Of a stretch of DNA of 32,201 nt, positions 1 through 32,201 are shown in pieces. Source of the stretch: a virus (lineage: Duplodnaviria; Caudoviricetes). The stretch is from the IMG/VR virus record IMGVR_UViG_3300025277_000083, positions 1 through 32,201 of that record; one strand, written 5' to 3'. The notes under the pieces are model-generated. The model saw only the letters and a list, made by a program, of their open reading frames with translations. It was not told the DNA's origin and ran no database searches. The translations under genes and the position numbers were made by a program. Position 1 is the stretch's first letter. Each line of letters begins with the position of its first letter.

Positions 1-372
1 CCTGAAGGCATGCACTATCGTTGGGTTAGACATGAATTGTTTAACAACTCTGATGATGCAAATGTAAATGGTAGAGTTCGACAAGGTTATGAACCTGTAA
101 CACCAGATGAATTAGGCGAAAATGCCTATCCAGATGTTTTAGATACAGGTAAACACGCAGGCACAGTTCGATCAGGAGATTTAATTCTCATGAAAGTTCC
201 GCAAGAAATTGCAGATCAAAGAACTGAACACTATAATACTCAAGCTGAGTTAATGGGACAAGCCTATGCACAAGATCTAAAGAATGCAGGTCAAGGTGAT
301 ATGCGTGGCATGGACGAATCGAAGACTACAGTTACAGGTGGAAGTTCAAAAGAAACAAAGTTCGAAGACTAA
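1..372 (+). CDS. Conserved phage hypothetical protein upstream of the capsid genes, 5'-truncated by the window edge
   Basis: The frame is open from base 1 (PEG-MHYRWVR...), so the ATG at 10 is probably internal. It sits directly before the decoration and capsid genes. Function unknown. Confidence 0.7.
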   Translation, partial: PEGMHYRWVRHELFNNSDDANVNGRVRQGYEPVTPDELGENAYPDVLDTGKHAGTVRSGDLILMKVPQEIADQRTEHYNTQAELMGQAYAQDLKNAGQGDMRGMDESKTTVTGGSSKETKFED

Positions 373-408
373 ATAATTAGACATATCTAGTTATCTAGTT
401 TTCTTTTA
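368..408 (+). terminator. AT-rich hairpin followed by a T-rich tract (weak terminator candidate)
   Basis: ATAATTAGA (373-381) pairs with TCTAGTTAT (386-394) around a CATA loop and is followed by TTTTCTTTT. It also contains tandem TATCTAGT x2 (384-399). Confidence 0.35.
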
Positions 409-443
409 ATAATAACAATTAATTTTCTAAAGGAGGAAATTAT

Positions 444-1049
444 ATGGCTGGATACGGTCTATCACCAATAAGACATGCAGCTGGAGGTACAGTACGTTTA
501 AATAACTATACAGATATGAATGGTTATAGAATTGCTGCTACTGCACCATCTGCGTACTTCGAAGGCGACCTTGTTACTTATAGCTCAGGCTTACTAGTAA
601 CTGATGTCGGCGCAGCATCTCCGGGTTCTGTTGTCGGTGTTTTCTGGGGAGCAGAATACGAAGATAATTCTACAGGCGATGTAAAATTCGTACGTTCAAT
701 TGCGAACGGAACTGTAGCGAAAGCACAATATAAAGCATATGTTTACGACGATCCGTTTACAATCTTTAAGATTCAATCAGATCAAGCAGGCACAGGCTTA
801 ACTGCAGCGAACTCAACTGGAAAGCTAGTACAAATTGTAGCTTCACCAACAGGTTCGGCAATTACGCATAAATCAGGAATGGTAGCTGATGCTTCTACAG
901 TAGCAACTACTAACACTTTCCCACTATCAGTTTATGGTAGTGCAGAAGCTGACGGAACGTACACTGCAACTGGTACTACTATGGATATAGTAGTGAAAAT
1001 TAACTCACACCAACACCTAAATGGCGCTACTGGCGTTACAGGTATATAA
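444..1049 (+). CDS. Putative capsid decoration/cement protein
   Basis: 201 aa, rich in Gly/Ala/Thr, with F-x-GDLV and VGVFWG motifs. Strong SD (AAGGAGG). Lies immediately upstream of the major capsid gene. Confidence 0.7.
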   Translation: MAGYGLSPIRHAAGGTVRLNNYTDMNGYRIAATAPSAYFEGDLVTYSSGLLVTDVGAASPGSVVGVFWGAEYEDNSTGDVKFVRSIANGTVAKAQYKAYVYDDPFTIFKIQSDQAGTGLTAANSTGKLVQIVASPTGSAITHKSGMVADASTVATTNTFPLSVYGSAEADGTYTATGTTMDIVVKINSHQHLNGATGVTGI

Positions 1050-1069
1050 TATCTAGGAGGATATAGAAT

Positions 1070-1978
1070 ATGGCAATTACTAGAGGTCAAATACTCAAAG
1101 AATTAGTACCTGGTTTGAACGCAATTTTCGGAACAGAATATTCACGTTACGAAAATGAGCACGCAGTACTGTTCGATGAGGAATCATCAAATAGAGCTTT
1201 CGAAGAGGAAGTATTATTCCCAGGTTTTGAGGCAGCTCAAACTAAATTCGAAGGTCAAGCTGTTGCATATGGCAACACTGGTGAGGGGTATGTTTCTCGT
1301 TATACTAACGAAACTGTCGCTATGGCATTCTCAATTACTGAGGAAGCTATGGAAGACAATTTGTATGACAAGTTATCTACTCGATTAACAAAAGCATTAG
1401 CACGTTCAATGGCTTCTGCTAAACAAACTAAAGCGGCAAACGTCTACAACAGAGCTTTCAATAGTTCTTTCAAAGGCGGCGATGGACAAGAGTTAGTATC
1501 TAACTCTCACCCATTAGCTTCAGGATCAACAGGTTCTAACAGACCTTCAACTTATGCTGACCTTTCAGAGGCTTCTCTTGAAACAGCATTAATTGATATC
1601 GCAGGATTTACTGACGATAAAGACATCCCGATTGCAGCTCAAGGTCGTACACTACACATACCAAGACAATTGGTATTCGTAGCGGAAAGACTGCTGGCAT
1701 CTCCGTACAAACCAGGATCATCAGACAATGATGTGAATGCGATTAAGTCTACAGGAATGCTACCAGGTGGCTATCATGTGAATCACAGATTTAGTGATCC
1801 AGATGCTTTCTTTATTAGAACTGATGTTCCTAACGGAATGAAAATGTTCAATAGAGCACCTATCGCAACTTCTATGGAAGGCGACTTTGAAACTGGAAAC
1901 GTAAGATACAAATCTAGAGAAAGATATAGCTTTGGCTTTTCTGACTGGAGAGGCGTATACGGAAACGAAGGCGTATAA
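1070..1978 (+). CDS. Major capsid protein (Mu-like gpT family, HK97 fold)
   Basis: 302 aa with the recognisable family motifs MAITRGQILKELVPGLNAIFG, S-x-RAFEEEV, FSITEEAMEDNLY, GGDG..L....HP and DFETGNVRYKSRERYSFGFSDWRG. SD AGGAGG. Confidence 0.92.
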   Translation: MAITRGQILKELVPGLNAIFGTEYSRYENEHAVLFDEESSNRAFEEEVLFPGFEAAQTKFEGQAVAYGNTGEGYVSRYTNETVAMAFSITEEAMEDNLYDKLSTRLTKALARSMASAKQTKAANVYNRAFNSSFKGGDGQELVSNSHPLASGSTGSNRPSTYADLSEASLETALIDIAGFTDDKDIPIAAQGRTLHIPRQLVFVAERLLASPYKPGSSDNDVNAIKSTGMLPGGYHVNHRFSDPDAFFIRTDVPNGMKMFNRAPIATSMEGDFETGNVRYKSRERYSFGFSDWRGVYGNEGV

Positions 1979-1986
1979 CACACTTT

Positions 1987-2014
1987 GTAGAGGGGGCAGA
2001 AATGTCCCCTTTAC
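1987..2014 (+). terminator. GC-rich stem-loop with GAAA tetraloop after the capsid gene
   Basis: GTAGAGGGGGCA-GAAA-TGTCCCCTTTAC forms a 12-bp stem with 2 G-U pairs. There is no clear U-tract, so it may be a stabilising or pausing hairpin instead. Confidence 0.6.
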
Positions 2015-2016
2015 TA

Positions 2017-2097
2017 CTTGGATTTAACAAATCTTACTTGACTGGCCAAGCAGACGTTATAGAGACAGTAAGAAAATAACTTGGGACTATACTCCCA
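2017..2097 (+). ncRNA. Structured cis-RNA downstream of the capsid gene, probably a Mu-gpT-DE-like motif
   Basis: Crossing complementarities: CTTGG 2017-2021/CCAAG 2046-2050, TCTTACT 2032-2038/AGTAAGA 2067-2073, TATAG 2058-2062/CTATA 2087-2091, and hairpin TGGGA 2082-2086/TCCCA 2093-2097. The position after a gpT-like capsid gene matches my recollection of the Mu-gpT-DE motif. Not verified with a covariance model. Confidence 0.6.
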
Positions 2098-2110
2098 GAA
2101 GGATTAAAGA

Positions 2111-2719
2111 ATGGCAAATTCAACTTTTAGCGGTCCGATTAGATCAGAAGGTGGTTTTGAACAAATCACTAAATCTACAGTAGGTACCGTAACAACTAAC
2201 TTTGATATCGATTCAAGCGGTAATGTATCAGGTTCTGGTACTATGAAAATGACAGGAGCGACAAATATTGTTGCACCTTATGAGTCTTTAACTGCAGCAA
2301 CTAAAGCAGTAACATCAGCAGAAAGTGGAACTACTTTCGTATTTAATAGAGCAGCAGGCGTTGCGGTAACTTTACCAGTAGCAGCAGCAGGCTTAGTTTA
2401 TAAATTCATCGTAGGAACTACTGTTACTTCAAATGCATTAAGCATTCAAGGAGCTACAGCTGTTGATATTTTTTCAGCTTACTCAATGATTACATTGTTT
2501 GATAAAGATAACGACGTAGCACAAGCAAAAATATTCTATGCAGACGGATCAGATGATGATGTGTTCTCTATGAATGGTGGTACAACTGGTGGATTCTTAG
2601 GTAGTGTTATTACATGCACAGGAATCGCAACAGGTGGACAAGGAAGTGCAACAGCAGTATGGCATCTGAATTCAGATAAGCTTGTTGGTGATGGTACTTT
2701 AGCAACACCGTTTGCATAA
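2111..2719 (+). CDS. Putative virion structural protein (minor head protein/fibre)
   Basis: 202 aa, rich in Thr/Gly/Ala, starting MANSTFSGPIRSEGGF and containing a VTLP-x-A-x-x-G motif. Located in the head module. SD GAAGGA. Confidence 0.6.
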   Translation: MANSTFSGPIRSEGGFEQITKSTVGTVTTNFDIDSSGNVSGSGTMKMTGATNIVAPYESLTAATKAVTSAESGTTFVFNRAAGVAVTLPVAAAGLVYKFIVGTTVTSNALSIQGATAVDIFSAYSMITLFDKDNDVAQAKIFYADGSDDDVFSMNGGTTGGFLGSVITCTGIATGGQGSATAVWHLNSDKLVGDGTLATPFA

Positions 2720-2734
2720 TACTAATAATAACTA

Positions 2735-2756
2735 ATGGGGGCCTTCGGGCCCTCAT
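2735..2756 (+). terminator. Stem-loop with cUUCGg tetraloop
   Basis: ATGGGGGCC-TTCG-GGCCCTCAT forms a 9-bp stem in the intergenic gap. The U-tract is weak. Confidence 0.6.
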
Positions 2757-2783
2757 ATTCTTGATTAAGAAGGGAAGAACAAT

Positions 2784-3209
2784 ATGGCAGACACAGTAAC
2801 AGGTCCAACTATATTACAACAAAATGAGAAAAGAGTTACTATTAAAATAGTAATTCAATCAGATGGTACAGGCGGTACTACAGTATTCGGAGATGTATCA
2901 GCAATGGATGCACTTCCAAATGGAACAACTTGCAAAACTTTAAGCGTACAAAGATTATGGTTTGCTTGTGATACAGGTGATGGAGGAGATTCATACGCTC
3001 GTTTAGATTATGAAGATGATGATGGAGATATTCCTATTGTTGGATTAACTGGAACAGGTTATTGGGACTTCAGAGAATTCGGTGGAATTCCTGCAAACCA
3101 ATCCGCAAACACAAACCAAGACGATATTAATATAGTTATACCCGGTACAGCAGATGCAGGTAATATGTATACTGTTGTTATGGAATGTACTAAGACATAC
3201 GTGGAGTAA
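2784..3209 (+). CDS. Hypothetical protein, probably virion-associated
   Basis: 141-aa acidic ORF containing G-x-WDFREFGGI, with a purine-rich SD, in the structural operon. Confidence 0.65.
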   Translation: MADTVTGPTILQQNEKRVTIKIVIQSDGTGGTTVFGDVSAMDALPNGTTCKTLSVQRLWFACDTGDGGDSYARLDYEDDDGDIPIVGLTGTGYWDFREFGGIPANQSANTNQDDINIVIPGTADAGNMYTVVMECTKTYVE

Positions 3210-3212
3210 TAA

Positions 3213-3413
3213 ATGAGCGAGCAAACTAACAAAGAAGCAATTATAGAAATTAAAGGCGACCTCAAATTACTTAACCAAAAAATAGATTTAATAAAGGACA
3301 ATCATTTGGCCCACATGGCTCAAGATATTGATAAACTTTCTAAATTTATCTGGGTAATTGGCGGGACTGTATTTGCACAAATGTGTTATTTGATTGTTCG
3401 TACCTTAATATAG
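3213..3413 (+). CDS. Small coiled-coil protein with a C-terminal transmembrane segment
   Basis: 66 aa with a heptad-like N-terminus (IKGDLKLLNQKIDLIKDNHL) and a hydrophobic tail (FIWVIGGTVFAQMCYLIV). The architecture is XhlA/holin-like, which is an inference. Confidence 0.6.
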   Translation: MSEQTNKEAIIEIKGDLKLLNQKIDLIKDNHLAHMAQDIDKLSKFIWVIGGTVFAQMCYLIVRTLI

Positions 3414-3425
3414 GAAGGACAAAAT

Positions 3426-4175
3426 ATGGCCACATCAGGCACACAAACATTCAATCTTTCGATTGATGATGTAATACAAGAAGCTTATGAAAGAATTGGC
3501 GTAAGTTCTAAGGGCGGCTATGATTTAATTACAGCTAGGCGTTCTCTTAACTTATTGATGTTGGAATGGGTTAATGATGGTGTAAATTTATTTACTCTTG
3601 ATTTAATAGAACACACCATGACCAAAGATCAAGGATACATTACATTTAGTTCTAACACATACTCAGATGTATTAGATGCAGTTATAACAGATACTAATGC
3701 TGATCCAGATTCTGATCAAGAAATAGAACGTATTAGTCTTACTGATTACTTACAACTTCCAACTAAAACAACTTCAGGCAAGCCATCACAATATGCTGTT
3801 GAGCGTAATGCTCAATATGATAGCAGTGGTGTAGCTACACACAAAGTTTATTTGTGGCCTGTACCTGATCAAACTTACTACAAATTAAAAGCATGGATGA
3901 TTAAATATCCAGATGATGTTGCATGGACTAGCACAGCTGGTGGACAAGTAACAGTTCCGTATATTGATTACAGACAAAACGTTCAAATACCAAAACGTAT
4001 GCTACCTCCTATGATTAGTGGATTAACTGTTAAGTTAGCACATAAACATCCTGGAACTGTAGATGTAAATAGAAGAGCAGAACTTACTGCAATTTATAAA
4101 GACGAATGGGAAAAGGCTAGAGAAGAAGACAGAGAACGTGTAAGTTTCTACGTACAACCGGCGGTATATTACTAA
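3426..4175 (+). CDS. Head-tail adaptor / tail tubular protein A-like
   Basis: 249 aa with MATSGT-x-TFNL, ARRSLNLL...W-x-N-x-GVNL and GKPSQYAV...LWPVPD motifs typical of podovirus-like adaptor proteins. SD GGAAGGA. Confidence 0.7.
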   Translation: MATSGTQTFNLSIDDVIQEAYERIGVSSKGGYDLITARRSLNLLMLEWVNDGVNLFTLDLIEHTMTKDQGYITFSSNTYSDVLDAVITDTNADPDSDQEIERISLTDYLQLPTKTTSGKPSQYAVERNAQYDSSGVATHKVYLWPVPDQTYYKLKAWMIKYPDDVAWTSTAGGQVTVPYIDYRQNVQIPKRMLPPMISGLTVKLAHKHPGTVDVNRRAELTAIYKDEWEKAREEDRERVSFYVQPAVYY

Positions 4176-5020
4176 TGTTTAATTTTGCATCTGGCATTGA
4201 TTTAGGTCCTGATTTTATAAAAAACATGCAAGCTTTTGAAGCTATGAAAGAAAATATTCCAGTCACAGGAAACCCTGGAATTCTAGAAAATCCAGAAATG
4301 TTGAGTGGATCTTCTGGAATTAGTGGAACATCAGGAGGTTTATTTGATCCAAAAGACTCAAGTGCCATACCTACGTTAGATGAATATTATAGCAAAAATA
4401 AATATGGTTCGCTTCTAGATGATTATTATAAATCAGATATGTTTGACAGTGATGCATATTATAATGTATCTCCAATTCAACCGACAGTTCAATTGTTTCA
4501 CAAGCTGTTTGGAGGAAGAGGACCAGGTCAAATGCAACAGTTGGGAAACTTTGATGATTACTTAAAACAACAGTACCAAATGGTACAAAGCACAGAGCCA
4601 CAACGTATTAAAAGAACTCCAGAAGATATAGCAAAACGTAATTTAATAAGAGAAGCATACGGCACAATGGGTTTTGACGGTGGGCCAATAGAAGGAGCTC
4701 GACCAGGAATAACTGAATTGCCAGGACCTGGAGAACCGCCAATGCCAATGTTACCAGGAATAGGAAGACCACCATTTCTTCCACCACCTGCGTATGGAGA
4801 AATATCTGAACCTGGAAGTGGACAACCCGGAGGTGGATCAGGAATAGAAACACTGATGCCTGAAGAAGAAGGGTACAAAAAATATATTGCATCAGATACT
4901 AATCCATTTGAATCTATGGGAGTATCTTCTTTAGGACAAGATGCTTTAAGACAAATGATATTTGAAAAAAACAACCCACAAGTTAATCAAGAACGTAATT
5001 ACAAAAGTTATATTGGGTAG
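4175..5020 (+). CDS. Hypothetical Pro/Gly-rich, probably disordered protein
   Basis: 281-aa ORF coupled to the upstream gene by a TAATG overlap. Contains the low-complexity tract PGPGEPPMPMLPGIGRPPFLPPP. Confidence 0.65.
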   Translation: MFNFASGIDLGPDFIKNMQAFEAMKENIPVTGNPGILENPEMLSGSSGISGTSGGLFDPKDSSAIPTLDEYYSKNKYGSLLDDYYKSDMFDSDAYYNVSPIQPTVQLFHKLFGGRGPGQMQQLGNFDDYLKQQYQMVQSTEPQRIKRTPEDIAKRNLIREAYGTMGFDGGPIEGARPGITELPGPGEPPMPMLPGIGRPPFLPPPAYGEISEPGSGQPGGGSGIETLMPEEEGYKKYIASDTNPFESMGVSSLGQDALRQMIFEKNNPQVNQERNYKSYIG

Positions 5021-5022
5021 AC

Positions 5023-5703
5023 ATGGCAAGATACACTAAAGGAAAACATGCAGTAGCAATTGATGACCGTTCTGGTTTTAAGGTAAAACATAAAGACCTT
5101 AGAAGAGAATGGACTGGTATGATGGTTCACAAAAGTGATTGGGAATCTAAACAAGCACAACTTGATCCTTCTAAGTATTTTAAAAATACTGGAAGTAACG
5201 TAATAGAAAACCCAAGACCAGACAATTCAAATGATTCAGTTGTTGTAAGACTTGGACCTTTAAATCAATCATACTCTGGAACAATGCAAGCCTATCATGG
5301 TACACTTCATACAGGTGGTCTTGATCTTGTTGAAGTTCCACCAGGACAAGAAGCAGGAACAGCTCAAGGTTCTCCTACATTAAACTTCATTGAATTCCCT
5401 ACTGGAATAGCAGCTGGTACTGGTTTAGGTACATTGATACAAAATCTTGCAGATCAACCATCTGGTATAGCTGCAGGAACAGCGCAAGGTGGCTCTGGAT
5501 TATTCTTTGGATCAACAGAAATACCACCAGGCATTGCAGCAGGTACAGCTCTTGGAACAGTTATTGTTAATGCAAATGCATTACCTACTGGAATAGCAGC
5601 TGGTTCAGCTCAAGGTTCAGTAACTCCAGTAGTTAGTGGATGGTCTCAAGGTACTTATGGACAAGGCGCTTGGGGATACGGACAACAGGGAGGAGCATTA
5701 TAA
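5023..5703 (+). CDS. Putative virion protein with five ~20-aa repeats and a Trp/Gly C-terminal motif
   Basis: 226 aa. N-terminal DDRSGF...EW-x-G-x-x-V...WE-x-K motif, five P-x-G-x-x-AG-[TS]-x-x-G repeats, and a C-terminal GWSQGTYGQGAWG. Confidence 0.7.
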   Translation: MARYTKGKHAVAIDDRSGFKVKHKDLRREWTGMMVHKSDWESKQAQLDPSKYFKNTGSNVIENPRPDNSNDSVVVRLGPLNQSYSGTMQAYHGTLHTGGLDLVEVPPGQEAGTAQGSPTLNFIEFPTGIAAGTGLGTLIQNLADQPSGIAAGTAQGGSGLFFGSTEIPPGIAAGTALGTVIVNANALPTGIAAGSAQGSVTPVVSGWSQGTYGQGAWGYGQQGGAL

Positions 5704-6404
5704 TGTTTACGTATACGACTTTAAAACAAGCCATTCAAGATTGGATGGAAAACGACGCGGCAGAATTTACTGCAGCAACAGGATCTGGTGTAGCGCCAAT
5801 AGATTTATGCATACAGTTGGCAGAACAACGTATGTACAAAGACATTGATTTTACATCTGGTCAAAAAACAACTAGTGCAACTTTATCAGCTAATACTAAT
5901 ATCGTAGCTGTACCTCAAGATTTGGTGGCAATGAGATGGGTTAGAGTAGCTAATGGTGATTGGATCTATCAAAAGGACGAATCATTTATCCGCGAATATT
6001 GGAGAGCTGGCACTAACGCAACACAAACAGATCAACCATACTACTGGGCATTTACAAATGATGGAGCGGCTTATACATCATCAGATAGACAAACAAATAT
6101 CATATTTGCCCCCACTTCATCGGTTGACAAAACCTTAGAGATCAGTTATAATATAAGACCAACAGGGTTGTCTTCATCTCAAGCGAATACGTATTTGAGT
6201 GATTATTGTGGAGATGCTTTGTTATATGCTTGTTTAATAGAGGCTGCTACTTTTATGAAAGCAGACCAGGAATTAGCCAAGTATCAACAATTATATCAGA
6301 GAGCGGCACAAGTGCTAGCTGCTGAAGAACAATTAAGAATGAGGAATTCTACACTGGTACAAGGTGAACTTAACGAAATATCAAGAATAAGGGAAAATAG
6401 ATAA
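5703..6404 (+). CDS. Second adaptor / tail tubular-like protein (start revised from 5640 to 5703)
   Basis: The ATG at 5703 overlaps the upstream stop (TAATG) and has SD GGAGGAG. The protein begins MFTYTTLKQAIQDW and contains P-YYWA...FAPT and DALLYACLIEA motifs. Confidence 0.7.
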   Translation: MFTYTTLKQAIQDWMENDAAEFTAATGSGVAPIDLCIQLAEQRMYKDIDFTSGQKTTSATLSANTNIVAVPQDLVAMRWVRVANGDWIYQKDESFIREYWRAGTNATQTDQPYYWAFTNDGAAYTSSDRQTNIIFAPTSSVDKTLEISYNIRPTGLSSSQANTYLSDYCGDALLYACLIEAATFMKADQELAKYQQLYQRAAQVLAAEEQLRMRNSTLVQGELNEISRIRENR

Positions 6405-6871
6405 TGGCAATTACATCAGCAATATGCTCAACATTTAAAAAAGAGCTAATGACTGCTACGCACAATTTCACTACTACTAGTGGAAACACTATGAAAGTGG
6501 CTTTGATTAAAGCAAATGCTTCACAAACGGGCACTTATAATGCGGGCACGACTTCATATACAACAATCACAGGTAACTCAGACGAGTTAGCAAATGGTAA
6601 TGGTTATACTACAGGAGGTAATACATTAACAAATGTAACACCTACAAATGGTACAAGTACTACTACAACTGCTTTGACAGATTTTGCAGACACGTCTTGG
6701 ACTTCTGCTACATTTACTACAAGAGGTTGCGTTATTTATAATGATTCAGCATCTGGAGATCCAGCAGTAATGGTGATTGATTTTGGTGCAGATTATTCTG
6801 TAGCAGGAGGAACATTTACTATTCAGTTCCCAACTGCAGATGAGTCAAACGCAATTTTAAGAATAACATAA
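6404..6871 (+). CDS. Putative tail structural protein
   Basis: 155 aa, Thr-rich, with SxFKxELM, GYTTGG-x-TL and IDFG...GTFTIQFP motifs. TAATG coupling to the upstream gene. Confidence 0.65.
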   Translation: MAITSAICSTFKKELMTATHNFTTTSGNTMKVALIKANASQTGTYNAGTTSYTTITGNSDELANGNGYTTGGNTLTNVTPTNGTSTTTTALTDFADTSWTSATFTTRGCVIYNDSASGDPAVMVIDFGADYSVAGGTFTIQFPTADESNAILRIT

Positions 6872-6894
6872 TAAATATTTAAAGGAAACATAAT

Positions 6895-9800
6895 ATGGCA
6901 TCAACATGGTCCAGTCTTGGAATAAGACTAATGACAACAGGCGAGAACGCAAACGCTTGGGGTGATCAAACTAATCAGAACTGGGAAAGACTAGAAGATG
7001 CAGCTGACGGTTTAGCAACTGTTGCTGTCACTGGTGCAACCACTTTAACTTTTACAGCACAACCAACTTCTTATGCTGATGAGAATGGTCGTAATAAAGT
7101 TTTAGTATTCACTGGTACAGCTGGGGGCACACAAGCTATTACGTTTCCAAACATTGAAAAAACATATCACGTATTAAACGATTCAAACTCAACTCTTACT
7201 TTAACTACTGGCACTGGAGCGGCAACCGTTTCACTAGCAGCAGGTAAAGACAAAATAATATACAATGATGGCTCTGATGAAATTCACGATGCCATAGCTA
7301 ATTTATCTGTAACAACTGTAAATGGCATTCCATTCTTTAGCGATACAACTAATGGTTCTATCTACACTCACGATGTTTCAGGCACAGATGATACAGCGGC
7401 TAATAATACTGCTTATGGATTAACAGCACTAGATGCAATTACAACTGGAGATCGAAATACTGCGTTAGGATATGGTGCTGGTGGTTCTTTAACAACTGGA
7501 GAAAAAAATGTTTTTGTTGGTTATAATGCTGGTACAACTTCTACCGATGGAGTTAGAAATGTTGGCATAGGTAATCAAGCATTAACTTCTTTAACCGATG
7601 GACAAAGAAATGTAGCTGCTGGTTTTACAGCTGGACAATTAATTACAACTGGGGAAAATAATGTAGCTATTGGATATGCTGCTGCAAATGGTTTTGATAC
7701 AGAAAATCATAATTTAGCAATCGGTACAGATGCATTAGGTGGATCAGTAGCTGGTGGAGAATATAACATAGCCATTGGAAACTACGCACTAGATGCTTTG
7801 ACATCAGCTGACAATAATACAGTTGTTGGCTATGAAGCTGGCTCTGCTATTACAACTGGGCCTCACAATGTGCTTATAGGTAAACAAGCTGGAGCAAAAA
7901 TGACTGAAGGTGATAAAAATGTTATTGTTGGAAGTCAAGCTGGTGCAGAATTAGTTGGTGATGGTGGAGACTTTAATACTTTAATAGGTTATGCAGCAGG
8001 TAATGCCCTAACAACTACTAATAGTAGTATATTTATTGGACACGAATCTGGTGACGGACACGATACTGAAACTAATAACTTAGGAATTGGTCGTGGTGCA
8101 TTAGGTGGCTCAATAGCTGGTGGAGAATATAACGTAGCAGTTGGTAACTATACTTTAGATTCTTTAACTTCTGCTGATAGAGTAACTGCTATAGGTTATG
8201 AAGCTGGTTCTGCAGTTACAACAGGTGGAACGTCAACTCTTATCGGCTATAATGCTGGTAAATCTATTACAACTGGAAGTACTCATGTATTTATAGGACA
8301 TGAAGCTGGTGATGGATTTGATACAGAATCTCATAATATGGGAATTGGTGAAAGTGCATTAGGTGGATCTGTAGCAGGTGGTGAATATAACGTAGCAATC
8401 GGAAACTACTCACTCGATGCTTTAACATCTGCTGATGGTAATACTGCTATAGGTTACGAAGCTGGAAGTGCAATTGCAAGTGGTGGCAGACATACTGCTG
8501 TAGGGTATCAAGCATTAAAGGCAATGTCTGGTGGAACAGTTGGTAATGTAGCTATTGGTTGGAAAGCATTAACAGCCGCAACTGGAGAATATAATACTGC
8601 GGTGGGAGACCAAGCTGGGTTAATTGTATCAAGTGGTGTAAGAAATATGGCAATAGGTGCTGGTGCTTTAATAAATGCAGATACTGAAAATGACAATATG
8701 GCATTTGGTGCTGATTCAATGGCTGGTGCAATTAATGGTGGAGAATTCAATATTGCTATCGGTCGTCAAACTTTAGATGCTTTAACTTCTGGTGATGGCA
8801 ATACTGTGATGGGATATCAAGCTGGAAGTGGATTAACGACTGGAGCTGATAACGTATTAATTGGCAGAACGGCTGGAGGCTCTGGTGCTATGACTGGTGA
8901 CTATAATGTGTTTGTTGGTACTGGTATTGGTGGAAACAATGCTTTAACTTCTGCATATCAAAACGTAGTTATAGGTAGAGAAGCCGCTTATTATGGAACA
9001 TCATTTAATACATCTGTTCTTGTAGGTTATTCAGCAGGTAAAAATATAACTAATGGAGCAGAAATTGTAGCAGTTGGTCGTAATGCTTACAATAATGCAG
9101 ACACCGAAGCACACAATTTGGCTATAGGTTCGGATGCTATGGCAGGAGCAGTAGCAGGTGGTGAATACAATGTAGCTGTAGGTAATGCTACACTAGATGC
9201 TTTAACTTCGGCTGACAATTGTGTGGGTTTAGGTTATGGTGCTGGCACTGCTATAACTACTGGTGCTTCTAATACTTGTCTTGGTCAACGTTCTGCAGAA
9301 GATTTAACAACTGGAACTGGAAATACTGTTGTAGGCAGGCTTGCTGCTGAGAATTTGGATTCAGGAGACAATAATACTTTAATAGGTAGAGATGCTGGTT
9401 CATCATATGTGGGAAGTGGAAGTAATTGTACTATTGTAGGACAAGGTTCAAGACCTCATTCATCAGCAGACAATGAAGATAATACAAGTATCTTTGGTTC
9501 TGGAATAACATCAGGACAAGGTAACGAGGTACATATTGGTAATACATCTGTTACTGCAATTAAGGGACAAGTTTCTTTTGGCACATACTCTGATGAAAGA
9601 ATTAAAAAAGATATTGTTGATACTGATTTAGGTTTAGAATTTGTAAACAAATTAAAACCTAGAAAATTTAAAAGGCGTGATCCAGCAGAATATGCTGACA
9701 TTTTTGATGATGGTAATAAAGAGCCAATCAAAGAAAAAGAAAAAGATAATGTATTTGATGGTTTAATAGCTCAAGAAGTTGAAACTGTTTGTAAAGAACT

Positions 9801-9954
9801 TGGTGTTAGTTTTTCTGGTCATCAAGTTGCATACTCTAGTAAACAATCTATTCAATATGAAACATTGACTATACCATTGATAAAAGCCGTACAAGAGTTG
9901 TCGGCTCAAGTAGCAACTCTACAAAATGAAATAAACACTCTAAAAGGAGAATAA
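6895..9954 (+). CDS. Tail fibre/spike with 17-aa adhesin-like repeats and a C-terminal peptidase S74 intramolecular chaperone
   Basis: 1019 aa. N-terminal attachment-like motif GENANAWG-x-x-TN-x-N, about 40 repeats of N-x-A-[IV]-G-x-x-A-x-x-x-x-T-[TS]-G, SDERIKKDI at 9589 followed by GLIAQEV and a terminal coiled coil. Confidence 0.88.
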   Translation: MASTWSSLGIRLMTTGENANAWGDQTNQNWERLEDAADGLATVAVTGATTLTFTAQPTSYADENGRNKVLVFTGTAGGTQAITFPNIEKTYHVLNDSNSTLTLTTGTGAATVSLAAGKDKIIYNDGSDEIHDAIANLSVTTVNGIPFFSDTTNGSIYTHDVSGTDDTAANNTAYGLTALDAITTGDRNTALGYGAGGSLTTGEKNVFVGYNAGTTSTDGVRNVGIGNQALTSLTDGQRNVAAGFTAGQLITTGENNVAIGYAAANGFDTENHNLAIGTDALGGSVAGGEYNIAIGNYALDALTSADNNTVVGYEAGSAITTGPHNVLIGKQAGAKMTEGDKNVIVGSQAGAELVGDGGDFNTLIGYAAGNALTTTNSSIFIGHESGDGHDTETNNLGIGRGALGGSIAGGEYNVAVGNYTLDSLTSADRVTAIGYEAGSAVTTGGTSTLIGYNAGKSITTGSTHVFIGHEAGDGFDTESHNMGIGESALGGSVAGGEYNVAIGNYSLDALTSADGNTAIGYEAGSAIASGGRHTAVGYQALKAMSGGTVGNVAIGWKALTAATGEYNTAVGDQAGLIVSSGVRNMAIGAGALINADTENDNMAFGADSMAGAINGGEFNIAIGRQTLDALTSGDGNTVMGYQAGSGLTTGADNVLIGRTAGGSGAMTGDYNVFVGTGIGGNNALTSAYQNVVIGREAAYYGTSFNTSVLVGYSAGKNITNGAEIVAVGRNAYNNADTEAHNLAIGSDAMAGAVAGGEYNVAVGNATLDALTSADNCVGLGYGAGTAITTGASNTCLGQRSAEDLTTGTGNTVVGRLAAENLDSGDNNTLIGRDAGSSYVGSGSNCTIVGQGSRPHSSADNEDNTSIFGSGITSGQGNEVHIGNTSVTAIKGQVSFGTYSDERIKKDIVDTDLGLEFVNKLKPRKFKRRDPAEYADIFDDGNKEPIKEKEKDNVFDGLIAQEVETVCKELGVSFSGHQVAYSSKQSIQYETLTIPLIKAVQELSAQVATLQNEINTLKGE
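7405..9440 (+). repeat. Coding tandem repeat: 17-aa (51-nt) units plus a five-fold higher-order repeat
   Basis: Consecutive units such as NTAYGLTALDAITTGDR, NTALGYGAGGSLTTGEK and NVFVGYNAGTTSTDGVR. The block DTE..N..IG.....G....GGE[YF]N.A.G...LD.LTS.D recurs near 7690, 8056, 8314, 8674 and 9094. Confidence 0.9.
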
Positions 9955-9955
9955 T

Positions 9956-10252
9956 ATGGCAGTAACTAAAACATGGGTATCAGCTAAACCTAAAACAAAT
10001 GCTGATGGTAATGTAACGGAATGGTCGGTTGAGTATAAATATACTGATGGTGACTTTTCTCATACATTCAGTAAATCTGAAAAGATTGAATCGCCATCTA
10101 AAGCACCAGGTAGCTATACTAAAGCTGAACTATTGACACTTATGGATGAGGCACATTGGGATGATATGTTTAATAAAAAACATAACGTTTACAAAAACCC
10201 ACCAGTAGCTGATACAATTGATAATAGTTTTGACGTTTCATCATTAAGCTAA
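9956..10252 (+). CDS. Small tail-fibre-associated protein
   Basis: 98 aa directly after the fibre gene, with SD AAGGAG. Function inferred from position only. Confidence 0.6.
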   Translation: MAVTKTWVSAKPKTNADGNVTEWSVEYKYTDGDFSHTFSKSEKIESPSKAPGSYTKAELLTLMDEAHWDDMFNKKHNVYKNPPVADTIDNSFDVSSLS

Positions 10253-10269
10253 ACTAAATAGGAGCAACT

Positions 10270-12222
10270 ATGGGCTCGTTAGTAAAGCTTACCGCACCAG
10301 CAGGAATTGTCAGTAATATTACGGATTATCAAGCCCAGCTTCGTTACACGGACGCTGATCTTGTACGTTTTAGCTCGGGCGCTCCGGAAAAAATTGGTGG
10401 TTGGGTATATAGAGATGGATTATTAGTACAATACAACTATGTAACTGATGTAGATACTACAACCACTATTAATACAGTTCCTGGAATTTGCAGAAAAATA
10501 TTTCAACACAAAGATCTTCAAGGAAATAAATATTTATTTTACTTTACGACCACGCACGTCTATGTAGAGCTTGGTGGTTTTCGTTATGACATTACACCTT
10601 TTAGAACTGATCCAGTTGTTTTAACTAACAAGATAACTACAGGAACAGCTGGTTCTTCTACTGTAATTATTACTGACTCAAGTAACTCAATAGCACAAAC
10701 TGATCCACAATCGCGAATATTAATTACTTCATTATCAGGCACTAACAACGAACAAGTTGTTCTTGATGGTATCACTTTAACTGTTGGCGAATACTTGTGT
10801 AAATATCTTAGTGCATCTACATATTCATTAACTGCTGTATCTGGAACAGGGGCATCTATATCAGGCACTGCTTCTTCTGGTTCTCAGACTGGTGGAGGGG
10901 CAATGACTATTCGCTACATAGTGAGCAATGGATCTGAAGATGGCTCCGTAGCTTTTGGTTGGGGCTCTGGTTTATGGGGTCAATCAACATGGGGCACTCC
11001 AAGAACTTCTGGTGTAGCTGGTACGCAAACATCTCCTAGAGTATGGAGTGTTGATGCATGGGGTGAAGACATCGTATGTGCTCCTGCTGAAGGAACCGAT
11101 ACCGCATACTATATAGACACCAGCGCATTTGAAGATGCTAAGTCAACATACAGAGGTACTACATTAAAAAAATATTTAACTGATCTAAGTTTAGATGGCT
11201 CACAAGTTCCAGTAGTTTGTGGTAAAGTTATGGTATCTACTCCTGACAGACATTTAGTTTTCTTTGGAGCTAATGCTTTTGGTACTACTAACTTTGATCC
11301 ATTATTAGTTAGATTTTCAAATCAAGAAGATTTAGTTAACTGGACTCCTGCTATTGAAAACTCTGCAGGTGATCAACGTCTAGGTACAGGTACAAAAATT
11401 CAAACAGCTTCTAAAGGTAGAGGACAATTATTAATTCACACAGATGTAGATGTATATTCTATGCAGTTTGTGGGGCCGCCATTTACTTTTGCATTTCAAC
11501 AAGTATCAGATACAGCTGGTTCTATTTCTGAAAACTGTGTGTCTATGGTTGAAGGAGCTGCGTATTGGATGACCCAAAATAATTTTTATGTATATGATGG
11601 ATCAGTGCAATCATTAGAATGTTCTGTTCATGAAACTGTGTTTGACAATTTAACTAGCAATCAGATTGAAAAAGTTACATCTGGAACCAATACTAAGTTT
11701 AATGAAATTTGGTGGTTCTACCCTTCCACTAATTCATCAACAATAGACAAGTATGTTATATATAATTACTTAGATCGAACCTGGTCTATTGGTAGTTCAC
11801 TACAAAGAACTGCATGGAATGATTATAATATTTTCCAAGTACCTTTAGCAGCAGATACTGATGGATACATATATGAACAAGAATCTGGATTCAATAACGT
11901 AAATACAGCTATGACTGCATTTATTGAAACAGGTTTCTTTAACGGTGATGAAGCAGGTAACAATATGTTCTTTATGGATAAAATAATTCCTGATACAAAA
12001 TTTGAGTCTGGGACAGATATTAAGTTTCAACTAAAAAGTAAAAGATATCCAAACGGAACTGAGACAACTAAAGGTCCATTTACTTTAACATCAAGCACAA
12101 ACAAATTAAATTTAAGAGCAAGAGGTAGATCTTTTCAAGCTAAATACTTTAGTGATGCAAAAGATACACAATGGCGTTTAGGCACCTGGCGTGCACAAGC
12201 TCAAGCAGACGGGTCTAGATAA
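10270..12222 (+). CDS. Tail tubular protein B / P22 gp10-like stabilisation protein
   Basis: 650 aa with VRF-x-x-G-x-PEKIGGW, DPLLVRFSNQED, N-x-AG-x-x-RL, and FNEIWWFYP...YVIYNY...W motifs. Rich in beta-propeller-like sequence. SD GGAG. Confidence 0.8.
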   Translation: MGSLVKLTAPAGIVSNITDYQAQLRYTDADLVRFSSGAPEKIGGWVYRDGLLVQYNYVTDVDTTTTINTVPGICRKIFQHKDLQGNKYLFYFTTTHVYVELGGFRYDITPFRTDPVVLTNKITTGTAGSSTVIITDSSNSIAQTDPQSRILITSLSGTNNEQVVLDGITLTVGEYLCKYLSASTYSLTAVSGTGASISGTASSGSQTGGGAMTIRYIVSNGSEDGSVAFGWGSGLWGQSTWGTPRTSGVAGTQTSPRVWSVDAWGEDIVCAPAEGTDTAYYIDTSAFEDAKSTYRGTTLKKYLTDLSLDGSQVPVVCGKVMVSTPDRHLVFFGANAFGTTNFDPLLVRFSNQEDLVNWTPAIENSAGDQRLGTGTKIQTASKGRGQLLIHTDVDVYSMQFVGPPFTFAFQQVSDTAGSISENCVSMVEGAAYWMTQNNFYVYDGSVQSLECSVHETVFDNLTSNQIEKVTSGTNTKFNEIWWFYPSTNSSTIDKYVIYNYLDRTWSIGSSLQRTAWNDYNIFQVPLAADTDGYIYEQESGFNNVNTAMTAFIETGFFNGDEAGNNMFFMDKIIPDTKFESGTDIKFQLKSKRYPNGTETTKGPFTLTSSTNKLNLRARGRSFQAKYFSDAKDTQWRLGTWRAQAQADGSR

Positions 12223-12410
12223 TGAGTTTATATAAAAGAATAATATACCCATCACTTTCTTACGCAGAAAGACAAACAGGATTAATTAACACTAAAACTT
12301 ACAACGCTTTAATATTATCATTAGCACTTAGAGACATAGCAATAGGTAAAATGCCTAGTCGAGTAGCTAGTGAAGATGAACAAAGATCAATGAATTGGTT
12401 TATAAGCTAA
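12222..12410 (+). CDS. Small hypothetical protein
   Basis: 62 aa with TAATG coupling at both ends. Confidence 0.65.
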   Translation: MSLYKRIIYPSLSYAERQTGLINTKTYNALILSLALRDIAIGKMPSRVASEDEQRSMNWFIS

Positions 12411-12760
12411 TGGCAATTAAATACGTAAACGCAAAACAAGACTTAACAAATACAGACCTAACTACTCTGTATACTGCACCTGCTACACCTGCAACTACAT
12501 CCATAGTTAAATCATTTATAATATCAGAAGACTCTGGCTCTACTCCAACTATAACCATAACTATCGTAGATGCTGCAGATACACCAGCAACATTTAACTT
12601 ATTTAAAACCAAAGCACTAACAGCTAATGGTACAACAGAACTATTAACCCAACCACTGATCTTAACAGCTGGCGAGATACTTAAGGTACAAGCTTCCGCC
12701 GGTAATCAAATTCATGTGGTATCAAGCATTATGGAGGTAACAGATGACATCATTAAGTAA
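12410..12760 (+). CDS. Hypothetical virion protein (start revised from 12395 to 12410)
   Basis: The ATG at 12410 overlaps the upstream TAA. Contains TTLYTAP...IVKS...PLIL-x-x-GE-x-LKVQA, a beta-rich small structural-type sequence. Confidence 0.65.
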   Translation: MAIKYVNAKQDLTNTDLTTLYTAPATPATTSIVKSFIISEDSGSTPTITITIVDAADTPATFNLFKTKALTANGTTELLTQPLILTAGEILKVQASAGNQIHVVSSIMEVTDDIIK

Positions 12761-12773
12761 TTCATGTGCCCCC

Positions 12774-12802
12774 TTGAATATGGGGAGAAATTAAGGTATA
12801 AT
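12774..12802 (+). promoter_or_regulatory. Sigma70-type promoter for the ejection-protein genes
   Basis: TTGAAT (12774-12779), 17-bp spacer, TATAAT (12797-12802), all within an intergenic gap. Confidence 0.8.
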
Positions 12803-12809
12803 ATACACA

Positions 12810-14408
12810 ATGGCTACACCTCCAAATCAGATGGGTCTAACAGGACCAGTACAAGCAAATGATATAGTTATGCGTGCTTCTGAGATAGGTACAACTATCC
12901 CTGGTATTGCAAGTTTAGCTATGAAATCAGCTCGTAAAGGGGCACAGAGAGGCGTACAAGGCATTTATCAATTACCTAGTGGTAACGAACCTACTCCGGA
13001 ATTTATGAATGTTTCTCAACAGAATTTAAATAATCAGCTAACACAAATGGCTAGTACAGTTGAGGCAGCATCAGCTCCTCCTAATCACATGCTAGCTTTT
13101 ATTACACCTGACGAAGCAGGCATTTTAAAACTACTCGGAGGTACTGGTGAAATAACTTCAGCAGGTATTCCTGCATTTCCACCTCAGGGACAATACGGTG
13201 CAGGAGGTGGAGGTACTCATAGTAGTCCTAGTGAAGGTGCTGGTGGCTCAGATAGACCTAGAGATCCTAGTAATCCACAAGGTAGTTCAAATATTGATAG
13301 TGGTACTACAAGCCCAGACCTAGGTGGTAAAGAAGATAAAGATGATGGATCTAAAAAAGATTATAGTCCAGATACTGACAAGGAAGATTACAGAGAAAGT
13401 GTTAAAGAGGCTCATGAAGCAATAGTAGATCGAAAGACTTTAGAATCACTCAAAGACCAAGCCGCAAAAGCAGAAGCAATGGAGAAAGCAACTGTAAGAT
13501 ATGGAGATGGTAAAACTGTTACTAGTAGTGAGGGTGATGTATTTTCAAAGTCAATATTTGACAGAGAAATGCAAGAGCGTGAAGATGAAAAAACGAGACA
13601 AAAATATATACAAGATAAATTTGCACAAGATTACTATGATGCATACGAAGGAGAAACATTTGATCAAAGATTTGGAACACCTCAATTTTCAACATTAAAT
13701 GAATTAGGAGATCCTGTACTTAGTTATGAAGGAGTAGTAAATGAAGAAAACAGAATGCGAGATGAACTTGAAAGACTAACAAATGCAGCTCAGGCTAATG
13801 ACATAAGTAACGAAGATTTAAATAAGTTAGCAGATCTTAATAAATTCTTTGGTAAAAATCCAACTACAGGTATGGGTATAGTAGAATCATTAGAGTATCA
13901 ATTTACCAATCCAAAATTTAAGGAAGATCTAACTAAAGCCGCGCCAGTTTTAGGTGCTGCAGCTTTGGTAGGATTTGCTCCTGGAATTGTAAAAAGTATT
14001 ATGGGTTTAAACAATATGATGAAAATGTTTAGTAAAGAACCTACCACAAGTTTACGTACCACAATTGAAAATCAATTAAAAAAATTAACTGGTAAAGAAA
14101 AAAAAGCTTTAGCTAGTACACTACCATCTACTTACAAAGGCTTTGGAATACAAGGTGAGGACAGAGGACAAGGTGGAGACAGAAGAGCTCAGGAAGAAGC
14201 TGCAAGAAGAGCGGCTGAAGAAGAGGCGAGAAGAAGAGCAGAGGAAGAAGCAGAGAACAATCGTGAAAGAGATAGGTTTGAAAGATCTTTTGCTAACAGA
14301 TATTTTGTTGGTCCAGCAAGTCTAGACGAAGTAAGAAAGTATGCAATAACAGACGGCGGATACAGCCAATTAACACCATTCTATGGTAGAGAAAAAGAAA
14401 CAGTTTAA
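12810..14408 (+). CDS. Putative internal virion / ejection protein
   Basis: 532 aa with HMLAFITPDEAGILKLLGGTG...GIPAF, a disordered G/S/D region, one hydrophobic segment (VLGAAALVGFAPGIV) and an E/R-rich helix. Located after the tail genes. Confidence 0.65.
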   Translation: MATPPNQMGLTGPVQANDIVMRASEIGTTIPGIASLAMKSARKGAQRGVQGIYQLPSGNEPTPEFMNVSQQNLNNQLTQMASTVEAASAPPNHMLAFITPDEAGILKLLGGTGEITSAGIPAFPPQGQYGAGGGGTHSSPSEGAGGSDRPRDPSNPQGSSNIDSGTTSPDLGGKEDKDDGSKKDYSPDTDKEDYRESVKEAHEAIVDRKTLESLKDQAAKAEAMEKATVRYGDGKTVTSSEGDVFSKSIFDREMQEREDEKTRQKYIQDKFAQDYYDAYEGETFDQRFGTPQFSTLNELGDPVLSYEGVVNEENRMRDELERLTNAAQANDISNEDLNKLADLNKFFGKNPTTGMGIVESLEYQFTNPKFKEDLTKAAPVLGAAALVGFAPGIVKSIMGLNNMMKMFSKEPTTSLRTTIENQLKKLTGKEKKALASTLPSTYKGFGIQGEDRGQGGDRRAQEEAARRAAEEEARRRAEEEAENNRERDRFERSFANRYFVGPASLDEVRKYAITDGGYSQLTPFYGREKETV

Positions 14409-14418
14409 GGAATAAATT

Positions 14419-15720
14419 ATGGCAACAATATGGGATTATTTAGTAGGCTCCGGTGGTGATCAGACTTTAGGTCAAACACAAACCGCTGAGTCTCCAATGC
14501 CTGAATACATTACTGATGCATCAGCTAGGGCAATTGAAGCAGCCAAAGGTATAGCGTCAGAAGATTACACAGCATACGGCGGACCAAGAGTAGCAGGCCT
14601 AAGCGAGGCACAACAACGTGCAATAGCTCAACAACAAGGTTATGCAGGACAAGGTGTTGCTGGAGCTAACGTAGGTATTGGTACATTAGGTCAAGCAGGT
14701 GGCATGTACGGAACAGCTGGACAACTTGGAGGCACAGCTGGAGGTTATATAGGCGCAGGTATGGGAACTGCAGCAGGGGCACTTGGAACTTTAGGCTCAT
14801 CATTTGATGCGGCGCAAAGATCTAGAGCTATGGCTCAAGGTGGTTATGATGCTACCCAAGGTACAATGAATATGGCTGGCGGAGCTTATGGTTTAGCTGG
14901 TCAAGGGGCAAAAGGCATTACTGGTGCTGAGATTCAAGGCTTTATGAATCCATATGCAACTAACGTTATTGATGCAGCGGCTAGAAAATTTAGAGAAGAA
15001 GGTGCTAGACAACAAACTAATTTAGGAGCAAAAGCTGCTATGTCTGGTGGCTTTGGTGGCAGTCGTTCTGCTATATTATCTGGCATGCAACAAAGAACAC
15101 AAACAGAAGGTATTGGCGATCTATATTCTAAAGGATTATCAAGTGCTTATGAGTCTGCATTATCTGCAGCTCAAGAAGGACGTAAGCGTCAAATTCAAGG
15201 AGCACAAGCACAAACGCAAGCAGGTGGTTTAGCTAACCAAGCAACTCTAGCAAGAATACAAGCAGCAGGACAAACAACTGCAGCTGGTAATTTAGCAAGA
15301 TCAGCAACTGGCGAGATGAGACAACTAGGGGCATTGCAAGGTCAACTAGGCGGACAACAAAGACAGTTAATGGATTCAACTAGGATGTTGGGAGATTCTC
15401 AAAGAGGACTTGGTATGGATCAAATTACAGCAGCGCAAAGAAGACAGGCAATTGGACAAGCAGATGTTGCTGGTCAATTAGGTGTGGCTGGATTACAACA
15501 AGGTATAGATCAAAAAGCTATGGATGTAGCTTATGCTGACTTCTTAAGAGAACAAAACTATCCTAAAGAACAACTCAACTTCTTAAGTGGAGTCATATCA
15601 CAACAACCTTATAGTGGTTACAGCACAAGACCAGAAGTATATGATAGTCCAAGTAAGACCTCTAAATATTTAGGATACGCTAGTCAAATAGCAGATATCT
15701 ACAACATGTTTGGAAAGTAA
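14419..15720 (+). CDS. DNA transfer (pilot/ejection) protein
   Basis: 433 aa, rich in Gly/Ala/Gln, with Y-x-GPRVA, FMNPY...V, GGFGGSR and Q-x-YP-x-x-QL motifs typical of podovirus DNA-transfer proteins. Confidence 0.75.
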   Translation: MATIWDYLVGSGGDQTLGQTQTAESPMPEYITDASARAIEAAKGIASEDYTAYGGPRVAGLSEAQQRAIAQQQGYAGQGVAGANVGIGTLGQAGGMYGTAGQLGGTAGGYIGAGMGTAAGALGTLGSSFDAAQRSRAMAQGGYDATQGTMNMAGGAYGLAGQGAKGITGAEIQGFMNPYATNVIDAAARKFREEGARQQTNLGAKAAMSGGFGGSRSAILSGMQQRTQTEGIGDLYSKGLSSAYESALSAAQEGRKRQIQGAQAQTQAGGLANQATLARIQAAGQTTAAGNLARSATGEMRQLGALQGQLGGQQRQLMDSTRMLGDSQRGLGMDQITAAQRRQAIGQADVAGQLGVAGLQQGIDQKAMDVAYADFLREQNYPKEQLNFLSGVISQQPYSGYSTRPEVYDSPSKTSKYLGYASQIADIYNMFGK

Positions 15721-15730
15721 AGGATAAATT

Positions 15731-16795
15731 ATGGCAACGATGGAAGAATTATTAATGATGGCAACAGATGACAAGGATGCTTATGCGCCTGGATCTGATT
15801 TTGCTACATACTTAGAAAGCAATAAAAAAATTATTGATAATAAATTAAAAAACAATGATAAATCATATTTTGTTAATGACAAACAACTAAGTAAATTTAT
15901 AGACCCTGACACAGCACCTGTTCCTGTTTTAGAACAATTTGCAAAAAATCCTAATTATTCTCCTGAGTCTACAGATTATTCTTTTGGCGATGCACAAATT
16001 AAAAGTATACTTTTAAAAAATAGACAGAATAAAAAGAACGAAGCACTAAATAAAGATTTAGATATGATAAAGAAAGTTGCTAAATACAATGCAGACTTAG
16101 AAAAAAAATATAAAAAAGAAAATAAAAAAGAAGAGTTTGTACCTAGAGATACTTTGCTTGGTAGAATATTTGACAAAAGAGTTAAACCAGGTGAAGATAT
16201 ATCTAACGCAGATAAAGCTTCAGCTATGCTTAGAAGCATTAGTGACAATTTATTGGAGCGTCGTTTAGTTGGTGGTAAAGAAGGTACTGATACTCTGAGT
16301 AGAATCTTAGGACCAAGTGGTGGTATAAGAGAAGGAATGACTGAGATAGAATCTTTAGAATCTGCAGCTCGTGCTAAGAATCTCGAGAATATTTTAACAG
16401 ATCAAAAGTACAGAAAAGGTGAAGCAGATATTCAAAAAGTAATAGCTGACACAGCATTACAAAACGCAGGCATTAACACTGAGAATATGGATTCTGATAC
16501 TAAATTTGCTTACTATCAAACTCTTGCTGAATTGGGCACAGAGAATATTGGCACTGCAACGTTCCAAAAGAAACTTCTTGAGAATATGAAAAAACAACAA
16601 AGTGTTGAAATTTTAGATAACATAGGTCCTGAATATACTAAAGCTTTAGATTCTTTAAGAACAGAAACTCCTGGAACTCCTGCGTATGATCGTGCTTTAA
16701 GAATGCTGCAACTTTATGGACAGTATCTTCCTGGACTAGAAGATATGGCAGAAGGAAAAGACGTACAATCACAAGAAGAATTGTTAAAAGGTTAA
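15731..16795 (+). CDS. Putative internal virion protein
   Basis: 354-aa charged, helical-looking ORF between the DNA-transfer gene and the giant gene. SD AAGGA. Confidence 0.6.
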   Translation: MATMEELLMMATDDKDAYAPGSDFATYLESNKKIIDNKLKNNDKSYFVNDKQLSKFIDPDTAPVPVLEQFAKNPNYSPESTDYSFGDAQIKSILLKNRQNKKNEALNKDLDMIKKVAKYNADLEKKYKKENKKEEFVPRDTLLGRIFDKRVKPGEDISNADKASAMLRSISDNLLERRLVGGKEGTDTLSRILGPSGGIREGMTEIESLESAARAKNLENILTDQKYRKGEADIQKVIADTALQNAGINTENMDSDTKFAYYQTLAELGTENIGTATFQKKLLENMKKQQSVEILDNIGPEYTKALDSLRTETPGTPAYDRALRMLQLYGQYLPGLEDMAEGKDVQSQEELLKG

Positions 16796-16806
16796 CAACA
16801 TAACTA

Positions 16807-16822
16807 AGAGAGTCCGCTCTCT
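16807..16822 (+). other. Short hairpin with UNCG tetraloop upstream of the giant gene
   Basis: AGAGAG-TCCG-CTCTCT in the 53-nt intergenic gap, with no U-tract. Confidence 0.5.
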
Positions 16823-16848
16823 GAATACTATAAGTAAGGAAACTAACA

Positions 16849-19800
16849 ATGGCTGATGCCAAAAAGACGCCTATGAAAAGGCCAAAAGATATTCGCACAA
16901 TGTTGGGAGCAATATACAATGCTCGCAATCTTTCCAATTTAGATAAATTTATAAAAGATGTAGCACAAGTAGAAAGCTCTGGTGGTAAAAACATTGTGAG
17001 TGATATAAGTTCTGCTCGAGGTATCTATCAATTCCTAACCAAAGGTGAAGGGAATGCATTTCAAACAGGGTTAAATAGAACAGCTACTATGTATAATAGA
17101 ATGGGTTCTATACCTGATTGGGTTGTAAAAGCTAAGAAACACAACGACCCTAATAAATTGACACCTAAACAACAAGAAGATGTTATGTTGGCTAATTTGT
17201 ATCAACAAGTTGGAACCGATAAATATTTTAAAGGAGTCTTAGAAGGCAACGAAAAATCTGCAGCACAACTATATGAACAATTTCATCACACATCTAAAGA
17301 CATCACTAAAGATAAACGTATTTCTAATATATTTGGTATTGAAGCACGTCAAGAAGGGGGGCCGGTTTTGTCTGGCAAACCTTATCTTGTGGGCGAAGAT
17401 GGTCCTGAGATAATAGTACCTGAACAAAGCGGTACTGTCATTCCTAATAGTTTACTTGGAGATGATGGACAATTTTTAAACTTAAGTGAAAGAGCTGAAG
17501 AGGCTGCTGCCAGACTTAAAGCAATGAGCGAAGCACCACCTTCTTCACAGCAACCAGTCCAATCCCAAGGACCATTTGGTTATGACATCAGCCAACTGAT
17601 AGAACCAAAAGAAAAACGTAAAGTAAAATACATATCTTTTAAAGATGCTAATACTCCTTTAATAGAAGTACCTGCAGAATTTAATGATGATCAAACTAGA
17701 GAATATTTAAAATCTCAAGATGCGGCCATGCAAATGGCTAATAAAGGTTACTACTATACCTACGGATTGGAACCAGTCAATGCTAAAGATCCTGATAACT
17801 TAGATGACTGGGCTCTTACTTCTGGATTTAAGAAAGGCATAACTAGTGTAAAAAGCATGGGAGCTGGTTTGATAAACGCAGCAGCAGATACATTTGGTAA
17901 TGAACAATTAGATCAATATACTAAAACATTAATTGACCAATACAACTTAGATCAATCTGCTTACAGATTTAAATACGGGGAGACTACAGACGCGCCATTA
18001 GAAGAACGAGTAGTCACATTAGAACAAATGTTAGCAGATGAAAACAAGCTGTCTGCTTTCTTAGAATGGGCTGGTAATACTACAGGCTCAGGTGCTGCTA
18101 CTATGATACCGGCAATCCTTGCTGGTGTTGCATCTACAGTTACCACTGGTACACCTATACCAGGTATATTTTTAGTTGGTACTTCTATGGGAATAGGAGA
18201 AACCCAGATGGAACAGTTAACTAGCCAAGGTTTTGCAAGAGATGGAGATGCTAATGCAGCGTTGTCACTTACTACTGGTCTTGCATATGGTGCAGTGGAA
18301 TCCTACTTAGGTGCTCCCCGTATTATGTTTGATGCGTTTAACAAGACGTATGGAAAAGCAGTTACTAAAGAAGTACTAAAAGGCATAACTAAAACTAAAG
18401 TTAAACAAGGAGTAACTAAACCCTCTTTAGTAAAAGAATTAACAAAAGGCTTTGCTAAGTCTGCAGGCTCAGAAGGTGTCACAGAGGCCATACAAACTGC
18501 ACTTACTTCAACAGCAGCACAGCTTAATGATGGTGAATCAATATCGGATTTATATACTTCTAAAGAATTTATAAAAGAATTAGGTGAGTCAGCAGCTGCT
18601 GGTGCTATGGCTGGGGGTGCAATAGGTGGGGTCATAACTGGTCCAGCTACTTATTTTGGTAATGCTAAACGAGCAAAAGCAGTAGATGGTGCTATTATTT
18701 CAGGAGCAAAACTTAATACTGAAGATCCAGAGCTAGCTAAAGCTGGTTTTAAAATGGGTGACCGAGTATTAAAGACTGGTTTAGAAACATATACTACTGC
18801 ACTAGGTGACAGAGTTCCCACACAATTTACTATTGCTGGTACAGTAATACAAGACACTGGAGCTAAAGCAGTTCAATTGATTTATGAAACTGAAACAGAA
18901 GGTAAACCATTTATAGCTAGTGTTCTTATACCTATAGAGCATTTACCAAAATTACAAATGGTTGTAGAAGAAGCAGCAGGAGCTTCAAAAGAAGATATAG
19001 ATAATAGATTTACTAAACCTACTGAGAGAGATACTGCACGTCAACCAGATGTAAAGTCTATAGCAAAGAAATTAAAGCAACGTGGTTTTAAAAACATAGA
19101 AACTTATCTTGGCTTAGAGACAGGACAAACTGCTATTGATGCATTGATAGATGACTACAAGAGTTATAAAGCTGACAATGAAGTTATTCCTTATGAATAC
19201 AAAGTGTTTGAAAATTCCAAAGGAGAAACTTTAAATGATGAGATGCTTAAAGAAAGAGCAGCAACTATATTAAAAAGAAACAATGCTTTTGAAATATATG
19301 ATTTCTCACAAAATGAAGGTAATCAAAACACATTAACTGAACGACAAGAAACTGCTTTAGAAAAGCTAGGTTGGTTCAATGAAAACGAAGATGGCAGTCC
19401 AGCTATAGGTGCTTCAACTATTGAGCAATTAAAAAAAGATGTTAATATTGAAAAGGGCAACAAAGAAACTAACGGCCTAATTCGTATAAAAGAAATAATT
19501 AAAAACGGGGTAAGACACGAACCTAATGCTGTAAGATCAACAACTCTACCACCTACTGCTGCTGAAGCAACACTTACAGGGTTAGAACAAGATTTCCAAT
19601 ACCAAGCCCCCCAAACAAGAACAACGTCAGAGGTTGTAGGGACCGAACAAATTGAAGGGTTAGCAAGATCTAATGATCCAAGAAAAGTTGCTGAAGCTGA
19701 AGCATTAACTCAAGAACAAAAGCTATTTAAATTTGATCTTGATAAAAGTAATGAAGAGATTGCTGCCCTTAAAGAAAATAAAAAAGAATTAGATCCTGCA

Positions 19801-22800
19801 AGTGAAACATACAGACAAGATGTTATTAATTTAAACAGAAGAATAAGAAACTTACAAATAACTAAGTATGAAAGAGCTAGAAGTTCTTCACATCCTCTAT
19901 CAAGAATATTACGAATTAGAAAACTTGTAGATAGAATGGATAACAATGGTTTTAAAAGAAATATGCTACCTTTCTATAAGTATGGATTAAAGGTTGCTAA
20001 ACAAGAAAAAGATGCTACAGCAATAGCTGCATACGAAACTTTAATCAGAACATACAAACCTTCAAGAGAACATGTAGTTCCGGATAATAGAATGCGCGGC
20101 ACTGGTTTTTATTTTAATTACACTTCTGCAGCTATAAAACAGATAGAAGCATTTATATCTGAGATACAGCAACCTGAACTTTCTTTAAGTGAGTACAGAT
20201 CTTTACCAGAAAACGCTAGACGTGAGTACAGGGAATCAGTAAGACAAGTGAGAAACTTTGAAAGTATGTTGGATGAAATACAAGATGCACGTACAGAACT
20301 AAATGAATTGCTAGCAAGTTTTGATGTAGAGCCTATAACTTTTTGGGATAGGTACAAAGGCAAACCTACTACACCAGAGATAAATAAAATTAGTAAAAAG
20401 TTATTTGGTTATGAAGAAAAGGTAAGAGAAAAGAAAACAATAACTTATTGGAGTGTGGACGAAAATCCTAACTCAATAGACAGGGGCACATTAACTCAAG
20501 AGATGTTAGATGCTTTACCTATCATTAGACAACAAATGCAAAATGAATTAAATAGTTTAGGTCTAGATGCTTTGTCTGTTGATTTATTTAGTAAAGTTCT
20601 TAATGCAGAAGGCGCACAATTAAACGGTAAATTTATAGTAGGTGCTAATGCAATTCAAGTTGCACTCAATGCTAATCCTATGGTAGCTGGCAGAAAAGTT
20701 GATCCTGCATATTCTAGAAATTTTGTCATGTATCATGAATCAATGCACTACATTCTAGATAACTTAATGACACAAAAAGAAAAACAAGCATTACTTAAAG
20801 TGGCAAGAGAAGTTGGAGTAAAAAGATATAACATTAAGAAACGTTACGCAGATTTACCTGGCATGACTGAACAAGGCATGTTGGAAGAAGCTATAGCAGA
20901 TATGTTTGCTGAGTATATGACTGTTACAAGAAACGGCGCACTGTTTCAGCCTAAGGGTGTTATGGGAAAAGTCTTTGCACGTATTGCTACTTATTTAAAA
21001 ATGCTGGCTAATGCTTTAGGCTTTAATGGATTTACAGAAAGCAATAAGATATTTGAATCTTTTGACAATGGTGTTTTAAAAGCTAGAAAAGAAATAATAG
21101 ATCAAGCAGATTTGATGAAACTTGGACCGCTTAACTTAGCACGAGCTGCTAACATATCAGAACAAGATGCTATTAATTTTTTAAATAGAAAAGAAGGATC
21201 AACTACAGTTGTAGTTGGTAGTAAAACAGGTGGTGATATTGTACAAAACAAAGCCTTATACAAAGCATGGGAAGAGTATGTTGACGATAAATTGTTTAGA
21301 AGAGAGCGATCTTTAGATACTTATAGAGGTGAAGAAGGTGCACTAGTAAAAGATATGTTACAAAAAATATCAGGTTTATTTAAAGGATTAACTAATGTAA
21401 GTGGTATTCCAAATCTAGAAGTAGTAGAATCTTACTTACAACAATTAGAAAATATAGATGATAGAACCTTAAATACTATCTTTGCTTACATGCAAAACAA
21501 TGAAAGCACTATACAAGAAAGTTTACAAAGAAGTCCTGGCGAAAGTTTTCCTGTTTTAAATTTAACTACAATTTTAGAGAACTTCACTCAATCATATGCA
21601 ATAGCAAGTCAAACAAATGCTCAAATAGAAACATCTAGATTGTTTAGAAACTTACTGTTGAAAGCAGGGGGGCAGTTGGATATACAACCGATTGCACTTT
21701 ACAGAAATAGACTAGCGCGTATACGTGCAAGCATACCACTTGAATCTGATTTAACTGTAGCAGGTAGTCCAGCCATTGTTTATCACGGTACCAACTCTCC
21801 AAGTGCTGCTAATATAAGACGAAAAGGATTTAGAGTAGCTTCTAAAAAATATATAGGAATAGCAGGAAACACTCTAAGTGTACCGTATGATTCTTTTGGT
21901 TATCATTTTGGTTCATTTATTCAAGCAGACGAACGTGCAGATACAGTTAATGACGAACTTGGTGGTGGCATGGATACTATAGCTGCTGTATTGTATGTGA
22001 AGAATCCTCTTAGAATGAGAGACTTAGGAGATGATTGGGGCACAGATAAATTGCTTAATGCTTTAACAATTAAAACAGATAAAATGGAGTACGGTGATTT
22101 CGGGCCTGGTTTATTTGTTGATCAAATATTTACTAAAGAAGAAGCATCTGCTATTCGTAACTTAATAAACAAACAAACTGAAGATAAGCCTTTAAAAGAA
22201 AGAGATATTGCGTTTAACGAGTATCTTAAAGTATTAATAAATGCAAAAGGTTATGACGGAATAGTGTACCGTAATAATTATGAAGGCATAGAAGGGCACG
22301 ATCCTAGAAAAGATTCTTACATTGTGTGGAATAATAATCAATGGCAACAAGTTGATGGCAATGGCAATCCAGACATGCGTGATATAAATTATAATGCATC
22401 AGCAGATGGGCCAATCGAGATAGCAATAGCGGATGATTTCTTAAGCACCAATGAAAAAATGAGCAGACAAGATTTTAATGAGCACAATAGAAACATGGAT
22501 AAAGTTATTAAAGCTACTGAAAAGTTTTCTGCTATGGAAGGTGAGATAAGTTTAACTGACATAAGTTATTTAGGTAAATGGTTTTCAAACTTAAGTACTA
22601 TTGCTCGTAAGTATGGTGTGGTTTCTACTATGTGGAACAGTATAGATTTTATGCAAAAACTTGCACAAAAATTTCAATCTGAATTTGCAATAGCTACTAA
22701 AGATGCTTTCATGATATATGAATTACTAGGTGAAGACGCTGTATTTTTAGACAAAGCATTTTCTATTTCACAATCTTCTCCAGGACAATATCGTCCTGAC

Positions 22801-25614
22801 GCTAATGGTAACATAACATTTGTTGCTCCTGAATCTAAGACATTACATAGAAGAAACGGTGATAGTTATACTATACAAAAAGGTGAGGTTATAACTTTAC
22901 AAGGAGATGCGGCCAAAGCTTATGAAGATATAATAAAAGCTAATGTTGATGTAATGAAAAAGAATTTAATGATGACTATTAGTGGTCATCATATGGATGA
23001 TTTTCAACAAGCTCTTTCTTTGTTAGCAACTGCTTATCCAGAAAGTTTAACTGATTTAGGTTTTGATCCAGCAGTTCCTTTAACTCCAGATCAAATCATG
23101 AACTTAGAGTATCCACAGATACAAAAAATATATGATTCTCTTAAAGTATTAAACTTTAATTTTAATGAGTTAACTGTATTTGATGAGACTTTAGAATCAT
23201 CTGGTAGAATACAAGCACTACTTGGTAACGATACTGTAGGGGCAGAGACAAGATTAAGCGATGCTTTAAAAGTTGCTAAACAAACTGCTGAGTTTACAAG
23301 ATTTGATTACATACCGTTAATGAGATATGGAAACAATGCAGTTACTGTAGTTGATACTACGAAACCTCGTACTAGTAAAGATCGAGTAGTTGCATACGAA
23401 CTAGTTGAGCCACCATTAACAGAGGACAGACTTAGAGGATATACTACTGCAGGTTTAATAAGACAGATAGAAAGAAAGTTTGCTGATAAATATGCTGATC
23501 CTAAGTATGAAATAACAACAGTTAAATTAAACGAAGACATTATTAAAAAGTTTAATGATGAAGCACCTAAAGATTTTTCTGCATTAGAAGCAGTAGCAGC
23601 TAGAATGTCTGACAACAAAGGAAAGATGTTTCAAGAACTTCTTAAAGAATTAAACTCTTCAGTAAGTGAGGGCAGAATTGTAGGCTTTAATCAATTTATT
23701 ACTCCAAGAAGAGAAGTAGGTGGTGTAGATGGATACAGCGGTGACTTCATGAATGGTATTATGGCGTTCGGATTGATGGCTTCTGATTTTGCCGCACGTA
23801 ATGGTATGTCTAAAGAGGTTGCAAAAAACTATGGTAAGGCAAAAGATTATGCTGATAATCCTAGAAGTCCTAAACCAAAATTAAGAGCAGCTATTACAGG
23901 TATGTATGATTACGGTGTAGCTGATGCCCACAACTATGAGTTTTCTGGTATAAGACGTATGGGTTTCTGGTGGTTTTTAGGGGGCAATTTCTCTTCTGGT
24001 ATTTTACAGACTATGAGTGCAATACAATTTACTGGTCCGATATTATCACAATTTGCAGGAACTTATAAAACGTCAGTACAATTAACTAAAGCATTTCATG
24101 AGGCTCGTAAGATGATGACTATTGTTGAGTCAGATTATGGTGACACGTTTATGAATGTAAGCAATGCTCCTAAAGACTTGCAAGCATTAATACAGGAACG
24201 ATTTAATAATGGAACACTTAGACCTGGACAAGCTGGTTTAGAAAAAGGGCAAGCACCTAATGCTTCTATTATACCAGGCAAACGTGGTGCGGTAAGAAAA
24301 GCAGGGAGAGTATTTGAACAAGGAATTATGAGTGGTGTCTTTAATACTTTTGAAACTTTTTCACGTACTGCTGCTTGGATTGCTTCATATAGATTAGCAT
24401 CAGATCCAGAGATGCTAAGAAAAGCTGATGAATATTATAGTGGATACAATGAAATTTGGAATGCTAGAAAAGCTAGAGAAGGTGGTATTGCAACAGCTGC
24501 TATGTTTGCTGACTTAATGATTGATGAAACATTTGGTAACTACAGCAAAACTAATCGTCCTAAAATTATGAGAGGATATGGTTCAATAGCTTTCTTATTC
24601 CAAACTTATGTTAATCTAATGCTTGGATTGTTACACAGTTTATTTGTTAAAGGTAACCGAAAAACAGGCGGAGCTATATTTGCTAAAGTAATGTTAATGA
24701 TGTTTTTAACTGGCGGTGTATTAGGTATACCAGGTGGTGATGATCTTGACAGAGCTAGTGCATTTTTATTAAGACTTGCAGGATTTAATACAGATATAAG
24801 AACTGAAATGAGAAACATGTTAACAGAAGTGACAGGACCTAAAACTACTGACTTTATAATGAATGGAATGTTCGAAGCATACATGGGAGTATCTGTACAG
24901 CAAAGAATAACTTTAGGAAATTTACCTGGTATGCAACAAGTCTGGTCTATACTAGGCACTGTAGGAATGCCAACAGGTGCTAAACCTTACGAATTATTTG
25001 GAGCTCCTGGTGCTATTGCTATTGGTATACCACAACAGATGATTCAAAAGATAGGTCAACAAGGATTTGGACAAGCAGTAAAAGATTTAGATTTTTATAT
25101 GGCAGCTGCTCCTTCGTTTATTAAAAACTTTTATAGAGGGGCATATAAATATCCGACTGAAGGATATGCGGATACTAGGAAAGGTACATTACTAACAGCA
25201 GACTTAACTGTGCCAGAGTTAATCGCACAGTCGTTAGGTTTTGCTTCTAATAAAGTAGCTAAAGAAAGAGAAGCTTTATTCAGAGAAAGAATGATTGATA
25301 CGAAACATGAAAAAGCACACCGTCAATTTAATGCTAGATATAAAGAAGCATACAGAGATTTATATATGGCAGAGAATATTACATTTGATCCTACTTTAAC
25401 AGCAGATGCATATAAAAGAATACGTGAAATTAATTTAGACGTTATTAAGTTTAATACTAAGATGGATGGAAAGTATGCCTACCGTCCTGACACAGCTAGA
25501 CTGTTCGAAGAAGGTAGACAACAAGCTAATCCTAAAGCAAGGATATATAGCTCAGATAAATTAAATATAAAAGAGAAAATGAAAAACAGAGAATCTCTTG
25601 GATTAGGTTCTTAA
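16849..25614 (+). CDS. Giant polyvalent internal virion protein (lysozyme/SLT-like, metallopeptidase-like, ADP-ribosyltransferase-like and PLxRFG-like domains)
   Basis: 2921 aa. VESSGG...SSARGIYQF (16960-17034), HESMH (20734-20748) with EEAIAD (20884-20901), VYHGT (21778-21792)...GYHFGS...GYDGIVY...SYIVW, and YIPLMRYG (23308-23331). Confidence 0.85.
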   Translation: MADAKKTPMKRPKDIRTMLGAIYNARNLSNLDKFIKDVAQVESSGGKNIVSDISSARGIYQFLTKGEGNAFQTGLNRTATMYNRMGSIPDWVVKAKKHNDPNKLTPKQQEDVMLANLYQQVGTDKYFKGVLEGNEKSAAQLYEQFHHTSKDITKDKRISNIFGIEARQEGGPVLSGKPYLVGEDGPEIIVPEQSGTVIPNSLLGDDGQFLNLSERAEEAAARLKAMSEAPPSSQQPVQSQGPFGYDISQLIEPKEKRKVKYISFKDANTPLIEVPAEFNDDQTREYLKSQDAAMQMANKGYYYTYGLEPVNAKDPDNLDDWALTSGFKKGITSVKSMGAGLINAAADTFGNEQLDQYTKTLIDQYNLDQSAYRFKYGETTDAPLEERVVTLEQMLADENKLSAFLEWAGNTTGSGAATMIPAILAGVASTVTTGTPIPGIFLVGTSMGIGETQMEQLTSQGFARDGDANAALSLTTGLAYGAVESYLGAPRIMFDAFNKTYGKAVTKEVLKGITKTKVKQGVTKPSLVKELTKGFAKSAGSEGVTEAIQTALTSTAAQLNDGESISDLYTSKEFIKELGESAAAGAMAGGAIGGVITGPATYFGNAKRAKAVDGAIISGAKLNTEDPELAKAGFKMGDRVLKTGLETYTTALGDRVPTQFTIAGTVIQDTGAKAVQLIYETETEGKPFIASVLIPIEHLPKLQMVVEEAAGASKEDIDNRFTKPTERDTARQPDVKSIAKKLKQRGFKNIETYLGLETGQTAIDALIDDYKSYKADNEVIPYEYKVFENSKGETLNDEMLKERAATILKRNNAFEIYDFSQNEGNQNTLTERQETALEKLGWFNENEDGSPAIGASTIEQLKKDVNIEKGNKETNGLIRIKEIIKNGVRHEPNAVRSTTLPPTAAEATLTGLEQDFQYQAPQTRTTSEVVGTEQIEGLARSNDPRKVAEAEALTQEQKLFKFDLDKSNEEIAALKENKKELDPASETYRQDVINLNRRIRNLQITKYERARSSSHPLSRILRIRKLVDRMDNNGFKRNMLPFYKYGLKVAKQEKDATAIAAYETLIRTYKPSREHVVPDNRMRGTGFYFNYTSAAIKQIEAFISEIQQPELSLSEYRSLPENARREYRESVRQVRNFESMLDEIQDARTELNELLASFDVEPITFWDRYKGKPTTPEINKISKKLFGYEEKVREKKTITYWSVDENPNSIDRGTLTQEMLDALPIIRQQMQNELNSLGLDALSVDLFSKVLNAEGAQLNGKFIVGANAIQVALNANPMVAGRKVDPAYSRNFVMYHESMHYILDNLMTQKEKQALLKVAREVGVKRYNIKKRYADLPGMTEQGMLEEAIADMFAEYMTVTRNGALFQPKGVMGKVFARIATYLKMLANALGFNGFTESNKIFESFDNGVLKARKEIIDQADLMKLGPLNLARAANISEQDAINFLNRKEGSTTVVVGSKTGGDIVQNKALYKAWEEYVDDKLFRRERSLDTYRGEEGALVKDMLQKISGLFKGLTNVSGIPNLEVVESYLQQLENIDDRTLNTIFAYMQNNESTIQESLQRSPGESFPVLNLTTILENFTQSYAIASQTNAQIETSRLFRNLLLKAGGQLDIQPIALYRNRLARIRASIPLESDLTVAGSPAIVYHGTNSPSAANIRRKGFRVASKKYIGIAGNTLSVPYDSFGYHFGSFIQADERADTVNDELGGGMDTIAAVLYVKNPLRMRDLGDDWGTDKLLNALTIKTDKMEYGDFGPGLFVDQIFTKEEASAIRNLINKQTEDKPLKERDIAFNEYLKVLINAKGYDGIVYRNNYEGIEGHDPRKDSYIVWNNNQWQQVDGNGNPDMRDINYNASADGPIEIAIADDFLSTNEKMSRQDFNEHNRNMDKVIKATEKFSAMEGEISLTDISYLGKWFSNLSTIARKYGVVSTMWNSIDFMQKLAQKFQSEFAIATKDAFMIYELLGEDAVFLDKAFSISQSSPGQYRPDANGNITFVAPESKTLHRRNGDSYTIQKGEVITLQGDAAKAYEDIIKANVDVMKKNLMMTISGHHMDDFQQALSLLATAYPESLTDLGFDPAVPLTPDQIMNLEYPQIQKIYDSLKVLNFNFNELTVFDETLESSGRIQALLGNDTVGAETRLSDALKVAKQTAEFTRFDYIPLMRYGNNAVTVVDTTKPRTSKDRVVAYELVEPPLTEDRLRGYTTAGLIRQIERKFADKYADPKYEITTVKLNEDIIKKFNDEAPKDFSALEAVAARMSDNKGKMFQELLKELNSSVSEGRIVGFNQFITPRREVGGVDGYSGDFMNGIMAFGLMASDFAARNGMSKEVAKNYGKAKDYADNPRSPKPKLRAAITGMYDYGVADAHNYEFSGIRRMGFWWFLGGNFSSGILQTMSAIQFTGPILSQFAGTYKTSVQLTKAFHEARKMMTIVESDYGDTFMNVSNAPKDLQALIQERFNNGTLRPGQAGLEKGQAPNASIIPGKRGAVRKAGRVFEQGIMSGVFNTFETFSRTAAWIASYRLASDPEMLRKADEYYSGYNEIWNARKAREGGIATAAMFADLMIDETFGNYSKTNRPKIMRGYGSIAFLFQTYVNLMLGLLHSLFVKGNRKTGGAIFAKVMLMMFLTGGVLGIPGGDDLDRASAFLLRLAGFNTDIRTEMRNMLTEVTGPKTTDFIMNGMFEAYMGVSVQQRITLGNLPGMQQVWSILGTVGMPTGAKPYELFGAPGAIAIGIPQQMIQKIGQQGFGQAVKDLDFYMAAAPSFIKNFYRGAYKYPTEGYADTRKGTLLTADLTVPELIAQSLGFASNKVAKEREALFRERMIDTKHEKAHRQFNARYKEAYRDLYMAENITFDPTLTADAYKRIREINLDVIKFNTKMDGKYAYRPDTARLFEEGRQQANPKARIYSSDKLNIKEKMKNRESLGLGS

Positions 25615-25796
25615 GATTCTTTTTTCTTTTTATCTTCTACAGTTTCGACCTCTTTGTCTTCTGCTTGTAGTGCAGCTAGTTGCGCTCTCAACTGTGTAAT
25701 AATAACTCTGTAGTTTACTATAGATCTATCTTTATCAGCAAGCTGATTAATTAAATCCTGCATAACTATTTGTTCTTCTGTTATTTTTTCTTCCAT
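25611..25796 (-). CDS. Small coiled-coil hypothetical protein
   Basis: 61 aa with SD CAGGAG and a heptad pattern (LRAQLAALQAE). Confidence 0.7.
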   Translation of the reverse strand: MEEKITEEQIVMQDLINQLADKDRSIVNYRVIITQLRAQLAALQAEDKEVETVEDKKKKES

Positions 25797-25823
25797 GTTA
25801 GTCTCCTGGTTGGTTGTTAAAAA

Positions 25824-26261
25824 TTATTTCTTTACTAATGATCCACCAAAGTATAGACCAGTAATTGCCGCCACTAAATTAGTATCGAGTGGTGTAATAA
25901 CTATACCTCTATGAGCCATAGGTACCCACTGCATAACATCCTTGCCTTCAAGGAATAAAAAGCCAGGTTTAAATTCTAGATAACCTACGATTACTTGTGC
26001 TTGTGGGTCTATTAGTGGTAATATTTTTGGGAGAACTATGATAGCAAAGATAGCAGTTAGTGCTATGATTCTTCTAGTCCATTGGAATCCTACGTTCTCA
26101 TATTCTCTTGCTTCTTTAAATGCCTCAGTCTGTATTTTAGATCTAGCTAAAAGCATTTTTTGTTCAGCTTGTTTAGCTTTTATGTTTTGAGACCATATGC
26201 TCATGACTCCACCGAGAACAGTGGAGCCAAGCATGGTAATCATTTCGAATGGAATGCCCAT
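25824..26261 (-). CDS. Holin-like membrane protein
   Basis: 145 aa with three hydrophobic segments (ITMLGSTVLGGVMSIW, IIALTAIFAIIVLPKIL, LVAAITGLYFGG). The TRR..A and YFG motifs resemble 3TM holins. Confidence 0.6.
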   Translation of the reverse strand: MGIPFEMITMLGSTVLGGVMSIWSQNIKAKQAEQKMLLARSKIQTEAFKEAREYENVGFQWTRRIIALTAIFAIIVLPKILPLIDPQAQVIVGYLEFKPGFLFLEGKDVMQWVPMAHRGIVITPLDTNLVAAITGLYFGGSLVKK

Positions 26262-26368
26262 TAGTTTATAATGATTCCTATAATAACCACAATACCTACT
26301 GCAATTATAATTTTAACTTTCTTATCAAGACCATTAAACCAGTCTTTAATTAGATTTATTTTTTCCAT
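26261..26368 (-). CDS. 35-aa single-pass membrane peptide (not in the ORF track)
   Basis: My translation is MEKINLIKDWFNGLDKKVKIIIAVGIVVIIGIIIN. SD AAGGA, and its stop overlaps the holin-like start (TAATG). Confidence 0.7.
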   Translation of the reverse strand: MEKINLIKDWFNGLDKKVKIIIAVGIVVIIGIIIN

Positions 26369-26459
26369 TTGCTTTCCTTTTCTTTTTAACAACGCCAATA
26401 GTTTTATTGTTAAGCATCTTTGCTAATTCTGCAAAACTTATACTTTTTTCTTTTGACAT
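26346..26459 (-). CDS. 37-aa basic peptide (not in the ORF track)
   Basis: My translation is MSKEKSISFAELAKMLNNKTIGVVKKKRKANGKNKSN. AAGGA lies upstream and the ORF fills the operon gap. Confidence 0.5.
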   Translation of the reverse strand: MSKEKSISFAELAKMLNNKTIGVVKKKRKANGKNKSN

Positions 26460-26484
26460 TGATTGTTGATTAGTCCTTGCTTAG

Positions 26485-26616
26485 TTAAATCTTTTTCCAA
26501 CTATCAGTTAAAGATTCTTCTTTATCTTCATGTTGACAATTATGACAGCCACAACTAGAACAGCTTGAGCCGTTCGAGCAATGACAACCGTGTTGACAAT
26601 TTTTACATTGACTCAT
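26485..26616 (-). CDS. 43-aa metallothionein-like Cys/His-rich peptide (not in the ORF track)
   Basis: My translation is MSQCKNCQHGCHCSNGSSCSSCGCHNCQHEDKEESLTDSWKKI, with 8 Cys and 4 His in the first 29 aa arranged as CxxC and CxC. Confidence 0.7.
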   Translation of the reverse strand: MSQCKNCQHGCHCSNGSSCSSCGCHNCQHEDKEESLTDSWKKI

Positions 26617-26627
26617 ATTATTTATTC

Positions 26628-26786
26628 TTAATCATCATTGTATGAACTGTCCCAGTTGTCTTTGGGTTTCTTTATTGTTTCCGGTAGTTTTACTGCATCG
26701 CCACCTATTGTTACAGATGGTGCATCAAACTCTGGATAGGGAATATCAAACCCTTTTTTTATTTCTGTCTGTTCGTTGTCTTTCAT
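26628..26786 (-). CDS. Small acidic hypothetical protein (start revised from 26819 to 26786)
   Basis: SD TAGGAG lies just before the ATG of MKDNEQ. Confidence 0.6.
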   Translation of the reverse strand: MKDNEQTEIKKGFDIPYPEFDAPSVTIGGDAVKLPETIKKPKDNWDSSYNDD

Positions 26787-26829
26787 AAAGTCTCCTATTA
26801 TACCAAATAAAAGGGGCACTTACAAGGTA

Positions 26830-28059
26830 TTAGTTCCATTGTACCCACTCAGATTTTGGCTTTTTTGCTAGTGTTTGTTCAGAAATTACAGGTAATTGGA
26901 AAGTTATACCATACTTAGGGTGTGTAAACCATAAGGCTTGGCGTGGCTCTTCAAAAGAAAACCTGTTACTCATTGCATACTCATCATAACCTTTAAGAGA
27001 TCCATTAACGATGATACCTTTTAAAGATAAATACTGATGCCAATGTCCCATGATAACATAATCAATCGGCTTCTTGTGTGTAGCATATTCGTTCTTTACC
27101 TTAGCAACTCCTCTAGCAATCGGTCCTAACATGCCAACTACTCCACTGCCCCCCTTAACTCCTAGCCTATCACCATGTGTTAATAAATAATTAACATCAT
27201 ATATTTTGTAGTAAGCATCAAAGCCAAAAGGTATTTGAAATTGTACTCTATTGTCTTTAGCATTAGTGTAATGTTTCTCAAGCATAGTGTATAGCATCCA
27301 GTCAAAGCTAGTAGCCGCTGCTTGTTTGTGTCTATATTGTCTAAACATTCTGCCGTGATTACCAAAAGCACAAGGTACAAATACTCTACCAAAAGTATCT
27401 GCTAATGAATTGATTGCCCATGTTAGATGATCGAACAATTCTAATACGTGCTCAATGTTAGTACCATCATTCGTTTCTGCAAGTTCTTCGTGTATGTGTC
27501 CAGATATCATGTCTCCACCTAAACATAGAACAATGCCAGGATACTTAGGATTGACCATGTGATTAGTACATAAATCTATAGTAGATTCTATAGTAGATTT
27601 AAGTCTAGCCTTAGCTATAGCTCTATCGTATGAGTTTAAATTGTTAACCTCATCTGGATTAACTACCTCACCCCAATGTAAATCAGATAAGAATAATGTA
27701 GGTACACCAGGTGCTCCGTGTGCTGGAGAACTTTTCTTTAACCACTTAGGTGGTTTGGCATTACGATTGTGTAGTTTAAATACTGTCTTTCTTATTTGTT
27801 CTGCTGTAATATTATCTAAAGCCAGTTCTTTTACTTGTTTCTTTAGCTCTGATATTTGCATATCATATAGAATCTTTTGCTCTACTAAGGCCGCCGCAGT
27901 ATCGGGGGCATTTACATTTGGTGCAATGCCTTCTCGTTCTGCTGTATCTAATCTGCCTAGTAATGTAGTACGTGGTATGCCTAAGTTCTTTGCCGCTTCT
28001 GCTTTATTACCTTTGGCTAGCACTACTGCATTAACTGCTTCTTGTATTTTGTCTATCAT
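26830..28059 (-). CDS. HTH + coiled-coil + calcineurin-like metallophosphoesterase
   Basis: N-terminal Fis-like HTH (GNKAEAAKNLGIPRTTL) and the full motif set SDLH, GGDM, GNHGR, THGD and GHWH. SD AGGAG. Confidence 0.88.
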   Translation of the reverse strand: MIDKIQEAVNAVVLAKGNKAEAAKNLGIPRTTLLGRLDTAEREGIAPNVNAPDTAAALVEQKILYDMQISELKKQVKELALDNITAEQIRKTVFKLHNRNAKPPKWLKKSSPAHGAPGVPTLFLSDLHWGEVVNPDEVNNLNSYDRAIAKARLKSTIESTIDLCTNHMVNPKYPGIVLCLGGDMISGHIHEELAETNDGTNIEHVLELFDHLTWAINSLADTFGRVFVPCAFGNHGRMFRQYRHKQAAATSFDWMLYTMLEKHYTNAKDNRVQFQIPFGFDAYYKIYDVNYLLTHGDRLGVKGGSGVVGMLGPIARGVAKVKNEYATHKKPIDYVIMGHWHQYLSLKGIIVNGSLKGYDEYAMSNRFSFEEPRQALWFTHPKYGITFQLPVISEQTLAKKPKSEWVQWN

Positions 28060-28074
28060 ATATGTTCTCCTATA

Positions 28075-28458
28075 TTATTTTTTAGCATCAGAATCATTTA
28101 CTATTCTGTCGAAACAATCTACAACCGCACCTTCTGGTGCACTTTTTAAAGTTCCGTCTTCATGATACGCAGGTGCTATAACTCTGTATACCATTTCTTG
28201 TGGAGGGTCAGATGGTATAAATACACCAGACCATTCTCCAGTTCTTTCGTAGCGTCTTATCTCAGCTAGATCGCTCTTCGCATCTAAGTAAGTTCTATAA
28301 TGTTGTGCGTGATCTTTGTCTCTCTGTCCTAACCTGCGTGACAACCTGTAAGCAACAGACATAGCTTCTGTTTTATCCTTCTTCCATTTGTCCAATGTTT
28401 CTTGATCTACTTTTTCTGGCGGCTTACTTGATGATGGGTAGTTCGGGTGGTACTTCAT
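28075..28458 (-). CDS. Hypothetical protein (start revised from 28506 to 28458)
   Basis: SD CAGGAG precedes MKYHPNY. The longer start falls within the predicted structured leader. Confidence 0.65.
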   Translation of the reverse strand: MKYHPNYPSSSKPPEKVDQETLDKWKKDKTEAMSVAYRLSRRLGQRDKDHAQHYRTYLDAKSDLAEIRRYERTGEWSGVFIPSDPPQEMVYRVIAPAYHEDGTLKSAPEGAVVDCFDRIVNDSDAKK

Positions 28459-28534
28459 ATGTTCTCCTGTAAAAGCTAGGGGCAAACCAAAATTATTACA
28501 TTTCAATTCGCCCCTTGTGCCCCCCTAATTGCAT

Positions 28535-28563
28535 ATTATACACTAGGAGGGGCGTTAAGTCAA
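28535..28563 (-). promoter_or_regulatory. Sigma70-type promoter for the phosphoesterase/small-ORF/holin operon
   Basis: On the minus strand: TTGACT (28563-28558), 17-bp spacer, TATAAT (28540-28535). Confidence 0.85.
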
Positions 28564-28566
28564 GGG

Positions 28567-30489
28567 TTAATTTGACGATATGTCAACTATTTCACATACT
28601 CCAGAACTGCAGGCTAACTCCTGTGATCCCGTTGTATTGTCTTCCTCTTCATAGTTGCTTAGTTCTGCCCAATCTATATTTTGTGGCATCGATTTAATTG
28701 CTTCAAGATATTCCTCTCTATTAATATCTTGGTATGGTGCTTGTTGATAAACGTGTTCAGAATGTGGCAAGAAACTAACACCAGATATCTCATCAAAATA
28801 TTTGTATACCCAAGCGCCTACATCTAACCACTCATGTTCTCTCACTGATACTGTGCACGAAGGTTTGTGTTCACACCAATATCTTTGATACATTAGCCAC
28901 GTTTCTAATTGATCGATAGCTGTTAAATCATTTCTAGTTATACAACCATCTGGTGCTTTCATAGGAAAAGAAAACACAACTACTGAATCTGGTTTAGTTA
29001 TATCTGGTTCATGTGGCATACCTTTCTCAATCATTAAGGTTGTTAAAGGATCTTTCTTATCACCACGTACTGTACGTATATAGTATTGACTGTGTCTGCT
29101 ATGAATACCAGAAGCACTATCAACTAATTGACTAACAGTACCAGATGGTTTAACACAAGTGATAGCTGTTGATTGTGGTATGCCTAACTTCTTAGCAAAC
29201 TCTTTATTAGTATCAACTGCTTCTTTGCGTAGACGCATCAAGAATTCTTTCTTAGGATTACTAGTAAGTTGATTGTCCATAATACCTGTTAGTGATACAC
29301 CTAACAATCTTTCTTCCTCTGTATTCTGTATCCATTGTTTACGTAGATATTTAAAATCAGTAAAGGTAGATTGAAATGTGCCAAGTATAGTTGCGGCTCT
29401 TACTTTAGCTAAGAGATCTTTCTCACTATCAGTTGCACGGATAACTACCTCTGTAAGATTACAGAATTGATATGGTCGTAGTATAATTTCTGAGCAAGGG
29501 TTAGTACCAAAGTCCCATTCAATATCTCTTCTACCATTCTCAGATGCTTTATTTTTGGCGGCTTGCCTATTAAAAATGCCCCGCTCACCAGACTTAGAAT
29601 CATATAAACTCTTCCACTCATTAATAAATACTGACATATCTGGCTTAGAAGTATAGGCCGCTGAGTTATTAGAGAGGGCACGTTGGCCTTCATCTATCCA
29701 CCATTGACCAGTCTTAGCTCCGCGCATTCGATCATCTTGTAAGTTACTAAGAGATATTAAAGCAGATCTTCTTACGCCCCCTACTACTACAACCTCACCT
29801 ACCTTACAAACAACATCATGACATTCTAAAGAGTTAAGTCTTCTACCTATTGCATTCTTAAATGTTTTAATTGTAAACTCAAATAAATTTATTAAAGGTT
29901 GAGGACCACTAGCTCTGCCCCCAAAAGTTTTTAATCTGGAACCAGCAGGACGTACACGAGATACATCTATCTTTGGAATTTGTCCAGAGTATAACATAGC
30001 AATCAGTTCTCTAAACGATCTTGCCCAACCTGCTTTACTATCTTGTACTACAATTATTGTATCACTCTCTTCAAACTCTTCTGCAATGGTGGGCAACTTC
30101 TCTATGTTGCTACGCTCTACTGAAAAGCCTACACCTGTACCACATAAAAGAATATACATAACTTCATCAAAAGATCTAACATGATCTATTGGAATGTAAC
30201 TACAATTATATCCAGCAGTGTGGTCTCTATCTAATGCAGGCCCAGCAGTCATCAATGCTCTCATTGACGGCATGACTTGTAATGATAATATGGAGTTGGT
30301 TAGTTCTGATTTTATTTTAGAATTTAATTTATACTTAAAGTTATTGTCTAAGTTATCTGCTACAAAATCTACATAACGAGTCACAGTTTCTGGCCACGAC
30401 TCTCTTCTCTTTTCATCATCTATAAAACGTGCATACCTAGAGGTATGTATAAATTGTTGGTATTCAGTAGGCAGATAATTATTGGTCAT
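28567..30489 (-). CDS. nrdJ: Class II (adenosylcobalamin-dependent) ribonucleotide reductase
   Basis: 640 aa with PSMRA, YNCSY, GTGVGFSV, TNPCSEI, QFCNLTEV, TCVKPSGT and a C-terminal ACSSGVCE. No adjacent beta subunit. Confidence 0.93.
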   Translation of the reverse strand: MTNNYLPTEYQQFIHTSRYARFIDDEKRRESWPETVTRYVDFVADNLDNNFKYKLNSKIKSELTNSILSLQVMPSMRALMTAGPALDRDHTAGYNCSYIPIDHVRSFDEVMYILLCGTGVGFSVERSNIEKLPTIAEEFEESDTIIVVQDSKAGWARSFRELIAMLYSGQIPKIDVSRVRPAGSRLKTFGGRASGPQPLINLFEFTIKTFKNAIGRRLNSLECHDVVCKVGEVVVVGGVRRSALISLSNLQDDRMRGAKTGQWWIDEGQRALSNNSAAYTSKPDMSVFINEWKSLYDSKSGERGIFNRQAAKNKASENGRRDIEWDFGTNPCSEIILRPYQFCNLTEVVIRATDSEKDLLAKVRAATILGTFQSTFTDFKYLRKQWIQNTEEERLLGVSLTGIMDNQLTSNPKKEFLMRLRKEAVDTNKEFAKKLGIPQSTAITCVKPSGTVSQLVDSASGIHSRHSQYYIRTVRGDKKDPLTTLMIEKGMPHEPDITKPDSVVVFSFPMKAPDGCITRNDLTAIDQLETWLMYQRYWCEHKPSCTVSVREHEWLDVGAWVYKYFDEISGVSFLPHSEHVYQQAPYQDINREEYLEAIKSMPQNIDWAELSNYEEEDNTTGSQELACSSGVCEIVDISSN

Positions 30490-30531
30490 TAGAGTTCCTC
30501 TAGTTAGATTGTGTTAATGTGATGAAAGTAC

Positions 30532-30560
30532 ATTATAACATATTGGTGAAGATCTGTCCA
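30532..30560 (-). promoter_or_regulatory. Sigma70-type promoter with extended -10 upstream of nrdJ
   Basis: On the minus strand: TGGACA (30560-30555), 17-bp spacer, TATAAT (30537-30532), in the context TGtTATAAT. Confidence 0.7.
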
Positions 30561-30565
30561 CAACA

Positions 30566-31048
30566 TTATGCAAATGTCCTTAAATATAATGTAGATAAGT
30601 CTTGCTTATAGATGTCATCTAGCTCATCTATAATAACTCCTTTTGTTTTAGGATTTAAAAACTTACATACTTGTACCATTATTATATTAGTATCTGGATA
30701 TAGGTGTTGTACTATAGGCCTATATAGATAACGAAGCTGTACCTCTGCTACTTTTCTAGATTTTAATTTACATTCTAATATAATCAAATCCTTTACATCT
30801 CCATGTGGTAAAATTAATATGTCAGATTGGCAGTAACCTACTCCTCTTCTGTCTTCATACTGATACCATTGTCCATGCAATACATTCTCCGCACCATAGA
30901 TAGCTTTCATATAGTTAGCTACTCTGTTTTCATAAAGTACGCCAGCTCTCTTCACGCCTGTTAACCTTGGAGAGGGTATGAACACAGGACGTTCATCGAG
31001 AGCTTTCGCCCATCGCAACTTACTGATTACTAAGCGTCTTTTCGACAT
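30566..31048 (-). CDS. PD-(D/E)XK-family nuclease (resolvase-like)
   Basis: 160 aa with G..YE...QSDILI...IILECKL...QL..LY, matching the E...D...ExK catalytic pattern. Confidence 0.7.
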   Translation of the reverse strand: MSKRRLVISKLRWAKALDERPVFIPSPRLTGVKRAGVLYENRVANYMKAIYGAENVLHGQWYQYEDRRGVGYCQSDILILPHGDVKDLIILECKLKSRKVAEVQLRYLYRPIVQHLYPDTNIIMVQVCKFLNPKTKGVIIDELDDIYKQDLSTLYLRTFA

Positions 31049-32201
31049 GGAAAAACCACATTCCCTTCGACTTTTATATAACCAGAATCTTCCATAGCCT
31101 TGATGGTTTGTTCTAACTCACCAGGATTTGGAATCTTTCGTAGCAATTCTCTTTTAAATAATTTCAAAAGCATATGACTTCTGCCATTATTAAATAGTGT
31201 ACCATGTAACCACGTTACCATATCATGTGCAATACGACCTGTTCTTCCCATACCAAAACCTTCTAAAGCTTTAGGCATTTGTTTCTCTGCCGCAAATAAT
31301 AATTCTTTTGTAAACTCCCAGTCTTCTAACATAATCTTACGAGTGCTTCTACGTGAAGCAGATACTGCAATAGCAATCTTAATGAAGTGAGATACTCTAC
31401 GTTGCACATACTCTGATAGATGATTATCAGTAGGCTCTGGTGGTATACCAGCCTTGATGTCTTCATCAACAATCTTAAATGCATCTTCATCAAAAGTCAT
31501 TGGCCCATACATCTTAGCTATGTCTGCTAAATCCTCACGCAAATTATTGACTGTATTGTCGCTAACTCTTTCTTGTACTAATGATTGAGGTATGCGATCA
31601 CCATCATAATAGATAGGCAACATACGAGATAACAGTCCTTGAGATCGTGCATCTTCTGGTAAATTATCTACAAATTGTTCTGGTGTAGCACAAGCTAGCC
31701 AATTAAGACAAGGCCCTTTAATTATGTATTCGCCAGATGTCTTAGTCTTGTGGCTGTACTCAGCCTTAGAATCCCACATATCTGTCATAAACATTTGCAG
31801 ATATCTTTCATGTCTGCCCATAAATGTACCAAACTCTGATGTTACTAAAGTCACAGATGAATCATAGAACTCATCCATTGCAGGAGTAGATAGACGCAGA
31901 TCCAATCTAGTAATCTTAGTCATGTCTACTGCTAATTTTTCTGGTGTGATTCTATCTTGTACTACATACAAAGGATAATTACGTAAGCCATACTGATCTA
32001 ATCCAGAGTTAAAGTTCTGATCATCTTCAGTAGTACCTACTGGTGTAGTTAGTCTGCTGAATACTTTTGTGAATGGTAAAATCAAACTTACTGATTTGTT
32101 TCTACCAGGTGGTGCAATTAAAACTATAAAGTTGTTAGATCTAATATCATAGTTAGCCATTGAGTACCACACACGTCTACCCATGGCTCCAGCTACAGCA
32201 C
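31030..32201 (-). CDS. DUF3987-like P-loop NTPase (putative replication helicase domain), 5'-truncated by the window edge
   Basis: Walker A-like IAPPGRNKS, ITPEKL, Walker B-like LVTSEFG, and GLLSR. The frame stays open to the window end. Confidence 0.7.
   Translation of the reverse strand, partial: AVAGAMGRRVWYSMANYDIRSNNFIVLIAPPGRNKSVSLILPFTKVFSRLTTPVGTTEDDQNFNSGLDQYGLRNYPLYVVQDRITPEKLAVDMTKITRLDLRLSTPAMDEFYDSSVTLVTSEFGTFMGRHERYLQMFMTDMWDSKAEYSHKTKTSGEYIIKGPCLNWLACATPEQFVDNLPEDARSQGLLSRMLPIYYDGDRIPQSLVQERVSDNTVNNLREDLADIAKMYGPMTFDEDAFKIVDEDIKAGIPPEPTDNHLSEYVQRRVSHFIKIAIAVSASRRSTRKIMLEDWEFTKELLFAAEKQMPKALEGFGMGRTGRIAHDMVTWLHGTLFNNGRSHMLLKLFKRELLRKIPNPGELEQTIKAMEDSGYIKVEGNVVFPCRKDA

Follow-up and report, generated by a model that had tools for sequence, protein, structure and literature searches.

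The closest described system to the RNA element analyzed here is Mu-gpT-DE, a motif that was reportedly first described by Weinberg et al. in 2017. In Rfam, Mu-gpT-DE is family RF03012, which is typed as 'sRNA' and is represented by a model of 53 positions with a gathering threshold of 49 bits. The model comprises an outer 4-bp stem (CCUG/CAGG), an inner hairpin and the strand ACAcUAGCCAcGA, followed by AGGAG and the AUG. Our literature search returned no functional study of Mu-gpT-DE; the available portion of the CaCoFold paper lists it among the families with additional covarying pairs. A further point of comparison is a 2023 article (PMC10690425) that reports 8495 unnamed 'DNAVirus_X' candidate structured RNAs from IMG/VR. 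According to the portion of this article available to us, six raw candidates overlapping RF03012 were set aside as known (its supplementary file 3), and its candidates share with the element described below both their source, IMG/VR, and the kind of evidence used, namely covariation in intergenic regions. That same portion of the text contains no name, structure or function for the doubly knotted form that we describe, which is a new variant relative to RF03012 and may be among the unnamed candidates.

The window (the whole stretch of DNA analyzed, 32,201 nucleotides) is a fragment of a marine phage. Its major capsid gene (1070-1978, plus strand, as are all features below) encodes a protein of 302 aa and was assigned on the basis of Pfam, PHROG and sequence identity. 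The protein matches Phage_capsid_4 (PF25209, 38.1 bits, cut-off 27), PHROG 371 (major head protein) and, weakly, Mu-like_gpT (PF10124, 23.6 bits, cut-off 20.1), and is 58-60% identical to the capsid proteins of the named relatives phage DSL-LC04 and Pelagibacter phages HTVC023P and HTVC027P; a search of PDB sequences gave no match for it. A gap of 132 nt (1979-2110) separates the capsid gene from the next ORF, and the position of the window element within it is that of Mu-gpT-DE, both elements lying at the end of the gap after a Mu gpT-like capsid gene, next to the start of the following gene. As judged from sequence comparison, the plus strand at positions 2017-2098 is confirmed to encode a conserved RNA in which four helices covary, and two of these form pseudoknots.

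Three of these helices can be read directly from the sequence. P1 pairs CTTGG (2017-2021; CUUGG in the RNA) with CCAAG (2046-2050), P2 pairs TCTTACT (2032-2038; UCUUACU) with AGTAAGA (2067-2073; AGUAAGA), and P3 pairs TATAG (2058-2062) with CTATA (2087-2091), such that P1 crosses P2 and P2 crosses P3. These three crossing complementarities had been pointed out in the earlier note, and each lies exactly at the coordinates given there; its reading of the core as GACTGGCCAAGCAGAC...GAGAC also agrees with the sequence of the window element. The fourth covarying helix, S (2042-2044/2051-2053, 3 bp), is added here. Neither S nor a 12-bp hairpin at 1987-2014, which is discussed below, was part of the earlier note.

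The window RNA consists of the outer stem P2 closing a junction with three GAC triplets (GAC1 at 2040-2042, GAC2 at 2053-2055 and GAC3 at 2064-2066), together with two pseudoknots, one formed by P1 on the loop of S and the other, P3, formed by the junction strand Y on the loop of a hairpin, P4. Next to the 5' strand of P2, U2039 is bulged and G2040 is able to pair with C2066. The core GACUGGCCAAGCAGAC (2040-2055) corresponds to invariant alignment columns and includes S, whose 6-nt loop holds the 3' strand of P1. It is followed by Y (GUUAUAG) and AGAC (2056-2066), with Y carrying the 5' strand of P3, and then by the 3' strand of P2, which is located 26 nt 5' of the Shine-Dalgarno sequence (SD). 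P4 (2081-2086/2093-2098) has the loop CUAUAC, which carries the 3' strand of P3. The earlier suggestion that P3 uses the loop of a hairpin next to the SD was correct, and the bounds of this hairpin are 2081-2098 rather than 2082-2097. The ribosome-binding site (RBS) of the next gene (2099-2113) is made up of the SD AAGGA (2099-2103), a 7-nt spacer and the ATG (2111-2113), placing the 3' end of P4 1 nt from the SD and the end of the element 12 nt from the ATG at 2111. In relatives, a comparable short hairpin (such as GUG...CAC, or in L180 GCG...CGC) encloses the 3' strand of P3, and the loci L002-L004, which together with the window make up the window clade, retain CUAUA in the P4 loop.

Taken alone, the sequence of the window makes a modest case for a more-than-chance arrangement, and the decisive evidence comes from the relatives. 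Dinucleotide shuffling of 2017-2104 produced a chain of three crossing helices (Watson-Crick helices of at least 5 bp each, one of them of at least 7 bp) 7 times in 3000 trials. For 2015-2113, the minimum free energy of the nested fold is unremarkable (z -0.51, with 59 of 200 shuffles as good), and because this energy is no better than that of shuffles, single-sequence folding energy gives the element no support. P4 appears in the minimum-free-energy folds of both 1979-2113 and 2015-2113. Alternative pairings at 2056-2060/2076-2080, 2046-2050/2080-2084 and 2021-2025/2029-2033 were dropped because they are not retained in L002-L004.

Relatives of the locus were gathered with two kinds of query. 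The capsid protein retrieved 80 IMG/VR loci at 58-100% identity, in most of which the capsid gene is followed by a gap of 83-200 nt containing a GC-rich hairpin and then a second conserved element. IMG/VR was also scanned with the element core as a pattern, and 120 stretches were retrieved (about 4400 are estimated for the whole collection), leaving 118 usable instances once duplicates and incomplete flanks were removed. The next gene product starts with M..TFxGP, as in the window, in 98 of the 118, which were taken as relatives; the other 20 were used as controls.

With the invariant GACs as the only anchor, P2 forms at least 6 consecutive pairs in 97 of the 98 relatives versus none of the 20 controls, where at most 3 pairs are seen, and all 8 variable pairs of P2 change on both sides. 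An exact 5-nt complement for P1, 19-27 nt upstream, is present in 95 of the 98 relatives versus 1 of the 20 controls; five types of P1 occur (CCUAG, CCCAG, CCCGA, CCCGG and CCAAG), each with its own complement only. At the middle position of S, 79 relatives have U-A and 19 have A-U (n = 98) with no mismatches, versus 7 complementary and 13 mismatched cases among the controls (n = 20). P3 was tested in class A, which comprises the 56 relatives whose junction strand Y has an ending other than CC[A/G]. In 49 of these 56, Y and the region before the start codon form a Watson-Crick helix with 6 bp or more, compared with 21 of 1120 controls in which Y was shuffled and 18 of 1120 in which it was replaced by a foreign one; the helices of the relatives comprise 21 distinct duplex types.

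Counts from alignments agree with these tests. Across P1, P2 and S, 98.1% of the cells in a plain MAFFT alignment of 22 sequences are paired, versus 26-41% with the partners slid, 12 of 17 pairs change on both sides, and none of 500 shuffles reaches the covariation score; a count limited to P1 and P2 agrees. In an alignment that includes the window and was fitted to a covariance model, pairing reaches 100% for P1 and 92.8% for P3, with compensation in each of the six P3 pairs; this alignment uses our own model built from nine sequences, leans towards structure, and misregisters the 3' strand of P3 in several distant subclasses, including class b rows and, in part, the window clade. Our conclusions rest on the anchored pairing tests rather than on the counts from the fitted alignment. 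A 50-sequence MAFFT alignment, in which the 5' strand of P1 is misregistered in many rows, was left out of the pair counts; P1 cells are 100% paired in all three counts. P2 contains 40 G.U cells versus 1 A.C cell, and this excess indicates that the folded strand is the sense RNA, that is, the mRNA. Overall, the crossing helices P1, P2 and P3 are conserved with compensation at related post-capsid loci, in a comparison of the kind that the earlier note had proposed, and its claim of a compact multi-pseudoknot RNA is borne out by compensatory changes in 98 distinct IMG/VR relatives.

The doubly knotted element is also found in the cultured SAR11 phage HTVC023P; our literature search gave no match joining HTVC023P with a pseudoknot. 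We also considered a local hairpin competing with P1 as a general switch, and rejected it: such a hairpin (CGGG...CCG) was seen in one subclass and is missing from the others.

The relationship to Mu-gpT-DE, which the earlier note had brought up, holds for the position and the junction and fails at the level of the family model. A three-GAC junction is common to the two, and RF03012 matches at the equivalent position in the capsid relatives L018 (74.5 bits), L047 (65.6 bits), L015 (50.9 bits) and, just under the threshold, L049 (46.3 bits), as well as in the cultured Roseobacter phage CRP-902 (72.3 bits). In the window, the Rfam check that the earlier note had suggested came out negative. None of the Rfam 15 models matches anywhere in the window at its gathering threshold, and at E up to 10 over 1900-2200 RF03012 is again without a match, the single match to any model being a chance-level one to a lncRNA (E 5.4). 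RF03012 likewise has no match in the knotted-form loci L004, L042, L062, L048, L007, L012, L055, L046 and L051. Since it has no covariance-model match, the window element is a variant and not a member of RF03012 as the family is modelled.

The Rfam and knotted forms nevertheless share a common architecture. In both, the outer stem ends with a pair between the G of GAC1 and the C of GAC3, an A is left unpaired, the inner hairpin opens with a C-G pair between GAC1 and GAC2, and the junction strand between GAC2 and GAC3 pairs with downstream sequence. What differs is how this junction is embedded. The inner hairpin of the window is only 3 bp long and its loop is captured by the upstream strand of P1, adding one pseudoknot and about 25 nt on the 5' side relative to RF03012. 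The window Y pairs with the hairpin loop at 2087-2091 upstream of the SD, whereas the Y of RF03012 faces AUG-GCU; and while the 3' strand of the RF03012 outer stem is the CAGG of the SD (ACAGGAG), the outer stem of the window does not include the SD.

Other variants combine these features differently. The Y of the Rfam form, UAGCCA, is complementary to the UGGCUA of AUG-GCU-A, and reads CCC in 5 of 5 cases in which codon 2 is GGN and GCC in 20 of 20 in which codon 2 is GCN. This compensating switch between Y and codon 2 argues that in the Rfam form, too, there is a pseudoknot, in this case with the start codon. Hybrids account for 42 of the 98 relatives; they keep the P1 knot, and their Y pairs with UGGC of the AUG region like that of the Rfam form. 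L005, whose capsid is 79% identical to that of the window, has an unknotted three-way junction with three AGAC, in which the SD lies inside a hairpin loop and the AUG inside the closing stem. When simple pattern rules were applied to the 76 capsid relatives with enough downstream sequence, 34 were assigned to the Rfam form and 20 to the knotted form, and some of the remaining 22, which fit neither pattern, carry further variants. We read the plain, hybrid, doubly knotted and three-way-junction forms as one putative family that has diversified.

The gene that follows the element (2111-2719, 202 aa) is predicted from structural models to encode a trimeric spike or cement-like protein of the capsid surface. 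Its product has no sequence match in Pfam, PHROG or PDB, and in the protein atlas it falls into unnamed viral clusters only. The corresponding proteins of relatives range from 69 to 315 residues in length and are alike only in about 16 N-terminal residues (MAxTTFSGPVxSxNGF). When its AlphaFold model (pLDDT 72.7) was compared with PDB folds, the top match was the Pseudomonas phage Pa223 capsid spike (E 2.2e-4, with a TMq of only 0.38), followed by T4 gp9/gp10 and the N-terminal domain of the CBA120 tailspike, together with fibre- or receptor-binding-like viral models, and the gene at the equivalent position in DSL-LC04 is annotated 'cement protein'. A three-copy model scored 0.84 as a homotrimer, compared with 0.00 for the best control; the runs agree in at least 83% of contacts, partner pLDDT is at least 86, and the conserved N-termini are in the interface. 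The homomer mark was reached by 20 of 30 proteins solved as one-chain pairs and by 1 of 23 single chains, a calibration that is only rough for a protein modelled here from our own alignment and in three copies, so that a pass denotes likeness to trimeric fibres and not binding.

Upstream of the element, directly after the capsid stop codon, is the 12-bp hairpin with a GAAA loop (1987-1998/2003-2014). This hairpin dominates the fold of 1979-2113 (-34.9 kcal/mol, z -3.34, with none of 200 shuffles as good). Its stem is strong and its U-run weak, and the U-run rule of the terminator scan left the site uncalled; relatives have a GC-rich hairpin with a clear U-run at the equivalent place. The hairpin of the window may be terminator-like or protect a 3' end. 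Each of 12 metatranscriptome runs contains at least half of the sampled words of 900-3300, always in the form of contigs. In three studies, RNA-library contigs with capsid-gene sequence reach into the element or continue past it (X1, 1865-2976; X9, 1270-2115; X14, 900-2045), and the capsid contigs of three other RNA runs end at 1980, 1995 and 1994, with the caveat that such contigs do not give 5' or 3' ends and may derive from carried-over DNA. Two runs of unrecorded kind also cross the hairpin and the element (X15, 1405-3300; X17, 1883-2079 and 2050-2212). Contig depth and uncovered stretches were left out of the evidence because contigs cannot rank genes. Together, these contigs hint, and only weakly, that some transcripts end at the hairpin while others read through it.

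As for function, we put at about even the chance that the element is a cis-acting operator that tunes translation initiation of the predicted capsid-spike gene. The helix involved differs from form to form, but every variant has the 3' edge of its fold at or over the SD or the AUG of the gene that follows. In the Rfam form the outer stem contains the SD and the pseudoknot the AUG; hybrids likewise place the AUG in the pseudoknot, with the SD inside or next to a small hairpin; and in knotted class A elements it is P4 or the 3' strand of P3 that overlaps the SD or lies directly against it, with the 3' strand of P3 ending 6-17 nt before the AUG. From this arrangement we infer that folding would set the ease with which the 30S subunit is loaded, and hence the amount of spike protein made relative to capsid protein. 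Such tuning would probably limit initiation. In addition, about 14 unpaired or junction bases are invariant in the alignments of relatives, and their retention in diverged phages suggests a specific tertiary core or a conserved partner. A switch setting the ratio of capsid to minor protein, which was among the proposals of the earlier note, is the closest of these to the operator reading and is viable, with the protein ligand being hypothetical. On the other side, the SD and AUG of the window are unpaired in the model and the fold only abuts the SD, and an enhancer, standby-site or stabiliser role would fit the window as well as repression does. L046 carries two copies of the element ahead of other genes, the second of them 1.7 kb from the capsid gene, which argues that the element is not tied to a single gene product.

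An alternative that we regard as possible but unlikely is that the fold is a 5'-end stabiliser or insulator, located at or near the 5' end of the downstream mRNA and blocking 5'-end-dependent decay, in which case any effect on translation would be indirect. A -10-like box (at least 5 of 6 matches to TATAAT) is found upstream of P1 in 36 of 95 type II relatives, in 27 of which 6-10 nt separate its end from P1, and in HTVC023P the order is terminator hairpin, TGTATAAT, 7 nt and P1. A -10-like box just 5' of P1 would place the fold at the very 5' end of the transcript, which is the typical position of an mRNA stabiliser. However, in the window clade and about a dozen other relatives the hairpin and U-run abut P1, leaving no room for a promoter. 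A stabiliser would also have no need to pair the AUG or SD, yet the Rfam form, the hybrids and L005 do so, and the invariant junction bases would be left unexplained.

These same bases are the main attraction of a riboswitch-like sensor, in which the RBS would be opened or closed when the junction binds an ion or small molecule that many hosts have in common, a reading that we consider rather improbable. About 14 bases are invariant even though the capsids are only about 58-60% identical and the recorded hosts range from SAR11 to Roseobacter. Small pseudoknot aptamers also resemble the element in size, in their double-pseudoknot shape and in their position abutting the SD. Nevertheless, no Rfam riboswitch family matches the element, the window clade has no conserved off-state pairing (the candidates are absent from L002-L004), and the gene context hints at no ligand.

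It is very improbable that the element instead belongs to the capsid mRNA as a 3' structure that blocks 3' exonucleases, the nuclease block proposed in the earlier note. The element does lie downstream of the capsid gene, as the Rfam name 'downstream element' implies, and RNA-library contigs connect the two. However, the GC-rich 12-bp hairpin upstream of the element is already a 3' block, and -10-like boxes are found between hairpin and element in many relatives. Moreover, the position of the element tracks the start codon of the next gene, with its 3' helices reaching into the RBS of that gene, and the second copy in L046 lies before another gene at a distance of 1.7 kb from the capsid gene. 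Finally, a self-cleaving ribozyme separating the capsid and downstream messages, close to the processing site proposed in the earlier note, is hardly credible. A double pseudoknot this compact, with its invariant junction bases and its location between genes that differ in expression, would suit such a role. However, over 1900-2200 no Rfam ribozyme matches even with E relaxed to 10, the element is crossed without a break by RNA-library contigs (X1, 1865-2976; X9, 1270-2115), and the HDV-like ribozyme topology, which has P3 and P4 hairpins of its own, was rejected because these hairpins are absent and no model matched.

A more specific mechanism, which we regard as a long shot, is that the three-GAC junction is an RNA decoy of the spike-docking site on the capsid. 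Free spike trimers would bind this threefold-like junction via their N-terminal anchors, which are conserved and intertwined, and thereby repress their own translation. If so, spike synthesis would be matched to the number of capsids still without spikes, an assembly-coupled feedback of the ribosomal-protein kind operating in some of the ocean's most abundant phages.

If the variants do form one family, the orphan motif Mu-gpT-DE would be just one form within a larger, diversified family of leaders that share a single three-GAC junction. All of the forms are wired into the RBS of the gene after the capsid gene, which turns the 'function unknown' of this motif into a testable hypothesis of translational control. 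The knotted form is invisible to the Rfam model despite the roughly 4400 IMG/VR stretches estimated to carry its core, 98 of the 118 examined being genuine. Because the element is present in the cultured phage HTVC023P, experiments are possible, and a four-helix double pseudoknot of about 80 nt with about 14 invariant bases is an attractive target for structure determination.

The operator reading has counterparts among known regulatory RNAs. The E. coli alpha-operon leader, which is bound by S4, is an autoregulatory pseudoknot operator at an RBS. The T4 gene 32 leader is another such operator, as cited in the available portion of PMC10690425. The window element has no sequence or family relation to either, and the analogy is a mechanistic one in which the repressor of the phage element is hypothetical. 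In all three, the leader is pseudoknotted and either contains the initiation region of the regulated gene or lies next to it, and the gene product is a structural protein needed in set amounts.

The proteins encoded after the element, which include the product of the spike-like gene (window 2111-2719) and those at the related viral loci L089-L208, have in common only about 16 N-terminal residues, past which they diverge in both sequence and length (69-315 aa). Judged from these sequences, the pattern is that of a putative conserved anchor bearing a fast-evolving displayed domain. Upstream of the spike-like gene, the capsid stop codon is directly followed by a GC-rich 12-bp hairpin with a GAAA tetraloop (window 1987-2014), which is absent from the list produced by the terminator scan and has only a weak U-run on its 3' side; in relatives this hairpin is present too, and there the U-run is clear. 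A second terminator-like hairpin, with 9 pairs and a UUCG-type loop (window 2735-2756), lies immediately 3' of the spike-like gene and 5' of the ORF at 2784-3209. The spike-like gene is therefore flanked on both sides by hairpins.

The leader that follows the capsid gene also occurs in forms other than the doubly pseudoknotted RNA of the window (the knotted form). At L005 (2020-2067) it is a three-way junction without a knot, containing three AGAC motifs, in which a hairpin loop holds the SD and the closing stem holds the AUG; reduced forms of this junction are present at L006, L010 and L011. The capsid proteins of relatives with the unknotted junction are 75-79% identical to that of the window. 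A third, longer variant with extra hairpins occupies the capsid-downstream gap of L051, where it scores 40.9 bits with R1, our covariance model built on nine sequences, and has no match to the Rfam Mu-gpT-DE model (RF03012); the same variant was recognised only by eye in the corresponding gaps of L052, L054, L057 and L065.

Within one subclass of knotted-form relatives, the class a leaders (L115, L155, L164, L205 and similar loci), the 5' strand of helix P1 is able to pair locally with the linker 3' of it, as in CCGGG...CCCGG. This local hairpin, which is not seen in the window or in the other subclasses, is a possible alternative state of these leaders.

A single viral contig, L046, carries a diverged version of the knotted form twice (3519-3596 and 5191-5271), the copies spaced 1.7 kb apart and each followed by a gene whose product starts without the usual M..TFxGP peptide. 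On the same contig, a match to the Rfam abiF RNA (RF03085; 3424-3459, 44.6 bits versus a gathering score of 37) adjoins the capsid stop on its 3' side.

The knotted form is also found in a cultured SAR11 phage, Pelagibacter phage HTVC023P, where it scores 37.7 bits with R1 and precedes gp41, which encodes a hypothetical protein. At this locus (4960-5075), TGTATAAT follows a terminator hairpin and is separated by 7 nt from the knotted form downstream of it. HTVC023P offers a usable system for experiments.
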